Shown here: positions 1 through 64,000 of the stretch, in pieces
How the letters are laid out: every line of letters starts with the position of its first letter
Numbering within the stretch: the first letter of the stretch is position 1
Source of the DNA: a virus
Reading direction: 5' to 3' (one strand)
Length of the DNA stretch: 64,000 bases
Virus record (IMG/VR): IMGVR_UViG_3300027859_000006
Coordinates: 44,152 to 108,151 of that record
The notes under the pieces: model-generated
What the model saw: only the letters and a program-made list of their open reading frames with translations
Told to the model about the DNA's origin: nothing
Database searches by the model: none
Program-made: the position numbers and the translations under genes

Positions 1-341
1 ATAAATCTTCCAGACCTAGAGCGAAGTGCTTGAGCCGACTTGGTAACATTGATCCTTTTAGTTCTAGAGAAACCTTTTATCTTGTTACCTGTGCTGTCAC
101 CTACTATAGTAGATACAATACCATCGACTTCAGATTCTAATACCTCTATAGCAGCATCTATAATTTGCTCTATACTTTTCTCCGAGGTTTCTATTCCTCT
201 AGAGTCCAATGTATAAGCTAAATCTGCTCCACGCTCTACTAACATTTCCCTGTATTCTTGAACTCGTCCTAAAGCTATAGAATCTAAGAGTTTAGCTTCT
301 ACTAATTTTCGATATTCTAAATCTAGGAAACTGGTAAACAT
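1..341 (-). CDS. Tail completion protein (partial, runs off window)
   Basis: ATG at 341 overlaps the head-completion stop; open to window edge (MFTSFLDLEYRK...LRSRSGRF); T5 synteny. Confidence 0.55.
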   Translation of the reverse strand, partial: MFTSFLDLEYRKLVEAKLLDSIALGRVQEYREMLVERGADLAYTLDSRGIETSEKSIEQIIDAAIEVLESEVDGIVSTIVGDSTGNKIKGFSRTKRINVTKSAQALRSRSGRF

Positions 342-883
342 TATAACACCCTGAACATATCTAATATAGTTCTAATGTGACTTGGTAAAATACTAGCATC
401 AGTAAAGTCTACTGACTGTCCGTTACCTATATCTTTAGACTTATTAAATTCCCTTTTATCGTAGTAAGTTGTTAGCTCTACTGCCGCTTGTTTAAGTGCA
501 AAAGGCACTACAGTATACCCGTAGGTATAGTCAACAATAAATGCTCTAGGATTTCTAGGTAGGTTTATTGAAGGGTCGATTAGTTCTATCGTGCCCTCTT
601 GAGGGTGCAGAATGTATTGGGAAGAATCAAGCTCTTCGGTATACTCAGATGACCTTTTAATCCCTAAATACTCTACACTTATGATAGGAGTATCTGGTAA
701 TATGATGTAGTAATTGCTTTGGTTTAGTCGTACTCCGGTAGCTACCGAACCGCTAAAACTAACTTGACAGTATTCTTCTATAATACTATTAACAGCATCA
801 ATTAAAGGCTGGAGCTGAGTATCTTGTTTAGGATTGTTTATACCCTTAAATAATTTGTATTCGTTTAGAGTTATAACACTCAT
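341..883 (-). CDS. Head completion / head-tail connector protein
   Basis: ITLNEYK...IIEEYC and YTYGY..VP.ALKQA motifs; follows capsid gene as in T5; start moved to MSVITL downstream of the terminator. Confidence 0.8.
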   Translation of the reverse strand: MSVITLNEYKLFKGINNPKQDTQLQPLIDAVNSIIEEYCQVSFSGSVATGVRLNQSNYYIILPDTPIISVEYLGIKRSSEYTEELDSSQYILHPQEGTIELIDPSINLPRNPRAFIVDYTYGYTVVPFALKQAAVELTTYYDKREFNKSKDIGNGQSVDFTDASILPSHIRTILDMFRVL

Positions 884-896
884 ATTTGCTCCCAAT

Positions 897-927
897 AAAA
901 AAGCCCCACCCAAAGGTGGGCAGGGCT
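897..927 (-). terminator. Rho-independent terminator after capsid gene
   Basis: GC hairpin followed by U-run on minus strand. Confidence 0.7.
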
Positions 928-947
928 TCTGTTTTAAGTATTATCTA

Positions 948-2885
948 TTACGCCGCTGCGTAAGTAACTGCAACAACACCTTTGTCTTGTCCGTCAGTGT
1001 CACGGATTAGAGACTCTAGGTTTAGACGTTGTGTAGCAACGATAACACGACGATCTTTCTCTACGTCGAAGTCAGTACGTACTGTAACTGTACGCTGAGT
1101 TGGAACTAGGAAGTTCTTAGTGTTAACTAGTACTGCGTATGCTTTTGAAAGCCCTGGAGCTTCGAAATGGTCAGATACTAGAACTGGCATACCGTAGATA
1201 GAACCTACTTGACCAGATAGCTTAGTAGCTGCCCCACCTACTAGGTTAACATCAGCCCATGCGTCGTCTTCGATTAGCGCGTAGTAAGCCTCTGTAGAAA
1301 CTACTAGAGTAACATCACGTACGTTTAGACCGTAAAGCTTCATTTTCTTACGAGCTTTAAGAATCATTTTAGCTGTGATTGGAATGTTACCGTTAGCTGT
1401 CGCTGTAGATGTTTCAACACCACCAGCTTTGTTAGTGTCGCTAGAAGCTTCAGCAGCTGTAGCACGTGGAACTAGACCCTTAGGCTCTGTAGTACCATTA
1501 CCTAGTAAGAATGCACGGTCGATTTCGTTAGCGTGAGACTCAACTAAGTGTTGACGAATTAGAGGTAGAAGAGGTATGATAGCATCTTCTGATGTTTCGT
1601 CAGTGATGTAGCTCTTAGCAGCAAGCTTCATTGTTTTAAGCGTGATTTCGCTTAGAGCTGCTGTGATCTCGCTACCAGTACTTGCGTCAGTACCGTAAGC
1701 TGTACCAGATACCCATGAAGCGTTCTTACGGTCAGGGTTTACTGGGATAGTTAGGTTAGCAGACGTCATTGTAATGTCGCGGAAAAGTGGAGCGATAACA
1801 AGTTCTGCTTGAATGTCGCGGATTAGGTCAGTAGAGAACACTGTCTCGTACGCTTCGCTAGAAACTTCGATTGAAGAAGAATCGTTAACCGCTTTAACTG
1901 ATTCACCGAATTTAGTACCAAAAGTACCTTTCTGTGTAACGATACCTAGTAATACTGCGTCATTAACAGACTTACGAGTATCGGGGTTCATTCCGTCAGT
2001 TACTTTGTTATAAGAGAACGACTTAGTACGAGATGCAACTACTTGCTTGATTTCTTCACGTAGTGCTTCGATTTCGTCTTCGCGAGCTTTAAGAGTATCT
2101 GCGAAACTCTTTTGGTTGCTAGCAATTTTGCCTTCAAGCTCGTCTACGATAGACTTAGCAGCTTCACGAGCTTGAGTTTTAATTTCTTCCGCTTGCTTAG
2201 CAGCTGCGGCTTTAGCAGCGGCTTCTTTAGCCTTTGCGTCAGCTTCTTTTTGGCGTTCTTTATCTAATAGGCCCATAACGTCGTCTAGGGTTAAGCCTGT
2301 ATTTTCATTTTTTGTTGACATATCTTGGATTTCCTTAATATCTGTATTTTCAGCCTCTTCAGCAGGAGGCACGAATTCTTTTTTAAATGCCTCTGCGTCA
2401 ACTAGTGACTTAGAGACCGAAAATGTAGAGTCTTGGTTGCAAGGAACGGAAACTACCGAAACCTCTAGTAACTCTAGGTCTGTAATCATATAAGTGTCTG
2501 TTTTACTATGATACTCAGCATCATGGATGTAAAAACCTACACTAAATGTGGACAATACGCCATCCTTAATAAGATGGTATACGTCTCCAGCTCCCTTGCT
2601 AATCTTAGCTTCGATGAAAAGTCCATTATCATCTGCGTACCAGTTAGTAGCTTTACCGATTGGCTTGCTATGGTCGTGGAAGGCTAAAATTATTGGGTTC
2701 TTTGAATAGTTGCTAGTAGCATTGCTTTTTAACCAAGTGTCCTTTGGTATAACATCGCCAGCTCGGTCCTTTGTGACCGTATTGGCGTAGCCACTAATTA
2801 TAATATCAGAAGACTCGTCGTCAGCCATCTTAACTGTTTTAATCTGGCTGACAATTTTACCTTCGTATTTATTCTTTAGAGTCAT
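948..2885 (-). CDS. Prohead protease (HK97-type) fused in frame to major capsid protein; internal capsid start at 2321
   Basis: N-terminal GYANT..DRAGD, HDH, FSVGF, LLEVSVVSVPCN; C-terminal 457 aa T5-pb8-like capsid with coiled-coil delta domain; AAGGA RBS before Met189. Confidence 0.92.
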   Translation of the reverse strand: MTLKNKYEGKIVSQIKTVKMADDESSDIIISGYANTVTKDRAGDVIPKDTWLKSNATSNYSKNPIILAFHDHSKPIGKATNWYADDNGLFIEAKISKGAGDVYHLIKDGVLSTFSVGFYIHDAEYHSKTDTYMITDLELLEVSVVSVPCNQDSTFSVSKSLVDAEAFKKEFVPPAEEAENTDIKEIQDMSTKNENTGLTLDDVMGLLDKERQKEADAKAKEAAAKAAAAKQAEEIKTQAREAAKSIVDELEGKIASNQKSFADTLKAREDEIEALREEIKQVVASRTKSFSYNKVTDGMNPDTRKSVNDAVLLGIVTQKGTFGTKFGESVKAVNDSSSIEVSSEAYETVFSTDLIRDIQAELVIAPLFRDITMTSANLTIPVNPDRKNASWVSGTAYGTDASTGSEITAALSEITLKTMKLAAKSYITDETSEDAIIPLLPLIRQHLVESHANEIDRAFLLGNGTTEPKGLVPRATAAEASSDTNKAGGVETSTATANGNIPITAKMILKARKKMKLYGLNVRDVTLVVSTEAYYALIEDDAWADVNLVGGAATKLSGQVGSIYGMPVLVSDHFEAPGLSKAYAVLVNTKNFLVPTQRTVTVRTDFDVEKDRRVIVATQRLNLESLIRDTDGQDKGVVAVTYAAA

Positions 2886-3102
2886 TAGCTTGGTTACCTG
2901 ATTTTACCGCCGGTGCTTTCTTAGCAGGAGATTTTGTTTCTTCTCCAGCTAGTGCATCTTGGTAACGAACAACGAAGTTGTCCCACGTACCGTACTCTTT
3001 AGAAATATCAGCCACTAGGCATGGTGCTTCTGGATCGTTGCGGAACGCTGTTTTACCTGGCAGGTCTTTGCCGTAATGTTTCATTATTTTCTCTAGTAAC
3101 AT
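2869..3102 (-). CDS. Small hypothetical protein at the T5 head-decoration gene position
   Basis: Coupled to portal and protease genes. Confidence 0.6.
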   Translation of the reverse strand: MLLEKIMKHYGKDLPGKTAFRNDPEAPCLVADISKEYGTWDNFVVRYQDALAGEETKSPAKKAPAVKSGNQANDSKE

Positions 3103-4313
3103 TATTTGTCATCTTCGTTTGTTGAAGGCTTGCCGCCTTCCTGACCTGATACTCCGGTAGCAGAACCTGCAACGTTTGCAGGAATTCTGATTTCGTCTAG
3201 TAATGGGTCTTCTAAAGGTTCTAGTCTTAGTATTGAACGAGCTTCTTTGCCCAGCATAATACCATTGTTGACTAGAGATGAAAGTCTGTCTGACTCTGCT
3301 TTTAAGTCTGGTCTTAGAGCGACCACTTTATGAGTAGTTAACTCAATATCATAAGCAAAGAAAAACTCAAATGCAGACTCAAATTTTCTCATCATCGGAA
3401 GAATGGTAGTGGAGAATAACAACTCCATATTCGGCCTAAGGTTAGCATTATTACCAGAATCTAGTAGTATATGAGGTATACCCAGTGCTAAGGCTATTCG
3501 TTTTTCCATCGCTTCCATGGATTCGTTAAAGTCTAAATCTCTAAAGCTATTTGTATTTAGTGACTTAGCCTTCATTCCAGCATCAAGAATCATAGGTCTA
3601 CCCTGCGAGTCTTTAGGGTTAAACTTAGACATCCACTCTTTTTCGCGTCTATCTTTTAATCTGGTAGATAGTACTGCTTCAGTCTCTACGACTAGGCCAA
3701 TCATTGTACCATTTTCGTAGAATCTAGCCTGAAAATCTAGAGCGGTTTCGTGTGTAAGGATTGTCTTGATAGCTGCTAGTAATCTTGAACGTCCCCTGAA
3801 GTTTCGGTACTCGGAACTTGAGGAATTGTCTCTGATGTGTATGATTTCATTAGGTTTAAACTTAACAATAGAATTATAAACATACTCGCTAACGTACGCC
3901 TTTTCATCAGTTTTAATCTCCATGTGTCTTGCAGGTACATGGTAGAAGCCTGAACCGTCAAAGTGAACAAAAACGTTACCCTCGATAATCATGTCTAGAA
4001 GTAATAGCCTTTTAAACGTATTGATATCCATGTATGGGTTAGGTCTGTTGTTCATTAAAGTACTGAGCGTTTTGCCGCGCATGTTACCATCAGCTCTAGC
4101 CGTGAAACTAAGTTTGTCTTTTACATCAAACTCAATATCCGAACCTAAGTCTACTAGAAGGTTAACGCAGCGGTTAACAATTTCCATTAGGTTGTACGCG
4201 TTTTCAGTTGTTCTAATTTTGTTCTGGTTTGTCCCAACGTGTGTACCCGCCTCTTCAGCTATGTACCTTTGGGCGGGGTTTGCTTTAGAATGAATTTTGC
4301 TTCGTAAGCTCAC
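3102..4313 (-). CDS. Portal protein
   Basis: 403 aa; RPNPY, EIIHIRD, IALALGIP HK97-portal motifs; T5 synteny. Confidence 0.93.
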   Translation of the reverse strand: MSLRSKIHSKANPAQRYIAEEAGTHVGTNQNKIRTTENAYNLMEIVNRCVNLLVDLGSDIEFDVKDKLSFTARADGNMRGKTLSTLMNNRPNPYMDINTFKRLLLLDMIIEGNVFVHFDGSGFYHVPARHMEIKTDEKAYVSEYVYNSIVKFKPNEIIHIRDNSSSSEYRNFRGRSRLLAAIKTILTHETALDFQARFYENGTMIGLVVETEAVLSTRLKDRREKEWMSKFNPKDSQGRPMILDAGMKAKSLNTNSFRDLDFNESMEAMEKRIALALGIPHILLDSGNNANLRPNMELLFSTTILPMMRKFESAFEFFFAYDIELTTHKVVALRPDLKAESDRLSSLVNNGIMLGKEARSILRLEPLEDPLLDEIRIPANVAGSATGVSGQEGGKPSTNEDDK

Positions 4314-4325
4314 TTAACGCTGTCC

Positions 4326-4736
4326 TCAAATCAAAGAGGCAAATCTACCTTTAGTAGTCTTGCCCTCTGCTTTGTCGCGCTGTTTTTCAACCCAACGCTC
4401 CTGTTTCTTAGCGGTGTGCAAAGGAGGCTCACGTCCATAGATAGAATGTAGTTTTCTATGATGCTCTTCGCAAAGAGTAACAGTGTAGTCTACAAGCTCA
4501 TACCAATACATCTTATAAAAGTCATCTCGCATTGCTCGGACTTCTTCATCTGTATCTACTGGAATATTATGCTCCTCTACGTAATTCTTGAAGAGGGTAG
4601 AAACCGTGGTATAGTGGTGTAATTCCAGTTTTTCTTCCGTACTACATATTGCACACTTACAGTCCTTTTTATAGTTGGACTTTATACCGTCTCTAATATG
4701 TTTTACGGCAACCCGCTTTTTGGTATTTGCTGCCAT
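4326..4736 (-). CDS. T5-type nicking (HNH) endonuclease
   Basis: CAIC...LELHH...TLCEEHHRKLHSIYG; between terminase and portal as in T5. Confidence 0.85.
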   Translation of the reverse strand: MAANTKKRVAVKHIRDGIKSNYKKDCKCAICSTEEKLELHHYTTVSTLFKNYVEEHNIPVDTDEEVRAMRDDFYKMYWYELVDYTVTLCEEHHRKLHSIYGREPPLHTAKKQERWVEKQRDKAEGKTTKGRFASLI

Positions 4737-4818
4737 AAATTTTTTCCTCCTAATCAATATAAGCTATTATAAACACTTTTATAAATTTGTAAAGTATTTA
4801 ATTTAGTCCTACTTCTGT

Positions 4819-6102
4819 CTATACAGTAAAGCTATATAAAGCATATCTCAACGCGTCAGCTATGTGCGAAAATGCATCATGGACAGGTTTAGGCTTTAGT
4901 AGCTCAGGACGAGGATCCCACCTATAGTTAGCAAGCATGTCTAGAGTATGTATACAAGACTTATCTACTATTAACTTTCCGTTGTCTACTAAGCTTTGAA
5001 CGTACGCTATACCATCCAGTACCGATTTTATGCTAGGGTTGGACGGGATATCATGTAACTCTGCTAAATCCTGCCTAAACTGCGCAGCGGCAGAGTCACA
5101 GAATACAAAGTCCGTATCATCACCCATCATTTTTCGTATGTGTTCTGCGTGTTGGTCTGTATTTCTTTGTGCTTCCAAGTACTCATCAACAAGATAAAAT
5201 ACCTTCTCATCGAAAGAATAGTAGAGCTTAACAACCGCAGTAGGGTCTTTATAACCAGCGTCAATACCCATAAGAGCATCGCAATCTTTAAAGTTACGTC
5301 CAGACAAGTCCTGAACATACTTATCGGCATCGAACCCTTCGTAGATTTGACCTTCGAACGTTGTAAAGTCCGCTTCATACTCTTGTCTAAACTCCGCATT
5401 AGACATTGAAAGCTTAGCTTCCTCAATGTCAGCCTCAGACGTTCTAGGGTTATCTCTCCATGTAGAGTGTATTGAAGCCCAGAAAGGGTACTTGTCGTCA
5501 TAACCACGCATGTAGAAGTCATGGAAGTAGTTAGTACCACGAGGTGTTGAAATAAATATAGCTTTAGAATTATCTTTGTCTAGAGTAGGACGTAACTGGA
5601 TGTTGAAAGCATCCACGCCTTTAGGGTCTAGCGCGGCTTCGTCAAATAGTATCAGGTCATAAGAACGACCTACACAAGAGTTAGCTTGAGATACAGAACC
5701 CAGCTTTATTAGAGAGCCATTCTCTAGTACAATCTCTTTATCCTTAGCATTTAGCTTTTCGGTTTTTATATCATGCTTCTTAATAAGCTTTAACTGCTCT
5801 GTCCATGAAATGTTAGATAGTGAGTAGTTAGGTGATATAATAAGTATTTGAGTGCCTGGCTCTAGAGCCTTTAGGAACGCTATGTGGTTAGCACTAAATG
5901 TCTTACCTGTACGTCTTGAAAGACACCCTACCACAAAACGGTGAGCAGGGTCATTGATAGCATTAATTAGTGCTATCTGAGGAGGTATTAACTCTACCCC
6001 CTCTAACTCGAAGAATTGGTCGACTGGAAGCTTTAGAAATCGTTTCTCTAAAGGAAAGTCTTGCAGCTCTTCAAAGTTAATACTGGCTCTAGATACTTGC
6101 AT
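4819..6102 (-). CDS. terL: Terminase large subunit
   Basis: SRRTGKT Walker A, LILFDEAA Walker B, ISTPRG, GIDAG and H.ADALRY nuclease motifs. Confidence 0.95.
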   Translation of the reverse strand: MQVSRASINFEELQDFPLEKRFLKLPVDQFFELEGVELIPPQIALINAINDPAHRFVVGCLSRRTGKTFSANHIAFLKALEPGTQILIISPNYSLSNISWTEQLKLIKKHDIKTEKLNAKDKEIVLENGSLIKLGSVSQANSCVGRSYDLILFDEAALDPKGVDAFNIQLRPTLDKDNSKAIFISTPRGTNYFHDFYMRGYDDKYPFWASIHSTWRDNPRTSEADIEEAKLSMSNAEFRQEYEADFTTFEGQIYEGFDADKYVQDLSGRNFKDCDALMGIDAGYKDPTAVVKLYYSFDEKVFYLVDEYLEAQRNTDQHAEHIRKMMGDDTDFVFCDSAAAQFRQDLAELHDIPSNPSIKSVLDGIAYVQSLVDNGKLIVDKSCIHTLDMLANYRWDPRPELLKPKPVHDAFSHIADALRYALYSFTV

Positions 6103-6593
6103 TAACTACTCCCTAACTTGCTAATTAGCTTGTCATACGAAGACTCTTCAATAACATAGTTGTTATACTGATTATTAGTCTGGTTCTTAATTTGAACTTC
6201 TTCTTTCTTACGCTCAAGTTCTAGAAGCTCTTTCTTAACCTTAGCCTCGAATTCAAGCTCTTTCATCTTCATAGCGTGCTGTGCTTGCAGCAGGTCTAGA
6301 ATATCTTTACTAGAGCCCATGTCGGTATCGTCCATTTCTTCTAGTTTCTTAGCAATAAGTTCATCCATGACTCTAGCCATCTTAAAGCGATTTCGGAATC
6401 CTGCTTCGTGATAAATTCTATCTACATATTCCTTGATCTCACGCTTATTTAATTCTGATTGTAAGTCCGCTACTGGAAGCCCTAGCTCTAGACTAGTCTT
6501 CTCTATATCGCCACCAGACATTATATATGCCTCGGCTACTTTTAACCCTTCCGGACTTAACTTTTCTGGGTCTATTAATTCTGTACTGCTCAT
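6102..6593 (-). CDS. terS: Terminase small subunit
   Basis: LSPEGLKVAEAY, GFRNR, SSKDILD; directly upstream of terL. Confidence 0.85.
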   Translation of the reverse strand: MSSTELIDPEKLSPEGLKVAEAYIMSGGDIEKTSLELGLPVADLQSELNKREIKEYVDRIYHEAGFRNRFKMARVMDELIAKKLEEMDDTDMGSSKDILDLLQAQHAMKMKELEFEAKVKKELLELERKKEEVQIKNQTNNQYNNYVIEESSYDKLISKLGSS

Positions 6594-6594
6594 G

Positions 6595-8577
6595 TTAATT
6601 TAATCCTATAAATGAAAAGGAGAAACCTGGAATAGTAATACTATTTTCTAGTCCTCCGCTACCGTTAAAGGAGAAGTACGTATAGTCGTACTCTATACCT
6701 ATAAGGGTGTCTGTAATTTTTACTAAATAAAAGGTACAACGTATAGTATACCAGGTATTCCAATAGGGGTCTCCACTAGGAAGCTCCTCTTTGTCAAATC
6801 TATATGTCTCAGAAGTGGAGTAGAAAGGTACTCTAGAAGAGAATGATGAAAATCCTATAATGCCTTTGTCTTGTGCATATAACTCTTCCCATGACTGTTG
6901 ATCGCTAGAGTAATCCCATTCCACGGGGGTAACTGAGTAACCCCAGCAGTCGGAGCTCCTAACCCCTTGGTTATCAAGTATTATTGTTAGGTCTGTCAAT
7001 ATACCTGTACCAGTAACAATACCTTCCCCTTGAGAATTAGTCTCATGAGACGGTATATTGAACGTATAAACAGGAGTAGTATGATCTGTGCTTTTGCCCA
7101 TATACCTCATACGAGTCCTTCCACGACCCGCGTTAAACCAAGTGTTACCGCCTCGTTTAATTATCCCCTTAGTCATTTCAATGTCCCATCCAGATCCGCC
7201 AGATCCGCCAAGAATTTGTACAGCATCACTAGGGTTCTGGCCGGAATACACCCCCAAGGGGTCTATCAGGCCGACTATTGGTATTATAGGATCGGATAGA
7301 TTCATACTGTTAACATACGAACCGTCGTTCACAATACCTGCATAGGCTAGGAACATACCTGAGAAATCTGCCCCATCTACTGTGAAGTTATCAGGGTCTA
7401 ATAGTATTCCAGATGCTCCGGTTTTAGCGGTTTCATAGTTTAAGTCTCTACCACTACTAACTACATTGAACTCGTATATCTCAACAGAGTTTATATCTTG
7501 AGGTGTCCTAATGTACGTGTCTCCTGAGGTGTAGTAAGCCCCTTCCGAACCGTAAGCGAAAGATCCGAGAGTATATTCAGCCTGAGCCAAGTTCTCGTTA
7601 CTAAAATTGATTTTTCTACTTATTACAGGCGCTCCACCTTTTCGGTTGCCCAGCTTATCTACAGTAACTACCATAGTTAGACGAGTAGAGCTAGGGGTAT
7701 AAGATACCAAATTTCCTGTAGTGCCGTCTAATGCGTCTGAGAATTTAAATAGCCTATTTACAAGCTCGTCAGTGTGCTCTGTTATTCTAATATATTTTAG
7801 GCATTTAATATAGTCAAACATACTATGCATGTAAGTATCATCTCCGTAGTCTACATTAATACCTACCCAATCCTGAAACCAGTCTGTCGCAGTCTTGCCT
7901 GACTCCACGGCGGGCGGAGCCGCCGGGACTACGTTAGGATTACATATATGAAGTATCTCATCTCCGGCCCGGTTTACACCAAGAAAGAAGTCGCACGGAG
8001 CCTCTGGCTCGGGTCTAGGGGGTGGAGGTGAAAGTAGGGACGCAGATACTGTGTTTGAGAAAGGCCCGTAAACTACGTCGCTGCCTGTGCCCTTCACCAT
8101 GCGGACTTTAAAACTACCCCCTTCCTCATGTATATAACTACTACCCGTGCCAGTAAATACCGTAGTACCGTTCCTTACGACTTCTACCCTTTCCCCAATA
8201 TCTGTGTTAGGGTTCCAATCTAGTAATACTCCGTCATACCTACTAGTAGCGGTCAGTACCCTAGTTTCAGGCTTCACGTGAAATATAATGTTTATGGTGT
8301 TACTAGGATATAAATTATCTGTTCTTAGCTGAGCTTTTGTAGCATTAGCTGGTGGTATTACCTTTAATGAATTGGAACTAGTAGAGGTATTAGCCGACTG
8401 CCAGTTTCCACCTACTAGCCAATATAAATGGTACATCCCTGGACTACTAGGCTCAGTCCATTGCAAGTTAGCATATTTATAAATAGGACTAGTAGAGTTT
8501 GATAAGTTTGTTACTTTTTTAGCAGGGTTGTCCGCCACAAAGTAGACGGATACCGTTCCAGTTGTATATGTAGCCAT
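6595..8577 (-). CDS. Receptor-binding protein (pb5-like) with N-terminal FN3/Ig-like extension
   Basis: T5 oad position; 660 aa beta-rich; Pro-rich linker followed by FFLGVN..ILHI resembling the pb5 N-terminus. Confidence 0.7.
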   Translation of the reverse strand: MATYTTGTVSVYFVADNPAKKVTNLSNSTSPIYKYANLQWTEPSSPGMYHLYWLVGGNWQSANTSTSSNSLKVIPPANATKAQLRTDNLYPSNTINIIFHVKPETRVLTATSRYDGVLLDWNPNTDIGERVEVVRNGTTVFTGTGSSYIHEEGGSFKVRMVKGTGSDVVYGPFSNTVSASLLSPPPPRPEPEAPCDFFLGVNRAGDEILHICNPNVVPAAPPAVESGKTATDWFQDWVGINVDYGDDTYMHSMFDYIKCLKYIRITEHTDELVNRLFKFSDALDGTTGNLVSYTPSSTRLTMVVTVDKLGNRKGGAPVISRKINFSNENLAQAEYTLGSFAYGSEGAYYTSGDTYIRTPQDINSVEIYEFNVVSSGRDLNYETAKTGASGILLDPDNFTVDGADFSGMFLAYAGIVNDGSYVNSMNLSDPIIPIVGLIDPLGVYSGQNPSDAVQILGGSGGSGWDIEMTKGIIKRGGNTWFNAGRGRTRMRYMGKSTDHTTPVYTFNIPSHETNSQGEGIVTGTGILTDLTIILDNQGVRSSDCWGYSVTPVEWDYSSDQQSWEELYAQDKGIIGFSSFSSRVPFYSTSETYRFDKEELPSGDPYWNTWYTIRCTFYLVKITDTLIGIEYDYTYFSFNGSGGLENSITIPGFSFSFIGLN

Positions 8578-8912
8578 TATAGTGGTTCCGTACCAGGGCC
8601 CCCAGGAGGAGTTCCGGCCTCTTCGTTGATTTCCATCTCAAAGTAATATTTATAGGTATTTTGATTAGTTACATTAGAATCTGTATAGATTATGTCACGT
8701 TGGATAAAAAACCCCTCGCCCCCGTCCGTTGGTAAGCTGTAATTTCCAGAAACTTTAGAGAAAGACCCATTGTTAGTAGACCTCATTACGTATCCGTATC
8801 CATCTTCTTTAAGTTGTATCCCAGACCCGCCAGAATTCACTCTAACATTTATAGATACTTCTACTGTAGCCCCTACTATTTCTGCGTTTATTGTACTGTT
8901 GTTAGTTGCCAT
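8577..8912 (-). CDS. Small FN3-like virion protein
   Basis: GGAGG RBS; Y.MRS...YTD.NV...TYKYY pattern; coupled to RBP. Confidence 0.55.
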   Translation of the reverse strand: MATNNSTINAEIVGATVEVSINVRVNSGGSGIQLKEDGYGYVMRSTNNGSFSKVSGNYSLPTDGGEGFFIQRDIIYTDSNVTNQNTYKYYFEMEINEEAGTPPGGPGTEPL

Positions 8913-9003
8913 GGTTTCCTCCTAATATTTAGTATTATACGGTAAGCTATGCAAATTTTCAATTGTATTATTTTTACCCACGGTCTAGTAATGCAATTTG
9001 CCC

Positions 9004-9177
9004 AGTGTTACACGTACGGGTATGGCCTGTACCAAGCCATTGAAGACGTGTCTGGAAACCGCCCTGTATAGTGTTTTGAGTAATATGCTAATTTTCTAAG
9101 TGTTACACGCGTCTAGTAGAATCAGCGCTGTATAGTGTTTCTATCAATATGCTAATTTTCTAAGTGTTACACACGTC
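9004..9177. repeat. Imperfect 64-bp-period direct repeat (CTGTATAGTGTTT..AATATGCTAATTTTCTAAGTGTTACAC) at the terminal-repeat boundary
   Basis: Copies start at 9064 and 9128; partial AGTGTTACACG at 9004. Confidence 0.85.
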
Positions 9178-9197
9178 TGGGGGCGACCCCGTATCTA

Positions 9198-9216
9198 AAT
9201 GAGAATAAGTCTCATT
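9198..9216. promoter_or_regulatory. Fur-box-like palindrome
   Basis: AATGAGAATAAGTCTCATT. Confidence 0.7.
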
Positions 9217-9269
9217 ACCGCCCCCTATGGGTATGGGATCACATACCTTAGCATGTGATCCCGATCCAA

Positions 9270-9653
9270 TTACTCGGTGTCGTCATCCGATCCGCTTTCT
9301 AGATCATCGATGATCGCCGCTTGTTGCTCAACAAATGCCGCTAGCGCTTCAAGTTCTCCCTTGTTCGCCTTTTCCAAGCTGTCAACCGTTAGACCTGTTG
9401 TTTCAGCGATTTGCTTAACAACTTCGATTTTACGCGTTGCGCTTGGGTTGCCCACCTTTGCCTTAGCTTCTGGCGAGATGTATTCGCCCATGCTAACCAA
9501 CTTCTGACGCGCGCTGTGTTCTGTTACGTCAGAGTCGTATGCAAGCGCTTTAAACGCTGCCGGTTCAAGCGCCTTGCCACCATTAGCTTTGATAGCTGCC
9601 GCGTATGCTGTGCTTAACTTCGCTGTGTTTTCTTCTGTCCAAACTTTAGCCAT
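9270..9653 (-). CDS. A2: A2 pre-early DNA-binding / second-step transfer protein
   Basis: WTEENTAK..SARQKLVS..Y..RK matches the T5 A2 pattern. Confidence 0.85.
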   Translation of the reverse strand: MAKVWTEENTAKLSTAYAAAIKANGGKALEPAAFKALAYDSDVTEHSARQKLVSMGEYISPEAKAKVGNPSATRKIEVVKQIAETTGLTVDSLEKANKGELEALAAFVEQQAAIIDDLESGSDDDTE

Positions 9654-9748
9654 GATTTGATCTCCTTAGATCGTAAATTAAATGTTGGTTTGTGTTTGCG
9701 GTCGTATTTTGCCCCGACCGCTTGAGCATTAAAACAAATTAAGAACGG

Positions 9749-11410
9749 TTATGCAACAACTTTTTGCGGGTTCAAGGTGATTAATTGTACCTGTCCGTTG
9801 CTGTATTCCATCATGTGACCGTGATCCCACGATGACGCGCCCCCACGGTTATAGCCTTGATTTAGTCGAGCGGTAACGCCTGTAGTAAACACTGAGCCTA
9901 TTATGCATGGGCTGTGGGTGTGTCCTGTTATTAGGTTTAAATTCCAGTCTTTGAACTGATTTGGGTTTCCTGCGCTCCCGTTTGCGCCCTTGTGCCCATG
10001 CTGCGAATAATCGAATTTAAGCGGCTTAAAAGGCTTATCCATTCGACCAAAATGCACATTATTGGGTAACTCTGGCAATGTGGTTAGATCGGCATTTTCT
10101 AAGGCGATCTGTAACGCGTTTTTCTCATGTTCACCTTGGTCTAAGGTATCGCACACTAACCAATTTAACAGATAGTATAATTTGCTGTTATGGCTGTCCT
10201 GCTTGGGATTAACGCTACTATCATCCAGCCAATTGTCGAGCGCTGAGTTGTGATTGCTCTCGGTGATCGATACGGTATCAACTATGGTAGATAATTCGGT
10301 TAACTGTACGATTACCTGTTTAAGGTCGTTCTCAACGCTTTCATGTCGATTTGCGTACAAGTGCTTCCCACTGTTACGGTTATGGTGAGACCTTGTGCTA
10401 AAGTGTAAAATATCGTCAACTGCGATCACACTTGGTTTAACTTTGTCAAGAAAGTCCATTGTCTTTTGCCAATATGCATGATCGTAAACTTCACAATGTA
10501 GATCACCAAGTTTTCCGGCTTCTGGTAATTTACCGTAATAATATTCGAGTTCAGGTAACACCACATTCAATGATCCGTCATCGCCTTGAAAAACGTTGGT
10601 AACGTTATAACCACCGTCACACTTGTAAACGATCATGGCTGCCTGTTTATGGTCTTTTTCCGCTTCTGCTCCTGCGCGACTTCTGGTGTAGTTGTACGCT
10701 GTGCAGCTACCAGTAGTGACAGCCTTTGTAATTGATTGATCGTTAAGTCGTGGTAGCGTTTTGTACTGCTGCTTGGGGCTTGCTACTACCGTGATTAGTT
10801 CACCACTATTCAGCTTGGCCGCTGCATTAATAGGCAATTTGTTAGTTGGTAAAACTGCTGCGGTGCTAGCGATCAAACAGGCGTTTTTCTCGAATAGCCA
10901 ACAATCGTCAAGCTGTAAAAACGGCGTGACCTTAGGGTTAAATACTTCGGCTTCGGTCTCTACCGCTGGACTAAAGGCGTTTTTGTTATAGTAAACGGGC
11001 ATTACCATTAAACGCGCATCTAGTAGGCTTGCTCTCATATCATCGATCATAGCAAGAAGTTGATCCTCAAAGCCTGTGGTAATAGTGTTATTTTGTGCGC
11101 TTGTAATTACGAAAACATCACCGTCTAGAACTGGCAATAAATCGCGCTGTGATTGAGTGTAACCAACTTGTGTATCTGCCGCTGGTTTAGTCGCTGCACT
11201 TGGCTTTTTCGCTTTCTCAGCCTCTCTCAGGCTCTTTAGATGCTCAACAACTAGCGGCATTAAAATAGCTGCATCGCCTTTAAGATCAAGGTTATGGATC
11301 GCATCCTCAACAACTTCCAAGCGTGAATCACGTTTACGCTTACCTAAAAGGTTATTTTCCTCGCACTCTGCGCAAAGTAGATCAAAGTTTTTATCGTTTA
11401 AATGTTTCAT
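9749..11410 (-). CDS. A1: A1 pre-early protein (host DNA degradation / second-step transfer)
   Basis: 553 aa; ITSAQNNT, GDLH, ESNH, HGHKG.NG, GHTHSP, GYN.G.SSW. Confidence 0.92.
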   Translation of the reverse strand: MKHLNDKNFDLLCAECEENNLLGKRKRDSRLEVVEDAIHNLDLKGDAAILMPLVVEHLKSLREAEKAKKPSAATKPAADTQVGYTQSQRDLLPVLDGDVFVITSAQNNTITTGFEDQLLAMIDDMRASLLDARLMVMPVYYNKNAFSPAVETEAEVFNPKVTPFLQLDDCWLFEKNACLIASTAAVLPTNKLPINAAAKLNSGELITVVASPKQQYKTLPRLNDQSITKAVTTGSCTAYNYTRSRAGAEAEKDHKQAAMIVYKCDGGYNVTNVFQGDDGSLNVVLPELEYYYGKLPEAGKLGDLHCEVYDHAYWQKTMDFLDKVKPSVIAVDDILHFSTRSHHNRNSGKHLYANRHESVENDLKQVIVQLTELSTIVDTVSITESNHNSALDNWLDDSSVNPKQDSHNSKLYYLLNWLVCDTLDQGEHEKNALQIALENADLTTLPELPNNVHFGRMDKPFKPLKFDYSQHGHKGANGSAGNPNQFKDWNLNLITGHTHSPCIIGSVFTTGVTARLNQGYNRGGASSWDHGHMMEYSNGQVQLITLNPQKVVA

Positions 11411-11475
11411 AAATAACGGTTTCCCTATTAAGGTTTTTTAAGGATCTATGAAGATCCCGTTACGAGTTGATCAAA

Positions 11476-11991
11476 TTAATGACCGTGAAAAGGAACGTGA
11501 ATTGCTTTCATGTTCAGGCGCTGTGCCATTTGGCAGTTTGCTAGATTATCATCGACCAAAAATGATCGCGACAATTCAGCCGATGAAAATGCGCGTGTTA
11601 GGTGGTACTCTTTTAATTCAAAATCTCGTCTACGATCATTTTCGCCCTCTCTGGAAAAGATTGCGGTCGGTTTGATCCCGTTTTTACGCAACCACTTTTC
11701 AGAGTTCTTGCACATAACGCGAGCGGTACAAACAAAAAATGGTCTACCTGCATCAGTTAGGAACTGCGGCACTTCTGCCAGTGGCATGATCTGATCTTTA
11801 GCAATATTTGCAGCCGTTGAAAGTTTACGATACATTTCAAGGTTAAGCGATCCGTCAGGGTGTATCGCTTGGCGGTGTGTAGCATCGATCACTACACCAT
11901 CAAGATCAAAAATAGGTATAATGCTCTGATCCAATAGGATCGCATCAGTCATTTGAAGCGCTGCCGCTCTTGTATTTTGAATTGTTAACAT
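11476..11991 (-). CDS. dmp: Deoxynucleoside 5'-monophosphatase (HAD)
   Basis: FDLDG..HR...G.L.L..YR, CTAR.M, DD; matches T5 Dmp. Confidence 0.85.
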   Translation of the reverse strand: MLTIQNTRAAALQMTDAILLDQSIIPIFDLDGVVIDATHRQAIHPDGSLNLEMYRKLSTAANIAKDQIMPLAEVPQFLTDAGRPFFVCTARVMCKNSEKWLRKNGIKPTAIFSREGENDRRRDFELKEYHLTRAFSSAELSRSFLVDDNLANCQMAQRLNMKAIHVPFHGH

Positions 11992-12164
11992 CTGGTTAAC
12001 TCCCGTTTAAGGTATATAAAAATATACGGTTTTTGTTGGGGCTGCTTGCCTCTCAACTGTTACCCATTATATAGACCAACAAACTTTTGTCTATATTAGT
12101 TTTTATACGTATGTATGAAATTATATACTTTTCATTTGCTCTGTTCTGTGCTACCCTACCAGCA

Positions 12165-12880
12165 AATGCAAATGAGAACTATTCTCATCTGACCGGCTCC
12201 GCCAGGTCGGAACGACCAAACGCAAATGAGAATGATTCGCATTCAACCGCGCCGATTTTGGGTCGCTTTCCCAGCTATGACTTATTATTGCATTTACGTG
12301 TAGCATTGTCTAGAACTAATTTATTATAAGAATGAATTTATTTAGGCGATTTTGTTATATAGTGAATTGTGGCATTCTAGCAATTACTATGCCAACTCAA
12401 AAACCGTGCCAAAGTCGCAAATCGCGTATAAGCGGTCTAAATGGCTCTGTATTGAGAGCTGGATGCAAGCCAAGCAAGTGCATTGCTATACCGTAGAAGT
12501 CTTCTCATATTGCCATTGTGTAAGTTGTTGATTTTAAAGGGAAAAATAATGCTTGACAAGCCGATGGCACGATTTTTTCTATTGCAAACGACGTGCCAAC
12601 TTTTATTGGTCAATTTCACTACTTTTTAGTCAATTTCGCTTATGGCACGGACTTTGCTAGGTAAATACGAATGCAAATGATAATGATTCGCATTTGACCG
12701 CGCCGAAAAATGGCATGGAAGTTGCTAGGGAAGTTATCAACAGGTACGTGTGAGTAAGTGAAGTTATGCACAATACTGTATAAATGTACAAGCGCTCAGC
12801 GGACGCTGGTGGACTTATCCACAGAAAATTGTGGATAAATATACCTGTATAGATATACAGTAGTTTTAAGTTGTGGGTAA
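12165..12880. promoter_or_regulatory. Cluster of host regulator sites: Fur x3, sigma54 x4 (+2 partial), IHF, DnaA x5, LexA x2
   Basis: Fur 12171, 12225, 12676; TGGCA-N6-TTGCW at 12379(-), 12583(-), 12643(+), 12711(+); IHF 12521-12533(-); DnaA 12734, 12764, 12815, 12830, 12872; SOS 12776, 12845. Confidence 0.8.
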
Positions 12881-13120
12881 CTCAAACGTACCATTTAAAG
12901 CTCCTGTAAGCCATTCTGACGGGTTTTTATGTGAGAGTAATACTAGGGCTTAGGTGGGATAGAATACCTAGTGAGTCCAGGCGAAGCCTGGTTATAAAAA
13001 ACGGGTTTTCTAGAGCGAAAAGTTATTATAAAAAGGTACTTTACAATTTTAGCCACCGCTACTATAATGTATTTAAAGGTTGAGGCAATAAGGCAGCAAC
13101 CAAAAACGGGGTATAAAAAT

Positions 13121-13486
13121 ATGAAATATTTCAATTTTGATGTTAATGCATCTATTTCTGTAAAAGTTGAACTAATTCAACTAGTATCTAACTCTGAACT
13201 AGTTGCTCTACGCTTTTCACGTACCGAAGAAATTTTTGGTATTAAAGAACTTGTAAGTGTAAAGCATGTTGCAGTGAGCAATGAAGAGGTGTACAGTACT
13301 AAGCTAGAATCCCTAGCTATTAAGGCATTTGGTACTAATAGTAAAATATACGCTACATTTTTAGTTGCAGGTAAAAACGAAAATGCTAACGAGCACTACT
13401 ATAAACTTATGGAAATTCAAGAACTCCTACACGCATTAAAAACCAGACCTAATTTAAGACTTCGTAATATGGAAGTTACAAAATAA
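13121..13486 (+). CDS. Pre-early hypothetical protein
   Basis: Sigma70 promoter and GGGG RBS upstream of MKYFNF. Confidence 0.7.
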   Translation: MKYFNFDVNASISVKVELIQLVSNSELVALRFSRTEEIFGIKELVSVKHVAVSNEEVYSTKLESLAIKAFGTNSKIYATFLVAGKNENANEHYYKLMEIQELLHALKTRPNLRLRNMEVTK

Positions 13487-13558
13487 TATAAAAAAAAAGG
13501 TCTTGACTTTCTAGTTAAGACCTGCGCCGCGCGCCGTAGGCGCCAAAATTATGACACA

Positions 13559-13606
13559 TGCAAGCTACGTGCCACTACGCAAGATTACGTGTGTGGTCTG
13601 ACCAGT
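13559..13606. promoter_or_regulatory. sigma54 site (13559-13574, -) and FadR/GntR-type palindrome TGGTCTGACCA
   Basis: TGGCACGTAGCTTGCA; TGGTCTGACCA at 13594-13604. Confidence 0.65.
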
Positions 13607-13675
13607 GAAAAAGTTGTTGCGGTCTTAGCTGGTAGCTGTATAATGATTACATCAACTAGAGACAGGGAGACAGGG

Positions 13676-13816
13676 ATGAATGCATCTCATGTTATAGGCT
13701 TGCTATTTTTAGGCCTAGCCATTGCTACACTTTTTTCTAGAGAGCCACTAGCGGCTATACCAGTGGCTACTATAGGTGTGTTGCTAATGTTTGGCAACAC
13801 TGAGAAACCAGTTTAA
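13676..13816 (+). CDS. Small membrane protein
   Basis: Two hydrophobic segments; promoter and RBS upstream. Confidence 0.6.
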   Translation: MNASHVIGLLFLGLAIATLFSREPLAAIPVATIGVLLMFGNTEKPV

Positions 13817-13840
13817 CCCCGTAGGCGATAACCGCCATTT

Positions 13841-13870
13841 TGCCCCGTCTATCTGGGCGGGGCATTTTTT
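13841..13870 (+). terminator. Rho-independent terminator
   Basis: TGCCCCGTC..GGCGGGGCA followed by T-run. Confidence 0.8.
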
Positions 13871-13882
13871 AAGGGTAGTATA

Positions 13883-14074
13883 ATGGATAAAAAATTCGGC
13901 TGGTGTGGTGCTGGCTTAATGGTAATTTTTAGCTTTACCTTGTTGCCGATTTTCGGTATACTAGGTCTGACGTTGCTTACAGTGCAAGCGGTTAGCACTA
14001 AGCAACATAACTTGACAGCTCTAAACACATTTAGTATACTAGGGCTGATTTTAAACTCTACGGGAGTAATTTAA
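13883..14074 (+). CDS. Small membrane protein
   Basis: Hydrophobic 63 aa ORF with RBS. Confidence 0.65.
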   Translation: MDKKFGWCGAGLMVIFSFTLLPIFGILGLTLLTVQAVSTKQHNLTALNTFSILGLILNSTGVI

Positions 14075-14075
14075 T

Positions 14076-14474
14076 ATGTTTAAGCAATTCGCAGCAACAC
14101 GTATTCTAGCTACAGCTATCGCTTCGGTTTTGGATTCTGGAAAGGATCTAAGTTGTGAAAATGTTGTTTCAGCTATGATGATCGAGGCAAGCAAAAACGA
14201 AATCCCTTACGCGGATTTAAAAACCTTTTGTGTTGACACGATTGTAGTGGCAACGAATACACCTACTACTCCAATCGTTGCAAACCTAGAGGAAATTGCA
14301 CAAGCGGATGATCCTCTGATGCATTTAGCCAGTCGTATATTGAGCGATGAAAACATGGGAGCGCTACAGAAAAACCTAGAGGCTGAGCCTGATGAAGATG
14401 AGGAAGAAGGTTCACTACTTGATGTGATTCGTAGCTTGCGTGGCAATGTGCGCACGGAAAAGGATGTAAACTAG
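14076..14474 (+). CDS. Pre-early hypothetical protein
   Basis: Operon-packed ORF. Confidence 0.7.
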   Translation: MFKQFAATRILATAIASVLDSGKDLSCENVVSAMMIEASKNEIPYADLKTFCVDTIVVATNTPTTPIVANLEEIAQADDPLMHLASRILSDENMGALQKNLEAEPDEDEEEGSLLDVIRSLRGNVRTEKDVN

Positions 14475-14485
14475 TAGAGGCAGCT

Positions 14486-14734
14486 ATGGCGAACACTGGC
14501 ATTGAAAAGGGGTGTTCGCCTACACCCCTGAGAACAGTAAGCACAATTCGCAGAGAGATTCAAGCCCTAGAGCAAGAATATCTCAATTTACCTAGTATAA
14601 TGGTAGCTAGTATAGTAGGGTACGATTATATAGATCGTATTAATGCGAAAAAATCAACTATTAATTTTCTCACTACCAGAATAAGACGCCGCAAGTTTTA
14701 CAACTGGCTGAGAAAGAAAACAGGGTGCAAATGA
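14486..14734 (+). CDS. Pre-early hypothetical protein
   Basis: GAGG RBS; operon-packed. Confidence 0.65.
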   Translation: MANTGIEKGCSPTPLRTVSTIRREIQALEQEYLNLPSIMVASIVGYDYIDRINAKKSTINFLTTRIRRRKFYNWLRKKTGCK

Positions 14735-14991
14735 TGAAACTAGAAGACAAACTAGAAGTGGTTAAAAAGTTAACTGACCTATTTAAACGTAACTACGGTA
14801 CACAACAAAGTGTGGAGATACTCCAAGCGTTATTCGATGCAGAGGGTAGTGCGGAGGAGGATTTCGCGGTTGATGAACTACAACCCATTTTAGGGCTACA
14901 CTTGAGCTATGTTTCTGAAAGCGATGAGACAGAGCAGAGCGACATTGATACTACCAGTTTATTATGTGAACTTTTTGCATACTGCACTTAG
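14731..14991 (+). CDS. Acidic pre-early hypothetical protein
   Basis: ATGA overlap with previous gene. Confidence 0.65.
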   Translation: MMKLEDKLEVVKKLTDLFKRNYGTQQSVEILQALFDAEGSAEEDFAVDELQPILGLHLSYVSESDETEQSDIDTTSLLCELFAYCT

Positions 14992-15093
14992 TAAAATTAA
15001 TTTCAAAAAAGCGCTTGCTTTTTTGTGTGCCCGTTGTATACTATAAACAAGTCGAGGCAATACCGCCAAGACACTAATAACGGGGTAAAAAAT

Positions 15094-15546
15094 ATGAAAA
15101 CTTCTTCTTTTGTGGCTGGTACTGTAGATTGCGTTTATCCTAGACCTGTAGAGGGTGACGACTTGGCAAAGGTGGCCGCTGCTCTAGACAGCATGGAGGA
15201 ACTTTATACAGTTGAGCTATCGCTGGATAACTCTTTTGATAGTGAGGGAGAGTACCTAGTGCCTCTATTGGCAGGGTTTGACCTGAATAATGACTACCGT
15301 GCAGAGGGCAGACTAAACAAGTCTTTCCGTGATTATAAAGACCGTAGCAAGGGCTTTGCGTTCGTAGGCAAAATGGAGGTGCAGCCTCGCTACCTACCAC
15401 AAGCAGAATTTTGGTTCAATACTACTAGAGAACCTAGCACATGGGGGGAGGCTTTGCAAGCTACCGTAGAGCGGATCAAAGAACACGACGGAAGAGGCAC
15501 TTTAGTAGTAAAAGCCCGTCGCGAAATTTTTAAAATAGCTATCTAA
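15094..15546 (+). CDS. Pre-early hypothetical protein
   Basis: TTGCTT..TATACT promoter and GGGG RBS before MKTSSF; hairpin after. Confidence 0.7.
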   Translation: MKTSSFVAGTVDCVYPRPVEGDDLAKVAAALDSMEELYTVELSLDNSFDSEGEYLVPLLAGFDLNNDYRAEGRLNKSFRDYKDRSKGFAFVGKMEVQPRYLPQAEFWFNTTREPSTWGEALQATVERIKEHDGRGTLVVKARREIFKIAI

Positions 15547-15647
15547 TCAATAATAGGGGCGCAAGCCCCCCAATACTTACAACTGGAGAAAATGAAGATG
15601 AAATTTAAAAAAGCTATGAAAATTGTAAAAAAGCTTGACAGCTAAGC

Positions 15648-15830
15648 ATGAAAGCAAAAATAACTATGCTAGAGGAATTAACAGGCATAGAGGATGGTGA
15701 AACTCTGACCAAAGAAATACTAGCGCAGGGTGTAACTCTTGAAAACGTCGCCTTAGCTAATTCAGCCGCCAACAAACATACGTTTACTTGGACAAAAGAC
15801 GACGTAGAAAGGATGCGACCTTATATGTAA
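15648..15830 (+). CDS. Hypothetical protein
   Basis: ORF track; same-strand context. Confidence 0.5.
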   Translation: MKAKITMLEELTGIEDGETLTKEILAQGVTLENVALANSAANKHTFTWTKDDVERMRPYM

Positions 15831-15846
15831 ACTAAAGTGAATAAAA

Positions 15847-16088
15847 AGTGCATATTTATGCACTTTTTTGCATAACCGCGCCGCTCCGGCACACGGATTC
15901 CCACCTATACAGTATAACAGGTCTACACGTCAACGCAAGCACTTTTTAACTGGTCAGACCACGTAATCTAAATGAGAATGATTCGCATTCAACCGCGCCG
16001 ATTTTACCATACCCTGACACAAAAAACAAGTCTACATGCAAATGATTCGTATTTAACTTTTTGAATCTAAATGCAAATGATTCGCATT
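15847..16088. promoter_or_regulatory. Second host-site cluster: ArgR box, FadR-like box, Fur x3
   Basis: AGTGCATATTTATGCACT 15847; AACTGGTCAGACCA 15948; Fur-like 15971, 16035, 16070. Confidence 0.7.
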
Positions 16089-16167
16089 CGCAAAGTAACC
16101 TTATTTTTCGACAAATAAATTTACCGAAAAATCGGGGGTTTACCCCTGTCCGGGAGCGCAGCGACCT

Positions 16168-16382
16168 GCGCCAGAGTACGATTTCGACTAGTACTAAACC
16201 GACCGCTGCCCCTACGTGTGAGCTACCCTGAGTACTAATCCGACTACCATGGCGGCTTGTCCCAATCTTCAGCAGACACTACAGCTTCTGACGGGCGTGC
16301 TGTGCTGGTGGAAGTAGACGGGCGCGAAGTGCCCGTCGCCAGAGTACGATTCTGACCTAGTACTAGACCGACCGCCTCTGCC
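16168..16382. repeat. Imperfect ~45-bp direct repeat CGCCAGAGTACGATT..CTAGTACTA.ACCGACCGC
   Basis: Copies near 16169 and 16337; partial near 16229. Confidence 0.75.
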
Positions 16383-16477
16383 AAGAGCAGGAGTTCGTCT
16401 TTTTTAGCAGCACTGAGGCTAGGGGCGGCAATGTTTAAGTGAGTACAAATCTGATTGGCTATATCTGTCTTAGTCAT
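16244..16477 (-). CDS. Truncated A2-like protein (C-terminal helical module)
   Basis: TKTDIANQI..SL.AAKKDEL..LAEAV aligns with the A2 C-terminus. Confidence 0.5.
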   Translation of the reverse strand: MTKTDIANQICTHLNIAAPSLSAAKKDELLLLAEAVGLVLGQNRTLATGTSRPSTSTSTARPSEAVVSAEDWDKPPW

Positions 16478-16509
16478 GCTTATTCCGGTTAATTCAACTT
16501 ATACGCATA

Positions 16510-17178
16510 TTATATAAGGTTTATAGCGGAAAAGCAAGGGATTTCTTGGCTTATTTTGGGCTTTTCAGGGAATCTTATATCAGGCTTAAATGCGTACCAT
16601 TTACCATCTAGAGTATAAGAATTATGATACTTTGCGCAATATATAGTGTCAAAGTTATATATACCCTCATCTTCTACATACTCCCAGAACTCAGCTAAAG
16701 ACCATCCGGCCGGTTTGACCTCCGAAGGAGGGAGGTAGCCGAGAACCCTGTAGGCGTTGTTGTCTATTAAAAATTGTTCAGTCTTGTCACCCACCAGCGC
16801 CTCTATTTCAGAGTACAAATCCGGTGACAGTTTATTTTTAGTCAGTACCTCTGTAGCAGCAAGTCTCTTTAAAGCGGCTACCCCTGTTTTTCTAACTAGA
16901 GGTAGGATCTCGGAACAGACGTAAAGCTGCCATTCTCTTGCTGTTGGCATATCAGATCGCATTAAAAAGAAGTAAAGAACCTGCTCAGCATACAATTTAC
17001 GTCCGTCGGAGCACGGTGCACTCTCGATACGTAAATCAGCATTACGCTTAAGAAAATCTCGTATTGCTCGCTTAGGCTCTGAGTAACCTAGCTTCTCTGC
17101 AAATTCTTCAAGGTCAAAATAAAATTCGTTGTTTATCTCGTAGAGTGAGACACCCTTTTCTAAGTTTAGTATATTCAT
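16510..17178 (-). CDS. Bro-N domain DNA-binding protein
   Basis: F....A..LGY..P..AI; Y.FLMRS..P.A..WQ.YV..EILP..RKTG. Confidence 0.8.
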   Translation of the reverse strand: MNILNLEKGVSLYEINNEFYFDLEEFAEKLGYSEPKRAIRDFLKRNADLRIESAPCSDGRKLYAEQVLYFFLMRSDMPTAREWQLYVCSEILPLVRKTGVAALKRLAATEVLTKNKLSPDLYSEIEALVGDKTEQFLIDNNAYRVLGYLPPSEVKPAGWSLAEFWEYVEDEGIYNFDTIYCAKYHNSYTLDGKWYAFKPDIRFPEKPKISQEIPCFSAINLI

Positions 17179-17230
17179 AGGTTTCAGTATATCAAAAATA
17201 GTCTAGGAGGGCAAATGATTTAACAAAACA

Positions 17231-17291
17231 CTTGATTCGAGACGTTTTTTAACGTATAATACTTGTATTGAATGAATGAGGAAGAACGAAT
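17231..17291 (+). promoter_or_regulatory. Early promoter-leader cassette
   Basis: TTGATT-17-TATAAT followed by ACTTGTATTGAAT..ATGAGGA. Confidence 0.8.
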
Positions 17292-17603
17292 ATGTGGAAC
17301 GAACAAAAATCTGCTCAACTAGTTAAGACTTACAAAACTAACGGCTACGATGCTGCGCAAGCGGCGAAGGCGCTTGGAGTATCGGAACGCTCTGCTATCT
17401 CTAAGCTGGTGGCTCTAGGAGAGTATGTTAAGCCTGTTAAGGTACAAGCTTCCACGGGGCGCATTAATAAAACTCAGTACATTTCTGCGGTCGAGGCAAT
17501 GCTAGGAGTCAAGTCTGGTAAACTAGCGGGTCTCTCTGGGGCTAGTGCTAATGCGATAGAAGAATTAGCGGCTGCTCTTGTAAAACTAGGAGACCGTGCA
17601 TAA
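17292..17603 (+). CDS. A2/D3-family paralogue
   Basis: MWNE..SERSAISKLV.LGEY versus A2 HSARQKLVSMGEY. Confidence 0.7.
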   Translation: MWNEQKSAQLVKTYKTNGYDAAQAAKALGVSERSAISKLVALGEYVKPVKVQASTGRINKTQYISAVEAMLGVKSGKLAGLSGASANAIEELAAALVKLGDRA

Positions 17604-17851
17604 TGGATGTTATTGTTGGAATTTGGACTGTATTAACCCTTCTAGGGTATCTAGCCTACTTCGCAGGCGACAGAGCGACTGTAGTAATGTATGACCTAGA
17701 GGTGTATCAGGGTAGAGTATTCAATTGGGCGGATGCAGTTAGTATTATCCTAGGGGTGGTATCGGGGCACTATTGGCTGTCTTTGCTAGTGCCGCTCAGC
17801 TCGATTCTCATGTATAAGCGCACTCGCAAAAAGTTGGGACGTCCCAGCTAG
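17603..17851 (+). CDS. Membrane protein
   Basis: Hydrophobic segments; coupled start. Confidence 0.6.
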   Translation: MDVIVGIWTVLTLLGYLAYFAGDRATVVMYDLEVYQGRVFNWADAVSIILGVVSGHYWLSLLVPLSSILMYKRTRKKLGRPS

Positions 17852-17944
17852 CGCCGCTCCGCGGCGAGCCCTTTCCCATCTATAACATGTATTATACGCG
17901 GAATTGAGCCCGTTTGCAAGTGATTTTTAGTAAGAAACTGGTGA

Positions 17945-18410
17945 GGCTAGGGTGGGTTTTGGGAAAGACTCGGGGAATTTTAGTCGCGCCTAACGGTCGT
18001 TTACGACCTGCGCCTCCGAAAAAGCTAAAAAATTGCTTGCGAGGCTACAAACCCAAATTTCGCCACTTCGCGGCGGATTAGGGTAAAATGTTGCAAACCC
18101 AATCTTGGCCGTAAACGGCCGGGTTATGGGTAGAAGTGTAATAGACCTAGGGGAAGGTTGGGAGGGATTTGGGATACAAGTGTAATCCGCATCGAGGAAA
18201 GAATTTGGGTAAGTGTTGCTAAGGTTCTCGCCGGAACAATGCCGAAGGCATAGAGTGGGCGAGGATATAGCAGAAGTGTAATAGAAGTATAGTAGAGTCT
18301 AGGGAGAAGTCTAGGCTAGAGTTGGAAAGGCAGCGGGCGGGGCGAGTCCAGGGCCGTATGTTGGGAAGGGTCGGGGAAGGTTGGGATGGATTTGGGATTA
18401 AGTGGGGAAA
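17945..18410 (+). repeat. G-skewed repeat region (G-quadruplex motifs, repeated GGGGAAGGTTGGGA.GGATTTGGGAT); likely injection-stop / terminal-repeat end
   Basis: Copies at 18150 and 18373; AGAAGTGTAATAG twice; strong purine skew. Confidence 0.65.
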
Positions 18411-18736
18411 CATTCCTCTGATATAGCTATAAGTATAACTATAAATAACTATCCCTCCTAGTTTTTTGATACTCAAAATTTTAAAATTGGTACTTTTTCG
18501 ATAGATACAATTATGGCAATAAAATCTTTTTGTTGTGTTCGCTTAAAGCGTCTATTTCTTAGTATTGGTTAGGCTTGTCAAAGTTTTTTGGGGTGTGCTT
18601 TAAACAGAGTCGCACCCCACTTTGAGCCAAACCGACTAAGAAGTCGCTAAAGCTCACATCAATAGAGAGTCATATAACTCTCTAGAAGATGTTAATATTG
18701 TAGCAGATTTTTTTCTCCATGTAAAGTATTTTTCTT

Positions 18737-19009
18737 TTACTCACCAATGGGTTCTGACCACAATGCTTCAAATGGTTCTTTGCAGTAAACAACATATGAC
18801 CAAGACGTGTAACTTGGGTTACTTTTTCGGTCGACTTTGTTTTCTTCTAGGATTTGAAGATATCGGTCGTATTTTTGCTTAACAGTTCTTTCCTTATCTT
18901 CCTTGAACAAGCGTTGTGTGACTTGCATATGCTTTAACAGCATTTCTTGAGTGTGGTTTGGGAATTTGTTGCAAAACTGTCTTAGTTTAACTTTGTAGGC
19001 TTCTTTCAT
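18737..19009 (-). CDS. Hypothetical protein, paralogue family I
   Basis: MKE.YKVK..QFCNK..TSW.YVVY.KE. Confidence 0.75.
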   Translation of the reverse strand: MKEAYKVKLRQFCNKFPNHTQEMLLKHMQVTQRLFKEDKERTVKQKYDRYLQILEENKVDRKSNPSYTSWSYVVYCKEPFEALWSEPIGE

Positions 19010-19260
19010 TTCTTAAAATACTCCTTATAGCTCTCTTTAAAATATACTACATACTTCCAGCTTGTCCAGCTAGGAGGGTTGGTAGGGTCTTTCAACTCTT
19101 CTGCGCTTACTCGTTCTACGAACGCTTCATAACACTCCTTAACCGAGAGGTGCAGCTTATCAGCACGAAAGCGTTTTCTAGTACTATCTAAAATTTGCTC
19201 TGTAGGGTTTTTATACTTATTACAGAACTGCTTTATTTTAACTTTGTATGATTCTTTCAT
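19006..19260 (-). CDS. Hypothetical protein, paralogue family I
   Basis: Same motif as neighbour. Confidence 0.75.
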   Translation of the reverse strand: MKESYKVKIKQFCNKYKNPTEQILDSTRKRFRADKLHLSVKECYEAFVERVSAEELKDPTNPPSWTSWKYVVYFKESYKEYFKK

Positions 19261-19267
19261 GGTGCTG

Positions 19268-19513
19268 TCAACTTCTATTAATCTTTTTTATTTCTGCTTT
19301 AATAGCTTTTAATCCTCCGACTTTTCTTAGTATCTTCCATCGGGTGTACATTACTTCTAGCTTAGACATATCTTTGTAACCTTTAATCCACCAAGTAGCA
19401 CTGGTGTAGGCGACGTAGTCGCCAGCTCCTAGGTTTACAACAGCTTGTCGGACTAGAGGACAGCTAACTCCAAAGAACTCAGTACAAATACCATATCTTA
19501 ATGCGTTAAACAT
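19268..19513 (-). CDS. Hypothetical protein, paralogue family II
   Basis: GIC..QAV.NLG...YV...WWIK. Confidence 0.75.
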   Translation of the reverse strand: MFNALRYGICTEFFGVSCPLVRQAVVNLGAGDYVAYTSATWWIKGYKDMSKLEVMYTRWKILRKVGGLKAIKAEIKKINRS

Positions 19514-20066
19514 TAGGATTATTCCTCGCTATGAGCATCATTCTAATGCTGTACCAATGTTTTATAATAAATTGTATAATCTCTTTCCTAGCCTTTCTAC
19601 CTGCTTCTGTATTTGGACTACCAGCTTTGACCCAATAGTGTTCTGCTGGGTCTATGCCAGGACACCCCATTTCATGGAGGATTTGGCCGAGATTTCCTAC
19701 ACTACCTAAAGTACCTGAAGGGGTTATATACTCAGCTATTTGATGGCACAGGTAATCGTCGCTTCTTAAATGAAAGGGGGGAGTAAAAGGTACATAGCTT
19801 CTTTGTTCAAGCTCGGTTAGTCTTTCGACTTCTTCTTTCAAAGCACTCAATCCATTCACTCGGTTCAGGATTTTGATTCTAGTAATAACAACTTTCCACC
19901 AAGGAATATTGTAGTAGTCTTTAATCCACCACACGTTCTCCTTATGCTCAACGTATTGAGAGCCGCCTAGATTAATGACGGCTTGTTTAACAATAGGCGA
20001 ACTAAGGTTAGGTCTGTCACCTTTTACGGCTATACAAATACCTACTAATAGTGCTCTTAAATACAT
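19506..20066 (-). CDS. Hypothetical protein, paralogue family II
   Basis: Same motif plus second WV.AG.P.T..G.KAR domain. Confidence 0.75.
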   Translation of the reverse strand: MYLRALLVGICIAVKGDRPNLSSPIVKQAVINLGGSQYVEHKENVWWIKDYYNIPWWKVVITRIKILNRVNGLSALKEEVERLTELEQRSYVPFTPPFHLRSDDYLCHQIAEYITPSGTLGSVGNLGQILHEMGCPGIDPAEHYWVKAGSPNTEAGRKARKEIIQFIIKHWYSIRMMLIARNNPNV

Positions 20067-20572
20067 AGTCTTATCCTCAAGGTGTTCCAGTTTACTCGCA
20101 TAAACCGTATGATTTCTTCTCTAGCCTTTTGCCCTTCTGGAGTATCTGGTTCTCCTGCTTCAACCCATAGAGACTTATATCTGGTTGAGACATTAGGACA
20201 TTTCATACTTAAAAGAATGTCTCTAAGCTGTTCTGAAGTTACAGGAATATCGTAGATTATTTTTAACTGTGGGCAAATATATCTATCAGGCATTAGATCA
20301 GGGCAGCTTACAGGCATAGTAGAAATCTTATTTTCTACTCTTACAGCTTCTTTGCGCAGCTTTTTATACCCTCCGACTTTAATTAGAATTAATAGCCTAA
20401 TGAGCATAATTTTCCACTTAGGGGATTTGTAGTAGTTTTTAATCCACCAAGAAACGCTTTCCCTATCCACATATTTTCCACCACCTAGATTAATAACTGC
20501 TTGCTGTATAACATGAGTATTAATAGTGGATATAGGAAAACAAATACCTCGCTTTATTGCTTCAAACCACAT
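20057..20572 (-). CDS. Hypothetical protein, paralogue family II
   Basis: Same motifs. Confidence 0.75.
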   Translation of the reverse strand: MWFEAIKRGICFPISTINTHVIQQAVINLGGGKYVDRESVSWWIKNYYKSPKWKIMLIRLLILIKVGGYKKLRKEAVRVENKISTMPVSCPDLMPDRYICPQLKIIYDIPVTSEQLRDILLSMKCPNVSTRYKSLWVEAGEPDTPEGQKAREEIIRFMRVNWNTLRIRLCI

Positions 20573-20574
20573 AA

Positions 20575-20856
20575 TTATTCCTCCGCTTCTTTAAGTGCTT
20601 CTTCTAGGTCTTCAATGCACTCAGCTTGGTCATTAATGCGTTGTGCTACTACCATCAATGCAGTTATTTCTATATCTAACAAGTAACTTATAACATTAAT
20701 ATTGGCGGCATTATGTTCAGCTTCTACTACCTTTTCAATCTGCTCATCTGTAAGCATATGACCTATGATGCAACGGCATCCGTCTGAGTCAACGTACTTA
20801 CCTTGTACTAGACGGCCTTGCTCTTTAACTTTTTCAAGCGCTTTCTGTAAGTTCAT
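20575..20856 (-). CDS. Hypothetical protein, paralogue family III
   Basis: V..QG.L...Y..S.GCRCIIGHM..Q..ND. Confidence 0.75.
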   Translation of the reverse strand: MNLQKALEKVKEQGRLVQGKYVDSDGCRCIIGHMLTDEQIEKVVEAEHNAANINVISYLLDIEITALMVVAQRINDQAECIEDLEEALKEAEE

Positions 20857-21160
20857 AGTGTCTTTCCACGTAGCTTTTAGCTTTTTGCATAAATTCTTTC
20901 ACAGACTGACTATGGTCATTTAGTACCTGCAAATCGGATAGAGTTATTAACTCTCTAGTTGTTAAATCTAAGCTTAGAGCGTCTACTGTTCTATTTTGTA
21001 GGTTTGTATTTACAATATACTCTATTTCGTAATCATCCATCAAATGACCAATAACACAGCGGCAGCCTCCGCTGCCTATGTATGCTCGTTTTATAAGTCT
21101 GTTTTGGTCTTCTACTTTCTGAATAGCTTCTAACAAATTTTCTTTAGTTACTGGTTTCAT
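20834..21160 (-). CDS. Hypothetical protein, paralogue family III
   Basis: GCRCVIGHLMDD..LQ.LND. Confidence 0.75.
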   Translation of the reverse strand: MKPVTKENLLEAIQKVEDQNRLIKRAYIGSGGCRCVIGHLMDDYEIEYIVNTNLQNRTVDALSLDLTTRELITLSDLQVLNDHSQSVKEFMQKAKSYVERHYELTESA

Positions 21161-21486
21161 TTAAACAGCTCCTCTACTAATTCTTTAGCTTCTTTTGCAA
21201 ATACGTCTACTGGGAGTTTTTCAATGTCATTCAGGCTTTGAAGTTTTGCTAAAATAAGTCTGTCTTTAACAGACACGTTGATAGAGTTGGTTTCAAGAAG
21301 AAATGCTCCAATAGAGAAATCATTGAACCCAGCTTCTTTTAGTTTAGCCAACTCTTGGTCATCCATCAAGTGACCAATAACACAGCGGCAGCCTGTAGAA
21401 TCTTCATATTCATAATGAGTTAGCTTGCCCTGCTTCTCTACCTTTTGAATAGCTTCTAACAAATTTTCTTTAGTTACTGGTTTCAT
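21157..21486 (-). CDS. Hypothetical protein, paralogue family III
   Basis: N-terminus identical to neighbour. Confidence 0.75.
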   Translation of the reverse strand: MKPVTKENLLEAIQKVEKQGKLTHYEYEDSTGCRCVIGHLMDDQELAKLKEAGFNDFSIGAFLLETNSINVSVKDRLILAKLQSLNDIEKLPVDVFAKEAKELVEELFK

Positions 21487-21803
21487 TGGTACGATTCCTC
21501 GATTATTCGTGTGCAGCGAGCTTTGAAATTGTCCATACTCGTAGCGGTGTCATTAACAAACTGCAACGCTGATAGAATCCCTTCAGGTTCAGTTCCTAGG
21601 AGGTGCTTTCCAATAACACCTATTGGAAGCCCATTAGCATTATTACTTAAAATGGCATGTAGCTCTTTATCTTCTAGTAGATAGCCTACAACATCGCGAT
21701 GTTTGCCGTCGCTGGAAATGTAGGCATTTTTAAGGATAAGACCTTGGTCTATTACTTCCTGTACCGCTTTAGTAACGCTTTCTTTAGTTAGTGCTTTCAC
21801 CAA
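21483..21803 (-). CDS. Hypothetical protein, paralogue family III (Cys lost)
   Basis: QG...Y.S.DG..RDVVGYL..LQ.VND. Confidence 0.7.
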   Translation of the reverse strand: MVKALTKESVTKAVQEVIDQGLILKNAYISSDGKHRDVVGYLLEDKELHAILSNNANGLPIGVIGKHLLGTEPEGILSALQFVNDTATSMDNFKARCTRIIEESYQ

Positions 21804-22140
21804 AATATCTCCTTACAACGTTCTTCGCTTCTTTTTCAAAATAGTCAAGGTCGACAGCTAAGTCGTGCGCTGACTGTAGTGCCATTAACATTAGTACGTC
21901 TTCTTCGTCAAAGAAACCGTGTACTTCCTGTACTGATTCTACTGCTGTATCACTAGGAGTATTATCTGCTAGCTTTCTTTGCTCCGGAGTAAGAAGCTTG
22001 CCTACTACACAGTTGATATTTGGGTCGTCTGGGCTTTCGTAGTAACATCTCTCCTGCTCATTAACGCTTAGGCATCCCTGTGCCACAACTGCATCGATTG
22101 CATCAACAACTTGCTTTCTAGTTAATCGTTTACTCACCAA
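21784..22140 (-). CDS. Hypothetical protein, paralogue family III
   Basis: C.Y..NCVVGKLL..LQ.AHD. Confidence 0.75.
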   Translation of the reverse strand: MVSKRLTRKQVVDAIDAVVAQGCLSVNEQERCYYESPDDPNINCVVGKLLTPEQRKLADNTPSDTAVESVQEVHGFFDEEDVLMLMALQSAHDLAVDLDYFEKEAKNVVRRYFGESTN

Positions 22141-22468
22141 AATACTCCTCTACAACTTTTTTCACTTCTTTTTTAAAACCGTCCAGATCGTTAGCTAAGT
22201 CGTGTACTGCTTGTAGACCAACTAACAATGGAACATCTTCTGGGTCGAAAAATCCATGTTCACGGTTAACCCAGTCTATGCTAGAATCCACTTCAGTAAG
22301 ATCGGCAAGTTCTCTTTGCTCTGGAGTTAGCAACTTACCAACGACACAATTGATATTTGGATTGCTAGGATTTGCATATAGACAGTTCCCTTCAGCGTCC
22401 TGCCCTAAACATCCCTGCGCTACAACCGCATCGATTGCATCAACAACTTGTTTTTTAGTTAAGCGCAT
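22130..22468 (-). CDS. Hypothetical protein, paralogue family III
   Basis: Near duplicate of neighbour. Confidence 0.75.
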   Translation of the reverse strand: MRLTKKQVVDAIDAVVAQGCLGQDAEGNCLYANPSNPNINCVVGKLLTPEQRELADLTEVDSSIDWVNREHGFFDPEDVPLLVGLQAVHDLANDLDGFKKEVKKVVEEYFGE

Positions 22469-22700
22469 TAGTAGCCTCCAATAGTTCTTTCAGTGTGGCG
22501 GGTTTAGCGTCTTTTATGTATGGGAAATCTTCACCGTCAAGAACCCAGTACTCTAGCTCTACTAGAACGTTGTTCTCAACACTGGCGATTAGTACTTCGT
22601 CCTCTCCTGCTTTACCATATATATTTCTGTATAGTTCAAAGAAACAGCTTTTCAGGGCTTCTAGGTTTTCTTCTGTGTCTTCGATAATAAAGTTCTTCAT
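22455..22700 (-). CDS. Hypothetical protein
   Basis: Operon-packed. Confidence 0.65.
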   Translation of the reverse strand: MKNFIIEDTEENLEALKSCFFELYRNIYGKAGEDEVLIASVENNVLVELEYWVLDGEDFPYIKDAKPATLKELLEATNALN

Positions 22701-23101
22701 GCTAATAATTCTCTTACTTGTTTAAGGTAGTCTAATGCTGTCTCGGCATTAGATTCTGTGTTTAAATGAGGATGTTCTAATAAAGGGTTCAAAACATCAG
22801 TGGCTTCGGCATCTGTCTTTCTATTCTTCCACCAACTGCCAAACATAGAGTTTGAAACGGTCTCCCCCACCTCGTCTCCCACGTGAAGCCATACTTCATC
22901 AGGGTTAGTATCTTTTACCAGTCTCGAAACTTCAGGGTCTAGTACTGCATAACCGCAGATACAGGCAGCAGTTTCACAGTTATGGATGGTCGTGCTTTTG
23001 CTAAGTAGTTCTTCGTGTTCGTAGAAAACTGCCATGCTAAGCTCTTTATCCCTAGCAACGACTTCTTCCATAGCGTTAATCACAGCGTTCAAAACTTTCA
23101 T
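22697..23101 (-). CDS. Hypothetical protein, CxxxxCxxG family
   Basis: CETAACICG; HPHL shared with the 23492 gene. Confidence 0.7.
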   Translation of the reverse strand: MKVLNAVINAMEEVVARDKELSMAVFYEHEELLSKSTTIHNCETAACICGYAVLDPEVSRLVKDTNPDEVWLHVGDEVGETVSNSMFGSWWKNRKTDAEATDVLNPLLEHPHLNTESNAETALDYLKQVRELLA

Positions 23102-23104
23102 TCG

Positions 23105-23165
23105 GATTTCCTCATTTATTTAATACATATATTATACGTTAAAATTAAGTAGATTTGCAAGCGAT
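23105..23165 (-). promoter_or_regulatory. Early promoter-leader cassette (representative of ~15 copies)
   Basis: TTGCAA...CGTATAAT followed by ATATGTATTAAATAAATGAGGAAA. Confidence 0.85.
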
Positions 23166-23491
23166 TTTATCTTTGAATTGAACTATGCGTCTCAATGTTT
23201 TTTGCTTCAAATCTCGGTATCTTAGTTCTTGCTCGTATCGCGTTATTTGGTCTTTTGTTAAGACCTAGTCGTACAGGTGTTTCAATATCTCGCTCTAGTG
23301 CTACATAGCTCATAAAAGAAGTTTTCCGGCTCGTATACGTAAGCTCTTCCATTCGTTTCAAACCAACAGTACCCTATTGTAATATAGCCCTGTTCTTTTA
23401 AATACTGGCTTTATTTCGTCGAAGTAGTTTTCTAGTTCAAAGTCATACTAAGCCTAGAATTATTTCCATACACATGGAATGTTAAGGGTAA

Positions 23492-23890
23492 TCATAGCCT
23501 TTTCAACTTTAATATAATAAGGTTAATGAAGTTGATAGCCATTGCTCTGTTATTATGGTCTTCTGTTAAGTGGGGGTGTTTTAGATCATCGTCTGTGAAG
23601 AACTTAGACTCGTACGCCATTGCACGTCTAGCCATGTAAGTAGACCTATAGATACTTTCTGCCACCCTTAGTCCCGCGTCTTCTAGAACATCCTCAAATA
23701 GGTTTTCTAGTTCGCTAGCTGCTGCTATGCAAGCAAGGTTTGAGGACGCATTACCTGGGTCTCTGTAAACTGTCAAGTCACCTATTAAACAGCAAGAGCT
23801 TCCACAATACCAGTACCCCATGTCTAAAGGGATAGTAGCCTTCTCAGAAGCCTTAATCATTTCTTCTAAAAATTTAATTAGTTTGTTCAT
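23492..23890 (-). CDS. Hypothetical protein, CxxxxCxxG family
   Basis: DM..W.CGSSCCLIG; HPHL. Confidence 0.7.
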   Translation of the reverse strand: MNKLIKFLEEMIKASEKATIPLDMGYWYCGSSCCLIGDLTVYRDPGNASSNLACIAAASELENLFEDVLEDAGLRVAESIYRSTYMARRAMAYESKFFTDDDLKHPHLTEDHNNRAMAINFINLIILKLKRL

Positions 23891-24095
23891 TTTGTCGGCT
23901 CTCCAGTATTGAAATGTCAAATGGGTTTAGTACTGAAATTACTTTGTTAAAAGATATTTTTATTCCTGAAAGGTCTGAGAAAATTAAGTTATGGGATTTA
24001 CCCTTTATAGTAATCTCTTTTTCTTTAAGCACGGCAGCCTTCGCTGCCACTTCACTTAAGGGTGTATGGATTACTAGAAGTTCTGCTATTGTCAT
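23874..24095 (-). CDS. Hypothetical protein
   Basis: Operon-packed. Confidence 0.55.
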   Translation of the reverse strand: MTIAELLVIHTPLSEVAAKAAVLKEKEITIKGKSHNLIFSDLSGIKISFNKVISVLNPFDISILESRQNEQTN

Positions 24096-24523
24096 TAGTA
24101 GTCCTTGTAAATTTTAAGTAATTCTTTTTTAGGATCATCGTGCTCAGAGTATTCGTCAGGTACACCGTTTTCTAGGAAATATCTAATGCGTTTCGCTGCT
24201 CCTTTTGGAGTATTATCTACATCTTTCCATTCGTAGCCAAACATCCACTCTTGAGACCGGTAATCAATACCAAAATAGTTCTCTATGAAAATATCCCACA
24301 TAGGAATCATATTAGTCTCTTCGATACTTAGTCCTAGAGCTTGAGGAGCATGACCGATAGCACACGCGGCGTAACCACAGGCTTTAATATCTACATCCTC
24401 TATTTCATCAGGGCAAAGTGTTCCGTTCTCTGAAGCTACCCAGTCTTCCATATCAAAGCGCTTGTAGTCTTCTGGCAAGCCGTCTAGAAATTTTGCTAGT
24501 TTTAAAAGGTTTTCTTTGTTCAT
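24095..24523 (-). CDS. Hypothetical protein, CxxxxCxxG family
   Basis: FDM..W..CGYAACAIGH; first gene after promoter cassette. Confidence 0.7.
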   Translation of the reverse strand: MNKENLLKLAKFLDGLPEDYKRFDMEDWVASENGTLCPDEIEDVDIKACGYAACAIGHAPQALGLSIEETNMIPMWDIFIENYFGIDYRSQEWMFGYEWKDVDNTPKGAAKRIRYFLENGVPDEYSEHDDPKKELLKIYKDY

Positions 24524-24596
24524 TTATTATTCCTCAATCATTCAATACAAGTATTATACGTTAAAATAAGCTATTTATCAAGTGATTTAACGAGAC

Positions 24597-24618
24597 AAAA
24601 AGGAGGCCGAAGCCTCCT
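24597..24618 (-). terminator. Rho-independent terminator (UUCG hairpin)
   Basis: GGAGGC-TTCG-GCCTCC-TTTT. Confidence 0.85.
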
Positions 24619-25079
24619 TACTGTAATTTATATACTATAACGTTGTGGTCGATAAAAATTTCCTCTAATAGAGTAATAACTATTTCCCACTTACCACCAG
24701 CTCTATCACTACCCATTAAATATGGTACAGCAATAGTAGAGCCTTTTGGAGCGTACCTTGAAGCTTCTAACATGGCCTCTACTAGAGCCATGTAACTTAA
24801 CTGCCTACCGAAGTTATCGTTCATTAAGCTAGATTTTCCACCAAAGTAGTCTTGACCGTATAAGTTTAAAACTCTACCGTCTGTAGACATACTTCCTAGT
24901 ATCTTATCGTTAGCATTGTAGTGTACAGTATCCGCTTCGTATGCACTGGGAATCCTTTCCCTGATTTCCTTAGCAATGCCGGAGCCAAAGTTGTTTCGAC
25001 AATTGCAGCAGTGCATTAAAAACTCTACTTCACCCTCTAGTAACGCTGAAACTGCATTTCCTAGTTTAAAATCAATCAT
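24618..25079 (-). CDS. Macrodomain (ADP-ribose binding / hydrolase) protein
   Basis: GN....HCCNC...FGSGIA..I; NLYGQ; P..G..RAGG.W. Confidence 0.88.
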   Translation of the reverse strand: MIDFKLGNAVSALLEGEVEFLMHCCNCRNNFGSGIAKEIRERIPSAYEADTVHYNANDKILGSMSTDGRVLNLYGQDYFGGKSSLMNDNFGRQLSYMALVEAMLEASRYAPKGSTIAVPYLMGSDRAGGKWEIVITLLEEIFIDHNVIVYKLQ

Positions 25080-26611
25080 AGCATCGCCCTCATACGCACG
25101 TCATTCCACGACGTTTTGCGAACCATTTTACCATTCTTAAAGATAACTTCTAAGTCACCACCATCATCGTTAGGTTGCTGGTCGTACAGCTCACCATCAA
25201 TAACTTTTAGGTAGCCCTTAGCTGATTTCTTAGTACCATTATCAGTTTTAGGGTCTTTGAACAGTTCTACATGCTCACCACCACGAGTACCTGCCGTAGC
25301 CTTAAACGCAATTCCTAGAGTGTCTCTAGTATTGTACTGGTATGTGTAAGAACCGATACCGAATACAACGTTGCATGATGCAAAACCTTTAGCAGCTAGT
25401 CGAGCCATAATAGCTTCACAACGGTGAAGTGTGATTGAGTCACCATAAATAAGACCTACTGAGCTATTAAGAATTTTGAAGCCTTCTTCGGTTTCGTCAC
25501 CTCCAAAGATATCATACAAAACTTCAACCGCTCCTTTAATCTCATGCTCCGCTAGCTCTTTACCAGTTTTACGGCAGTAGTAAACACCTCCAGATTCACG
25601 ATACTCACTAGGCTTATAACCAGTAAGAATCTTGACAGGGTCTCCACTATCTGGACGGAACACTGTACGTCCTGGCACTAGTACGTTACCGTCTTCATCT
25701 ACAATGTCTTCTCTGCTTTCGATAAGTTCTTTAAGCAGAACTGTGTAAGAAGTAAGAACTTTCCAGAAGTCCCAAGTGTCTGACACGATACTAACAATAC
25801 CAGCAGGGTATAATTTAAGCAAGCGCTCAAACGTATCTATTTCTTTATCTTTAGAGCCCATACACATTACAGAGTGTTCTGTAGCTGGTACTGTAACACC
25901 TGTCATTGGGTCTGCATTGTGGAAGTATTTTAGCGCTTGTTTCACTGGCAATGTATCTGTACCGTTGAAATACACCATGTGACCCATTGCTCCAAATACT
26001 GCGTCTTCTACAAAAGATAGTCCACGCATTGAGAAGTCATGGCACTGTAGCTCTGTAGAGATATCAGAGCAACCTGTACGAGCTGCGTATTCATCTACTA
26101 GAATACGGAATTCACGTGCAATTGTAGCATTAGTAATAGGCTTCCAAGTAACCGCTGATAGCAGAGTTTCTAGGTAATTAGTAACCCAGAAAAACTCAGG
26201 TAATGTGTCTTTAATAGTTAAGAACGGCACTTTAATTTTAGCAACAGTACCTTCCGGCAAGGCCTTGATGATAATTGGCAAGTAGCCTAGGTCATGTAGA
26301 GCGTATACGTGATCTAGAGTAATAGCACCTGGTCCTAGAGCATCTTCTACAACTTCTTTATACTGAGGACATACATCGTCTCGGTCTTGCTTGAAGAAGT
26401 TTTCATCGAATAGCTCTTTAATAAAATATAATACTGTTGCTTCCATACCTACGGCAACGTATTTACCATCGTGCTTAGGCCATGTTTGTTGGAATATTTT
26501 ATTGCTTCGAGGAGTACCATTAGAATATACAACTTCTGTATCTTCAGGGTACTGGCTTCTGTGGTCTAGTTTATAACCATCAGTAATTAGTAAAGGGTTT
26601 AATTTAAACAT
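25076..26611 (-). CDS. Nicotinamide phosphoribosyltransferase-family enzyme (NARP1 Namat-like)
   Basis: TDGYK..H..QYP, HDF..RG, GTDT, PATEHSVM, SIVSDTWD, RPDSGDP, YGDSIT, TRDT, KKSAKG. Confidence 0.93.
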   Translation of the reverse strand: MFKLNPLLITDGYKLDHRSQYPEDTEVVYSNGTPRSNKIFQQTWPKHDGKYVAVGMEATVLYFIKELFDENFFKQDRDDVCPQYKEVVEDALGPGAITLDHVYALHDLGYLPIIIKALPEGTVAKIKVPFLTIKDTLPEFFWVTNYLETLLSAVTWKPITNATIAREFRILVDEYAARTGCSDISTELQCHDFSMRGLSFVEDAVFGAMGHMVYFNGTDTLPVKQALKYFHNADPMTGVTVPATEHSVMCMGSKDKEIDTFERLLKLYPAGIVSIVSDTWDFWKVLTSYTVLLKELIESREDIVDEDGNVLVPGRTVFRPDSGDPVKILTGYKPSEYRESGGVYYCRKTGKELAEHEIKGAVEVLYDIFGGDETEEGFKILNSSVGLIYGDSITLHRCEAIMARLAAKGFASCNVVFGIGSYTYQYNTRDTLGIAFKATAGTRGGEHVELFKDPKTDNGTKKSAKGYLKVIDGELYDQQPNDDGGDLEVIFKNGKMVRKTSWNDVRMRAML

Positions 26612-27368
26612 GCGATTTTACCTTGTTTTCTGCAAATATTTCGTCGTAGTGCTCTGTTAGCACTTCAACGCCTTTTGAAAAGATACCGTGAGATACATGA
26701 AGAATCTTTTTCTTAACTTCTGGTAGAACTTTAGCTAACTCAATGAAAGTACGTCCACCGTCACAAATGTCGTCTATTACCAGTACCACATCATCTTTAG
26801 TGAGTTTATCAATATCAGATACTTTGTAGTCTGTAATCTCCCCCGACTCGTTGCGAACTTTAGTACCGTATAAGATTTTAAGCTCGCACTTTAACTTATT
26901 AGGTAGAAGCTTGTAATACTTGTCCTTAGCTCCTTTATCAGGGAATACTAACGCTGTAGCTTTGTGGTGCGATACTAACTCTTCAACATCTTGATGGACG
27001 TTGTCGTAGTAACCACTGTGTGTATCAGAATGTACATCGAAAGTCACTATGTTATTATAGCTGTTTTTGAGTAACTTAATAATAAGCGCTTTCCCGCCAG
27101 ATTCCCCTTTGGAGCATACTCTATCCTGTCTAGAGTACGGCAAGTATGGTATTGACAATATCAGCGTAACGTTATGATTGGCTCGTCTTAAAGCATCGCT
27201 AAGCATTAGCAATTGCATAATAGTTTCTGAGCTATAATCCTCAGTTACAGATACCGTTAGCTGGTCTGGTAGGTTTTTAGGTATAACCCGAACACCTACT
27301 TCACCTGCGGGAAACTTCCAAAAATCAACAGGTACTTGGTGACCTAATGCATTACTTACTACAATCAT
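26604..27368 (-). CDS. Ribose-phosphate pyrophosphokinase-like enzyme (NARP1 Adps-like)
   Basis: FPAGE, PYLPYSRQDR, D.HS, PDKGA, IDDICDGGRTF, HGIFSKG. Confidence 0.9.
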   Translation of the reverse strand: MIVVSNALGHQVPVDFWKFPAGEVGVRVIPKNLPDQLTVSVTEDYSSETIMQLLMLSDALRRANHNVTLILSIPYLPYSRQDRVCSKGESGGKALIIKLLKNSYNNIVTFDVHSDTHSGYYDNVHQDVEELVSHHKATALVFPDKGAKDKYYKLLPNKLKCELKILYGTKVRNESGEITDYKVSDIDKLTKDDVVLVIDDICDGGRTFIELAKVLPEVKKKILHVSHGIFSKGVEVLTEHYDEIFAENKVKSHV

Positions 27369-27536
27369 TTACCGCTCCTCTCTAGGTGCTAAATAGCGGG
27401 GCATTCCCCACACGTTTACAAGGTGTTCGTATTCCCCATCTTTCCAAAGTGACACAAGCTCTTTTATATCATCTTCTTGGTCATCTTCACAGAGCCAGCG
27501 GAAAAAGTTAACTTCTCTAAATGTATTCGTATTCAT
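27369..27536 (-). CDS. Small hypothetical protein (55 aa), first gene of NAD operon
   Basis: AAGGAG RBS after promoter; MNTNTFREV...PREER. Confidence 0.55.
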   Translation of the reverse strand: MNTNTFREVNFFRWLCEDDQEDDIKELVSLWKDGEYEHLVNVWGMPRYLAPREER

Positions 27537-27571
27537 TTGTTCTCCTTAATTTATGTATATATTATACGAAA

Positions 27572-27808
27572 TTAAGAGCGTTTTGGCAAGTCGTTTTCTT
27601 CTTTCATTTCTCGGTAAAAGTGTAAATTTTGCAGCGTAACTGCTTTAGCTATTAACTCTAGCCTTTCTCGCTTCATTATTTCTATAGAGTATCTAGCAAG
27701 GTCTATGTTTTGCCTAGTTAGAGTAATCTCTTCTAACATAGCTTCTATTTCTTGAATAGCAAGATTGCGACTTTCTATCTCGTTAGCTAAGTTTTCTAAT
27801 GTACTCAT
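27572..27808 (-). CDS. Hypothetical protein
   Basis: Operon-packed. Confidence 0.6.
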   Translation of the reverse strand: MSTLENLANEIESRNLAIQEIEAMLEEITLTRQNIDLARYSIEIMKRERLELIAKAVTLQNLHFYREMKEENDLPKRS

Positions 27809-28145
27809 AAAGTTTTTCTCTAGTCAGTACTTCACCAATGGCTTTTTCAAAATAAGTAATCCAGCCTCTAGTGTTAGGGTACTTTCCAAATTCGTAGTGA
27901 GCCTGGAAGTCTTTAAAACTCACCTCATTTTCGTACTCTCTACTAGGGCGAAATGAAATTGTTTCGAATTGCTGTTGGCACGCTCTAAGTGCCTCTGATT
28001 TAGTGATTCTAGTATTGAACTTTTTAGCTACATATCTGTAGTCTATATCGCTCTCTACTATATATTCTTCAATAAAGGCGGGAGTAAATGTCCCATCCTT
28101 GTTTTGAAACTCTTCTTTTAAATGCTGAAAAATATCTAAAGACAT
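27783..28145 (-). CDS. Hypothetical protein
   Basis: Coupled start MSLDIF. Confidence 0.6.
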   Translation of the reverse strand: MSLDIFQHLKEEFQNKDGTFTPAFIEEYIVESDIDYRYVAKKFNTRITKSEALRACQQQFETISFRPSREYENEVSFKDFQAHYEFGKYPNTRGWITYFEKAIGEVLTREKLYEYIRKLS

Positions 28146-28588
28146 TAATCGAATCCTCCACAACTAAGGCTGGATGAATCGCTAGAAGAATATCCGGTAT
28201 CGCTGCTAGAAGTGTCAGTGCTGGAAGAGTACCCGCTGTTTACACTAGGTCTTATAAGGATATCACTCTCAAATGAGGATATTTCAGCTGGCTCTCTAAT
28301 AGGTTCACGTTCTAGCCATTCGTCAGCTATATTCTCTGACGGGTTTCGTACTACAGGGGAGTCAGCGACTTCATTTGCAAAAGTATCCATTACTGTACTA
28401 GCCTTCCATCCAAAATATTCTTTAGCAAAATACGGGTCTGGGAACTGGTCTAGAATACTTGCTAAGAATACCCATTCAAGTAGCGAAGAATCCCAAACTT
28501 CTAGTTGTCTATTAGTGCTTTGGCGTCTGCGTGATTTAGTGTAGCGGTTTTTAATTAGTCGTTTAGTTCTAGTTTTCTTAAAAAACAT
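28145..28588 (-). CDS. Hypothetical protein with Ser-rich tail
   Basis: Coupled start MFFKK. Confidence 0.6.
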   Translation of the reverse strand: MFFKKTRTKRLIKNRYTKSRRRQSTNRQLEVWDSSLLEWVFLASILDQFPDPYFAKEYFGWKASTVMDTFANEVADSPVVRNPSENIADEWLEREPIREPAEISSFESDILIRPSVNSGYSSSTDTSSSDTGYSSSDSSSLSCGGFD

Positions 28589-28791
28589 TAAGGATATCTC
28601 CATTTAATTTTATTGCTTGGGATAAAGAACACTTCGTCTTTACTGTCCCTGAATTCAATGTTGCCACTTCTGGACGAAGCCCATACTTTTCGTGTTGCCA
28701 CCGTCCAGGCATCGTTGTGCCATACCTCTAGCTTTATATCAACGGGTGGCAGGTTCTGATTGTAATGCGTGTTTAAGTTGACGGATTTCAC
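28588..28791 (-). CDS. Hypothetical protein
   Basis: N.PPV...L....WRYP. Confidence 0.55.
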   Translation of the reverse strand: MKSVNLNTHYNQNLPPVDIKLEVWHNDAWTVATRKVWASSRSGNIEFRDSKDEVFFIPSNKIKWRYP

Positions 28792-28963
28792 GTTCTTGTT
28801 CCCTAACCCTATCTTCGATGTGGTTATAGTTTTTAGCGTTTTGTAAGTAACCAGAGTACATTTTATTAAGCGTACTCTCGTCTAGTTTCATTAAGTCCTT
28901 AATCATAACTCGATCTAGGCTCAATAGGATTACCATAGTATGCGCTACTTCTTGTTTAGTCAT
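28739..28963 (-). CDS. Hypothetical protein
   Basis: Start MTKQEV with RBS. Confidence 0.55.
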   Translation of the reverse strand: MTKQEVAHTMVILLSLDRVMIKDLMKLDESTLNKMYSGYLQNAKNYNHIEDRVREQEREIRQLKHALQSEPATR

Positions 28964-29180
28964 GTTCTTTTTGTCCTTCGTCGGTAACACTTTCAAATAG
29001 GGTTTCTTTAAAGATAACAATAAATGCTATTGTGGCGACTGTTACTGTTATTAGGGCGTAAAGCACGCCGATGAAATTGGATAACACTACAACGGATGTA
29101 GCGTAAATAGCCACTGTAATAACGTACAGTATTAAACTGTATAACGCTACTGCGGCGTCTCGTAATATGATGTTAAGCAA
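28956..29180 (-). CDS. Membrane protein
   Basis: Two TM segments. Confidence 0.6.
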   Translation of the reverse strand: MLNIILRDAAVALYSLILYVITVAIYATSVVVLSNFIGVLYALITVTVATIAFIVIFKETLFESVTDEGQKEHD

Positions 29181-29497
29181 TTTAATAAATCTCTTAATCC
29201 CGAAATCGGGGCTTTCTCAAAACCTTTCACTGTAGGATAGGCTTTTTCGAGTTGTTTTACATAGTCTTTTTTAAATCGACTAGTAACGGGGCTAACTGAT
29301 TGTTTAGTTTGAGGATTTAATAATTTTTTCAATTCTGAGTTTGGAATAGTACCAATGTCAAGGGTCTTTGCTCCGAATTTGGTCGCGATTGCAGTTAAAA
29401 TTTCTTGCTTACTAGCCTTGTTCTGCAAGGCTCTGCGATTCTTTCCCCAAGTTTCTATCAAAGTAATAAAGCTCCTGCAAAGAATGAAAGCATACAT
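29147..29497 (-). CDS. T5-family hypothetical (R.KK.Y motif); start uncertain
   Basis: TSRFKKDY resembles TGRLKKPY of the 49266 gene. Confidence 0.55.
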   Translation of the reverse strand: MYAFILCRSFITLIETWGKNRRALQNKASKQEILTAIATKFGAKTLDIGTIPNSELKKLLNPQTKQSVSPVTSRFKKDYVKQLEKAYPTVKGFEKAPISGLRDLLNCLTSYYETPQ

Positions 29498-29916
29498 AGT
29501 AAAATAAAGGACATTATATTGTGCTTAGACCTATTAGCATTAGATTCCACCTCTTCTACAAAACGTATAAACCCTGCCTCGTTTTCATAATAGGGCTTTA
29601 ATTTGTTAAATGGTACTAATTCAGTTATTCTCATGTAGCTGTATCTATGATGGTCTAGAAGGACTACTGGCATATTAGCCTGCTCTGACCTGAGATGCTC
29701 TCTAAGTTTTGTAGCTTCAGCATTTAGGTATGATACTTCTTGGCAGAGACTATCTCTTTCATCATTTAATTTCTTTTTAGTAGTTTCCTGAACCTCTACA
29801 AGCCTTTCGGTCTCCGCTTCTATATTTTTAAGTTGCAGATATTTATTAGCATTGGTTTCTAGCGCTTCGTACTCATCTAAGGGTAATGTTATTGTTTTAC
29901 TCATCACCCATCTCAC
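29458..29916 (-). CDS. Coiled-coil protein with C-terminal membrane anchor
   Basis: Composition. Confidence 0.6.
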   Translation of the reverse strand: MRWVMSKTITLPLDEYEALETNANKYLQLKNIEAETERLVEVQETTKKKLNDERDSLCQEVSYLNAEATKLREHLRSEQANMPVVLLDHHRYSYMRITELVPFNKLKPYYENEAGFIRFVEEVESNANRSKHNIMSFILLCMLSFFAGALLL

Positions 29917-30044
29917 ACTGTACTTCGTCTAGGATTTCTTCTACTTCAAATGCTAGAGTGTCAGCAGAAAGGTTTTCTTTCTCGACCCACTCAAACATTA
30001 GTTTTCTTATTTCGCCATAATAGTCCATACGTACTCCTGATACA

Positions 30045-30074
30045 AAAAGAGCCGAGCGAAAAACGCTCGGCTTT
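30045..30074 (-). terminator. Rho-independent terminator after endolysin
   Basis: AGCCGAGCG..CGCTCGGCT followed by U-run. Confidence 0.8.
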
Positions 30075-30077
30075 TAA

Positions 30078-30533
30078 TCAATTTAACAGCCCCGTAAATA
30101 TACCATTACTATTAATGGTTAATACTTCGTTTCTGTTGTTGCCCTCGACATAAGAACAGTGAACCCATCCAGACCTTACCCCTTTAGCAGGGTCATAGAA
30201 TTCTAGGATTAACTGGTCAAATTCGAGATTATCTCTTATCCAAGCAGCAACTTCATAGTTACCTGCTCTAAGAGCCTCGCCATCAATGGCCTGACCTAAA
30301 ATATGTTGGCTAGTATCTTCCGATCTAAGCGCTCTATTAAGTTCTAGGCTTCTGTAAGCTGAATTTATTACCACCGGCCCGAACTGGTCTCTAACAGGCT
30401 GCCACACGTTATCTACCAAGGATTTTAAATTTGATATGATAACGTGGTTATCCGTGGTATTATCAATACCTAGCCTGTCAGCGGTTGCCGATTTAAACAT
30501 TTCAGCTAAAGTAAAGTTTTTACTTAGTTTCAT
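30078..30533 (-). CDS. Endolysin, peptidase M15 family
   Basis: LS.NFTL.E, SAYR...LN, SQH..G.A.D, FDQLILE, WVH. Confidence 0.88.
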   Translation of the reverse strand: MKLSKNFTLAEMFKSATADRLGIDNTTDNHVIISNLKSLVDNVWQPVRDQFGPVVINSAYRSLELNRALRSEDTSQHILGQAIDGEALRAGNYEVAAWIRDNLEFDQLILEFYDPAKGVRSGWVHCSYVEGNNRNEVLTINSNGIFTGLLN

Positions 30534-30658
30534 AAACCTGTTATTAATTTGATTGCGAATAGTAAAGATTCTGGGCTTACCCCAAGTAGTAGTAAAACTA
30601 CCACCCCTACTACCATAGCCAATATCTTAGCGACCTTTATCCACAATCGTTTTGTCAC
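30530..30658 (-). CDS. 42-aa membrane protein coupled to endolysin (holin/antiholin candidate)
   Basis: TAAGGAGG RBS + GTG; TKRLWIKVAKILAMVVGVVVLLLLGVS; ATGA overlap. Confidence 0.6.
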   Translation of the reverse strand: MTKRLWIKVAKILAMVVGVVVLLLLGVSPESLLFAIKLITGL

Positions 30659-30718
30659 AATACCTCCTTATGGTTAGCTTTCTGGAGTGAAGCTTACCCT
30701 GAGTTTCGTGACTGAGCT

Positions 30719-31588
30719 TTAAATTGTTTCTCGCTCTTTTTGGAATTTGTCCATGATTTCATTTGGAATCGCAACGGCTGCTGTGATTTCTGAAATGAAT
30801 TTTTCAACCATATCAGAGTCACGTGTAATAGCTACCATCGCGTCTTGAAGCATAGCTTCTGAAATGTATCGTAGACGTGGGTCGTCTTTACCAAAGTGTT
30901 GCGCTAGACCTACTGCTGCGTTAGCTACTGCTAGTTTAGCTAAACCGTTATTTTTCGCATCTTTTTTCTTAGCGAAAAGGCGAGCGTACCAAGGCAATGA
31001 CGCATACATTTTACTCTGGATGAAATCGTTAGCTGTTTTACCGGCTGTAAGTTGAGCCGCCATAACTGCTGCGTCTTTGTTTGTGTTTACTACTTTATCG
31101 AAAAGGCTTTTCATTTTATTTGATTCCTGTTGTTTTTGTTTGCTTACTGTTTTAACCGCTGCTGCTTGTGCTGCTTTTGCCATAGGCACTGGTATTTTGT
31201 CGAGTTCTTTTAAGTCTATTTCACCATGACTAGCCCAATAAGGTAGTATAATATACTCTGTTAGTTCTTTACATCCGGTACTTTCGTACCAGCTAAGGAA
31301 CTCTTCTATTTGGTATACTATATCCTGCTTATCTATAGTATTAACTACCAGCTCTACTTTAGAAGTCTTGCCGAACTCGTCAACTTCCATAACTAAAAAT
31401 ACGCAGTCTTTTGACTTAGCCCAAGTTAAAGCTCGCTTTACCCAAGGGCTTTGACCTCTGCGTGAGTAGTACCCTTGAGCATTGGACAGAGCTAACATAT
31501 TTTGTCCTAGGCTTTTATCTAGATCGTATTGGTATTTAACACGAATACTAGCACATGCTTTATTGAAAGTATTTACAGAATTATTCAC
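30719..31588 (-). CDS. Hypothetical protein
   Basis: Long ORF after promoter cassette. Confidence 0.75.
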   Translation of the reverse strand: MNNSVNTFNKACASIRVKYQYDLDKSLGQNMLALSNAQGYYSRRGQSPWVKRALTWAKSKDCVFLVMEVDEFGKTSKVELVVNTIDKQDIVYQIEEFLSWYESTGCKELTEYIILPYWASHGEIDLKELDKIPVPMAKAAQAAAVKTVSKQKQQESNKMKSLFDKVVNTNKDAAVMAAQLTAGKTANDFIQSKMYASLPWYARLFAKKKDAKNNGLAKLAVANAAVGLAQHFGKDDPRLRYISEAMLQDAMVAITRDSDMVEKFISEITAAVAIPNEIMDKFQKERETI

Positions 31589-31620
31589 ATCGAAATTTTC
31601 CTTTTGGTCATTTCATTAAT

Positions 31621-32148
31621 TTATGTGTATATTATACGTAAATTTGGCTGTTTTAGCAAGCAATTTTTTTTAGTTTTATTGTGTAATTTCTTAGGAAATA
31701 AGTCAGCCGCAGTTGAAGCAGCCCATGCCTCTGGCTTTAGAATAGGAGACACCCCACAAACACCAAGAATATACCCAGCAGCGGCCTTCGCCGCACAATT
31801 TGAACCGTACTGCTCTTCAGACGCAATGTCTAAATGTACTTCGATAGGGTAGTCAATCCCTTCCTCTACCAGAGCATTTTCCAGTTCTAGATAAATGTTA
31901 GCTAAGGCTTGTACCTCAGTCATCATTCTATGTTGTGGTTTTCCTAGGTTTTTATCGTAAACGCGCTCTCTGGTAGTTTCCCCTACCACTTGGCAGCCTT
32001 TGCTGCCTGCTAGGTGGATAACTGCAACAACAGTTATCTTAGCCCAAGCGATACCTTTAGTATCTACGAATCTAACGCTGTCCGCTCCTAGATATAATCT
32101 ACTGTTACTAGGGGCTTCTTTTAATTTATGAATTGTCTCCCGAATCAT
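31621..32148 (-). CDS. RNase H-like YkuK (DUF458) protein
   Basis: YLGADS, R...EV, VHLDI, KP.AWAAS.AAD. Confidence 0.8.
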   Translation of the reverse strand: MIRETIHKLKEAPSNSRLYLGADSVRFVDTKGIAWAKITVVAVIHLAGSKGCQVVGETTRERVYDKNLGKPQHRMMTEVQALANIYLELENALVEEGIDYPIEVHLDIASEEQYGSNCAAKAAAGYILGVCGVSPILKPEAWAASTAADLFPKKLHNKTKKNCLLKQPNLRIIYT

Positions 32149-32788
32149 CGGTATTCTCCAAGTTTTTGATTATTTTCTTAGCATTCTCTATAGTTTCTTG
32201 CTGTTTAACCTTTTCAAATGCCTGTACTTTTTCTGTTTTTGCCTTTACTAGTCTCTCAATCCGTTCACGCATCTCATCAGAGTTAAACCAGTAGTCTTTA
32301 CCATTAAACATAAGCTCTAGCTCGTCTTCTGTTAAAAAATCTGAGTAGTAATGTCTGTTTAACTGTGCTATCCACTTATCTGTAGCCTCTATCTGAGATT
32401 TGACCTTATGCCCTTCTCCATAGAATCCAGCTGAGTATTGATGGAACAAGCTTAACGTATTGTCTTCTATACACCATCCATCACATGCTAGGAATACTAT
32501 AGTAGCTGCGGAATCACATGCAGATTCTATAATGCCTATTACAGTTCCTTTACAATTTTCTATAGCATTAACTATTTGTACTGCGGTATATACTTGGCCG
32601 CCTGGACTGTTAATATGGATATGTATTTCGTCTGCTTCACTTGCAGACCTTAACGTGTTTAGTAAATCTGTATAGTCCGAAGCGTCCCCTATACTTCCCA
32701 TTAAGTTGTAATGGTATACTGTGTTAGAAGTACCCTCGTTTCCAATTGATACTGCGAATTTAGATAGTGATGGTGTATGGTAAGACAT
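32126..32788 (-). CDS. ClpP-like protease
   Basis: HINSPGG, SAAT, FHQ; T5 clp homologue. Confidence 0.88.
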   Translation of the reverse strand: MSYHTPSLSKFAVSIGNEGTSNTVYHYNLMGSIGDASDYTDLLNTLRSASEADEIHIHINSPGGQVYTAVQIVNAIENCKGTVIGIIESACDSAATIVFLACDGWCIEDNTLSLFHQYSAGFYGEGHKVKSQIEATDKWIAQLNRHYYSDFLTEDELELMFNGKDYWFNSDEMRERIERLVKAKTEKVQAFEKVKQQETIENAKKIIKNLENTDDSGDNS

Positions 32789-32798
32789 ATTATCCTTG

Positions 32799-33053
32799 TT
32801 ATATAAGTACTAGTTTTATAAGTTTAGTTACCCAGTACTCTGTCTTTGGTATAGACTCTTCTTTATGACTAGAACCTCGGTGCAATGCACTAGAAAGTTC
32901 TTCTTTGGTGAATAATGCGTAGTGATGATCTTTAATATCATTAACATACGCAGGGTACAGGGCAGTGCCCTGTACATCTATCTGCTCTGAAAGTCTTATT
33001 TCCGAAGATATGTACTTAGGTGGTTTTTTCTTTCTGCGTAAGAATTTTAGCAC
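32799..33053 (-). CDS. Hypothetical protein
   Basis: Operon-packed. Confidence 0.6.
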   Translation of the reverse strand: MLKFLRRKKKPPKYISSEIRLSEQIDVQGTALYPAYVNDIKDHHYALFTKEELSSALHRGSSHKEESIPKTEYWVTKLIKLVLI

Positions 33054-33414
33054 ACCTTGAGTCCTCCTTTGGTCTGTAGGTACAGAACTTAATATTCATT
33101 TCTCTCAAGTAACGAATTAAGTCCTCAGTACAGGCCGCCATTTTTAAATTATCTTCAAAAGAAAGAGCCACGAAGGGCTCTTTATCAACTACCATTATTT
33201 TCCACTCGACGTCGCACGTTTCATACGGTGCTGGCCAAGCGGGATGGTATACAGCAGTTTCTACTTGCTCAGGGGTTGAAATGGTACAACCAGTTAGAGT
33301 TAAAGCAGTAACTGCAACTAAGGTAATATCTAGCACTGCGTCAGTAATGTCCCCTATATAGTCTAGGAAGTACGAAAAGACTGTGCTTAGAAAGTTTTCT
33401 ATTGCTGCTGACAT
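33016..33414 (-). CDS. o-spanin-like lipoprotein (true start probably internal)
   Basis: LTGC lipobox; HP.WP.P; follows i-spanin. Confidence 0.7.
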   Translation of the reverse strand: MSAAIENFLSTVFSYFLDYIGDITDAVLDITLVAVTALTLTGCTISTPEQVETAVYHPAWPAPYETCDVEWKIMVVDKEPFVALSFEDNLKMAACTEDLIRYLREMNIKFCTYRPKEDSRCAKILTQKEKTT

Positions 33415-33770
33415 AAGTTAGTATCTCCTGTAATACAACCTAATTCGCGCTGGGTCTCATTGAAGGCTTTATTTAGCTTTATTTCTACGAGACCTGGCTT
33501 TGCCGCCACAACACTTTCCCTACCTGATAGTTCTGATAGCTTTCGCTTGTTGGAATTTGTCTCTTTAGTTAGTTCTAGCACAGTTGACTCTGTTAATACT
33601 TGCAGAGTTTGTACGTCCTTGATAGACTTTTCTAACCTATCAACACTTGCTTGTTTAGTTACTAACTGTTGCTTTGTTACGGCGTGTTCTTGAATCTCTT
33701 TATAAAAAAGAAAGCCCCCTACCGCTAATAAAAGCATAAGAGCTATTATAATTTGTGTTCTGAATGACAT
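33399..33770 (-). CDS. i-spanin (Rz-like)
   Basis: N-terminal TM plus coiled coil; AKPGLVE; C-terminal Cys. Confidence 0.75.
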   Translation of the reverse strand: MSFRTQIIIALMLLLAVGGFLFYKEIQEHAVTKQQLVTKQASVDRLEKSIKDVQTLQVLTESTVLELTKETNSNKRKLSELSGRESVVAAKPGLVEIKLNKAFNETQRELGCITGDTNLCQQQ

Positions 33771-33788
33771 AGTATAATAAAACCTCTT

Positions 33789-34241
33789 TCATGTCAAGAA
33801 AGTTTTCACTTTCCTCCAGACAACCACTCCTATGTACATTAAGCGTGCTTTCCACTTATCAGTGTTATTATCGACTAGAGTAGAATAAAATTGCAGGTCT
33901 CTTTGAGACCCGTCTACTCTCATATGTATAAGAAAATCGTGTTGTACAGAAGCTTCTAAGTTTTTCGGGCAAAATGGCCCTCCAAACACACTCCAAAATA
34001 TTCTAGGGATAGAAGCTCCGTCTGTAATAAACCCTTTAGGAATAGTAAAGGTTTGCCCTAGAATGGGACTATTAAACACGTAATCCTGCACTACCATATA
34101 ATTGTAGTTGCCGTTAGGGGAAATTGTTAACTTATTGTGGCTTTGTAGCTGGCGGTACATTCGGTGACCCTGATGAACCACTGCCTTTTTTAGATGCGCT
34201 ACGTTTTTTAATAAAATATAGAATTGCAGCAATACCTGCAA
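33789..34241 (-). CDS. DUF1353-family protein (start likely internal)
   Basis: IPKGFITDGASIPR..HD. Confidence 0.75.
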   Translation of the reverse strand: MQVLLQFYILLKNVAHLKKAVVHQGHRMYRQLQSHNKLTISPNGNYNYMVVQDYVFNSPILGQTFTIPKGFITDGASIPRIFWSVFGGPFCPKNLEASVQHDFLIHMRVDGSQRDLQFYSTLVDNNTDKWKARLMYIGVVVWRKVKTFLT

Positions 34242-34266
34242 TTACTAATACTGATTCTAGAAACAT
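34132..34266 (-). CDS. Small membrane protein
   Basis: MFLESVLVIAGIAAILYFIKKR; GGAG RBS. Confidence 0.55.
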   Translation of the reverse strand: MFLESVLVIAGIAAILYFIKKRSASKKGSGSSGSPNVPPATKPQ

Positions 34267-34268
34267 AC

Positions 34269-34610
34269 TTACTCCTGATCTTTGTCTGCTTCTACTTTCC
34301 ATTTCCACCCAGAATTGGTATAGAAGCCAAAAAATACAGCACCTGCGCCAAACATCGTCGTGATTAGGGCTGTATAACCTACGGGCCTTCCGATTACGCC
34401 CACCTGTCTGCAAGCTAGTAGCTCTGCGGTTTTGATACTTTCCCCTTTATTAAGTACCACCTGCATCACTGCTGCGTCGCATTTTATTTCAGGAACTTCC
34501 TTATACGAAATGTACCAATTCACAGACATTATAAGACCTACTGTGTATACTACAAGTACCATTCTAGGAAATATCCTAAACATGTCTAAGTATTTAGCTA
34601 TTTTAGACAT
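34269..34610 (-). CDS. Holin-like 2-TM protein
   Basis: RIFPR + TM; second TM; heads the spanin operon. Confidence 0.55.
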   Translation of the reverse strand: MSKIAKYLDMFRIFPRMVLVVYTVGLIMSVNWYISYKEVPEIKCDAAVMQVVLNKGESIKTAELLACRQVGVIGRPVGYTALITTMFGAGAVFFGFYTNSGWKWKVEADKDQE

Positions 34611-34717
34611 AGGGTTAGAGGCCTGTTAAATTTAATAAATACATAAAAAATTCCTCCTAGGACTACATTATATCAAAATATAACTTGAAGTCAACAGAAG
34701 AATTTTTATACAGATAC

Positions 34718-34741
34718 AAAAAAGGAGGCCGAAGCCTCCTT
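34718..34741 (-). terminator. Rho-independent terminator (UUCG hairpin)
   Basis: Same hairpin as at 24597. Confidence 0.85.
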
Positions 34742-36124
34742 TTATAAGTAGTCGTACTTAGGTATGCACAGCGCGGATTTGACCATGTCTAGAGGTGTTA
34801 CTACTTCCCCAGACAATACTGTCTTCATAACCGCAGCTGAGAAGCCCGATACTAAAACAGTACCATTCTGTCCAGCTCTAACTGGTACGTTATCACGTCT
34901 GCTAGCAATGTTCCAGAACACTAATTTAGGAGCAGTAAAACCTGAGGCTTCAAAGTCTCTAATAGTTTTCTCAGATACAGGGCTTGAACCGCAACGGTCA
35001 AATTCCATATCAGACAGTACGATTAACGCATCTGGCAAATCTTCATCAGTCAGTCCGTTAGCAACGGCTCTATCCAGGATAGTTTGCATAGCGCGATTAA
35101 TATCCGTATTCATGCCCCAGTGCGCTCTACTTAGGTTACGAAGACGAGTTTCTAAGGTATCACCACAAAGTTCTTGCATTCTAGGACGTTCAGAGAACGT
35201 TAAGAACTGGTCTTTGAACACTCCTTTGTTTCGCTCGGCTAGGTAAATACCAAGAGACATTGCTACTTGCATAGTAGTGAATTTAGTATTCCCAGCTGCA
35301 ACACACATAGACGCTGAAACGTCTATCATAGGCAAAAAGCTGCCTTCGCCCACGTAATCTGGCAAACCTTTCCATTGAGCTTCTCGAAGCTGCCCTGAAC
35401 TATTTGCTACAATCTCATAAGGATATAGCACGCTAGAGTTAACCGTATCCTTGCCCTTTTCAAGGGCGGATAGATACTCTTCGTATCTTTCACCGTCATT
35501 GCGAGCAAACGCTTTGCGATAAAGTAACTGAGCACGAGAAGGCAACTTACCGTACTCAATTTGATCCCACTCACGATTACACATCTGAGTCTCAACTACG
35601 TTAGTAGTTTCAACTAACAGCTTGCGCAAAGTTTTTGGCGGAACGCCAAGGTGACGGCGCACCTCTCCGAAGATTGTACCTTTACGAGGCATCCACTTAG
35701 CTGCTAGAGCATTTTTCTCAACCGCAATAGCGCGTAGCCATACGGTGATAGCGTGTGCCTTAATGTCTCCACCAAGTTCAATTACTGGGATTAGGTCGTC
35801 GAAGCGACCAATCTCAGGGATTTTTGATACAATGGCTTTACCTGTTTCTAGGTCGACCAGTTTAAGGATTTGTGTAATCCATTGGCGGAAGTGTTTACGT
35901 TCACCGTAACCACCACGAGGGTCACGTGTATACAGAGCTAAGCGAATAGCCAAGTCTGGGTTTTCTTTAAAAGCCTGTAAGAATTCACCTACTAGGTTAG
36001 TTCCACGGCTAGAACCTGCACGACCGAATAAGTCTACTAGGAATGAACCTGATGTAGAGTTTGTTACTGCTCTATTCTCTGTAAATGAGTTAGCGTGCGT
36101 CATTGCGTTAAATAGTTTGTTCAT
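34742..36124 (-). CDS. DUF2828 / TROVE(Ro60)-like protein with C-terminal vWA domain
   Basis: TEN.A, RD.RGG.GER, GR.DDL, AKW.PR, VE..MC..W, LYPYEI, MIDAS DVSAS, SDMEFD, FWN, SGFS. Confidence 0.88.
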   Translation of the reverse strand: MNKLFNAMTHANSFTENRAVTNSTSGSFLVDLFGRAGSSRGTNLVGEFLQAFKENPDLAIRLALYTRDPRGGYGERKHFRQWITQILKLVDLETGKAIVSKIPEIGRFDDLIPVIELGGDIKAHAITVWLRAIAVEKNALAAKWMPRKGTIFGEVRRHLGVPPKTLRKLLVETTNVVETQMCNREWDQIEYGKLPSRAQLLYRKAFARNDGERYEEYLSALEKGKDTVNSSVLYPYEIVANSSGQLREAQWKGLPDYVGEGSFLPMIDVSASMCVAAGNTKFTTMQVAMSLGIYLAERNKGVFKDQFLTFSERPRMQELCGDTLETRLRNLSRAHWGMNTDINRAMQTILDRAVANGLTDEDLPDALIVLSDMEFDRCGSSPVSEKTIRDFEASGFTAPKLVFWNIASRRDNVPVRAGQNGTVLVSGFSAAVMKTVLSGEVVTPLDMVKSALCIPKYDYL

Positions 36125-36449
36125 TTTTGATTCCTTTTAATGCTGTAATATGCTCGGAAATTGGGATTAGCAAATAAAACAATGCTAAGTAAATATTTGA
36201 TACTGCCCAGATTATGCAGAAGATTACTGCTACAAAGCCTAGGAAGCCTTTAAAGGTTTTCTCTCTATACCGATAGGCACGGATTCTAAACTCCATATCA
36301 CCACCAGTAAAGTAATCTTTTATTGCTACTGCTACGTTAGCAGAGATAAACAAGGCTAGCGCTGCGTTAAATCCATACGCTATCCACGTAAGGATTGTTA
36401 CAATGAGTGATACCGCACCGATAATTTGATTTTCTTTACTTACTTTCAT
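36108..36449 (-). CDS. Membrane protein
   Basis: Multiple TM segments; co-operonic with DUF2828. Confidence 0.65.
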   Translation of the reverse strand: MKVSKENQIIGAVSLIVTILTWIAYGFNAALALFISANVAVAIKDYFTGGDMEFRIRAYRYREKTFKGFLGFVAVIFCIIWAVSNIYLALFYLLIPISEHITALKGIKNEQTI

Positions 36450-36682
36450 TAATTTTTCCTTAGTAGCACAACATTGTGCAGTGATTGAATGTATATAGAT
36501 TTGTTAACCTGAGTGAAAAGTCTCTGTAGCATAACAGGGTCATTAGTCTCAAATGACACTCTAGGAATGGAGACTCTTCGTTTGTTCTTTGTTATAACGT
36601 GGTAAAAGTCTTTATCTTGAGCAACTTTTTCAACGTGAATCATCATATCTGGGTGTATAAGACCGTTTAAATCCCAAGCCAT
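36449..36682 (-). CDS. Hypothetical protein
   Basis: First gene after promoter cassette. Confidence 0.65.
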   Translation of the reverse strand: MAWDLNGLIHPDMMIHVEKVAQDKDFYHVITKNKRRVSIPRVSFETNDPVMLQRLFTQVNKSIYIQSLHNVVLLRKN

Positions 36683-36759
36683 ATTGTTTTCCTCATTTCT
36701 TAATATGTGTATATTATACGTTGAAATATGTTGTTTTGCAAATCTTTTTTAAAGTTATT

Positions 36760-36835
36760 TGGGGTGACTGACGGGGTTCGAACCCGCATAATCTAGAATC
36801 ACAGTCTAGGACATTTCCAAATCTGCCACAGCCAC
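36760..36835 (-). tRNA. tRNA-His(GUG)
   Basis: Cloverleaf; CTAGA-CTGTGAT-TCTAG; CCA. Confidence 0.92.
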
Positions 36836-36941
36836 ACTAAATAACTCTAATCACCGTACCGAGAAAGTGTACAAAGCTTTCTCTATGATTTTTTGTTACT
36901 CTGTCTTACCAGAGTAGGTACAGATACGGGAAAGAGCTTTC

Positions 36942-37011
36942 GGGTTTTGGTAGTACTCCAGACCCGCCGGAAGTTCTCCAGCGAAGGGGAATTGAACCCC
37001 TTACCTAACCC
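36942..37011 (-). ncRNA. Circularly permuted tRNA-like module (T arm - capped acceptor - D-like arm), YrlA-like topology
   Basis: GGGTT / AGGGG-TTCAATT-CCCCT / TCGCTGG-AGAACTT-CCGGCGG / D-like hairpin / AACCC. Confidence 0.55.
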
Positions 37012-37342
37012 TATTTAGGAGTGAGAGTACGAAAGAGATAGCTAGTCTCGTTCATGGGAGGATCAATCCCTAATTACTACACTCCATATAACCACTCAAT
37101 TATATGGAGTGTCTCTGGCGGCTTCTCACACCGATTTTATACAGACCCAGAGACTGCCTGACCGCGTTCCTGCGGCAGTGGGATACTTTATATAACAAAA
37201 GTAACAAAACTTGACACGTTTAAGTGAAAGTGAAAGTGCCCAAGACCTTGGAATTTTATACTGGATTCCAACAGTACCACTCTACTACATCTAGGGCGAG
37301 ATGGCGTAGTTCCGCTACGCTCGGGAGATTTTATTCTGTTAG

Positions 37343-37648
37343 TCAACCGTGCTCTTCTTCGTTGTAAACTTCTACTTCGTAGACCAGCTCTCCTGTAGCG
37401 TCTTCGTATCCTTCAACTTCTAGGTCTTCTAACTCTTCTTCAGTGTACTCGTCTTCGCAGATTGGAGTTCCGATAGTATCCAAGTCTCCGAAAGCATCCT
37501 CATCTTGGTACATGCCGTACATTTCGGCGTTATCGATTGAGTACTGACGAGCAAGCTCCATTGCCGCTTCTTCGTCTTTCGCCTCTAAAATACCTTCGTC
37601 GTCACAGCCTGCGAAGCCAGTTCCAACTTTGTAGTAATACTTAATCAT
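37343..37648 (-). CDS. Highly acidic protein
   Basis: Start MIKYYY after promoter cassette; very D/E rich. Confidence 0.7.
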   Translation of the reverse strand: MIKYYYKVGTGFAGCDDEGILEAKDEEAAMELARQYSIDNAEMYGMYQDEDAFGDLDTIGTPICEDEYTEEELEDLEVEGYEDATGELVYEVEVYNEEEHG

Positions 37649-37679
37649 TAACGTTCTCCTCAATCATTCAATACAAGTA

Positions 37680-38198
37680 TTATACGTTAATTTTGCTTGT
37701 TTGGCTAATGATTTTTTCTTTTGAAATAGGCTTCCAGCTTTCTAATTGTTCCATAGATACGTTTACATATCTAGGGTCTGGTATTATATGACTGTGTAAA
37801 TGTCCGTGAATATTTAGCTTTGCTCTATATTCTAGTTGGTTAGGGTGAACTGGCATATGCGTAATAAGAACTTTACCAAAACCCTTCCAGCGGTCTTCTA
37901 AGCATCCTGCTAGTTTTACGTTTGGAAGTGCTTCTTGTATTAAATGAACTTTACTAGGATAATCGTGATTTCCTAGCACTACTATAATGTCTTCACAGTG
38001 CAATGCTGAAAGTCGCCAAAACTCAGAATTGAATGCTAGGTCTCCTAGTAGGTATAGCTTATCTGTGGGTTTAACAGTATCATTGATAGCCTCAATGATA
38101 GTTTTGTTGTGTGTTTCTATATCTGGGAAGTTACGACCGAACTCAAGAATCCGTCTGTGTCCCAAATGTAAGTCGCTGGCAAAGTACGTTGTACTCAT
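37680..38198 (-). CDS. Calcineurin-like metallophosphoesterase
   Basis: SDLHLGH, LGD, GNHD, H.P, HGHLH. Confidence 0.88.
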   Translation of the reverse strand: MSTTYFASDLHLGHRRILEFGRNFPDIETHNKTIIEAINDTVKPTDKLYLLGDLAFNSEFWRLSALHCEDIIVVLGNHDYPSKVHLIQEALPNVKLAGCLEDRWKGFGKVLITHMPVHPNQLEYRAKLNIHGHLHSHIIPDPRYVNVSMEQLESWKPISKEKIISQTSKINV

Positions 38199-38430
38199 TT
38201 AAAAATTCCTCTGGTGTTACGTCTCTGTAGTATACTTCATCTACATAGCCTATTGGAGTGTTTACTGAATACTGAGGATCTCCAGTCTCCCAGATTTCTC
38301 CTTTTCTACGTATAGCTCTAGTAAGTATAAGCTGCGGTACTAATCTTTTACGTAAGCCTAAAAAGCCGTAACGTTCTATACGATTTTCTATTCTAAACTT
38401 GTATTCATCTGTAGGGGTTTCTGTTACCAT
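38143..38430 (-). CDS. Hypothetical protein
   Basis: ORF track. Confidence 0.5.
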   Translation of the reverse strand: MVTETPTDEYKFRIENRIERYGFLGLRKRLVPQLILTRAIRRKGEIWETGDPQYSVNTPIGYVDEVYYRDVTPEEFLNEYNVLCQRLTFGTQTDS

Positions 38431-38610
38431 TGCACTTCTGCCCTATCTAAATACGTTCCAACCATAACTACGTTTCCTGCTGCTAGGAAGTAGGTGATTG
38501 CTGCCATTAGGTAATTGTGAGTATCCCCTAATACAGAGATAGCTAAGTAAGCCGCCACTGCAATGGCTGCTAATTCTCTTTTAGTATTCATGTTACTTCC
38601 TCGTTAATAA

Positions 38611-38777
38611 ATATTTGGTCTGCGCTTAAAGTAGGGAGAGGCACTCGGTTTAGGCGTCAGCTACTGAGAGTCCACTAGTTATCCAGACTACTCGACCTAC
38701 GAAAGTCAAGAACTGCGTTACTTGCAGATGTGGCTTTTTTGGATACCCGCATCACAACATAAGCGCATACCAAATAT
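38611..38777 (-). ncRNA. Structured RNA closed by long terminal stem
   Basis: ATATTTGGT.TGCGCTTA...TAAGCGCA.ACCAAATAT with internal hairpins. Confidence 0.55.
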
Positions 38778-38983
38778 CTATATAAAAAGTGGCTGACTGG
38801 GGTGGACAGTCAGCACTTTTACCATTTAACAAACACAAAGGAGATCAAATGCACTACACCCTAACTTTATTATATAGCCGAAGCTACGGCTGACATTTTT
38901 GGCTTTGACGTGCCCTAGAGGATTACACCCCGTCCTCTAGTCGGGTACTGAGGGCTTGCTTAAACTGCAAGTAAGCCCCAATC

Positions 38984-39232
38984 TTATAAAACTAACCGTG
39001 CTGATATTGTTGTTACGTCTTGGTCGTCGATTAGCTCACCGTCTTCATCTAAATTGTCCGAATCTGTGTACTCGCCGTCACCTACCCCCATCAAGTCAAA
39101 CTGAGAAGTAAAGTCTTCTAAGAATTTCTCTTCTGACCAGTCTTCTGCGTGGCAGTCTGGAACATCGTCAGGTACTTCGTAAGTCTCTGTATACCCACAA
39201 TAATCAACACAATATATTTCAACAATTTTCAT
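38984..39232 (-). CDS. Highly acidic protein
   Basis: After promoter cassette; D/E rich. Confidence 0.7.
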   Translation of the reverse strand: MKIVEIYCVDYCGYTETYEVPDDVPDCHAEDWSEEKFLEDFTSQFDLMGVGDGEYTDSDNLDEDGELIDDQDVTTISARLVL

Positions 39233-39304
39233 TCACTTTCCTCATTTCTTAATATGTGTATATTATACGTTAAATTAACTTGTTTAGCAAATGATTTAAT
39301 AATT

Positions 39305-39432
39305 TGGAGCAGAGAGAAGGAATCGAACCTCCGCCAATCTTTTATGAGAAGAAAGCTAAATAGTTGCTGCAAGTATTCTTCCAAACAGAATACCTTGTTT
39401 GCTGTATTATGCTACCACTACACCATCTCTGC
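39305..39432 (-). ncRNA. tRNA-like RNA with anticodon arm replaced by ACAGCAA/stem module
   Basis: Acceptor GCAGAGA/TCTCTGC, D arm, GGAGG-TTCGATT-CCTTC, CCA; ~70-nt insert. Confidence 0.75.
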
Positions 39433-39534
39433 ATGAGTACCCTAGGAAGTGCACTCCCTAAGTTTAGTATTATAGACCTGACCGGCTCGGCTCGGATTAT
39501 TATAGTGGGGTCAATCACTCTACGTTTTATAAGG

Positions 39535-39732
39535 CTAACGTATTACCTCAGAATTTATAAACTTCTCTGAGCTAAGGTCTATAGCCCTAACTTCGAAATC
39601 CCAATATAGTGGGCAGTTAAGCTCTTCTTCTGCTACGTTTTGTGCTTTTTCGTAAGCTTCTGAAATAGACAGGTCATCGTCAACCTCTACCTGTACTGTT
39701 TTAGTAATCTTTACTTCTACTTCAACAAACAT
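39535..39732 (-). CDS. Acidic small protein
   Basis: After promoter cassette. Confidence 0.65.
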   Translation of the reverse strand: MFVEVEVKITKTVQVEVDDDLSISEAYEKAQNVAEEELNCPLYWDFEVRAIDLSSEKFINSEVIR

Positions 39733-39954
39733 TCGTTTTCCTCATTTCTTAATATGTGTATATTATACGCTGAAATGGGTTATTTTGCAAATGATTTAAT
39801 AATTAATTTGAATGTCATACCAGGTTCCGAACCAGTTAAAATAAAACCTATAAATTATACTCTTTTTGTAATACAGTACTTTAGGTATAATTGTAGTGGA
39901 TATATTTAGTCTATAAGTGCTTGGTCTTTTACACATTTTTACCGCTGAAATCAT

Positions 39955-40194
39955 TTAGTCGCGCCCTAGTAGTAGATTTATAGGTATCTCTTTGCCTGAG
40001 TTACACGTAAAGGTATGTCTGTTGTAAGACTTTAACTCTCCAAATCCGTTAAGCTCACAAAAGCTATTATAAGACTCTAGCTTAACTAGCGTTGCTTTGT
40101 ACTCAAAGTCTGCGTTAGTTTCGACGCCTGATCCTATAACAAAGCCTAATGCGAAAGCCATCATGATTGTAAAGAAAGCGATTGGGGCTGGCAT
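39955..40194 (-). CDS. Membrane-anchored hypothetical protein
   Basis: N-terminal TM; RBS. Confidence 0.6.
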   Translation of the reverse strand: MPAPIAFFTIMMAFALGFVIGSGVETNADFEYKATLVKLESYNSFCELNGFGELKSYNRHTFTCNSGKEIPINLLLGRD

Positions 40195-40278
40195 ATCTAT
40201 ATATCCTTTATTAAATAAAAAGAAACCCCTGCTTTTACACAGGGGTTATTGACACCTCGGTAGCGAATTTCCAAGTCG

Positions 40279-40758
40279 TCAAAGGTTTGGAAACCAACAA
40301 ATGTCTGAGAACGTTTCTATAAACTTCTCTTTGTTGTTCCCGAAGTAAGTAAAACATGAACCCCTAGAGCCTTTACCTTTGTAAGTCCCATCGGGTAGCA
40401 TAAAGCTAAGTCTTCCAGTTGTGTAGGCTTGTAGTCCAGAGCGCAGAGGTACAGACCATAATGTATCTGTTCCGGCATTGGTTAGCATAATCCCCTCTGC
40501 CATGTTACCGTTTTGATATTCGGCTAGGAACTTCGCTGTGAAGTGCTTTAAAAGCTTTGTGGAGTAAGGCGGGTTACACCAGACTCTCCCAATCCAGGGC
40601 TTTTCAAGCCCAGAATCTTCAGCAGTATAAATTTTTGAAGCTCCGACAGTGCGGTTTGCATATTCACAACTAGCAGGGTCTAAGTCAATAGTTCCCAGTA
40701 CAAGTTTAGCTTTCTCTATAATATAAGGTGGAGTGTACCATTCACAATTCATATTCAT
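40279..40758 (-). CDS. dam: Phage DNA N6-adenine methyltransferase
   Basis: EWYTP, DLDPAS, WCNPPYS. Confidence 0.85.
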   Translation of the reverse strand: MNMNCEWYTPPYIIEKAKLVLGTIDLDPASCEYANRTVGASKIYTAEDSGLEKPWIGRVWCNPPYSTKLLKHFTAKFLAEYQNGNMAEGIMLTNAGTDTLWSVPLRSGLQAYTTGRLSFMLPDGTYKGKGSRGSCFTYFGNNKEKFIETFSDICWFPNL

Positions 40759-40771
40759 GTTTTCCTTAAAA

Positions 40772-40847
40772 TGGCACTGACAGCAGGACTCGAACCTACA
40801 ACCTCTCCGTTCGTAGCGGAGTGCTCTTCCAGTTGAGCTATGCCAGC
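40772..40847 (-). tRNA. tRNA-Arg(ACG)
   Basis: Cloverleaf; loop CTACGAA; CCA. Confidence 0.9.
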
Positions 40848-41266
40848 TTTGGTGTTTCTATTTTTACAATAAGAATATCTTTAGGCATTCCTCTTGTATA
40901 GTGTTCTAAAATTTCCCATGTTGGAGGATACTCGTCAATTAAAATAAGTAGTTTTCCTAAGCCTCTTATTTCTACAAAATGTGTCTTTGCGTGTTTATCT
41001 ATCCTAACAGAATCAGGATTCATGTTATCTAGCATTTCTTTAATAAACACTGACTTTCCCGACGCTCTAGGTAGTCCCCAAGAGTAATGCATAAACTCCT
41101 TTGCAGACACTAGAGGGTTGTAGTATCCTCGGAAATTATTGTAACCAGTTAGTCCTTGCTTTAACATAGGATTATCCAATGTAGGACATGACCAGTACCT
41201 TGAATCTATTAGTTTGGATTTGTGAAGCCAGTCATTGATTAGTTTTAGAACGTCAGTTTGCCACAT
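40838..41266 (-). CDS. Hypothetical protein (P-loop-like RASGKS)
   Basis: PRASGKS..LILIDE. Confidence 0.55.
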   Translation of the reverse strand: MWQTDVLKLINDWLHKSKLIDSRYWSCPTLDNPMLKQGLTGYNNFRGYYNPLVSAKEFMHYSWGLPRASGKSVFIKEMLDNMNPDSVRIDKHAKTHFVEIRGLGKLLILIDEYPPTWEILEHYTRGMPKDILIVKIETPKLA

Positions 41267-41283
41267 ATTTCCTCTTTTTGATT

Positions 41284-41360
41284 TGGAAGACTAGAGGGGA
41301 ATCGAACCCCTATGAGCTGGATTTGCAATCCAGTGCCTATATCCCTTCAGCCACTAGTCC
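41284..41360 (-). tRNA. tRNA-Cys(GCA)
   Basis: CTGGA-TTGCAAA-TCCAG; CCA. Confidence 0.9.
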
Positions 41361-41747
41361 ATTGTTATAGTTTTCAGTTAATTCTTCATGGTTCTTCATA
41401 GCTCCAGGACTTAAAAACCTTTCGCCTACCTCCATAAGATGGTTGTTTAGGTAGAACGGCACTAAAACTACATCTGCGTTGTGTCCTGGCTCTATCCGTA
41501 TCTTACCAGTAGCTCCTAAATGTTTCCTTAGTGCGGTAAATGCAGGGTGGTAATCAAAAGAAGTTATACCAAATTTCTTGTATTCTGAATCATAGTAAGT
41601 AATACCGGAATATAAGCTGCACATATACTCAGGATTTAAGAAGTAATACTCGGGCATTCCTAAGTCTAGTTTCAATTGAAAGTACCTCCCACTTTTTCTA
41701 GCAAAATCTATCATTAAGTCTAGCATACAATTATCTCGTTGCTCCAC
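41337..41747 (-). CDS. Hypothetical protein
   Basis: ORF track. Confidence 0.55.
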   Translation of the reverse strand: MEQRDNCMLDLMIDFARKSGRYFQLKLDLGMPEYYFLNPEYMCSLYSGITYYDSEYKKFGITSFDYHPAFTALRKHLGATGKIRIEPGHNADVVLVPFYLNNHLMEVGERFLSPGAMKNHEELTENYNNGLVAEGI

Positions 41748-41817
41748 CTACAGCCTTCTACTGCACCTTAAAAGATTCACTCGCAGAACGGAAGTGATGG
41801 TAGTTTCTTTTTGCAAA

Positions 41818-41906
<89 letters not shown>

Positions 41907-41908
<2 letters not shown>

Positions 41909-42143
41909 ATTTATCGAAACAGGTTAATCCTGATGCCTTGTCTCCGCCAGAGACAAGTATAAGGCACGATTTTTCTGGATGCCCTACCGGAGTAAATTCG
42001 TAAATATCAGGATTAGAACCCCAGCCGTCTACTTCGTAGACGCGCACTGGGTTTAATAGTACTCCGCCACCGTTGTCACTAGATTGGGGGGTACATGCTG
42101 CTGTTAAAAATACAGCTGAAAAAAGAATTGCTAATTGTTTCAT
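41907..42143 (-). CDS. Lipoprotein
   Basis: Signal peptide with LTAAC lipobox. Confidence 0.7.
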
Positions 42144-42160
42144 TTTATTCCTTGGTTGAT

Positions 42161-42235
42161 TGGTGGAGACACCGTGGGTCGAACACGGCGGTTTTGCCTT
42201 ATGAGAGCAAACTGAGCACCTACCGCTCCATCTCC
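42161..42235 (-). tRNA. tRNA-CAU (Met or Ile2)
   Basis: Loop CTCATAA; CCA. Confidence 0.8.
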
Positions 42236-42496
42236 TTAAATTGGTTTTGGGGCTGCTCCTTTACGCCCTTCAGCTATATAACCTTTAGCAAAGTTAGGCA
42301 GTTGCATAACTGGAGTACCCTCTAGAATGTCTAAGCGAGTTATATCAGCCCAATGCTGCTTATCCATACTTTCTGTAATTACTGCTTGTACGCATCCGTA
42401 CAGGTCAAAAGATACGCTACTTACTACACCAGTAGTACCGGTAACTTTATCTCTTACTTTTCTACCTAAAAACTTGTTTACGTGTTCTTCTATCAT
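42236..42496 (-). CDS. Hypothetical protein (conserved phage LG.KVRD.VTG..G family)
   Basis: DLYGC motif. Confidence 0.65.
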   Translation of the reverse strand: MIEEHVNKFLGRKVRDKVTGTTGVVSSVSFDLYGCVQAVITESMDKQHWADITRLDILEGTPVMQLPNFAKGYIAEGRKGAAPKPI

Positions 42497-42680
42497 TAAC
42501 AGATTTCTCTTAATTCAAAAATTGGTGGGGGTTCAACTGTACGTCTAATTTTTTCTTCCAGACGTTTACTTTCCATATACATTGCAAATTGTACCACCGC
42601 CTGTCGCTCTTCGGGCGACAGTGTCTGCGTAGTAATAAACTCGTCTAATGCTTTTTTACAGTTCATAGAATTCCTTAATT

Positions 42681-42773
42681 TGGCGGAGAGAAAGAGGATC
42701 GAACTCTTAAGGCCGTTTAGGGCTCGCTTGATTTCAAGTCAAGTGCAGTCGCCAGCCGTCTGCTTGCCTCTCC
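42681..42773 (-). tRNA. tRNA-Ser(UGA)
   Basis: CTTGA-CTTGAAA-TCAAG; long variable arm. Confidence 0.88.
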
Positions 42774-43146
42774 AAAGTAAGTTGTTTAAATTTGTGTCGT
42801 TAAGAGTAAGTGCAGATTTAGCAGTTATTCTTGATGCGTCTAGTAAGTGCAGTTTATTTTTTGGCAAGTCGTAAACGGCTAGCACGCTTTGAGCTTTGTT
42901 ATCAAAGCTCTTTATTGTATTTCCAGTCCTATTAGATCTAGTAGACTTTAATTCTACTACTAAGTTGCCAGACGGCGATACTTGACTAGAAAACTTTACC
43001 TGCACTAGTAAAAGCTCATCCTCTTTTAAGGCTATAAAGTCCACTGGAGATTTACCAGAAGTATCTTCAAATATATAGTATCCTAACTCTACTAGGGCTA
43101 ATTTTGCCCTGTATTCTGCTAAATATCCTTTGTTAGATGAATGCAT
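42739..43146 (-). CDS. PD-(D/E)XK endonuclease (homing-type)
   Basis: KG.LAE....L...GY; VDFIA; VQVK. Confidence 0.8.
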   Translation of the reverse strand: MHSSNKGYLAEYRAKLALVELGYYIFEDTSGKSPVDFIALKEDELLLVQVKFSSQVSPSGNLVVELKSTRSNRTGNTIKSFDNKAQSVLAVYDLPKNKLHLLDASRITAKSALTLNDTNLNNLLWRGKQTAGDCT

Positions 43147-43150
43147 TAGT

Positions 43151-43486
43151 TTATTTCCTTACCAACTCAGCGGTACTTTCCAAATGTTCTTTTATGCTTT
43201 TCCAACCCAAGTCATGACCACTACCGTACTCAGGTCTATGATGTACTACAATGTGTGCTAATTCGTGAGCGATTGCGTTTTCCACCATCGAGTCAAAGTG
43301 GTTTAATATAAATTCTGGATTGAACACAACCATACCATCACCTTCGTAAAACGTTCTAGCTGGAGCGCTTAAAGGAGCAGCTATTACTGATACATTGCTA
43401 AGATCTAGATTGAATTCCTGTTCAGCTACTTTTAATACTTGAAGTACCTGCTGTAAAAATAGCTTAATGGTCTGTTCTTCGTTCAT
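43151..43486 (-). CDS. SprT-like Zn metalloprotease
   Basis: HELAH..GH...WK. Confidence 0.75.
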   Translation of the reverse strand: MNEEQTIKLFLQQVLQVLKVAEQEFNLDLSNVSVIAAPLSAPARTFYEGDGMVVFNPEFILNHFDSMVENAIAHELAHIVVHHRPEYGSGHDLGWKSIKEHLESTAELVRK

Positions 43487-43730
43487 TTGCTTTCCTCATT
43501 TATTCAATACAAGTATTATACGTTAAATTAACTTGTTTAGCAAATGATTTTAAAAGCTTTCTAGAAAAGCGTCTACTAATTCAGGAGGCTTAGGCTGTTT
43601 ATCAAGATACTCTTTACATATCTTTAACCAGAAGTCTCGTTGTGCCCTAATTTTATCCGCTGAAAGCTCTGGTGGCTCTGATGCGATTATACGAACTATT
43701 TGCTCTGCTGTCATGGTTACTTCCTGAAAG

Positions 43731-43806
43731 TGGCAAGGGTGGAGGGAATCGAACCCGTCTCTATGCGAAGGTTTGGAATCTTGCTGCATACCATATGCTC
43801 ACCCCT
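43731..43806 (-). tRNA. tRNA-Trp(CCA), weak anticodon stem
   Basis: Loop TTCCAAA; T arm; CCA. Confidence 0.75.
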
Positions 43807-43810
43807 ATTT

Positions 43811-43905
43811 TAATTTAACATGCAGCCTCGTTATCTAGCCGTTGCGTTTACTTGAAAAACTAAATATGAGATTTGCCGCTAGTGTCGAGGCTGCATGTTA
43901 AATTA
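43811..43905 (-). ncRNA. Hairpin RNA with 20-bp perfect terminal stem
   Basis: TAATTTAACATGCAGCCTCG / CGAGGCTGCATGTTAAATTA. Confidence 0.55.
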
Positions 43906-43979
43906 GCCTAGTAGTTAAAGCTCTGACTAGGCTCAAAGCGAACTTTATAAAGTTATACTTTAAAGGTGTTCAACCTAAA

Positions 43980-44056
43980 TGGTCAAAGAGGGGAGATTCG
44001 AACTCCCGACCCCTCCCTCCCAAGGGGAGTGCGCTACCTGACTGCGCTACTCTCTG
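43980..44056 (-). tRNA. tRNA-Pro(UGG)
   Basis: Canonical cloverleaf. Confidence 0.93.
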
Positions 44057-44154
44057 TTATATTGTATGAGTAGAGTAAACCATATACAGACAAGGCCCTA
44101 CTCTAATTGCTAATCCCATAGCTTTGATTACAAATTCTGTGCTTTTATGTTCTA

Positions 44155-44361
44155 TCATAGTTGTTCCTCTTCATACCCGCATCTTTTGCAGGTAACTACT
44201 GTGACCATTGAGTTAGCCCAGTGTGGGGTTGATTGCCATTCGTGGCAACAGTTTCTGACTTCTTTAGCTTGAGATAAATCTTTAGCTGCAAAAGCTATTT
44301 CCGCCTCTAGACGCTCTATTTTTTCGTCTAACTCTTTATTTAGTTCATCTAGATTAACCAT
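44155..44361 (-). CDS. Small Zn-finger protein
   Basis: C.HEW..C..CG. Confidence 0.6.
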   Translation of the reverse strand: MVNLDELNKELDEKIERLEAEIAFAAKDLSQAKEVRNCCHEWQSTPHWANSMVTVVTCKRCGYEEEQL

Positions 44362-44593
44362 TGATATTCTCTACTTTTTCTAACCAACCTGTATCAATAA
44401 CTTTAGTGATAGGTTTTCTTAAAGGTCTACCATTTCTATCTAAGAAGACTAGAACAGTTGCCAAGTCTAGCGAACCAGTTGGCCTAGAAGACAAAAATAT
44501 AATTTTACCTGTCCATCTAGCTCTAAAGTTACTTCTTATAGTATCAGTTACTTTAAATTTAAGTTTGTTTTTCAAAGCAATCTCCCAATTCAA
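44354..44593 (-). CDS. Hypothetical protein
   Basis: ORF after promoter. Confidence 0.5.
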   Translation of the reverse strand: MNWEIALKNKLKFKVTDTIRSNFRARWTGKIIFLSSRPTGSLDLATVLVFLDRNGRPLRKPITKVIDTGWLEKVENING

Positions 44594-44635
44594 TACAAGT
44601 ATTATACGTTAAATTAAGCAGATTAGCAAGTAATT

Positions 44636-44712
44636 TGGTACGGCGAGTGGGGGTCGAACCCACAATCAACAGATTTTAAGTCTGTTCGCGATTCCAATTT
44701 GCGTACCGCCGC
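44636..44712 (-). tRNA. tRNA-Leu(UAA), short variable loop
   Basis: ACAGA-CTTAAAA-TCTGT. Confidence 0.88.
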
Positions 44713-44869
44713 TCTTGAAATATTTTTACTGTTTTTCCGTTATCCTGAATAGACACTCTAAACTCGTCAGTTTCTGTGTTTATATACCTGACTAGCACTC
44801 TACCAGTTTCGTCTATAAATTCCAGCCTATTTACTCTGCCTAAAGGTTTCATATTATTTTCCTTTAAAA

Positions 44870-44947
44870 TGGTACAGGGAGCGGGGGTCGAACCCGCAAA
44901 CCTCTGAATCTAAATCAGAGAGGTATTCCAATTCCCATCACCCCTGC
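44870..44947 (-). tRNA. tRNA-Leu(UAG), short variable loop
   Basis: TCTGA-TTTAGAT-TCAGA. Confidence 0.88.
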
Positions 44948-44951
44948 ATTT

Positions 44952-45123
44952 GATAAATTTTAAATGTGTACTATTGTTTTCTCTGACTACCTCAAGCTAA
45001 GCTGATCAGTTCCTAGTGGTGTAGTTGCCCTTACTCGGCCTAAGTTGGTGTAAGATATTATATTTATAAGTGGCCTTACCTAAATTTGCCTAAAGTTTCC
45101 CTAGTACACATATAAAATTTATC
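44952..45123 (-). ncRNA. Structured RNA closed by ~22-bp terminal stem
   Basis: GATAAATTTTA.ATGTGTACTA inverted repeat. Confidence 0.5.
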
Positions 45124-45205
45124 GAGTTCACTGAATTACACAGCTGCCGCTAATTACTAGCCTTGTTATTGTCCATCGAACCCCTGATAAGATGGAGACA
45201 TTAAT

Positions 45206-45295
45206 TGGTGGATAGTAGAGGAGTCGAACCTCGTGCCCTGAGGGTACTGGTTTACAGCCAGCTGACACACCACTGCGTCCTTATTGATACTATCC
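45206..45295 (-). tRNA. tRNA-Tyr(GUA), atypical D arm
   Basis: GCTGG-CTGTAAA-CCAGT. Confidence 0.82.
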
Positions 45296-45363
45296 TTTAA
45301 AAGTATTTTCGCGAATGGCACTAAGCGTTCTCTCTTACCGGTCTAGAGCTAAACTACGTATGC

Positions 45364-45603
45364 CTAGTTTCCATCCCGAAAATACTCTTCTGGTTCAATC
45401 ATAGGTACAAAAGATTCGCAGCAGCTAATCTCAAATGCTGTTTCTTCTACGGGGTCTAGAGTAAACGTTACAGAGTACTCTTTACCGTTTTCATCTTTAA
45501 CAGTACCTACTTTCATTTCGCAGCCTGAGGTACTTTCTTCTTTCATTACATTGAAAGACTCTTTTAGAAAGTACCCTACTACGTCTGGGTAAATAAAGTT
45601 CAT
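45364..45603 (-). CDS. Hypothetical protein
   Basis: RBS AAGG; ORF between tRNAs. Confidence 0.55.
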   Translation of the reverse strand: MNFIYPDVVGYFLKESFNVMKEESTSGCEMKVGTVKDENGKEYSVTFTLDPVEETAFEISCCESFVPMIEPEEYFRDGN

Positions 45604-45621
45604 TAATTAAACCTTTTAATT

Positions 45622-45696
45622 TGGAGCGTCTTACAGGACTTGAACCCGCGCTTTTTGGGTGGAAACCAAACGTGCTACCATTAACACTAAAGACGC
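45622..45696 (-). tRNA. tRNA-Gly(UCC)
   Basis: TTTGG-TTTCCAC-CCAAA; U73. Confidence 0.9.
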
Positions 45697-45704
45697 AAAT
45701 AATT

Positions 45705-45794
45705 TGGCGGAGAGAAGAGGTCTCGATCCCCAAGCCACATTTAAGGCTCGACTAGCTTAGCAGGCCGCCCCAGTACCTAACTGGTTTACTCTCC
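45705..45794 (-). tRNA. tRNA-Ser(GCU)
   Basis: Loop CTGCTAA; long variable arm. Confidence 0.85.
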
Positions 45795-46124
45795 AAATTC
45801 TTTAGATTGTTTCTTGACAACAATATCTTTATGTTCTTTTTCTAACTCTTCGATACGCTGCCTTAGCTCTCTGACCTCGTTAATGAGTTCAGTAAGTGGG
45901 TCAATCCCTGTTGATATTGTATTCATTTCTAATCCGTAATGAAAGTAAAGGAAGAGACCTTTTTGTTTTCATAAGGACAAATGTAAGGTAGGGTTCTCAT
46001 TAACGTTAATTTTTGAGCGATATGCCCAAACCGTTTATGCCACTTTCTTTCTGATTTAAAGGCTTTTGATATTTTAACCTTATTTCTTTTGGAAAACTTT
46101 CTCATTATTTACTCTCCATTAAAT

Positions 46125-46200
46125 TGGTGCCTCCACGAGGACTTGAACCCCGATAAGTGAATTACAAAATCACCGTAATAGCCAGTTATACGATAGAGGC
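46125..46200 (-). tRNA. tRNA-Thr(UGU)
   Basis: Loop TTTGTAA. Confidence 0.88.
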
Positions 46201-46406
46201 GTTTATCTCTTAATACTCTAAATAAAGCATTAAGAGATAAACAAGCGTTTTACACTATAACCACACTCAAGTGGAAGCCAACCGAGTAGTTGGACTAGAG
46301 CTATGAACTCTCGTGCTGTTTAGGAGGTAGGACTCAAATCTCTAGCTGTTTCGGCTACCACCTCACATACTACTGCGTTGCGGACACCTAGTTTATCAAA
46401 AAAGGA

Positions 46407-46530
46407 CAGAGTAGTTTGATTTTTAAGGACTTTTAACTGTCCAGTCTAATAACACTTTAACGGTGAGACCAATACACCGCCGTACTTTTACAGTACCTAT
46501 ACATTAGATTTTGTTTGCTGTAACTACTCT
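46407..46530 (-). ncRNA. Stem+ACAGCAA RNA copy A
   Basis: AGAGTAGT-TACAGCAAA...ACTACTCT-G. Confidence 0.7.
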
Positions 46531-46537
46531 TTAAAAA

Positions 46538-46615
46538 TGGTGCTCCAGGAGGGACTCGAACCCGTCACTTTCCCGATTATGAGTCAGGTACATTAGCCAG
46601 CTATGTTACCGGAGC
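46538..46615 (-). tRNA. tRNA-CAU (Ile2 or Met)
   Basis: CCTGA-CTCATAA-TCGGG. Confidence 0.85.
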
Positions 46616-46627
46616 TTTAAATTAAAA

Positions 46628-46683
46628 CAGACTGCTTTTTTATTTTCACCCATTGAAATTTTAAAAGTTGCTGTTAGCAGTCT
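46628..46683 (-). ncRNA. Stem+ACAGCAA RNA copy B
   Basis: AGACTGCT-AACAGCAAC...AGCAGTCT-G. Confidence 0.7.
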
Positions 46684-46690
46684 TTAAAAG

Positions 46691-46769
46691 TGGTTGCGAG
46701 AGAGGGACTCGAACCCCCGTCCGTACAGGTTATGAGCCTGACCATCTAACCATCTGATTGTATCTCGCT
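46691..46769 (-). tRNA. tRNA-fMet(CAU)
   Basis: A1:A72 mismatch; CAGG-CTCATAA-CCTG. Confidence 0.85.
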
Positions 46770-46940
46770 ATCTAATTAAATTAGCTATAGATTCTAGAAT
46801 ACTTACTATTAAGTATGTAATACCTAGAACTACTACCCAAAGTATACCTACAAAAAACGCAAATATACCTATAAATACTTTTGGAAATATTAGCACTAAA
46901 GCTAACAATATTAACCAACTCATAAATGTTCCTTAAAAAT

Positions 46941-47016
46941 TGGAAGGGGTAACTGGACTCGAACCAGTAATCGCGAGTTCAAAGACCGCTGCCTTAACCA
47001 ATTTGGCTATACCCCT
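46941..47016 (-). tRNA. tRNA-Gln(UUG)
   Basis: Loop CTTTGAA. Confidence 0.85.
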
Positions 47017-47349
47017 ATAGTTGAATAACGTCTAGTTTTAAACCCCATTCAACTATATGCTCTCCTCACAGCCCTCACAAAGACCAGAGTGTCTGTCTAT
47101 ATCTTCTTCAGAACCGATTGTTCCACAATTGTCGCAGAAGTACGCTTCTACTAACAAATCTTCTTCACAGTTACACACGTCTTCGCTACACATGCAACCA
47201 ATACAGAACATTTCCATTTAGTTTCCTCATTTCTTAATATACGTATATTATACGGAAAATAAGGCTGTTTGGCAAGTAATTTAAAAACTAGGGCGGGAGT
47301 CGAGCCCGCATTTTACCCAAACATCAACTTTCGTTGTTCCTAGTAAATT

Positions 47350-47425
47350 TGGTGCAGAGAGTGGGTAACGATCCCAACCTCTCAGGTGCTTCAAACCTGC
47401 GCTAATCCATCTCAGCTATCTCTGC
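47350..47425 (-). tRNA. tRNA-Phe(GAA)
   Basis: CAGGT-TTGAAGC-ACCTG. Confidence 0.87.
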
Positions 47426-47435
47426 AATAAATAAT

Positions 47436-47498
47436 CAGGCTGCATTATATTGGTTTTTGATTAGCAGTCAAATAATACAATGTTGCTGTTAGCAGCCT
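47436..47498 (-). ncRNA. Stem+ACAGCAA RNA copy C with Ser(GCU) anticodon stem-loop
   Basis: AGGCTGC-TAACAGCAAC...TTTGA-CTGCTAA-TCAAA...GCAGCCT-G. Confidence 0.7.
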
Positions 47499-47505
47499 TT
47501 AAAAG

Positions 47506-47577
47506 TGGTGGAGAATAAGGGTAACGATCCCTTTCAGCCAGGGTGCAAGCCCAGCGTCTAGCCCATCTAGATTCCCC
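47506..47577 (-). tRNA. tRNA-Ala(UGC)
   Basis: G3:U70; loop CTTGCAC. Confidence 0.85.
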
Positions 47578-47583
47578 GAAATT

Positions 47584-47658
47584 TGGTAGGTCTAGGGAAT
47601 TCCGAGATCCCGTCCTCTGCTTTGTAAGAGCAGCGCTCTGCCTCTGAGCTATAGACCT
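47584..47658 (-). tRNA. tRNA-Val(UAC)
   Basis: CTGCT-CTTACAA-AGCAG. Confidence 0.88.
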
Positions 47659-47666
47659 AAATAAAA

Positions 47667-47744
47667 CTGGTTACTATTGTTGACGCTTCTTAAACGTCCG
47701 TTTCTTGATGTTGGTAAGAAAATAGTATTTGCTGTAAGTAACCA
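47667..47744 (-). ncRNA. Stem+ACAGCAA RNA copy D
   Basis: TGGTTACT-TACAGCAAA...AGTAACCA-G. Confidence 0.7.
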
Positions 47745-47749
47745 TTTAG

Positions 47750-47820
47750 AAGCACACTGGTCAAGGAAGCTAATCACCAAAAGGCTTGACTACTTTCCGA
47801 ACATAGCTTGCAGTGTGCTT
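47750..47820 (-). ncRNA. Closed-stem RNA, possible divergent copy E (ACTGCAA)
   Basis: AAGCACACTG...CAGTGTGCTT; inner GTCAAG/CTTGAC. Confidence 0.5.
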
Positions 47821-47825
47821 GTAAA

Positions 47826-47901
47826 TGGTAGTGGTAGCAGGGATCGAACCTGCGGCCTTTCGATTATCAGTCGAACGCTCTGCCAGCTGAGCTATACCAC
47901 T
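47826..47901 (-). tRNA. tRNA-Ile(GAU)
   Basis: Loop CTGATAA. Confidence 0.93.
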
Positions 47902-47906
47902 ATAAT

Positions 47907-47983
47907 TGGTGGGTCGCCCGAGACTCGAACTCGGAACCTTCTAATTAAAAGTTAGATATTCTAACCAATTGAATTAGCGACCC
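47907..47983 (-). tRNA. tRNA-Lys(UUU)
   Basis: TCTAA-CTTTTAA-TTAGA. Confidence 0.9.
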
Positions 47984-47990
47984 ATTAAAT

Positions 47991-48067
47991 TGGTTCAGCT
48001 GACGGGAATCGAACCCGCTTACGCAACACTGCGTCTAGGGTGAAAACCTAGTGTCGACATCGGCTGA
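47991..48067 (-). tRNA. tRNA-Glu(UUC)-like, D-armless with long variable arm
   Basis: CTAGG-TTTTCAC-CCTAG; 9-nt D replacement; CCA. Confidence 0.65.
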
Positions 48068-48077
48068 GTTGTAAATT

Positions 48078-48153
48078 TGGCGGAGCTACAGGGAATCGAA
48101 CCCCGATCTTCGCGCAGACAACGCGTCATAATTAGCCATTATACGATAGCTCC
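48078..48153 (-). tRNA. tRNA-Asp(GUC)
   Basis: Loop TTGTCTG; G73. Confidence 0.87.
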
Positions 48154-48159
48154 TAAATT

Positions 48160-48234
48160 TGGCGGATGAGGGGAATTTCGAAATCCCGACCGTCGGCTTA
48201 ACGGGCCGCTGCTCTGCCTCTGAGCTACACATCC
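48160..48234 (-). tRNA. tRNA-Asn(GUU)
   Basis: Loop CCGTTAA; G73. Confidence 0.87.
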
Positions 48235-48290
48235 TTTATTTTCTAAAACATATTATAACAAACGTTTAGCAAATACATTTTTAACTTATT

Positions 48291-48439
48291 TGGCACAGGT
48301 AGAGGGACTCGAACCCCAAGGCTAGTATTGATAGATAGAGAAATTATCTCTGTCGTTAATCCCATTTAATTCTAAGAAAATACTTTTTTATTAGCTTACC
48401 TTTAGAATCAATATAGTCCACATAAGTAGCTACACCTGT
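48291..48439 (-). ncRNA. tRNA-like RNA with branched ~90-nt domain in place of anticodon arm
   Basis: ACAGGTG/TACCTGT acceptor; GG-TTCGAGT-CC T arm; G-CCA. Confidence 0.65.
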
Positions 48440-48542
48440 ACTACCAGCCTTACATTTGTAATTCTCATTATATTCTTTTATAACCTTATTAGGTTTTCTG
48501 TACGGTAGTGGTTGGTAAACTTTCATAGACTATTTCTCAAGT

Positions 48543-48619
48543 TGGCGCAGGTAGAGGGACTCGAACCCCCAACTCACTGCTTAGAAGGCAGTTGCTCTCT
48601 CCAGTTGAACTATACCCGC
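48543..48619 (-). tRNA. tRNA-Arg(UCU)
   Basis: ACTGC-CTTCTAA-GCAGT. Confidence 0.92.
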
Positions 48620-48674
48620 ATTTCATAATAAGAATATATTATATGACTTTTTTAGTAATTTATCAAGTCATTTT

Positions 48675-48863
48675 TTAATTTTTACAACCGTAAACATATT
48701 TTAACTGGTTATGGGACTTTTCCTTTTCTGAGAAAAAGCCCTCAATGTAGAGCTTTTCACAAAGCTCACGTAATTCTAAATGCGTTATGCTAGACTCGTG
48801 GACGAATACGCAGCCTTGCCTACTTGCTAAAGACTTGATTTTTGTCTCACTAGGCTTACGCAA
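48675..48863 (-). CDS. Hypothetical protein
   Basis: Operon-packed. Confidence 0.55.
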   Translation of the reverse strand: MRKPSETKIKSLASRQGCVFVHESSITHLELRELCEKLYIEGFFSEKEKSHNQLKYVYGCKN

Positions 48864-49203
48864 TGAATGCTAGCCCTTTTAATTCTAGGAACAGATTACG
48901 TACCGCGTTAGCTTGAGGCAGATTTACCACCTTTTCCGACATATTAGTTTCAATGTGTTCATAGTTGAGCGCGGACTTTAGCGTAACTACTTCACCAGGG
49001 CTGTAGTCTAGTACTAATTTCATACTATACGCATGTCTAGGTACTAATACATCTTCAACAGCGTCTGCTACATCGAACATATCACGCAAAGTAATATCGT
49101 TTGATGATAGGTACTCTAGAGCTTTAGCTTCTAAAGCTCTATTACGAGCAGCTTGACCTGAAGCTGACCCAATAATCATAGCTTTCTGAAAACTTTTTAA
49201 CAT
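48856..49203 (-). CDS. Hypothetical protein
   Basis: After promoter cassette. Confidence 0.65.
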   Translation of the reverse strand: MLKSFQKAMIIGSASGQAARNRALEAKALEYLSSNDITLRDMFDVADAVEDVLVPRHAYSMKLVLDYSPGEVVTLKSALNYEHIETNMSEKVVNLPQANAVRNLFLELKGLAFIA

Positions 49204-49265
49204 TTTATTGTTTTCCTCATTTCTTAATATGTGTATATTATACGTTGAAATAAGCTGTTTGGCAA

Positions 49266-50045
49266 TTACTTTTTAAATTTATTTAATACCTCAGTTAACT
49301 CTTTGACTGTTAACTTACCCCAGTCTATAGACTTATGCAAATGCTGTGTGCATGTGTCTATGTATGGTTTCTTCAAGCGGCCTGTAGGAATAGAATATTC
49401 TCCTATTTTTATGTCCGAGGCTTTTTCTAAATCGGTAACAGTTAGCTTCTCCATTGCTGGGCAGCCTAGATTTTCTGCTATTTCTTTTTTGGTTAGCCTT
49501 TTAGGCTTCTTTTCTTTAGAATGACCAGGGCATGTACCTATAGTTTCTAGTTGTTGCTGATAGAATCTGTCGCCCATAAAGAATGGCCTCTCTCGGTTAG
49601 TCCATACAAGATCAAAGCTCTGTGCCTTATCTCGCATGTAAAATAATCTGTATTTGTCTACTAAGTTTAACTGTGGGTAATAATCCTTCAGAGTTGTGCA
49701 ATTAGGTAAGGGGGTTCTAATTACTAACTCTGAAGGATCTAGGATTCGGGGTAGTTCTTCTAAAATAAACGTAGTGCTCTTATGGATTCGTCCATATCGG
49801 AAAGAGTATTCTCTACCTACTGCTATTGCAAGGTCGTACAATAGTGTATAATTTCCGCCTGTTTTACAAGCCCACCGAGTGCATGGGTGGTTTATATGAG
49901 TTGGTTTGTAGGAGGTTTGAATGTTTCTTTCTCCGGCTGCCACAGACAAAATTTGAGCGTACTCTAAGGGCATCTTTACAACGTGTTTGTCGCAATGATA
50001 CTGAGCGCACTTTGTTAAATCTGTATCTAACCAGAATATGTTCAT
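49266..50045 (-). CDS. Pyrimidine-dimer DNA glycosylase/EndoV-like protein with C-terminal extra domain
   Basis: MNIF.LD....CA..HCDKHVVKM.LE.AQ.LS; YK.TH.NHPC..W; EY..RYGR.H. Confidence 0.75.
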   Translation of the reverse strand: MNIFWLDTDLTKCAQYHCDKHVVKMPLEYAQILSVAAGERNIQTSYKPTHINHPCTRWACKTGGNYTLLYDLAIAVGREYSFRYGRIHKSTTFILEELPRILDPSELVIRTPLPNCTTLKDYYPQLNLVDKYRLFYMRDKAQSFDLVWTNRERPFFMGDRFYQQQLETIGTCPGHSKEKKPKRLTKKEIAENLGCPAMEKLTVTDLEKASDIKIGEYSIPTGRLKKPYIDTCTQHLHKSIDWGKLTVKELTEVLNKFKK

Positions 50046-50075
50046 TATACCAAACCTCTTACAAATGTAGTAAAA

Positions 50076-50264
50076 TTAGACTGCGCGAGCCAAGAATCCA
50101 CGGATTTTTGCATACCCAGACAATACCTTACGCTTATGCGCAGGGTTATCAAGCACTTTATGTCGCCAGTTAATTAACTGACCGTAAAGGTTTTGTGCTT
50201 CCACGGCGCGTTGGTGGTTAGCCTGTAGCTGTTCTGTTAGAGCGCGAGTTAGTTCGTTATGCAT
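50076..50264 (-). CDS. Hypothetical protein
   Basis: Coupled. Confidence 0.55.
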   Translation of the reverse strand: MHNELTRALTEQLQANHQRAVEAQNLYGQLINWRHKVLDNPAHKRKVLSGYAKIRGFLARAV

Positions 50265-50536
50265 TATTTTGCCTCCTTAGCAAATACTGGAGTGAATGAC
50301 GGCATTAGGGTTTTTCGTCCTGCTCCGTCATATACATAAAACTTTTGCGCTGGGTGGCCGTTTTTACCGGCTGGTTTGCGCGGCGTACCTTGAGCAGGTG
50401 CTTTAAATGTTTGCTCGTCATTAGGGTGCGCTTTTAGGTGACGTGCGATTTTACGTGCACGGTTTTTCTGCATACGACCTTCTGTTGCGTATGCTGCGTA
50501 TGAACCTTTACCTTTGCGTGATTTTTGTTTAGCCAT
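50264..50536 (-). CDS. Basic small protein
   Basis: RHLK.HPND.Q; after promoter. Confidence 0.7.
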   Translation of the reverse strand: MAKQKSRKGKGSYAAYATEGRMQKNRARKIARHLKAHPNDEQTFKAPAQGTPRKPAGKNGHPAQKFYVYDGAGRKTLMPSFTPVFAKEAK

Positions 50537-50606
50537 CTTTTTTGTTTCCTTTTGTTAATTTATGCGTATATTATACGTGGAAATAAGTTGTTGAGCAAGA
50601 GATTTT

Positions 50607-50870
50607 TTATCGCGTTTTGTTAAGTGTCCAATAATCGACCGTGTAAGAAATCCCACCGTTCTCACTGAATTGCTGAGAAACGCTGTTATCATTATACATT
50701 ACACCTACTCGGCATGTATTGCCATCTAGATGGCGTACAGTGCCGTGCTTTTGAGTTGCTGAGTTAAATACCTTATCCCCTTCTTGGATTTCGCATTTAA
50801 GTCCAGTGCTCTGATAAAACGCAAAGCATAAAGCTGTTGTTAGGGCAATGCCCCAACCTACTGTTTTCAT
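50607..50870 (-). CDS. Secreted/membrane hypothetical protein
   Basis: Signal-like N-terminus; AAGGA RBS. Confidence 0.6.
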   Translation of the reverse strand: MKTVGWGIALTTALCFAFYQSTGLKCEIQEGDKVFNSATQKHGTVRHLDGNTCRVGVMYNDNSVSQQFSENGGISYTVDYWTLNKTR

Positions 50871-51024
50871 TTATTTAGTTTCCTTAATAAAATGCCAGCA
50901 TGCTCCAGAAGCAGGATTGTCGTGCTGGTGTTTAGTTTTACCGCATCTAGCACACGGTTCGTTTTCGCTTACTACAAAAGCGATTAAAAATAATACTATT
51001 GCTAAAAACGCAAAAAGTGCCATG

Positions 51025-51792
51025 TTATACCTCTACAAAGTTAGAAGGGCTATATCCCTCTGTCTCGTAATTAAACTTATCAGTTACATAACCTCTAGGG
51101 TTAGAGTACAATAGTGTGTCGCCTACACTTTCTTTAACATACTTGTGCGTATGTCCAAATATCCACATAAGCGGCTTTTTATCTAAAATAAACTGAGTTA
51201 AGTCTGTGTAATAAGCGTGACTTAAATCATCGTTTTTGTATCTTGTGCTATCTACCCCCATTTTGTGAGGAGAGTGGTGAGTTACTACTACTGTAGGCTT
51301 AGAGTAATCTATAGACTCTAAGAAAAGCATAGCTGAGTAATGCATGTTCGTCCAGTCTAGGATATCTAGTTTGCGATACTTAGCACCTGCTCTTATCTGA
51401 TAGAAATCGTTCATGCTGAACTTAGCTGTTACTCTAACTACGGGGTCTCCGTTATTTAGGCTAGTCCACAGAGTAGTACCAACAAACTGTATCCCATCTA
51501 ACTCTACTACGTCTTCGTCTAGTAGGAATACGTTGTTTAACTCTAACTCTTTGATCTTATTTCTGATCTTATTCGGAAGAGTGTCTATGTTGTGCCTGTA
51601 GTATTCATGGTTTCCTAGTACATATATTACGTACTTAAACATAGAAGCCCACTTAGGTATGTACTCTTTTCTAAAAGCTTTAGTACCTACGAAAATATCG
51701 CCTGCTAATACTAGCACGGCGTCCTTGTCACCCTCTATATTATCAGGGTAGCTGAACTCACAGTGAAGATCGCTTAGTGCTACAATTTTCAT
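51025..51792 (-). CDS. Calcineurin-like metallophosphoesterase
   Basis: SDLH.E, AGD, GNHE, THHSP, GHTH, NPRGY. Confidence 0.9.
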   Translation of the reverse strand: MKIVALSDLHCEFSYPDNIEGDKDAVLVLAGDIFVGTKAFRKEYIPKWASMFKYVIYVLGNHEYYRHNIDTLPNKIRNKIKELELNNVFLLDEDVVELDGIQFVGTTLWTSLNNGDPVVRVTAKFSMNDFYQIRAGAKYRKLDILDWTNMHYSAMLFLESIDYSKPTVVVTHHSPHKMGVDSTRYKNDDLSHAYYTDLTQFILDKKPLMWIFGHTHKYVKESVGDTLLYSNPRGYVTDKFNYETEGYSPSNFVEV

Positions 51793-51861
51793 AATTGTTT
51801 CCTCATTTATTTAATACAAGTATTATACGTTGAAATTAGCAAATTAGCAAATGATTTATAA

Positions 51862-51886
51862 TAAAAAAGAGAGCCGAAGCTCTCTT
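51862..51886 (-). terminator. Rho-independent terminator (UUCG)
   Basis: AGAGAGC-TTCG-GCTCTCT-TTTT. Confidence 0.85.
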
Positions 51887-54646
51887 TTATGTAGATACTG
51901 TCAAAGTAACAAGTACCCTATCCGACCTAGAAGGTGTTTCGTAGTCGAATCTTATAACATGTTTCCCTACAATTTCTGAAGTTAAGTAAACCTGTATTAT
52001 GTTTTCCTGTCTAGAGTGATATATTATATCAACCTCATCAGGATTAACTATAGTATAGCTTACTATATTTTCAGGGGAGATCCAAGCAGGATCTATAGTT
52101 AGTGTGAAACTATCTACTTCTCCTTGCCTTATTTTACCTCTCCATGTTCCGTCTCCAGACACCGTGGAGTAGTCTCTTGTAGCGTTTATAAAGAAAGGTC
52201 TTTGAGCGGCTACTTGTAGTTTAACTATCTTGCTACTAGTAAGGCCTGCTGAGTCTGTAACTACAAGCTCAAAAGCCATAGTTTCAGCTTCCTGTATATC
52301 CGGTATTACTACTTTAGCTACAGCTTTACTAGCGTCTTGGATAATCACAGGCGTACCAAGTAACTGGCTCCAAGAGTAGCTGACTATACTAACCGATCCT
52401 TGTTCCGAATTAGAACCATCTAATGTAACTTCATCATTACTTGAAACTATCTTATTAAGTCCAGCGTCTGCTACAGGAGGAATACCTGGAGGTAGTACTA
52501 CGCCTTCAACAAACACAGATACTGTAGATACTTCGGAATTAAGACCTAAATTATCTGTTACAACTAGTGTGAACTCAAGATTTTGTGGGGTAGTTGGGGC
52601 ATCAAATGTAGGTGTTGCCGTTGCGTCACCTGTTAGTGTAACCACATCACCTACCGACTGTGACCACGCATAGCTAGCAATCGTTCCGTCGCCATCAGTT
52701 GATCCAGTACCGTCTAGTGTTACCGTTGCACCTGCTTCCACTGTTTGATCTGCCCCAGCGTTTGCTGTTGGCGGCTGATTCACTAAAACCTCCTCATTTA
52801 TTGTAAATTCTACCTCATCACTGGTGCTGCCATCGGCATTTGTCGCTGTAAGGCGTAAAATATAAGTGCCAGGCTCATTAAAAAGTACACTTGGATTAAG
52901 TGCTGATACATTTGAAAATGTTGGGTTTTGACCACTTGTACAAGACCAAAGCAGCGAGTCAAAGTTACTAGCTGTTGCCGTAGATAGTGCCACAGTGTCA
53001 CCAACATTAGCCGTTGAGTTTTGGCCTGCATCAACAATGGGTAATGTTGGTTGCGGCACGCTCCACTGATTGAATGTACCCCATTCGTTGAAACTCATGT
53101 TTGAATCCTCTTTTCTTGTTGTCGCAGATACATCAAACGCGTTAAATAACGGGTAGTAGCTAGATGCACTAAATTGATACTCGTTTTTGTATGATAGATA
53201 AAGCTCTCCTGTTGAATCCTTAAAGTCTCCGCATTGTGGAACTGCATGAATTTTATCTCCTGTCGTAAATGGTAGGGGCTGCTTGAACAATTGCTGTTTA
53301 TAAGGCTGAACCTGATATCCTAACAACTCACCATCTTTCACTTTCTGTAAGTCAAGTGTATCAAATAATAAAACGGAAAGGTATTTGTCATCACGTATCG
53401 CAGCGCTACCACCTCCGCTAGGTGGTGTTAATGTGTAGTCGCCCAAATCTTCATCATAAATCCAAGACTGCGCTTTGTAGATTAAGCCTTTTTGTACCGG
53501 TTGCACTTGCCCGTTTTCGTCTAACTCCGGCACAGGTTTGCCGTTTTCGTCTAGCACAGCCGTAGTTATTCCGCCATTATATTCTTTCTGGTATTCGTAA
53601 GGCTGAGTAGGTGCATTTTTATAGTATGGCTCTCTAGTTGTACCAAGAGTGTTAGTGAGCACGGCTAAAGTGCGTGTGCCCGGCACAATAAACTGCGTAA
53701 TGACTCGTGATTGGTCATTCCACCATTCATTTTTAGCTACACCGCCAGACAGCAACTCAATAGCCGTATTTGTGCCCAGTACGTCAGTAAGAAACGAATC
53801 TGTGATGTTTATGTGGGCTATTTCTTCTGGTGTAAACACGCTTCTATTATAAAGAGCTTGTGGCGTACCGTCTGGGCCGTTTGACTCATCTGGGTAGTAC
53901 ATTACAGGTTCAGACCCGAACGACACTAGGTCATCAGGATCTGACGTTGTCACAAGTTCGCTTGTCGAAAATGCTAATAAGCTTGGCCCTGCACTCCAGT
54001 TCGTTGTTATCGACGACTGATTAGAGCCTGAAAATATTTCACCACCGAAGAACGATTGCCAATCACTAGGTACATTTGACATATTCCCAAGCATCTTACC
54101 GATATCGCGCATTGAGAAATCATCTTCAACCGTGAGTGTCGGGTCTTGCGCGGTCTCGGCTGCGTTGAGATTACTTGAGTCAAATACAAAAGTAGTTTGC
54201 GGCCTTAATCCATTAGCTGCGTAGTAAATATTGTTATTAACAATCAGCTTGCCACTTTTTTCATGCAAACCTAAGATTATGAAAAAACCATTAGTTATGT
54301 CGGGGTCTGCATATTCGAAGGTTCTTATAACGGGGTTTTGACCTACACCCTCTGACTCACCAAGCATATCAAGACCTATATCAGTACGATCTAGGGTTGT
54401 TGGTATACTGTCAAAGTCCTCTGGTACTATAAAAGACTCAGGTAAGTCGTACTTAGCTGCTCTAAACAACTTGTACGGCTCACCTTGATCTGAGTTTTGT
54501 GCGTACCTGACAGTATAAATACTATTACCGTCCTCTGATAGTGTAAAGTCCCCCTTTCCTTGGCGCATATCGCTATCTACTATAGTAAACGAGCCTTTGT
54601 GAGTAAGGGTAATAGACTCCGCTAAAGGTATAGATGTACTAGGCAT
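51887..54646 (-). CDS. Large protein with three PKD/Ig-like repeats (virion appendage candidate)
   Basis: P.A.AG....V.LDG..S...I.SY.WSQ...F.L.VTD repeats. Confidence 0.75.
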   Translation of the reverse strand: MPSTSIPLAESITLTHKGSFTIVDSDMRQGKGDFTLSEDGNSIYTVRYAQNSDQGEPYKLFRAAKYDLPESFIVPEDFDSIPTTLDRTDIGLDMLGESEGVGQNPVIRTFEYADPDITNGFFIILGLHEKSGKLIVNNNIYYAANGLRPQTTFVFDSSNLNAAETAQDPTLTVEDDFSMRDIGKMLGNMSNVPSDWQSFFGGEIFSGSNQSSITTNWSAGPSLLAFSTSELVTTSDPDDLVSFGSEPVMYYPDESNGPDGTPQALYNRSVFTPEEIAHINITDSFLTDVLGTNTAIELLSGGVAKNEWWNDQSRVITQFIVPGTRTLAVLTNTLGTTREPYYKNAPTQPYEYQKEYNGGITTAVLDENGKPVPELDENGQVQPVQKGLIYKAQSWIYDEDLGDYTLTPPSGGGSAAIRDDKYLSVLLFDTLDLQKVKDGELLGYQVQPYKQQLFKQPLPFTTGDKIHAVPQCGDFKDSTGELYLSYKNEYQFSASSYYPLFNAFDVSATTRKEDSNMSFNEWGTFNQWSVPQPTLPIVDAGQNSTANVGDTVALSTATASNFDSLLWSCTSGQNPTFSNVSALNPSVLFNEPGTYILRLTATNADGSTSDEVEFTINEEVLVNQPPTANAGADQTVEAGATVTLDGTGSTDGDGTIASYAWSQSVGDVVTLTGDATATPTFDAPTTPQNLEFTLVVTDNLGLNSEVSTVSVFVEGVVLPPGIPPVADAGLNKIVSSNDEVTLDGSNSEQGSVSIVSYSWSQLLGTPVIIQDASKAVAKVVIPDIQEAETMAFELVVTDSAGLTSSKIVKLQVAAQRPFFINATRDYSTVSGDGTWRGKIRQGEVDSFTLTIDPAWISPENIVSYTIVNPDEVDIIYHSRQENIIQVYLTSEIVGKHVIRFDYETPSRSDRVLVTLTVST

Positions 54647-56739
54647 TAGGTTGTTACTCCCTTAATACCACAGCCCTCACTTAACACTGTATTGCCACTA
54701 TCAACATAACCGCGAAGGAATGTGCCAGACGCAACTGTTAGACCTGTTATGGTTGCAGAGCCACCGGAGTAGGTAACATTGCCACTGAACACTTCATTGT
54801 CGTCAACGTCCATCAGATAGGTTTTATACGTCCCATCAGGTGCACCAATGTCGAAAGTAATATCAACCAGTACAGGGGGTACACCTTCGATAACAGTAGT
54901 TTCAAGTGTTATAGGTTCAACCATAACAGCCTGCGAGTTATGAAGCTCATCGCCAGTAGGGAATGTAGTTTCATCTAGGTCTTGCCCTTGGTGGCTTCGT
55001 AGCTTAAGGGTACCAGCAGGGATTGACGCAAATGTTAATACAATCTTGTCAGGTGCAACGTATGAAACACTTGTAGGATTTGATACGGTTGAGAAATCAT
55101 CATTGGTTAGCTCGTAAAGGCTTGTGGCCAATGAAGGTACTGTTAGACCCGTGCTACCATTCAAGTTATGAGGGATAGTCACGTTATTTCCGTTATAAGT
55201 TGCTGATGTTGGTATAGGTCCGCGTCCACTATTGCCAGAACCATTAAACACTGCTAGGAATGAATCTGAGAATCTAAGTACTTCAGTCACATACCCTTGA
55301 CTTGTACGGTGTAAGCTATCAGACATTGGCAAGTCCATAGACTGATGTGAAATGTACACATCTGCGGTAGAGTTAGCATAATTAGTTTGAGCGTTACGAA
55401 TACCTTGCCACCCTGAGTCGCTACCTGTACCACCATCGTTTCGGCCAAGTTGGACAATAAACAATGCTAGCGTGTCTGACGTTTGGCCTGTGCGTGACAG
55501 GATATCGGAGCGTAACTCACCAAGGCGCGTTTCATAAGTTGCTTGCGTACTATTTATATTTGATTCGCCTTGTCCCCACCATAACGCGTTAATTTTTCCA
55601 CCTGCGGCCGTTAGTGCCGCTTGGCGGCTTGCGTAGTTATCTCCCCCTGGTAAATGCTGTTCGATAGTGGTTGCACCCACTGCCGTTTCATATGCAGCCA
55701 CAACGCATCCTAAAGATTGAGATATCGCGTTAAGTCCTGCGTAAATGCACCCTCTATCTGTGGGTTGCTGGTAGTCTGAACCGTTGAATTTAACAACATT
55801 ATCAAGCGGCACAGCAGCGAGTGTATTGTTCCATAGCATGTCGGTATTGCTCTGCCCTGCGAACTCTATAACCAAGCCAAAACCAATACGAGGTGATGAT
55901 GTTTGTATGTTTGTGGCGTTAGCATATCGAACAAGTATTTTGTAGTAAGGGCCGCGGGGTATGTCAACCGCGCTAGAGAATGTGCCACCTGTTGGAGCTG
56001 CATCCAATGTAGTCCAATCAGTAACAACCGTGCCGCTTACAAACTCTTCTACTCGATATTCGATAGCTGTTGGTGTAGTCACTCCCTCATAAGTACCGCT
56101 TATTGTGTAGTTGTAGGTAGGGCCAAACGTCGCATAAACCTTTCTTGATGGCTCGTTAGCAAGCATTATTAAATCACTAGCTGTTGTTCCTAGGTCTAGA
56201 TCATCGATATATGGGTTAGCTGTTAAACCGTACATACCTGCATTGGTGCTTGTGTTGCTTGAGATTGCTGAAATATCAACAGGTGTTCCAGCACTAACTC
56301 CGTTAATTAAAAGCTCGACTGTATTATTGTCTCCGTCTACTTCCAGACGCACAATATCATCAACTGCAACTGGTGTGTTAGTGTAAGTTTTTAGTATCTG
56401 CGTACCGCCACCATTGCGAAATATGATGCTTGTTGTGGTAGCAGATGAAAGTCGAATAGAAATCCAGTTCAGTCTTGCGTCAACTCGTACAGCAGGGCCG
56501 CCATCACGATCAATGTCTGTAAATGCGTACTTCATTCTAGCTTCGGAATAGTGAGAAGTTGAGCTAGCGTTATAGCTCATTACCGTTCCGTCTGTTGTAT
56601 CCATCACTAAAGCCTGATTTTCGACACGCGCTGCATTTATGTTGGCAGGAAAAGAACCGTAAACTGTCCAGCCTGCTATATCTTTGAGTAGCGTATTCTC
56701 TGCGTACTCTGAAAAGTCTGTTTGAAATACTGAAGCCAT
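54646..56739 (-). CDS. SGNH (sialate O-acetylesterase-like) protein with N-terminal lectin-like domain
   Basis: AGQSN, W.QGESN, D.LH. Confidence 0.78.
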   Translation of the reverse strand: MASVFQTDFSEYAENTLLKDIAGWTVYGSFPANINAARVENQALVMDTTDGTVMSYNASSTSHYSEARMKYAFTDIDRDGGPAVRVDARLNWISIRLSSATTTSIIFRNGGGTQILKTYTNTPVAVDDIVRLEVDGDNNTVELLINGVSAGTPVDISAISSNTSTNAGMYGLTANPYIDDLDLGTTASDLIMLANEPSRKVYATFGPTYNYTISGTYEGVTTPTAIEYRVEEFVSGTVVTDWTTLDAAPTGGTFSSAVDIPRGPYYKILVRYANATNIQTSSPRIGFGLVIEFAGQSNTDMLWNNTLAAVPLDNVVKFNGSDYQQPTDRGCIYAGLNAISQSLGCVVAAYETAVGATTIEQHLPGGDNYASRQAALTAAGGKINALWWGQGESNINSTQATYETRLGELRSDILSRTGQTSDTLALFIVQLGRNDGGTGSDSGWQGIRNAQTNYANSTADVYISHQSMDLPMSDSLHRTSQGYVTEVLRFSDSFLAVFNGSGNSGRGPIPTSATYNGNNVTIPHNLNGSTGLTVPSLATSLYELTNDDFSTVSNPTSVSYVAPDKIVLTFASIPAGTLKLRSHQGQDLDETTFPTGDELHNSQAVMVEPITLETTVIEGVPPVLVDITFDIGAPDGTYKTYLMDVDDNEVFSGNVTYSGGSATITGLTVASGTFLRGYVDSGNTVLSEGCGIKGVTT

Positions 56740-56788
56740 TATATGTCCTTACTATTTTTTAACGAAAGTACGTTCTGTAATTTATGTT

Positions 56789-57493
56789 TCATCTTACTAT
56801 TCCTATATATTCCACGCTAGTAAGGCTTCCGGCCCATGGCCCTTTTATTTCAACCTTAAACTGCTGGACTAGCCTATCAAAAGGCAATGTAATGTCAAAA
56901 AATATATCCTCGTCTTTTACTAGAGGTATATTAATCATTTTTGTATTTTGTGGTATAGGTAAAAATTCATCTCTGTTCCCTAGTCTGCCAGATACTTTGT
57001 AAGTACAATCGTATTCTGTAGTAACTGCAGGACTTACTTTTATCCTAATAGTAGTAGCTTCTCTTCTGTTATTAATAATAGAATCTGATACTAACTTCCA
57101 AGTGTCAGGGTGTAATATGCCCATAATATCCTCTAGTTTAACGTTGTAATATGGTGTAGAAGTCGGATTAGCTTCGGATATTAAGTCCTCTTTTAAAGCT
57201 GAAGTAGCAATTCCTGCTTCTATTAACAAGTCTAGAGAAAATATATTCATGAGCCCCTTGCTCTGTGATAGTATAAAATTAAACTCACCTAAGCTAAATA
57301 TTGTTTGCATAGTGGCTATACATAGCGGGTTATCGGAGTTTAGAAATATACTATATAAATTATGTTTTACCAAGTACATAGTAATTACTTCAGAAGACAG
57401 TAACTTTCCCTGAACCTCTTCATGATTCCTTACCTGTTCTAATATTTCTTCATCAGTACCGCTGTACTGGTTTACTACGGTCAGTAGGTTCAT
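56789..57493 (-). CDS. Hypothetical protein, first gene of esterase island
   Basis: GGAG RBS; own promoter ~57515-57545. Confidence 0.7.
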   Translation of the reverse strand: MNLLTVVNQYSGTDEEILEQVRNHEEVQGKLLSSEVITMYLVKHNLYSIFLNSDNPLCIATMQTIFSLGEFNFILSQSKGLMNIFSLDLLIEAGIATSALKEDLISEANPTSTPYYNVKLEDIMGILHPDTWKLVSDSIINNRREATTIRIKVSPAVTTEYDCTYKVSGRLGNRDEFLPIPQNTKMINIPLVKDEDIFFDITLPFDRLVQQFKVEIKGPWAGSLTSVEYIGIVR

Positions 57494-57564
57494 ATGTCTC
57501 TCCTAAATAAAAATAATTATACACGCCTAAAAATAAATTGCAAGAGATTATTTTTTACACATAA

Positions 57565-57590
57565 CAAAAAACCCGCACTAAGGCGGGTTT
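57565..57590 (-). terminator. Rho-independent terminator after thyA
   Basis: ACCCGC hairpin plus U-run. Confidence 0.8.
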
Positions 57591-57592
57591 TA

Positions 57593-58712
57593 TTATACTG
57601 CCATTTTGGCTTCTATTTTGCCATGGCTTTTATAGTTTTCTAATTGTATGTCTTTGGGGTCTACACAATGACAGAAGTTTTGAAACTTTTGCCATGGAGT
57701 ACTACCTACGGATTTTGGTAGTTTTAAAGTAGGCAATGGATAAGGCTCATTCTGTAGTATTTGACCGCACTGCTCTAGGTGGTCATTGTAAATATGAGTA
57801 TCTCCACCAGTAAAAATAAGCTTACCTGGCTTAAGTCCTACACACTCAGCTATAATGTGGGTCAATAACGCGTAAGAGGCTATATTAAACGGCAAGCCCA
57901 AGAAAACGTCTACTGACATTATGTTCACAAGAGGTCGTTAATCTCTTGCCGGTATTACACCAGCTGCAAGTTACCTTACAGATCAGACTATATCACAACC
58001 CTTTAAGGGTTCTATCCGTTTCGGTCTCACTTGAGACCTACTCTCTTTCGAGATAGTCGTTAGGCATTTATGTAGAAAAAGCTTTCTACAATTTAGCACG
58101 GGATTGTCCTAGCTTATTAGGAGTTTCCCCGTTTAGGATAGTTTTTCGAGTACAATTACTTGTACAAGGCGCTCAAAGTTAACGCTGATGCCACATTAAT
58201 GACAGTTTACCGTCTTTCAATACAAAACACTGGAATGTGTAGTGGCACGGTGGTAGAGCCATCTGGTCTATCTCAGAGGGATTCCAAGCTGTAACTATAT
58301 GTCGTCTACCGTAAGGGTCTTTTACTAACCCATCTATAAGCTTCTCCATCTGGTCTACACCATTAAAGGAACGCCACTGCTTACCGTATATAGGGCCTAG
58401 GTTACCATTAGAGTATCCTAGTGCTTTCGCTTGCTTGTTATAGTTATCATCCCAGATGGTTTTCTTTATAGAAGTAGTAGAGCCATGAGTTAAGTATCTT
58501 AGCTCGTTTACGTTAGTAGAGCCTCTCATAAACCATAGTAGTTCCGCCCGTACCGCGTTCCAAGCCAGAGCTTTCTCTGTTACAGCGGGAAAACCTTCAG
58601 ATAGGTCAAACTCCATTCGAGTACCGAATACTCGTCTAGTCCCTACGCCAGTTCGGTCTTCTACTCTATCACCTGTTAAAACTTGAGTAATTAAATCTTT
58701 ATACTGTTTCAT
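57593..58712 (-). CDS. thyA: Thymidylate synthase, two exons (58712-58182, 57916-57593; 284 aa spliced)
   Basis: DRTGVGT, ELLWF, YG.QWR, MALPPCH..HQR | SVDVFLGLPFN. Confidence 0.93.
57917..58181 (-). mobile_element. Group I intron (265 nt, ORF-less) in thyA
   Basis: P AAACGGGGAA, Q AATCCCGTGC, R AACGACTA, S GATATAGTC; exon ends in U, intron ends in G; IGS TTGAGCGC pairs both exons. Confidence 0.9.
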
Positions 58713-59196
58713 TTGTTACCTTATATAACGTGAAGTCTTCACAGTCGTCTAAAACTTCTTTTTCTTGTTCGGCTAGCCAACTTAAAACTGATTTGTCTAA
58801 ATACACATCAGCGTCTGGGAACTCCCCTTTAAACTCTGTGTAGTATACTTCATTACAGCGTTTTAAATTTTCTACCGTTAATAAGCTAGTACCGCCTATA
58901 ATACTGTAAGTTGCATCTATACCTTGTTCTATAGCTAGTTTTAAATATTCTAGTACATCGTGCTTAGTATAATCTATAGTTATCCATTCATTACTAGGAT
59001 TACTGGACACTAGGATAGGCACTCTATAAGGCAAGGGTAAAGGTATAGAGTTAGCTGTACTTTTTCCCATAACAGTAAATGTGTTGTGTGTTAACTTTTT
59101 AAAGTTAGCCATATCTCTGGAGTTTCTAGGCCACGGCATAGTGCATCCTTTACCGAATTCACCCTTCTTACCGCTTGCAAATACTGCTTTAATCAT
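58699..59196 (-). CDS. frd: Dihydrofolate reductase
   Basis: MPW...DM..FK..T, MG..T, LP.R, IIGG; upstream of thyA. Confidence 0.9.
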   Translation of the reverse strand: MIKAVFASGKKGEFGKGCTMPWPRNSRDMANFKKLTHNTFTVMGKSTANSIPLPLPYRVPILVSSNPSNEWITIDYTKHDVLEYLKLAIEQGIDATYSIIGGTSLLTVENLKRCNEVYYTEFKGEFPDADVYLDKSVLSWLAEQEKEVLDDCEDFTLYKVTNETV

Positions 59197-59546
59197 TCAT
59201 TGTATTCCTCTACGTGCAATAATTTGTTTTGTCTTCTGGCAATGTCTATCATGTGTGCAGTACCTGGACTAAATAAGTTCCAAAAGGCTACTACTTTATC
59301 ACACTCCTCTAGCATTTCGCAGTTTCGTATCAGCCCTGCCCTTTGTCCAAACTTATCCCAGTTGGGTCTAATTGATAGTACATCTATATCTCGATAAATA
59401 GCCCACTTTTTACCTAGAGTATCTGCTCCTGCGGCTTCGCCACAGACTACTTTAGTTACGGGGGTTTGTTTATGTATGCTATCCATTACATCTTGTAAAA
59501 GGAAGTAAAAGCGAAAGCTCCTACCTCCAACAATTGCTACTTTCAA
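59193..59546 (-). CDS. SLOG/YspA (DUF2493) family protein
   Basis: IVGGR, G.A.GAD, AG.IRN..M, GT.HMI. Confidence 0.82.
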   Translation of the reverse strand: MKVAIVGGRSFRFYFLLQDVMDSIHKQTPVTKVVCGEAAGADTLGKKWAIYRDIDVLSIRPNWDKFGQRAGLIRNCEMLEECDKVVAFWNLFSPGTAHMIDIARRQNKLLHVEEYNE

Positions 59547-59555
59547 AGTCTCTCC

Positions 59556-60884
59556 TTAATATTGTGAGAATTGTTCTTTAAGTAGTGCTGAAATTTCGTC
59601 GTAATTTGAATTAGCCATATCTATAGAGTTAAGTAGGTAAGAAGAAAGTTGCATTTCTTGAGCGGCTACTTGTACTTTAGAAGAGTCTAAATATCTACTC
59701 ATATACGGCAGTGGGTCTTCCTTAGGCGCTTCAAATTCAATATCTAGAGTATTGGCTACTTTAGCTGCACGGAACTTAACGTAATCAAATACTAAATTAG
59801 CATTAAGTCGTAGAATTTCTCTACCTTCAGAAAACAGGTAGTTAGTCCATTGACGTTCTTGCTCTAGTATTTCGTTGAACACTTCTTCAATTTTAGGTTT
59901 AACTCGTTTATATGCTTCTGGGTTATTCTTAAACTCAATACTAAGAATATGCATACCACCTTTTGCATGTAGCATCTCGTCTCTAGCAATAAGAACTACT
60001 AACTGCGCAATACCTTGGAAGAACCCAAGCTCTGCAATGCCGAATGTGATAGCGAAGCTTGACATGAAGTTTACAGCTTCTAGCATGTATAATGCTGCCA
60101 GTGCTACATATAGCTTTTCGCGTCTTTCCTCCCTAGGAGCGTCGTGCGGTAAGTTACCTAAATCATCAAATACGTTACGTAGTACGTTTGAACGCTGGAT
60201 AACTTCAAAGTTTTTATAGCCTTCTCGTAGTGCGTCGTTAGGGTCTACAAACGTTTGCTTGATAATGTGTGAATATGTTCTAGCATGGATAGACTCGAAC
60301 AATGCCACAGCATTGTACCAGTTCTCTAAGTCAGAGTTAGAGACGTTCTCTAGTAAAATACCTGTTATAGACCTAGAGGCTATAGAGTCAGCTAAATGCT
60401 GCCACAGGATTGTTTTAACCATAGAGTCCACGATAGGTTTAGGAGCGTTAATCATGTCCTGCCTATCTTGTGTAATATCTACTTCAAACTCGTTCCATAC
60501 CTGTGCCATTTGCTCTTGGAATAGCTTATCTAGGATAGGGTATGGTCGGTTAATAGTGTCAGCGAAACCTAGGTCGTCCCCAAGGAATAAGGGGTATTCT
60601 GAGGTTTCGTGTCCTGTGTTGTTTAAGTTAAAGACAGTCTTACGTTTAGGTGCTATGCCTAGATAGTTCTCTAGTTCTTGGTATCCACCTACGTGTACCT
60701 GCTGCTCTCTTTGGTCAACTATCTGAGGCACGGTAGATGCCTCAGGAAAGTAAGACCATAGCTCATGTTTGTTATTTACCACTACTGTGGTATACGTAAG
60801 TCCATGTCGATTTAGCAGTTCCTTGGCCTTATCACACCAAGGACAGTCTAATTTTGTTACAATAAAAAAGTCATTAGAATCCAT
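59556..60884 (-). CDS. nrdB: Glutaredoxin-NrdB fusion (class Ia RNR beta)
   Basis: CPWC..TVPQI..VGGY then W...E, DS, ESIH..TY, E...F..SF, RDE.LH. Confidence 0.9.
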   Translation of the reverse strand: MDSNDFFIVTKLDCPWCDKAKELLNRHGLTYTTVVVNNKHELWSYFPEASTVPQIVDQREQQVHVGGYQELENYLGIAPKRKTVFNLNNTGHETSEYPLFLGDDLGFADTINRPYPILDKLFQEQMAQVWNEFEVDITQDRQDMINAPKPIVDSMVKTILWQHLADSIASRSITGILLENVSNSDLENWYNAVALFESIHARTYSHIIKQTFVDPNDALREGYKNFEVIQRSNVLRNVFDDLGNLPHDAPREERREKLYVALAALYMLEAVNFMSSFAITFGIAELGFFQGIAQLVVLIARDEMLHAKGGMHILSIEFKNNPEAYKRVKPKIEEVFNEILEQERQWTNYLFSEGREILRLNANLVFDYVKFRAAKVANTLDIEFEAPKEDPLPYMSRYLDSSKVQVAAQEMQLSSYLLNSIDMANSNYDEISALLKEQFSQY

Positions 60885-60893
60885 TAGTGCTCC

Positions 60894-63083
60894 TTATAAT
60901 TTACACGCGCCACTATCGCATGTCTCTTCTTGTTCAATTACTTCCTCACTTTCTGTATCAATGAAGTTTTGGTAATACGATGTTTTAATACCAGCTAATG
61001 CTTGTCTAACGAACCAATTAATAGTTTCTATTAAAGGTATTTTCTTGTTATCATACTTAGTAAAGTCTGTGTAATAATCACAAGAAATAGCTTGGTCTGT
61101 GTAGTTCTGGAAAGCTTGGTAGTATGGAATCATGTCCACGTCCCATGCTTTTAAGTGTGTGCCTTTAACGAAATGTTCGGAGATAAACTGCACTTTTCCA
61201 CGTCTAGCGCTCTTATAGATTACTCGTTGTCTGCTAGGGTAAATACCGTTTGTAGCATTACTAAATACAGAGCTTGATTCTGTAGGCATAAGTGCTACTA
61301 GAACTGAGTGACCTCTAGGCTTGCCGCGTCTAAGTTCCCAATCCATAGTAGGGAATCTATACCCGTGCATAGTATCGATAGGTAGCCAATTTAGGTCTAC
61401 ACCCTCTACAGGAGGACAAGTACCGTCTTCAACCATATCCTGACTAGCTTTAAGTAAGGAGTAGTAGTGAAGTTCCGCTAGGCTCTCAACAAAATCTAAA
61501 GATTCTTTAGATCCGTCGTAGTCTAAACCTTCTTGGTATAGTCTAGAAGCTAATCCAGTAACTCCAATACCTACAGAACGTCTGCGTAATAGATTATGCT
61601 TAACGGAGTCTGTAAGTGCACACTCAGAAGCTTTAACCATCATTGCCTCTACTGTACGTAGTGCAATGTCAGCCATTTCAAAATACTCTTCATTAGAGAT
61701 TTTTGCTACGTTTAGAGCTGCTAGTGAGCAGTATGCTATTTCGCCTTCTGATATGTAATTTCTGTAGATGTCGTGCATGTCTACAAAGCCTTTAGTAGGA
61801 AGCGCAATTTCAAGGCAAAGATTGGATTGAGTAATCGTATCCATAAACGGTGTATGTTCATTAGCACGGCTCAGGTTTATGCAGTATACTCTACCAGTCT
61901 CCCAACGTGCCTGTATAAAAGCAATAAGGACTTTTAAAGCTTTTACTTTAATATGCTTCTTACCGTCTAGTAATGCGTCTTGTACGAAGTCCATGTAATC
62001 TTCCATATGGAAGGCTTCATGGACTTCAGGGGCTTCCTCTATCGAGAATAAATACCAGTCGTCGTTGTTTATAACTGCTCTAACAAAATCGTCGTTGTAA
62101 GCAAAACTATAATCTATTTTATCAATACGTTGTGATAAGTCTATACGCTGGGTTTTCCAAAGTAGCATTGACTCAATATCTGGGTCAATACACTTCAAAG
62201 TCATTGTAGCTGAACCACCACGGGCTAGCTGAGTAAACTTTTTAACAGAAGCTTCAATTGATTTGTAAAGAGGTGCTTTACCTAAATGAGCAATACGACC
62301 TTCTTTGACAGGGTCTCCCTTAGAGCGAGTATTAAGTGTAATACCAATACCAGCTTTTTTAGAGGTCATTTTAGAAGCTAAGTGTTCCGCTACTTCTAAT
62401 GAGTCTACAGTATCATTTGCTTCAATTACTGAGCATGAAATAGTATCGAAGTTACCATCCCTACAACCAGTATTAACTGGAGTTGGAAGGTTTAGCTTAG
62501 ATAACATTACAGCTTTAGCAGTTCTATAGGCTAAGTCAGTTACTCCGTGCAAGGATATTGCAATACCTAGTACTGCCTGGGCAGGAGTCTCTATAGCTTC
62601 TTCGTTTTCTTTAATAGCGTATTTATCAATGAACTGTTTTACAGTTGGGAACTCTAAGTCTAGAGCTTCTAGTTCTGTGTACCATTCATTTATAAGTTCT
62701 CTTTTCTCGAATAGAGCTACGTCATCCACCCAATGTTTCCAATAACCTAAGTCCGACATTATTTCCATAAAATCATAGAAATCTATAGCTTCAGGGTGCA
62801 TAATGCCTAGAGTATTGGACTGCGTTTTGTAGATATTGGCTCTTTCCACCTCAGCAGCAATTCTACTCCACTCTACTTGCTCTTTGTCTAGACATACTTG
62901 AATTATTGTATCGTTTATGTCTGTGGTAGATACTCCGTCTATTAGACGAGGTATTACTTTACTAAGTAACTCGTACTCTTTTTCTACTTGGTCTTCAGAG
63001 TTACGAATAACATAAGTAACCCACTTTCTTAATTTAGCGTGATTAAAAGGCTCTTTAGAACCGTTTCGTTTTGTCACTAACAA
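60894..63083 (-). CDS. nrdA: Ribonucleotide reductase alpha subunit with ATP cone
   Basis: VTKRNG..E, PTP, SNLCLEI, MPTESSS, YY, C-terminal CxxxxC. Confidence 0.93.
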   Translation of the reverse strand: MLVTKRNGSKEPFNHAKLRKWVTYVIRNSEDQVEKEYELLSKVIPRLIDGVSTTDINDTIIQVCLDKEQVEWSRIAAEVERANIYKTQSNTLGIMHPEAIDFYDFMEIMSDLGYWKHWVDDVALFEKRELINEWYTELEALDLEFPTVKQFIDKYAIKENEEAIETPAQAVLGIAISLHGVTDLAYRTAKAVMLSKLNLPTPVNTGCRDGNFDTISCSVIEANDTVDSLEVAEHLASKMTSKKAGIGITLNTRSKGDPVKEGRIAHLGKAPLYKSIEASVKKFTQLARGGSATMTLKCIDPDIESMLLWKTQRIDLSQRIDKIDYSFAYNDDFVRAVINNDDWYLFSIEEAPEVHEAFHMEDYMDFVQDALLDGKKHIKVKALKVLIAFIQARWETGRVYCINLSRANEHTPFMDTITQSNLCLEIALPTKGFVDMHDIYRNYISEGEIAYCSLAALNVAKISNEEYFEMADIALRTVEAMMVKASECALTDSVKHNLLRRRSVGIGVTGLASRLYQEGLDYDGSKESLDFVESLAELHYYSLLKASQDMVEDGTCPPVEGVDLNWLPIDTMHGYRFPTMDWELRRGKPRGHSVLVALMPTESSSVFSNATNGIYPSRQRVIYKSARRGKVQFISEHFVKGTHLKAWDVDMIPYYQAFQNYTDQAISCDYYTDFTKYDNKKIPLIETINWFVRQALAGIKTSYYQNFIDTESEEVIEQEETCDSGACKL

Positions 63084-63181
63084 TAGTTTTTTCTCCTCTT
63101 ATTATTTATGAAAATTCTATACAAAATTATGTATTTATGCAAGAGATTTTTAGCCTAAAAAACCCTCCGAAGAGGGTTTGA

Positions 63182-63883
63182 TTATAACTTCTCGTGTTCA
63201 AATAACTCTCCTAGAAGAGAGGATTCTTTGCTTCTCACGCAGTAAGACCAATCAGGGAAGTCAATATGTATAATAGGTAAATTACCGTAACGGCCTATAA
63301 AATCTGTAAGTACAGTTAGCCCACTAGTAGCCTTCATTGACGTCTGTCTAACATCACCATTGATAACAATCTTAGAGTCCCATCCGGTTCTAAGTAGTAG
63401 TGTTTTTAACACACTCCATTCGATATCTTCAGCTTCATCTATTATAACAAAGGCGTTATTGAATGTCAAGCCTTTTATATGCTCTAGAGGTAAAAGTTCT
63501 ATCCTCTCTTGCTCTAGTAACCTTTCGTATCTATGTTTTCCAATGCGTTCTTTAATTGCGTTAGAGACCGGTGCTATCCACGGCTCCATCTTCTCGTTTT
63601 TTGTGCCAGGAAGTAATCCAATAGACCTAGTACCTTCTATTTGATTCGGGCGCGCAATTATTATTTTTTCGATAGGCGATGAATTATCGTCCAACATATC
63701 AATAGCTATCCAAGCTGCTATTGCTGATTTACCAGAACCTGCAACACCTGTACCAACTATAATATTAAAATTCCTAATGGAATTAATATATGACTTTTGC
63801 TTGTCATTCTTTGGTAAAATAGGCTTCCTTTCGTATACAGGGGAATCTCCGACAAATTTGTTCTTTCTATCTTTTTTAGACAT
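63182..63883 (-). CDS. phoH: PhoH-like ATPase
   Basis: G.AGSGKS, G.LPG...EK..PW, IIDEA, GD..Q. Confidence 0.92.
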   Translation of the reverse strand: MSKKDRKNKFVGDSPVYERKPILPKNDKQKSYINSIRNFNIIVGTGVAGSGKSAIAAWIAIDMLDDNSSPIEKIIIARPNQIEGTRSIGLLPGTKNEKMEPWIAPVSNAIKERIGKHRYERLLEQERIELLPLEHIKGLTFNNAFVIIDEAEDIEWSVLKTLLLRTGWDSKIVINGDVRQTSMKATSGLTVLTDFIGRYGNLPIIHIDFPDWSYCVRSKESSLLGELFEHEKL

Positions 63884-64000
63884 AGTGACCTTTACTAAAA
63901 ATCTCTCCGTAAACCTTATCCATGAATACTATTATACATACAACTTTCTAAAAATCAAGTGAAATATTCCAATTCACACCCGTAAATCAGACGGGTGCGC

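Follow-up and report, generated by a model that had tools for sequence, protein, structure and literature searches.

The injection stop signal of bacteriophage T5, known as "Repeat Region 3", lies in its left terminal repeat (Heusterspreute 1987; Wang 2005; Davison 2020, doi 10.1101/866236). It is contiguous within about 1 kb, and T5 DNA is transferred in two steps, with a pause there. The major single-strand nicks of T5 follow the consensus 5'-R/GCGCRGG-3' (PMC3517423), and minus-strand nicks are annotated in the T5 record (9748/9749 and 78573/78574). Six matches to this consensus lie on the minus strand of T5, and five of them fall at the classical major-nick map positions 7.9, 18.5, 32.6, 64.8 and 99.6%. 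On the un-nicked strand the same 8-mer occurs five times, and a minus-strand copy at 107517 is not annotated as a nick; the consensus 8-mer alone is insufficient for nicking even in T5. The T5 nicking genes sciA and sciB were mapped to the late region in the T5 literature, and the T5 record does not mark their sequences. Sequence-specific nicks on one strand, with a short consensus, also occur in the phiKMV-like and LUZ24-like (tf) Pseudomonas phages (PMC3517423), although their consensus sequences and phage families are unrelated to those considered below. Across their genomes, the nick word is found almost exclusively on a single strand, unlike in the phage described here and in T5.

The DNA analyzed here (the window, 64,000 nucleotides of IMG/VR record IMGVR_UViG_3300027859_000006, to which all coordinates refer) belongs to an uncultured T5-like phage with a genome of 108,151 bp, whose A1 protein is 47% identical to that of Vibrio phage phi3 and 30% identical to that of T5. 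Positions ~9175-18500 are the terminal repeat, collapsed in the assembly, and this repeat is the DNA that enters the cell first. Both A1 and the A2-like gene lie on the minus strand, which makes this the A1-sense strand here, just as it is in T5; the transcription order of the pre-early genes is dmp-like, A1, A2 here and A2, A1, dmp in T5. The relatives compared include L011 and L012 (close), G001, G002, L099, L100, phi3, chee24 and T5. Gene blocks separate four non-coding spacers within the repeat (12000-13066, 13487-13660, 15831-16243 and 17852-18500), and the features of the repeat are the following.

9198..9225, plus strand: left-terminal box, the Fur-like palindrome AATGAGAATAAGTCTCATT and directly behind it ACCGCCCCC (at 9217); kept in L011 and L012.
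9270-9653, minus strand: A2-like pre-early gene (phrog_1725 or phrog_1745 profile match).
9749-11410, minus strand: A1 pre-early gene (phrog_1725/phrog_1745 assignments; tblastn against T5-like A1).
12171..12189: Fur-like box, then the decayed motif CTGACCGGCTCCGCC.
12225..12259, plus strand: Fur-like box, CA, ACCGCGCCG, ATTTT, between two leftward sigma70-like promoters (12312-12284 and 12093-12066, promoter scan).
12676..12705, plus strand: Fur-like box, TG, ACCGCGCCG, with a sigma54-like -24/-12 element (12711) 5 nt on; retained in L012, lost in L011.
13498..13544, plus strand: hairpin (-13.7 kcal/mol, z -3.6) whose 3' arm enters CCTGCGCC (13521-13528), followed by GCGCGCC and GGCGCC.
13560-13574, minus strand: sigma54-like element.
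13594-13604: TGGTCTGACCA, one arm of a 29-nt inverted repeat with 15934-15962.
15843..15868: perfect AT-rich palindrome (hairpin -9.6 kcal/mol, z -4.9; terminator scan).
15875..15883, plus strand: ACCGCGCCG, 6 nt past the preceding hairpin, in its T-rich tail; L011 reads ACCGCGCCA.
15971..16005, plus strand: Fur-like box, CA, ACCGCGCCG, ATTTT; L011 and L012 identical from the motif on.
16036..16088: two more Fur-like boxes, with no motif behind them.
16156..16172, minus strand: palindrome GCGCAG-CGAC-CTGCGC plus C (-7.4 kcal/mol); invariant in L011 and L012.
16173..16375, plus strand: repeats AGTACGATTTCGAC, AGTACTAAACCGAC and AGTACTAATCCGAC (families D8 and D9).
17851: GCGCCG variant.
17940..18398, plus strand: G-rich GGGAAGG-type repeats (family D5), which mark the inner end of the terminal repeat.
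17995..18014, minus strand: hairpin GGTCG-TTTA-CGACC entering CCTGCGCC (18007-18014).

The signature of Repeat Region 3, a long non-coding stretch with DnaA boxes, palindromes and direct repeats, is found in the window, where a DnaA palindrome lies at 12815/12838 and a LexA-type box at 12845. Both regions have a LexA-like box, paired DnaA boxes, arrays of AATGAGAAT..ATT palindromes and a GC palindrome, and they also share short direct repeats and, where the repeat ends on its inner side, a G-rich block (T5 10000-10150; 17940-18398 here). The T5 "DRD" repeats TGTGCAAATCCGACA are the counterparts of the D8/D9 repeats, of which the second D8 copy (16333-16340) reads CCGTCGCC here and CCTGCGCC in both relatives. 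In contrast to the contiguous T5 region, this version is split by gene blocks into its four spacers, and its five sigma54-like elements are an addition relative to T5; all five TGGCAY-N5-TTGC elements of the genome lie inside the repeat. The spacers are the T5 injection-stop layout, which the insertion of gene blocks has dispersed into several gaps. A preliminary description of this DNA had seen in the same sites "satellite clusters" forming a cassette system, a view that the broken-up layout replaces. The sigma54-like element at 13560-13574 and the TGGTCTGACCA word that it listed are both present, whereas its "ArgR" box at 15843-15868 has a simpler reading: a strong hairpin is followed by a T run just past the stop of an ORF (15830), and a bidirectional intrinsic terminator where two gene blocks converge is the likelier identity. 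The hairpin at 13498 is not conserved in the two close relatives, since L011 has other Fur-plus-GCCGCGCCGATTTT units there and L012 has a deletion.

The Fur consensus is a 19-bp sequence built on the 7-1-7 dyad TGATAAT-N-ATTATCA. Six Fur-like boxes (9198, 12171, 12225, 12676, 15971 and 16070) have at most two mismatches to the 19-mer AATGANAATNATTNTCATT, and an overlapping one at 16036 has three; these seven are the only matches with up to three mismatches in the genome of this phage. Their half-site is mostly TGAGAAT, one base off TGATAAT, and they could serve a phage protein rather than host Fur. The duplication reported for the 36-bp unit holds to the base, 12224-12259 being identical to 15970-16005.

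The unit "Fur-like palindrome, 2 nt, ACCGCGCC" occurs in 175 enterobacterial T5-like phage records, in about 25 IMG/VR T5-like contigs and in three intermediate lineages (A1 identity 64, 44 and 34%), always antisense to A1; T5 itself lacks it. In Tequintavirus-type phages such as chee24 (MF431730 9152-9180), the unannotated unit "AATGAGAAT[G/C]ATTCTCATT-TG-ACCGCGCC" stands at the start of Repeat Region 3 and resembles that of the window in its palindrome, 2-nt spacer, 8-mer, orientation relative to A1 and place after a terminator-like hairpin. It is single-copy there and present in four copies here, and it is followed by a long hairpin in those phages but by sigma54-like or promoter-like sequence in this one. 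Across these lineages, the arrangement is best described as one conserved, old unit, single-copy in most and multiplied to four here. Judged by synteny, the ancestral copy is 12225..12259, which corresponds to the single unit of L100 (A1 64% identical) and whose motif both L011 and L012 keep without change, despite an altered box in L012.

Exact copies of ACCGCGCCG are found only at 12246, 12697, 15875 and 15992 in the whole 108,151-bp genome, all on the plus strand and each behind an inverted repeat (4/4); the preliminary description had named these four positions. Under an order-2 Markov model of the genome 0.066 copies are expected, against four on the plus and none on the minus strand (Poisson p 7e-7); correction for the full set of 9-mers raises this to ~0.2, and one duplication accounts for two of the four copies. 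In over-representation the word ranks 16th of all 9-mers, with promoter, tRNA and Fur-box words ahead of it, and the related ACCTGCGCC ranks 20th, with five copies on the plus and one on the minus strand (0.18 expected). In a weaker test, eight one-mismatch matches to ACCGCGCCG were counted where 3.3 are expected, a number reached by 3 of 100 shuffles. The variants noted earlier are also there: ACCGCCCCC at 9217, CCTGCGCC at 13521 followed by two more GCGCC, CCTGCGCC at 16165 and 18007, and GCGCCG at 17851; further CCTGCGCC copies lie at -1179 and 34342. The statement that all stand in one orientation is right for the longer word C[CT]GCGCC, which splits 7:0 within the repeat (3:2 in the rest of the genome, one of the two minus-strand copies being a tRNA 3' end), but not for the 5-mer core, which splits only 15:6. 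The relatives G001 and G002 share the polarity (11:2 and 9:0 for the ACCGCGCCG and ACCTGCGCC words pooled), part of which results from direct duplication of units. Strand bias had been offered as the refuting test; because T5 itself has no genome-wide strand bias of the motif word, this test does not discriminate nick sites. In the three close relatives, conservation of the motif columns does not significantly exceed that of the remaining non-coding columns (81 vs 74%, p 0.34). The GC-rich motif is real, and it is part of a conserved non-coding layout at the first-injected end of T5-like phages.

The likeness of these motifs to the T5 nick sites is close. On the minus strand, all five CCTGCGCC copies match the T5 consensus at 8/8 positions, ACCGCGCC matches at 7/8, being off only at the outermost base, and ACCGCGCCG reads G/GCGCGGT, a partial match at 7/8 whose last base is T instead of G; the nearest T5 site is CCCGCGCC at 78567. 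The window motifs read as the consensus, or nearly so, on the A1-sense strand, the strand that is nicked in T5; the major single-chain interruptions of T5 and BF23 likewise have a GCGC core, flanking purines and this strand. At 16156..16172 the minus strand reads G/GCGCAGG, a perfect match, and the nick would be placed between 16171 and 16172. In T5 and BF23, one site sits in a palindrome between a Fur-like array and AATCCGAC-type repeats, as in the window, and the order of box array, palindrome with CCYGCGC/Y and AATCCGAC-type repeats is common to T5, chee24, phi3, L099 (A1 44%) and the window, which makes the 16165 palindrome site the positional counterpart of the T5 7.9% nick. The site at 17995..18014 has CGACCTGCGCC in common with the 16165 site and, like the T5 nick, is placed ~400-500 nt ahead of where the repeat is inferred to end on its inner side. 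At the 12676 unit, ATTTGACCGCGCC at 12692 is one base off the T5 64.8% major-nick site ATTTGCCCGCGCC.

Taken together, the repeat may be a split injection-stop layout whose GCGCC-core motifs are recognition sites for T5-type nicking of packaged DNA, a reading to which we give slightly less than an even chance. A phage function acting late in infection would cut the A1-sense (minus) strand just 5' of GCGC (R/GCGCRG), and the first-injected 9 kb would then bear a cluster of nicks, each directly 3' of a plus-strand inverted repeat. Two classes of site would be used: CCTGCGCC at 16165 (palindromic, the counterpart of T5 7.9%), 18007 and 13521, and ACCGCGCCG fused to the Fur-like palindrome at the fixed 2-nt distance. 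The motif cluster is a multiplied form of a feature that is known from T5-like phages, though unexplained. What the sequences show is the motif statistics, the strand, the match to the consensus, the conserved layout and the deep conservation of the unit; nicking at any site of the window, and the enzyme responsible for it, are inferred. The link to T5 nicks drawn in the preliminary description is accordingly kept for the consensus, the A1-sense strand and the layout around 16165, and is weakened by the insufficiency of the 8-mer and by the density of sites: the terminal repeat holds seven candidates within 6 kb, unlike the one major nick of T5, and four of the seven are GGCGCGGT, off the T5 consensus at its last base and fused to a Fur-like palindrome. 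Because T5 lacks the ACCGCGCC unit, none of its mapped nicks corresponds to it. The HNH nickase that the preliminary description invoked was an assumption; a search with the PF01844 and PF13392 profiles gave no match in this genome.

The coupling of motif and palindrome is the point at which another explanation has to be weighed, namely that ACCGCGCC is un-nicked and forms with the Fur-like palindrome a composite binding site (for host Fur and a second factor, or for phage A2 or a paralogue) that acts in DNA-entry pausing or in the control of pre-early promoters, its likeness to the consensus being coincidental. The other three major nick sites of T5 have no adjoining palindrome or Fur-like box, so a nickase that reads sequence only leaves the fixed 2-nt coupling unexplained, which points to a composite protein-binding site. 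The spacing is constantly 2 nt across the lineages, box mutations leave the motif unchanged (L012), the ancestral copy lies between its two leftward promoters, and a TGGCAY sigma54-like -24 element often follows 3-5 nt past the unit. However, coincidence is unlikely when a rare GC-rich consensus is matched at 7/8 positions, on the correct strand and with perfect sites co-oriented nearby; no known host factor with such a site could be named, and T5 does without the unit. On balance we consider the composite site rather unlikely.

A different role is conceivable at the ends of the genome, in which the ACCGC-type word would belong to the genome-end machinery (terminase or terminal-repeat duplication) and the left-terminal box would have its copies or decoys in the internal units. 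The box at 9198..9225 probably lies ~17-30 nt inside the physical left end, as a Fur-like box with ACCGCC(C) stands 17-30 nt from position 1 in enterobacterial T5-like and phi3 records beginning at the true terminus (L030, L032, L034, L039 and phi3 L014), and AGTCT-N4-ACCGCC persists in T5 even though the palindrome of its degenerate box has decayed. Yet the terminal box carries ACCGCCC with no spacer, whereas the internal units carry ACCGCGCC after 2 nt; no similar box is found at the inner end of the T5 repeat, and the collapsed assembly hides the physical ends of this phage. We rate this role as improbable. Equally little credence is given to the motif being a functionless passenger on Fur-box units copied by recombination, with polarity and over-representation following from the copying: the exact 36-bp duplicate, a copy number that varies from 2 to 4 among close relatives and the lack of extra motif conservation in them would all fit, but lineages with only 31-64% A1 identity keep the same 8-mer at an unchanged distance from the palindrome, and the copy at 15875 sits behind a different inverted repeat.

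The nicking reading could be carried one step further, to the improbable but not negligible proposal that the AATGAGAAT..ATTCTCATT palindromes are not (only) Fur decoys and are docking sites of a phage protein that places a strand-specific cut at a fixed distance, the terminal variant being a genome-end signal. The unit "palindrome, 2 nt, ACCGCGCC" would then be a complete bind-here, nick-there module, and the terminal palindrome with ACCGCCC, 17-30 nt from the left end, would signal the creation of the genome end. If true, this would tie together nicks, injection-stop repeats and end formation, three old puzzles of T5.

The two ends of the 108,151-bp phage assembly overlap by 13 bp, which indicates that the assembly is circularly collapsed and that the terminal repeat is represented once. 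The minus-strand ORFs at 9749-11410 and 9270-9653 are T5-like A1 and A2 (phrog_1745, E 5e-130, and phrog_1725, respectively). The A1 protein is 47% identical to that of its nearest cultured counterpart, Vibrio phage phi3, and 30% identical to that of T5; a megablast search of the phage collection with 9000-18100 returned no cultured close relative. With lengths alone compared, the sizes and order of the minus-strand genes left of 8912 recall the terminase and receptor-binding genes that precede the right repeat of T5 (the 660-aa ORF among them had no PHROG match), and the G-rich repeats of the GGGAAGG type (17940-18398) look like the inner end of the repeat in T5. Together, A1/A2, the left flank and the G-rich repeats indicate that the span discussed here is essentially the whole terminal repeat, i.e., the first-step-transfer DNA. 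Rfam and tRNA scans detected no RNA elements in 8900-18700. The features compared with T5-like phages are as follows:

9198-9225: left-terminal box, a Fur-like box plus the ACCGCCC element of T5-like left ends
15971-16088: Fur-like boxes
16156-16172: palindrome GCGCAG-CGAC-CTGCGC/C, followed by AGTACTAAACCGAC-type repeats

In T5-like records whose first base is the true left terminus, a Fur-like box with ACCGCCC immediately behind it is found 17-30 nt in; of this element T5 itself keeps only AGTCT-N4-ACCGCC. The box at 9198-9225 corresponds to this element and probably places the left genome end near 9174-9181, thus giving a likely left-end position for collapsed T5-like assemblies.

The genome has exactly four copies of the 9-mer ACCGCGCCG, all on the plus strand, and they lie at the positions given in the preliminary description (12246, 12697, 15875 and 15992); the 36-bp Fur+motif duplication that it reported is indeed exact. 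When all 9-mers were ranked without preselection against an order-2 Markov expectation, ACCGCGCCG came 16th, with four copies against 0.066 expected, and the related word ACCTGCGCC 20th, with five copies on the plus strand and one on the minus strand, the latter being the 3' end of a tRNA gene. Higher ranks are taken by words from promoter -10 regions, tRNA T-arms and Fur boxes. The most over-represented word genome-wide, GTATTATACGT (TATTATACG, 19 on the plus and 3 on the minus strand), probably represents the -10 element of early promoters belonging to the phage itself, most of them in the tRNA region. The wider claim that the variants share one orientation holds for C[CT]GCGCC within the repeat (7:0; 3:2 elsewhere) and fails for the bare GCGCC core (15:6). 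Folding of ACCGCGCCG plus its flank gave no hairpin (fold z 0.2). The genome-wide strand bias of GGCGCRG, which had been proposed as a test for nicking, is modest here (10:2) and absent in T5 (12:7 for the 7-mer, 5:3 for the 8-mer); since T5 is the positive control, this bias was dropped as a discriminating test.

The T5 major-nick consensus is 5'-R/GCGCRGG-3' (PMC3517423, citing AY543070), and the minus-strand interruptions annotated in the T5 record are 9748/9749, which falls within the injection stop signal, and 78573/78574. The consensus matches on the T5 minus strand (9742, 22330, 39740, 78567, 107517 and 121273) comprise the classical 7.9, 18.5, 32.6, 64.8 and 99.6% positions, plus one un-nicked copy. 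The suggested tie to these GCGC sites on one strand is supported, as the window motifs match the T5 consensus fully or nearly on the same A1-sense (minus) strand: CCTGCGCC reads there G/GCGCAGG (8/8) and ACCGCGCC, the 8-mer form of the motif, G/GCGCGGT (7/8), while ATTTGACCGCGCC at 12692 is one base off the T5 64.8% site, ATTTGCCCGCGCC. The HNH nickase invoked earlier was not recovered by profile searches of the genome with the two Pfam models PF01844 and PF13392. The literature consulted does not identify the T5 nicking genes, and neither nicks nor Fur are mentioned by Davison (2020).

In T5, the 9400-10150 region consists of a LexA-type box, DnaA boxes, about six Fur-like boxes, the nick palindrome with right arm CCCTGCGC/T (the slash marks the nick in T5 and the corresponding place in the other phages), TGTGCAAATCCGACA repeats and G-rich repeats, in this order; chee24, a Tequintavirus-type phage, has the same layout. 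In phi3, LexA-type and DnaA boxes precede four 35-bp repeats, the palindrome GCGCGGGA..TCCCGCGC/C and GTGCAAAACCGA repeats. A metagenomic contig with 44% A1 identity (L099) has a sigma54-like element, a Fur-like unit, further Fur-like boxes, the palindrome GCGCAG..CCCTGCGC/C, AGTACGAAACCGA repeats and G-rich repeats. This order of boxes, palindrome and repeats, shared with the window, puts the 16165 site in the position that the 7.9% nick has in T5. Its palindrome folds with -7.4 kcal/mol (-8.4 for T5), and the site is unchanged in both close relatives of the window phage. The remaining parts of the T5 layout sit in separate window spacers, split by the gene blocks 13067-15830 and 16244-17851. 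The phi3 repeats, four in tandem at 7245-7500 of the phi3 record (ATTAGCTAGAACTAATAAAGGTAAGGCTAA), occupy the slot of the T5 and window Fur-like boxes; by sequence, the slot is kept and the boxes differ between lineages. The window repeats at 16173-16247 contain the words TGAGTACT, AGAGTACG and TAGTACTA, reminiscent of the core of GTGAGTACTCAC, the sequence bound by SlmA.

The composite unit, i.e., a Fur-like palindrome followed by ACCGCGCC, was surveyed in 80 A1-bearing IMG/VR loci. It is common to about 25 enterobacterial T5-like contigs as a perfect palindrome AATGAGAAT[G/C]ATTCTCATT, TG (TA in one) and ACCGCGCC; a few contigs have the 8-mer changed at one base. The unit sits some 360 bp to the left of the Fur-like array. 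The 101-bp stretch around the unit recurs, unannotated, in 175 phage records at 94-100% identity; T5 itself lacks the unit. An exact-pattern IMG/VR scan returned 33 stretches, four of which (L123, L124, L125 and L127) were rejected as chance matches in GC-rich contigs that lack the palindrome. Beyond the enterobacterial group and the window clade, full units are found in L100 (A1 64%), L099 and L102/L114 (34%), antisense to A1 in every case, as well as in L106 and L109, which have no A1 for comparison; the spacer is 2 nt in all. The single unit of L100 is syntenic with the window 12246 copy, beside the same leftward promoter-like sequence, indicating that one copy is ancestral; the window clade carries two to four. 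T5 without the unit, chee24-type phages with one copy and the window clade form a natural test series. In several units of other lineages a TGGCAY element lies 3-5 nt past ACCGCGCC. In enterobacterial T5-likes the unit is followed by GTGTTACGTGTCG, similar to the AATTTTCTAAGTGTTACACGCGTCT-type repeat present in three copies (families D6 and D7) at 8995-9178, just outside the left end proposed for the window.

The nick-consensus palindrome and the unit have both survived A1 divergence to about 30% identity, which argues that both are functional. This argument comes from the deep comparison and not from the three close relatives, where motif conservation shows no excess over other non-coding DNA (81 vs 74%, p 0.34), a comparison without power; one motif copy is lost in L011, one of these relatives. 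That the window motifs are T5-type nick sites is the explanation we favour, at somewhat short of an even chance, on three grounds: the motifs fit the consensus and do so on the expected strand, the palindrome is orthologous, and one stretch is almost identical to a genuine T5 site. Against it, the 8-mer is insufficient in T5, and T5 has nothing like the seven candidate sites within 6 kb of the window repeat. That ACCGCGCC is coupled to the palindrome at a fixed distance would fit a composite binding site no less well than nicking, a reading that we rate as less likely than nicking and as clearly likelier than the two that follow. A role in genome-end formation is improbable, and to the same degree so is mere hitch-hiking of the motif. 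What the T5 nicks are for and how the injection-stop region works are questions about 50 years old; the present result is incremental, drawn from sequence only, and concerns a feature of a known kind.

Every genome match to the Fur-like 19-mers falls in the terminal repeat, and so do all five copies of the sigma54-type (-24/-12) element TGGCAY-N5-TTGC in the 108-kb genome (12394, 12598, 12643, 12711 and 13574). The palindrome at 15843-15868, previously listed as an ArgR box, folds into a strong hairpin, carries a T run and follows closely on an ORF stop; we take it for a terminator that separates converging gene blocks. Upstream of the pre-early operon lie two leftward sigma70-like promoters in tandem (minus strand, 12066-12093 and 12284-12312), with the 12246 motif and two Fur-like boxes (12171 and 12225) between them. 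In 9270-11991 the pre-early transcription order is dmp-like phosphatase (171 aa), A1, A2, different from phi3 and from T5 (A2, A1, dmp). The stretch 16510-17603 of the terminal repeat, between AATCCGAC-type repeats and the G-rich block, holds two genes: one (222 aa, minus strand) is anti-repressor (Ant)-like, and the other (17292-17603, 103 aa) is a second A2-like gene with a weaker match (phrog_1725, E 5e-5). Of the eight genome copies of GCTGGTGG (E. coli-type Chi), four fall in the terminal repeat, which makes up about 9% of the genome: 12805, 16304 and 17405 on the plus strand and 16798 on the minus strand.

Follow-up and report, generated by a model that had tools for sequence, protein, structure and literature searches.

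The stretch of DNA analysed here (64,000 nucleotides, hereafter the window) carries two divergent operons, a leftward one with the order dmp-A1-A2 and a rightward one, and between them lies a dense array of regulator-type sites at positions 12165-12880. The features are collected in Table 1. The assignment of dmp is by similarity to the protein of Vibrio phage phi 3, the HAD_PNKP match being below the cut-off, and both hexamers of the sigma-70-type promoter that faces this operon are unchanged in two close relatives. The array had been described in an earlier note as facing no gene, a statement that proved wrong, as two divergent sigma-70-type promoters flank it and two full sigma-54-type elements are directed at each operon. 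Its non-coding nature is supported: the open reading frames inside it are without a Pfam match and are interrupted by the indels of close relatives. No intrinsic terminators were found in 11900-13700, and an Rfam scan of 11900-19600 gave sub-threshold noise only, with no known small RNA downstream of the sigma-54-type elements.

This layout is common to T5, phi 3, Stitch, IW18 and D386. In a comparison with the T5 annotation, an untranslated block between divergent pre-early promoters is found here as well, placed as in T5 beside A2, A1 and dmp and within a terminal repeat (a probable one here); the gene order dmp-A1-A2 is swapped relative to T5. Judged by this arrangement, the array region corresponds in position to T5 Repeat Regions 1/2, described as IRC-spacer-IRD between divergent pre-early promoters (Davison 2020, bioRxiv 10.1101/866236; Heusterspreute 1987 as cited). 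We regard it as the untranslated control region in the middle of the pre-early DNA, very probably the first to be injected, of a marine T5-like phage with a Vibrio-type host. Megablast and blastn of the region against deposited phages returned no DNA match, and as DNA similarity gave nothing, relatives were reached via the A1 protein. Vibrio phage HNL01 was left out, its A1 homologue lying inside a long co-directional operon without the T5-type layout.

Table 1. Genes, promoters and sites in and around the array region (window coordinates)
Feature	Position	Strand	Remarks
Terminus-type element: Fur-box-like palindrome, then ACCGCC-rich tail	9198-9230	+	
A2 homologue (DNA-binding pre-early protein)	9270-9653	-	34% identity to T5 A2, 31% to phi 3 A2; phrog_1725
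A1 homologue (DNA transfer protein)	9749-11410	-	phrog_1745, E = 5e-130; 47% identity to Vibrio phage phi 3 A1
dmp-like HAD phosphatase, first gene of leftward pre-early operon	11476-11991	-	31% identity to phi 3 dmp
Sigma-70-type promoter facing dmp-A1-A2 operon	12066-12093	-	consensus matches 11/12
Two 37-nt repeat copies (Fur-box-like palindrome plus ACCGCGCCG-type tail)	12165-12201, 12219-12255	+	
Sigma-54-type element, toward dmp-A1-A2 operon	12380-12394	-	
Partial sigma-54-type element, toward dmp-A1-A2 operon	12397-12411	-	one mismatch
IHF-consensus match	12521-12533	-	
Partial sigma-54-type element	12565-12579	+	one mismatch
Full sigma-54-type element	12584-12598	-	
Sigma-54-type element, points right	12643-12657	+	
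Third 37-nt repeat copy	12670-12706	+	best Fur-box match, 16/18
Sigma-54-type element, points right	12711-12725	+	
DnaA/LexA module	12734-12880	.	
DnaA boxes	12734, 12764, 12815, 12830, 12872	+, +, +, -, -	12734 and 12872 with 1 mismatch each
LexA-type boxes	12776-12791, 12845-12860		1 core mismatch; exact CTGT-N8-ACAG
Sigma-70-type promoter facing rightward operon	13040-13068	+	consensus matches 11/12
First gene of rightward operon	13121-13486		
Fifth sigma-54-type element, in short gap inside rightward operon	13560-13574	-	antisense to operon
Second non-coding block with three more palindrome-family copies	15970-16090	+	first 36 nt identical to 12224-12259
G-rich short-repeat block	17900-18450	+	GC skew +0.14 to +0.20

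The position of the array within the genome can be approached through two flanking elements. In phi 3, Stitch and about ten isolate genomes in IMG/VR, a terminus-type element is located 16-29 nt from the deposited left end; the copy at 9198-9230 predicts a physical left genome end at about 9170-9182, some 3.0-3.7 kb from the array. Because homologues of A1, A2 and dmp adjoin the array and this left-terminus element is present, its DNA is very probably injected first, in agreement with the earlier note. On the other side, the sequence at 17900-18450 is similar to the repeats found where the annotated repeats of T5, Stitch and phi 3 end. It is probably here that the terminal repeat stops on the right and that an injection stop signal of the T5 type, in T5 associated with Repeat Region 3 (Davison 2020, bioRxiv 10.1101/866236; Heusterspreute 1987 as cited), would lie. 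The contig contains one copy of the region and no end repeats, and we infer a long terminal direct repeat from the left-terminus element and the T5-like G-rich repeats at 17.9-18.45 kb. The boundary between first-step and second-step transfer is more likely to fall near 17.9-18.45 kb than at the array. The terminus palindrome itself provides a sequence marker by which the physical left end can be placed on collapsed metagenomic assemblies of T5-like phages.

All motifs listed before were recovered at their places, and the question is which of them exceed chance. Sigma-54-type elements (TGGCAY-N5-TTGC) number five in the 64-kb window against 0.17 expected, with none of 100 shuffles reaching five, and the palindrome family has six copies against 0.06 expected from shuffles. 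The IHF consensus occurs five times against 4.66 expected, which is chance level, and the match in the array, with 10 of 13 columns invariant, is no better conserved than background and is lost in the close relative L004. DnaA boxes are not above chance across the window as a whole (8 against 6.15 expected from shuffles); three consensus and two one-mismatch boxes fall within the 147 bp of 12734-12880, where the inverted pair 12815/12830 accounts for two of the genome's three perfect boxes. The exact CTGT-N8-ACAG box at 12845 is one of two genome-wide. A survey of 80 loci around A1 homologues (1.29 Mb), set against a reversed-pattern control, counted 127 LexA-type boxes (control, 1), 243 perfect DnaA boxes (8), 315 palindromes (4) and 52 sigma-54-type elements (4), and no clustering of these motifs was seen at the distant, non-T5-type A1 loci. 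Chance was rejected for sigma-54, DnaA, LexA and palindromes and accepted for IHF, so that four of the five motif classes first put forward are retained as enriched and conserved.

The sites are also conserved in near and distant relatives. Among three genomes that are about 88% identical, sigma-54 cores are invariant in 34 of 36 columns (spacers, 15 of 24), DnaA boxes in 43 of 45, and the two LexA-type boxes in 16/16 and 15/16, against 426 of 535 background columns. In every whole genome checked, nearly all motif sites fall in the terminal repeat. The sigma-54-type sites are confined to this region genome-wide in ten phages, with reversed-pattern controls of 0-1; the LexA-type boxes are so in five phages, except for two one-mismatch matches in Stitch, and the palindromes across the genomes checked. 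Order and spacing follow a common grammar: a DnaA box starts 23-27 nt past the first base of a sigma-54-type element in at least seven lineages (23 nt for a DnaA-type box at the 12711 element), and a palindrome starts 32-41 nt upstream of such an element in five. The sites thus sit far above chance, in conserved order and spacing, confined to the terminal-repeat region and under purifying selection. Their enrichment over shuffles and their conservation in relatives run against the refuting outcome that the earlier note had set out.

In the whole 108-kb genome, the sigma-54-type pattern occurs only at the same five places, at 12380-13574 of the window. The elements combine a GG at -24 with a GC at -12, exactly spaced, and positions that were not part of the search fit the extended consensus: of 23 sites, 17 have G after TGGCAY and 22 have A or T after TTGC. 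Core positions of the elements at 12380-12411 are kept in relatives, as are the -24/-12 cores of the 12643 element, the spacer of which varies; the elements at 12565-12579 (+) and 12584-12598 (-) together form an inverted repeat. One possible explanation is host-state-dependent promoter control and nothing else. The sigma-54-type elements would then be auxiliary promoters, two per operon, driven by a host activator such as a membrane-stress, nitrogen or quorum responder; LexA, DnaA and the palindrome binder would serve as operators in long leaders, and pre-early expression would follow host physiology, with no role in DNA transfer. The symmetric layout speaks for this explanation, in that the 12380 and 12584 elements (-) face dmp-A1-A2 while the rightward operon is faced by those at 12643 and 12711 (+). 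The leaders, about 375-580 nt long, are within or close to the 360-760 nt reported for E. coli sigma-54 promoters (PMC4591121). Furthermore, a DnaA box coincides with the predicted start in seven or more lineages, and D386 and phi 3 also have central, sense-oriented sigma-54-type elements. However, no PF00158 domain, the mark of a sigma-54 activator, was found in the phage genome, and no known upstream activator site could be recognised. The 13560 element (-) is antisense inside an operon, and in phi 3, IW18 and L022 the distal module has its sigma-54-type element directed into the 3' end of the operon next to it. In T5, which is devoid of sigma-54-type elements, the corresponding modules overlap no mapped promoter. 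As a complete account, promoter control therefore appears somewhat unlikely to us.

Sites of this kind have a parallel in the E. coli sigma-54 sites that ChIP-seq shows to be bound yet that give no transcription, which likewise show a consensus -24/-12, are in many cases antisense or far from gene starts, and are conserved at the important positions only (PMC4591121). The E. coli sites are chromosomal and mostly intragenic, whereas those described here are clustered in non-coding phage DNA beside DnaA and LexA-type boxes, and they constitute a rare case of sigma-54-type elements conserved in a virulent phage.

The arms of a 13-nt inverted repeat (12743-12755 and 12880-12892) bracket the DnaA/LexA module. 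The module's box at 12845-12860 has the sequence of a LexA operator, CTGT-N8-ACAG with an AT-rich spacer, and overlaps no promoter, being located about 180 nt upstream of the rightward sigma-70-type promoter; the T5 LexA-type boxes, at 6213 and 9411, belong to the same distance class. In both phages paired DnaA boxes adjoin a near-perfect LexA-type palindrome, and T5 shares arrays of the same Fur-box-like palindrome at 9552-9709. The details differ: the paired DnaA boxes are inverted and 6 nt apart here but direct and 3 nt apart in T5, the pair is 6 nt from the LexA-type box here (pair 12815/12830, box 12845) and 10 nt from it in T5, and five to seven sigma-54-type elements contrast with none in T5 and Stitch. 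T5 has two inverted copies of the module, whereas the single one found here lies in the middle of the repeat, with no DnaA box (up to one mismatch) or LexA-type box between 12881 and 20000. Neither T5 module (6121-6228 and 9411-9518) overlaps an annotated promoter, and the second falls inside the injection stop signal of the annotation, which speaks for an architectural role over that of classical operators. Davison (2020, bioRxiv 10.1101/866236) cites a minor band of first-step DNA that maps near T5 Repeat Region 2, and an injection-pause module has been proposed for the DnaA boxes of T5. Within the searchable literature these boxes are the sole site type described, the function of the palindromes is called unknown, and a paper on BF23 describes experimental studies of this region as lacking.

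A cluster that contains an inverted pair of perfect DnaA boxes, with more boxes nearby, also calls to mind a DnaA-dependent replication origin or another oriC-like element. We consider this very improbable, given that 11992-13066 holds no GATC at all and hence no GATC cluster, unlike oriC, that LexA and sigma-54 sites are not features of origins, and that T5 origins are near the genome centre while the replication genes enter only in the second step (Davison 2020). GATC richness was considered separately as an oriC-like trait of the whole family and was rejected as specific to this lineage.

Against the Vibrio 19-bp Fur-box consensus (PMC7536154), the palindromes at 12171, 12225 and 12676 score 14, 15 and 16 of 18 positions. 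Their earlier designation as Fur-type 19-mers is correct in this respect, yet they belong to a phage repeat family: only nine genome positions score 14 or more, seven of which are copies of the family or overlap one, and further copies of the 37-nt repeat are found at 9198, 15971 and 16070. The copy at 12670-12706 falls on the start predicted for the 12643 element and precedes the 12711 element by 35 nt. That a copy is found 16-29 nt from the genome ends suggests a phage-specific role as an alternative to Fur binding. Extended to the whole array, this would mean that the sites, above all the palindromes, are occupied by phage proteins such as A2, the small terminase or a virion end-binding protein and serve in packaging, in recognition of the ends or in second-step transfer, any resemblance to host consensus sequences being incidental. 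Many T5-like genomes have the palindrome with its ACCGCC-rich tail at this distance from the left end, the two-part form of the terminus element is shared by the internal 37-nt repeats, and G is commoner than the Fur-consensus T at one half-site position (266 against 163). Known Fur boxes, however, are compatible with either G or T there. DnaA and sigma-54 sites fit the host consensus even at positions outside the search, and one identical LexA-type 16-mer is shared by Escherichia, Salmonella and Vibrio phages with no more than about 30% identity between their A1 proteins. A phage-encoded binder for the array as a whole thus seems improbable.

Among the Vibrio T5-like phages (Ermolyevavirinae where classified), phi 3, IW18 and D386 carry the same set of site types, and all sigma-54-type sites of each genome are in the terminal repeat, although no DNA can be aligned with the region described here. 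A recurring unit, common to phi 3, IW18, L022 and the present genome, consists of a sigma-54-type element followed by DnaA, LexA, DnaA and LexA boxes, at offsets of 26, 36, 76 and 106 nt in the first three and of 23, 53, 65, 104, 119 and 134 nt here. In phi 3 and IW18 the full unit lies at the far end of the repeat and runs into the 3' end of the rightward operon, whereas here it is central and in sense orientation.

The reading that we favour, if still short of probable, is that the array nucleates a host-protein complex which holds and organises the entering DNA and tunes pre-early transcription; host-state-dependent control of transcription ranks close behind. The host-state sensor and the anchor suggested in the earlier note are both compatible with the sites seen. 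Host DnaA, LexA and sigma-54 RNA polymerase would occupy their sites on the entering DNA before any phage protein exists, the palindromes perhaps being bound by Fur or a phage protein, and together they would build a nucleoprotein complex between the two strong sigma-70-type promoters. This complex may hold and organise the DNA as an injection-pause module like that proposed for the DnaA boxes of T5. It may also tune pre-early transcription, with the sigma-54-type elements firing through their operator-studded leaders only when a host activator is active. The identity of the binding proteins and the effect of their binding are inferred.

With respect to the holding function, the single DnaA/LexA module lies mid-repeat and away from the presumed transfer boundary, and the four full sigma-54-type elements are laid out like ordinary divergent promoters. 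T5 plates on E. coli mutants in recA, fur and rpoN, which means that none of these factors can be essential by itself. As for sigma-54 in such a function, bound sigma-54 polymerase was found to have no roadblock effect (PMC4591121), and the phage is without an activator gene.

The earlier suggestion of a multi-factor sponge, which would titrate host regulators off the chromosome, finds some appeal in the many clustered sites for several regulators, doubled by the terminal repeat. The array nevertheless offers no more than some 20 sites on the single DNA copy that enters, and host LexA, DnaA and Fur are present in thousands of copies and sigma-54 in about a hundred, such that sigma-54 alone could be dented, and not before replication. 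As T5-type phages break down host DNA in a matter of minutes, titration would be pointless, and a sponge has no need for conserved order and spacing. We regard this explanation as scarcely credible.

In a bolder reading, decidedly improbable as it stands, T5-type phages would employ host DnaA, LexA, Fur and sigma-54 polymerase as clamp and clock on the DNA that has entered first, redundantly and independent of host state. Loading within seconds, these proteins would hold or pause the DNA, leaving only the pre-early genes available, until the A1-driven destruction of the host chromosome floods the cell with binding proteins set free and triggers LexA cleavage, whereby the complex is remodelled. 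If true, this would link the three classic A1 phenotypes of host DNA loss, pre-early shut-off and second-step transfer.

For some sixty years it has been a puzzle how T5 halts injection once 8% of the genome is inside and then resumes it, and to our knowledge DnaA is the only host factor that has been proposed from sequence for this pause. Family-wide, the untranslated blocks of T5-type phages carry consensus LexA boxes and Fur-box-like palindromes, to which the Vibrio and Pectobacterium lineages add sites for sigma-54 polymerase in a fixed grammar that is found nowhere else in their genomes. The T5 injection puzzle is thereby turned into a short list of candidate host proteins and phage sites, testable in E. 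coli with T5.

All motifs that the earlier note listed for the central stretch, the non-coding array at about 12165-12880, are present as claimed, and four of its five site classes, namely the sigma-54-type elements (TGGCAY-N5-TTGC), the DnaA boxes, the LexA-type boxes (CTGT-N8-ACAG) and the Fur-box-like palindromes, can be regarded as real, whereas IHF consensus sites occur at chance level (5 in the window, 4.66 expected). Enrichment over a shuffled background is found for the sigma-54-type matches (5 in the window versus 0.17 expected, with 0 of 100 shuffles reaching 5) and for the palindrome family (6 versus 0.06). The whole 108-kb genome holds only the same five sigma-54-type matches, all inside 1.2 kb; the two partial elements carry one mismatch each. 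The DnaA consensus has an ordinary window-wide count (8 versus 6.15), and three consensus and two one-mismatch boxes, including an inverted pair of perfect boxes, cluster in 147 bp. CTGT-N8-ACAG is matched twice in the window (0.86 expected); the genome as a whole has two matches, among them the box at 12845, and a one-mismatch box lies at 12776. Compared with the Vibrio Fur consensus given in PMC7536154, the Fur-type 19-mers agree at 14-16 of 18 positions, and they also make up the core of a phage repeat of 37 nt, with further copies at 9198, 15971 and 16070; seven of the nine genome positions scoring at least 14 for this consensus are copies of the repeat family or overlap one. The DnaA/LexA module is bracketed by a 13-nt inverted repeat (12743-12755 and 12880-12892, 92% complementary). 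The 44 nt that separate the back-to-back sigma-54 elements 12584- and 12643+ are taken up by a pair of 18-nt direct repeats (12603-12640, 20 nt apart), the second of which is poorly kept in relatives.

The window covers bases 44152-108151 of a 108,151-bp IMG/VR contig whose completeness is judged to be 99%. The central stretch was said to face no gene, which does not hold: two outward-pointing promoters lead toward genes on either side, the pre-early operon on the left and plus-strand genes from 13121 onward on the right (see table).

Features of the pre-early region, in window coordinates
Feature	Position	Strand	Remark
Terminus-type element, two-part	9198-9230		Fur-box-like palindrome, then ACCGCC-rich tail
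A2 homologue, pre-early	9270-9653	-	34% identity to T5 A2
A1 DNA-transfer protein homologue, pre-early	9749-11410	-	phrog_1745, E = 5e-130; 47% identity to Vibrio phage phi 3
dmp-like HAD phosphatase, pre-early	11476-11991	-	related to T5/phi 3 dmp
sigma-70-type promoter, outward-pointing	12093-12066	-	11/12 consensus
sigma-70-type promoter, outward-pointing	13040-13068	+	11/12 consensus
Fifth sigma-54-type element	13560-13574	-	100-nt gap inside rightward operon, pointing against operon
Second non-coding block	15547-16509		three more palindrome copies

T5, Stitch and the Vibrio phages phi 3, IW18 and D386 share one layout from the left end, in which a leftward A2/A1/dmp operon is followed by a divergent non-coding region, a rightward small-gene operon, a second non-coding region and the end of the terminal repeat. 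Because the same layout recurs in these five T5-like phages, the central stretch is the divergent control region of the pre-early DNA. Read toward the left end, the operon order here is dmp, A1, A2 (9270-11991); it is A2, A1, dmp in T5, phi 3, IW18 and D386. GATC is very dense in this operon (37 sites in 9170-11991, 13.1 per kb versus 1.23 per kb genome-wide), in contrast to the non-coding blocks, which have none; the density is shared by the close relatives G001 and L013, is weaker in phi 3, and is absent from T5, Stitch, IW18, D386 and the IMG/VR loci L019 and L022. Left of A2 lie a probable small terminase gene, the large terminase gene and a single 645-aa ORF (948-2885), which appears to be a fused protease/capsid gene, since it has matches to the families of head maturation protease and of major head protein alike.

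The non-coding nature of the central stretch is borne out by two close IMG/VR relatives (about 88% DNA identity), in which indels of 14 and 61 nt cut every ORF; no ORF inside it has a family match. When invariant columns are counted across this alignment, the sigma-54 cores retain 34/36 and their spacers 15/24, the DnaA boxes 43/45, the two LexA boxes 16/16 and 15/16, the palindromes 49/57, the IHF match 10/13 and the rest of the region 426/535.

The region shows no detectable DNA similarity to any deposited phage; the site types nevertheless recur in close and distant T5-like genomes. In phi 3, D386, IW18, G001 and five further IMG/VR genomes, all sigma-54-type matches genome-wide fall in the terminal-repeat region (reversed patterns give 0-1 matches). 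At positions that the search left free, 17 of 23 distinct sites have G after TGGCAY and 22 of 23 have A or T after TTGC, both of which fit the extended form of the sigma-54 consensus. In T5, Stitch, phi 3, IW18 and D386, LexA-type boxes lie in the terminal repeats, with the exception of two one-mismatch matches in Stitch, and palindromes are likewise confined there; phages of Escherichia, Salmonella and Vibrio often share one and the same LexA-type 16-mer. In a survey of 80 loci (1.29 Mb) around A1 homologues, with reversed patterns as control, 315 palindromes (control 4), 243 perfect DnaA boxes (8), 127 LexA-type boxes (1) and 52 sigma-54 elements (4) were found. The first three types are present in nearly every T5-type locus that includes upstream non-coding DNA, the sigma-54 elements only in Vibrio-type lineages and one further group (L029-L031), and distant A1 loci without the T5-type layout have almost none of the four. 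The densest array seen, in L019/L020 (A1 36% identical), spans about 3.5 kb upstream of A1, with 14 perfect DnaA boxes, four sigma-54-type elements and nine palindromes.

The sites also follow a grammar. Counted from the first base of a sigma-54 element, a DnaA box starts 23-27 nt downstream, at the predicted start site, in at least seven lineages, and in five lineages a palindrome starts 32-41 nt upstream of the element. A unit of sigma-54, DnaA, LexA, DnaA and LexA sites has identical offsets (26, 36, 76 and 106 nt) in phi 3, IW18 and the IMG/VR locus L022; this phage keeps the order with other offsets.

How such an array might act can be read in several ways. We tentatively prefer a combined model, in which host proteins already present would bind the phage DNA during entry and, as a complex, hold, pause or organise it, together with a tuning of transcription. 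The structural part is suggested by DnaA/LexA modules that are universal in the family and that in T5 overlap no annotated promoter, one of them lying within the injection stop signal; by sigma-54 elements in both orientations, some of them antisense, as at 13560 in this phage and in the distal modules of phi 3, IW18 and L022; by the lack of a sigma-54 activator gene in the phage genome; and by an old minor T5 first-step band that maps near Repeat Region 2, one of the untranslated blocks of the first-step-transfer DNA. Pure transcription control is possible but less probable, although for this window in particular it is a strong reading: each operon has two sigma-54 elements directed at it, whose leaders, at about 375-580 nt, fall inside or near the range of E. 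coli sigma-54 promoters (PMC4591121); DnaA boxes occur where these elements are predicted to start transcription; and the same study argues against roadblock action of sigma-54 polymerase. Both rank above the remaining proposals. The sponge for host regulators put forward in the earlier note is unlikely, given too few sites and a host chromosome that is destroyed early; a replication origin is likewise unlikely, being at odds with a region devoid of GATC and with what is known of T5 replication. The interpretation in the earlier note was, as a whole, partly right.

The position of the array within the entering DNA depends on the genome ends. In the deposited genomes of phi 3 and Stitch, the terminus-type element is 29 and 16 nt away from the left end, respectively, and in some ten isolate genomes (IMG/VR) its distance to the end of the contig is 16-17 nt; from this the physical left end is predicted at about 9170-9182, which would place the central stretch 3.0-3.7 kb inside the first-entering DNA. 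This palindrome copy at the terminus speaks for binding by a phage protein instead of Fur, a rather improbable reading overall; in T5 a palindrome array lies inside the annotated injection stop signal. In the second non-coding block, one stretch of 36 nt repeats 12224-12259 exactly, and the block also has two GC-rich repeats, each about 36 nt long (near 16171 and 16341). The right end of the terminal repeat probably falls within a G-rich short-repeat block (17900-18450; strong plus-strand G skew, GC skew up to +0.20), whose sequence is similar to the repeats that T5, Stitch and phi 3 have where their terminal repeats are annotated to end; an injection stop signal would more likely lie in this block. 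Both borders are inferred, the repeat being present in the contig as a single collapsed copy.

Paired DnaA boxes in T5 Repeat Regions 1-3 have been described in the Davison preprint (10.1101/866236), which proposes that injection is stopped by membrane-bound DnaA, makes no mention of LexA, SOS, Fur or sigma factors, and states that palindrome functions cannot be guessed. A 2023 BF23 paper names DnaA boxes alone and says that experiments are lacking, and a literature search on T5 with LexA, Fur box or RpoN returned nothing relevant. The central stretch belongs, as a variant, to a known kind of element, the T5 first-step-transfer repeat regions; no description of its LexA, sigma-54 and Fur-like content was found in the literature searched, and the palindrome with its ACCGCC-rich tail could mark termini in collapsed assemblies.

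What the first reader, a model, noticed from the sequence alone, without database searches (positions are those of the whole stretch)
36942..37011. YrlA-topology permuted tRNA mimic ~0.8 kb from the Ro60-like gene
Seen (minus strand, in order): GGGUU, T arm (AGGGG-UUCAAUU-CCCCU), 7-bp acceptor closed by a loop (UCGCUGG-AGAACUU-CCGGCGG, including G3:U70), D-like hairpin, AACCC. There is no CCA. Established: YrlA RNAs have this T-acceptor-D order with a capped acceptor. The canonical Ro-binding bulged helix is not evident, so Y-RNA status is inference.
Basis: partly seen in the sequence, partly recalled or inferred. Interest (0 to 1): 0.72.

Follow-up and report, generated by a model that had tools for sequence, protein, structure and literature searches.

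The report
Closed-end tRNA top-half mimic in phage
A T5-like phage carries, inside a conserved 0.5-kb noncoding RNA region next to tRNA-His and 0.8 kb upstream of a Ro60-shaped gene, a tRNA-derived T arm joined to a loop-capped acceptor helix; it has the layout of bacterial Y-RNA tRNA mimics but lacks their D arm and their protein-binding handle.

Summary
The core observation holds. On the minus strand, 37001-36985 is a textbook T arm. It is followed directly by a 7/7-bp helix closed by a 7-nt loop (36984-36964). There is no CCA, and the element is bracketed by GGGUU/AACCC.

The "D-like hairpin" is only 3 bp, is no better than chance, and is not conserved.

The neighbouring gene (DUF2828+DUF7788) folds like Ro60. 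In many unrelated phages this gene family sits beside well-formed permuted tRNA-like RNAs: a stem, an ACAGCAA motif, then T arm, capped acceptor and D arm. A covariance model built from those RNAs scores them 58-70 bits. It scores this element 17.5 bits and skips the D arm. Rfam YrlA gives no hit.

The ACAGCAA handle is absent at this locus. It occurs elsewhere in the window, in four tRNA-cluster spacers and in a tRNA-shaped RNA at 39305-39432.

Two close relatives keep the T arm and the capped helix, with one compensatory pair. In both, the element is a divergence hot spot within a block that is 98% conserved.

Verdict: this is a real, tRNA-derived, YrlA-topology module, and a D-armless variant. 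Y-RNA (Ro-bound) status is unsupported. The function is inferred, not shown.

The parts
36942..37011 (-). Whole element: a permuted, D-armless tRNA-like module made of outer stem, variable-loop-like AGGUA, T arm, capped acceptor helix, a 17-nt variable segment and the closing strand of the outer stem
   Evidence: Sequence read. MFE folds. My covariance model R1 scores it 17.5 bits. It is conserved in L010 and L091.
36985..37001 (-). T arm AGGGG-UUCAAUU-CCCCU, with the G53-C61 pair and the U54/A58 positions in place
   Evidence: The stem is invariant in the relatives. Their loop is UUCGACU, still a canonical T loop.
36964..36984 (-). Acceptor-like 7-bp helix UCGCUGG/CCGGCGG closed by the loop AGAACUU, with no CCA
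   Evidence: The relatives pair 6/7, with one compensatory G-C to A-U pair, two one-sided changes and a mismatch at position 4.
36947..36963 (-). D-replacement segment GUCUGGAGUACUACCAA, which is variable and has no supported D stem
   Evidence: R1 skips the D arm here. The ARAGORN shuffle control gives 27%. The sequence is unalignable in L091.
36836..37330 (-). Conserved, densely structured noncoding block that contains the element and ends at tRNA-His
   Evidence: Fold z-score is -4.05. Outside the element it is 98.4% identical in two relatives whose flanking genes are 69-97% identical. The consensus fold has 6 compensatory pairs. There is no Rfam hit.
36760..36835 (-). tRNA-His(GUG), immediately 3' of the noncoding block
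   Evidence: ARAGORN and Rfam.
34742..36124 (-). Ro60-fold gene (460 aa; Pfam DUF2828 plus DUF7788, a vWA-like domain), 818 nt downstream of the element
   Evidence: Pfam. AlphaFold model with pLDDT 91.8. Foldseek finds Ro60/Rsr/phiLo Ro60 at E 1e-8 to 1e-6 and TM 0.5-0.68.

Best explanation
The element is a tRNA-derived top half: a T arm stacked on a 7-bp acceptor helix whose end is closed by a loop. It is mounted on a short G-C-clamped stem, and a short variable loop replaces the D arm.

It is one peripheral, fast-evolving module of a roughly 0.5-kb structured noncoding RNA. That RNA lies on the same strand as tRNA-His and directly 5' of it, so co-transcription with tRNA-His is likely but not shown.

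Its layout is that of the tRNA-like domain of YrlA-type Y RNAs, and of the permuted tRNA-like RNAs that accompany this Ro60-fold gene family in other phages. It is most likely a diverged offshoot of those RNAs that has lost both the D arm and the stem-ACAGCAA handle.

Shown: the anatomy, its conservation in two relatives, the family context, and the absence of a handle.

Inferred: it acts as an acceptor/T-arm minihelix mimic that engages tRNA-recognising factors. RNase P cutting in the cap loop 5' of C36970 is the most testable candidate. TruB/TrmA acting on the T loop, or a host tRNA-binding factor, are others. The Ro60-like protein probably does not use it as a docking site. In this phage that role fits the separate ACAGCAA-handle RNAs better.
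For: - The T arm plus a directly following 7/7 capped helix is unique in the window and rare in shuffles, at 0.04 per window.
- Both relatives keep the T-arm stem unchanged and keep a canonical T loop. They keep the helix at 6/7 despite 3+3 substitutions in L091, one pair of which is compensatory.
- The A after the 3' strand and the 7-bp helix length are the same in all three phages.
- My motif scan found canonical permuted tRNA-like cores 38 times on the DUF2828 gene's strand and once on the opposite strand, in 168 loci. Most have CAGCAA within 60 nt upstream.
- Those canonical cores score 58-70 bits with model R1.
- R1 aligns the window element through GGU, the T arm and the cap, but not through the D arm.
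- R1 finds no other non-tRNA candidate anywhere in the 108-kb genome.
- The surrounding block folds with z = -4.05 and is 98.4% conserved.
- M. smegmatis YrlA, which has a 7-bp acceptor, is cut by RNase P (PMC4201824).
Against: - Only three closely related sequences are available, so covariation is not significant (172 of 500 shuffles reach the observed score).
- In L010 and L091 the helix can extend by 2 bp into the loop, leaving a UGU triloop. That would hinder RNase P.
- The element is the least conserved part of the block (84% and 70% identity, against 98.4% for the 5' part of the block). This also fits relaxed constraint.
- No promoter or terminator was found that would bound a transcript.
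- There are no expression data.
- The R1 score of 17.5 bits is no higher than hits to the T arm of an ordinary tRNA alone.
Confidence: 0.45

Rival explanations
1. It is a working Y RNA of the phage Ro60-like protein. The protein would bind the bulged outer stem (GGGNUAGGUA / UAYCNAACCC, followed by CGAA), and the tRNA-like part would be the effector module.
For: - It is on the same strand as a Ro60-fold gene and 818 nt upstream of it.
- This gene family has YrlA-like RNAs within about 0.1-5 kb in many phages.
- The order of T arm then capped acceptor is the YrlA order.
- GGUA can pair with UACC/UAUC in all three phages, extending the outer stem to about 9 bp with internal mismatches.
- A conserved CGAA follows the stem. 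A CGAA motif was used to find phiLo Yrl1 and Yrl2 (PMC12135203).
Against: - There is no Rfam YrlA hit.
- The region has no GNCGAAN0-1G and no CAGCAA.
- The single CGAA lies on the 3' side, and about two are expected by chance in 510 nt.
- The family's handle is present on five other RNAs in the same window.
- The D arm, one of the two most conserved parts of YrlA, is missing.
Confidence: 0.2
2. It is a decaying relic of a tRNA gene, or of an ancestral YrlA-like RNA, with no function of its own. It persists because it lies inside a conserved transcript.
For: - It is a divergence hot spot, with 11/70 and 21/70 differences. The flanking noncoding DNA shows 7/425 and 15/424 (Fisher p = 3e-6 and 9e-11).
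- The D arm is degenerate, and position 4 of the helix is mismatched in both relatives.
- G3:U70 is not conserved.
- The window holds other odd tRNA-derived pieces.
Against: - The substitutions avoid the T-arm stem (0 of 10 positions), AGGUA and GGG/CCC. They concentrate in the cap and the D segment.
- The cap still pairs 6/7 after 6 changes, with a compensatory pair.
- About 55% divergence over roughly 38 nt in L091, in phages that are otherwise 92-97% identical over most of this region, looks like a cassette exchange that kept the hairpin, not slow decay.
Confidence: 0.2
3. It is the tRNA-like domain of a circularly permuted (two-piece) tmRNA-like RNA. It would be charged with alanine once the cap loop is removed.
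For: - The best weak Rfam match is cyano_tmRNA positions 62-105, which cover a T arm plus a capped acceptor (14.2 bits).
- The window copy has G3:U70.
- There is no D stem, as in a tmRNA tRNA-like domain.
- The T arm plus UCGCU resembles bacterial tRNA-Ala.
Against: - ARAGORN finds no tmRNA, permuted or not, even at 80% thresholds.
- G3:U70 is lost in both relatives.
- There is no CCA.
- The only downstream reading frame changes with an indel between relatives, and the region shows compensatory stem changes instead.
- Only about 106 nt remain before tRNA-His.
Confidence: 0.03
4. It is a chance hairpin next to a stray T-arm-like sequence, or a copied 3' half of a host tRNA gene of the attP type.
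For: - 3.5% of shuffled windows contain such a composite.
- The segment from GGGUU to the A after UCGCUGG has the form of a tRNA 3' half.
- T arm plus UUCG occurs in 116 bacterial contigs. Of the 96 that ARAGORN typed as tRNAs, 53 are tRNA-Ala.
Against: - It is conserved in two relatives with helix-preserving changes.
- No bacterial tRNA matched more than 28 of 35 positions, and none matched the last two acceptor bases.
- The phage is T5-like, and I saw no integrase in the region examined.
Confidence: 0.05

Closest known systems
YrlA-type bacterial Y RNAs (Rfam RF02553; Chen et al. 2014, PMC4201824)
   Same: The order is T arm, then an acceptor-like stem closed by a loop. The T arm looks like that of a tRNA. 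The element lies on the same strand as a Ro60-fold gene and within 1 kb of it. Like M. smegmatis YrlA, it has a 7-bp acceptor helix.
   Different: It has no conserved D arm and no V hairpin. It has no GNCGAAN0-1G motif and no long Ro-binding stem. It gets no RF02553 hit at any score listed. The neighbouring protein is DUF2828/DUF7788, not a Pfam TROVE protein.
Permuted tRNA-like RNAs next to DUF2828 genes in other phages: Escherichia phage mio (a Felixounavirus), Mycobacterium phage Nicholas, Cronobacter phage S13 and many IMG/VR contigs.
   Same: The T arm is preceded by GGU(C/A) and followed at once by a 7-bp capped helix of free sequence. The element lies on the same strand as the gene and typically within 1 kb upstream of it.
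   Different: The canonical members add a UA-GCUC-AGUGGUA-GAGC D arm, a V hairpin, and a closing stem with ACAGCAA on the 5' side and GUUU at the 3' end. They score 58-70 bits with R1. The window element scores 17.5 bits.
Precursors of circularly permuted two-piece tmRNAs (Rfam cyano_tmRNA RF01851)
   Same: In the gene, a T arm is followed by an acceptor stem whose two strands are joined by an intervening loop. There is no D stem. The window copy has G3:U70.
   Different: There is no tag reading frame, no pseudoknots and no CCA. G3:U70 is not conserved. ARAGORN finds nothing.
Non-tRNA stable RNAs of phage tRNA clusters, namely T4 species 1 and 2 RNAs and the T5 stable RNAs (cited from my own knowledge, not checked here)
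   Same: They are small structured RNAs encoded among phage tRNA genes, with tRNA-like ends and unknown function.
   Different: No sequence or model comparison was possible with the tools at hand.

Membership tests
YrlA (Rfam RF02553) | Reaches the family covariance model, whose gathering score is 69 bits | tested here: not met
   No RF02553 match at E<=10 in a 5-kb search or a 201-nt search. As a positive control, the phage Nicholas RNA scores 37.9 bits.
YrlA (Rfam RF02553) | A tRNA-like T arm followed by a loop-closed acceptor-like stem (AS) | tested here: met
   The helix is 7/7 bp with a 7-nt loop.
YrlA (Rfam RF02553) | A conserved D arm 3' of the AS stem, with GG in the loop | tested here: not met
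   Only a 3-bp UGG/CCA pairing is possible. R1 skips the D arm. 27% of shuffled D segments pass ARAGORN. The register differs in each relative.
YrlA (Rfam RF02553) | The GNCGAAN0-1G motif on the 5' strand of a closing Ro-binding stem | tested here: not met
   The pattern is absent from 36836-37345 on the minus strand.
YrlA (Rfam RF02553) | Bound by the Ro60 orthologue in vivo | not testable with these tools
   Needs immunoprecipitation or CLIP.
DUF2828-linked stem-ACAGCAA permuted tRNA-like RNAs (defined here) | A closing 7-9-bp stem with (A)CAGCAA after the 5' strand and GUUU after the 3' strand | tested here: not met
   There is no CAGCAA in the 510-nt region. The handles lie at 39399, 46515, 46668, 47483 and 47729.
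DUF2828-linked stem-ACAGCAA permuted tRNA-like RNAs (defined here) | The core of T arm, capped acceptor and D arm scores like the seed members with model R1 | tested here: not met
   The element scores 17.5 bits. Canonical members score 58-70 bits and junctions between tandem tRNAs score 23-50 bits.
DUF2828-linked stem-ACAGCAA permuted tRNA-like RNAs (defined here) | Same strand as a DUF2828/DUF7788 gene and close to it | tested here: met
   The element is 818 nt upstream on the same strand.
Permuted two-piece tmRNA | A tRNA-like domain with conserved G3:U70 and CCA, plus a tag reading frame and pseudoknots | tested here: not met
   ARAGORN finds no tmRNA. G3:U70 is present only in the window. 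There is no CCA.
Ro60 / TROVE-vWA proteins (the neighbouring gene) | A HEAT-repeat ring plus a vWA domain fold | tested here: met
   The model has pLDDT 91.8 and pTM 0.90. The twelve best Foldseek matches listed are all Ro60, Rsr or phiLo Ro60 chains. There is no sequence-level PDB hit, and Pfam names the protein DUF2828+DUF7788.

The most novel reading that the evidence does not exclude
The closed-end, D-armless acceptor/T-arm minihelix, with its rapidly exchanged cap and D segment, is a dedicated decoy or adaptor for a host tRNA-recognising factor, for example a tRNA-targeting defence nuclease or a processing enzyme. It would be displayed by a new large structured phage RNA and would work alongside the phage Ro60-like RNP. 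The hot-spot divergence would then reflect an arms race rather than decay.
Probability: 0.12. Interest if true: 0.75.

Novelty: new variant of a known kind. Interest (0 to 1): 0.5.

Why it matters
Phage Ro60-like proteins are only starting to be studied. A Thermus phage Ro60 binds Y-like RNAs and host PNPase (PMC12135203). A Ro60-like protein of the Felixounavirus Bas63 counters a defence system, and its authors guessed that some of the neighbouring genes annotated as tRNAs are Y RNAs (bioRxiv 10.1101/2024.10.10.617714).

This locus shows that one T5-like phage lineage keeps a stripped-down tRNA mimic beside such a gene, while the presumed protein-binding handle sits on other RNAs. If that holds, the handle and the tRNA-like effector of Y RNAs are separable modules. 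It would also give a minimal natural construct for asking what the tRNA-like part does.

If the element is only a relic, the locus is of little interest in itself. The wider RNA family seen in other phages is the more valuable lead.

Tried and rejected
- Rfam, all 4227 families. Gathering thresholds on the whole window, and E<=10 on 5 kb and on 201 nt, gave only tRNAs and weak noise. There was no YrlA, GOLLD, ROOL, tmRNA or intron hit.
- tmRNA, permuted or not. ARAGORN was negative down to 80% thresholds.
- Ordinary or intron-split tRNA. No matching 5' acceptor strand or D arm lies upstream, and ARAGORN calls nothing here.
- Copy of the phage's own tRNA-Ala. Its T arm and acceptor are different.
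- Host tRNA 3' half. 116 bacterial contigs share the T arm plus UUCG, and 53 of the 96 typed as tRNAs are tRNA-Ala. None matches beyond 28 of 35 positions.
- A conserved feature of T5-like phages upstream of tRNA-His. Vibrio phage Thalassa and Proteus phage 1 have no T arm there. blastn of the region against 50,697 phage records matched only tRNA-His.
- Covariation on three sequences is not significant.
- A crude regex for stem plus CAGCAA handles also fires in coding DNA, so I used it only as a locator.

Full report
**What is there.** The window is part of a 108-kb IMG/VR virus record. It carries a T5-like cluster of 21 tRNA genes on the minus strand. Its tRNA-His resembles those of Demerecviridae phages of Vibrio and Proteus.

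Reading the minus strand from 37011 to 36942 gives, in order:
- GGGUU
- AGGUA
- a T arm, AGGGG-UUCAAUU-CCCCU
- UCGCUGG, the loop AGAACUU, then CCGGCGG
- a 17-nt segment
- AACCC

The helix after the T arm is 7/7 paired, including G3:U70 and G7:U66. It is closed by the loop, and no CCA follows it.

**Is it more than chance?** I scanned for a 5-bp stem with a UUCRANN loop followed directly by a fully paired 7-bp hairpin. The scan finds exactly one such site in the real window. It finds 0.04 per dinucleotide shuffle, and 3.5% of 200 shuffles have at least one. The MFE of the 91-nt piece alone is unremarkable (z = -0.98). The evidence therefore lies in the motif, not the folding energy.

**The D arm.** The best D pairing is 3 bp (UGG/CCA) with no GG in the loop. 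I opened the cap and closed the outer stem with an artificial loop. ARAGORN then called the window copy a tRNA in standard mode, and the two relatives only in its permissive mitochondrial mode. Each of the three used a different D register. When only the 17-nt D segment was shuffled, 82 of 300 constructs were still called tRNA. When the outer strand was shuffled as well, 1 of 300 was called. The D-like hairpin is therefore not evidence. The outer stem, the T arm and the cap carry the signal.

**Relatives.** Only two related lineages could be fetched: IMG/VR 3300037991_002562 (L003, L010) and 3300001091_000003 / JGI11931J13222_1000001 (L002, L091). Their Ro60-like proteins are 93-96% identical to the window's.

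Both keep the element:
- The T stem is unchanged.
- The T loop becomes UUCGACU, which is still canonical.
- The capped helix keeps 6 of 7 pairs. One pair changes compensatorily (G-C to A-U), two change on one side only, and position 4 is mismatched in both relatives.
- G3:U70 becomes G3-C70.

With three sequences the covariation is not significant.

The element is a divergence hot spot. It shows 11/70 and 21/70 differences, against 7/425 and 15/424 in the flanking noncoding DNA (Fisher p = 3e-6 and 9e-11). The changes avoid the T stem, AGGUA and GGG/CCC. They fall in the cap and the D segment, which in L091 differ at about half their positions. That looks like an exchanged cassette that kept the hairpin.

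**Surroundings.** The element lies in a 0.5-kb stretch with no sizeable ORF (36836-37330) that ends at tRNA-His.
- The stretch folds well below shuffled controls (z = -4.05).
- Its 319-nt part 5' of the element is 98.4% identical in both relatives. The part 3' of the element is 98.1% and 90.5% identical. Neighbouring genes are 69-97% identical.
- Its consensus fold contains six compensatory pairs. Three lie in two hairpins outside the element, at about 37312-37296 and 36912-36890.
- It matches no Rfam family.
- No sigma-70-like promoter was found upstream of it. One lies after tRNA-His, at 36742-36713.

**The gene.** The ORF 34742-36124 (460 aa) matches Pfam DUF2828 and DUF7788. It has no sequence match in the PDB. 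Its AlphaFold model (pLDDT 91.8) matches Ro60, D. radiodurans Rsr and the Ro60 of Thermus phage phiLo at E 1e-8 to 1e-6. "Ro60-like" is therefore justified by fold.

**The family context, found here.** I scanned 168 loci around homologues of this gene, drawn from GenBank phages, IMG/VR and metagenomes.

The scan found well-formed permuted tRNA-like cores, each a T arm, a capped 7-bp helix and a canonical D arm. There were 38 on the gene's strand and 1 on the other strand, outside annotated tRNAs.

Full-length members share one design:
- a closing stem, for example AGGAUAC/GUAUCCU
- ACAGCAA after the 5' strand
- a small V hairpin
- GGUC, then the T arm, the capped acceptor and a UA-GCUC-AGUGGUA-GAGC D arm
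- GUUU at the 3' end

Examples lie next to the gene in Escherichia phage mio (a Felixounavirus), Mycobacterium phage Nicholas and Cronobacter phage S13. Rfam YrlA hits only the Nicholas RNA, below threshold (37.9 bits).

A covariance model of 25 cores (R1) scores members 58-70 bits and junctions between tandem tRNAs 23-50 bits. Pairing in the realigned set is 96.8%, and all seven cap pairs covary. That figure is partly circular, because I selected the seeds for pairing.

I found no paper describing these RNAs. The closest is a remark that some of the genes annotated as tRNAs beside the Ro60-like gp130 of phage Bas63 may be Y RNAs (bioRxiv 10.1101/2024.10.10.617714).

**How the window element compares.** R1 gives it 17.5 bits. 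The model aligns GGU, the T arm and the cap, and skips the D arm. Nothing else in the 108-kb genome scores except tRNA junctions. The 510-nt region has no CAGCAA and no GNCGAAN0-1G.

Following a lead from earlier notes of this scan, I confirmed that the handle exists elsewhere in the window:
- Four spacers of the tRNA cluster have a stem, ACAGCAA, a cargo segment and the closing strand followed by GU (46407-46530, 46628-46683, 47436-47498, 47667-47744).
- A tRNA-shaped RNA at 39305-39432 carries the handle, with its strands swapped and capped, in place of the anticodon arm. Its D and T arms are of the same type as in phage mio.

The likely docking sites for the Ro60-like protein in this phage are therefore those RNAs, not the element under study.

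**Alternatives examined.**
- Permuted tmRNA. The best weak Rfam match (14.2 bits) is the T arm plus capped acceptor of cyanobacterial permuted tmRNA. The window copy has G3:U70 and resembles the tRNA-Ala 3' end. However, ARAGORN finds no tmRNA, G3:U70 is not conserved, and the downstream frame is not conserved.
- Host tRNA 3' half, or chance. See the rival explanations.

**Conclusion.** The element is a real, tRNA-derived, permuted module with YrlA topology. It fails the tested defining features of YrlA and of the phage family (D arm, handle, model score). I file it as a D-armless variant of that kind and as part of a larger structured RNA. Its mechanism is inferred. It probably presents an acceptor/T-arm minihelix to tRNA-recognising factors. 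RNase P cleavage in the cap loop, as shown for M. smegmatis YrlA (PMC4201824), is the first thing to test.

This prevented me from reaching the relatives with 47-65% identical proteins, which would settle the question.

Noticed in passing
L006:6431-6573; L007:5523-5668; L004:6158-6309; L032:4316-4461; L037:4095-4375; L011:52-465, and others: A widespread phage RNA family sits next to DUF2828/DUF7788 (Ro60-fold) genes. Its design is: closing stem, ACAGCAA, V hairpin, T arm, capped 7-bp acceptor, canonical D arm, closing strand and GUUU. Some loci have two copies in tandem. The motif scan found 38 on the gene's strand and 1 on the other. Only the Mycobacterium phage Nicholas copy is touched by Rfam YrlA, below threshold. 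I found no paper describing the family.
   Followed up: partly
window 39305-39432 (-): A tRNA-shaped RNA has acceptor GCAGAGA/UCUCUGC, a D arm GUGU-AGUGGUA-GCAU, a T arm and an encoded CCA. Its anticodon arm is replaced by about 70 nt that hold the family's handle in swapped order (GGUAUUCU-GUUU, a loop, then AGAAUAC-UU-GCAGCAA), plus a second ACAGCAA. Rfam calls it a tRNA with a 67-nt insert. ARAGORN misses it.
   Followed up: partly
window 46407-46530, 46628-46683, 47436-47498, 47667-47744 (-): Four spacers between tRNA genes each fold as a 7-9-bp closing stem with (U)AACAGCAA after the 5' strand and GU(U/C) after the 3' strand. Their cargo is not tRNA-like.
   Followed up: partly
window 36836-37330 (-): This 0.5-kb block has no sizeable ORF and is densely structured (z = -4.05). 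Its part 5' of the element is more conserved among three phages (98.4%) than the flanking genes. It includes a 15-bp hairpin at about 37109-37076 and hairpins with compensatory changes. It matches no Rfam family.
   Followed up: partly
window 47984-48077 (-): An unannotated tRNA-like piece lies between tRNA-Asp and tRNA-Lys. It has the T arm GCGGG-UUCGAUU-CCCGU followed by CAGCUGA-ACCA. ARAGORN does not call it.
   Followed up: no
window 36713-36742 (-); L002 about 1440-1470: A near-consensus sigma-70-type promoter (TTGCAA, 17 nt, TATAAT) lies just after tRNA-His and ahead of the small ORFs and the Ro60-like gene. In L002 the same promoter sequence lies just before the small ORFs, after an extra ORF that is inserted between tRNA-His and the promoter.
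   Followed up: no
L006:7081-7353: Escherichia phage mio has weak Rfam tmRNA matches (22.1 and 15.4 bits) inside its tRNA array, downstream of the Ro60-like gene.
   Followed up: no
L004:5896-6138 and 6203-6264: Cronobacter phage S13 has two over-long annotated tRNAs (121 and 113 nt, one labelled tRNA-OTHER) just after the Ro60-like gene. It also has a permuted tRNA-like core whose cap loop contains ACCA, which suggests processing into two pieces.
   Followed up: no
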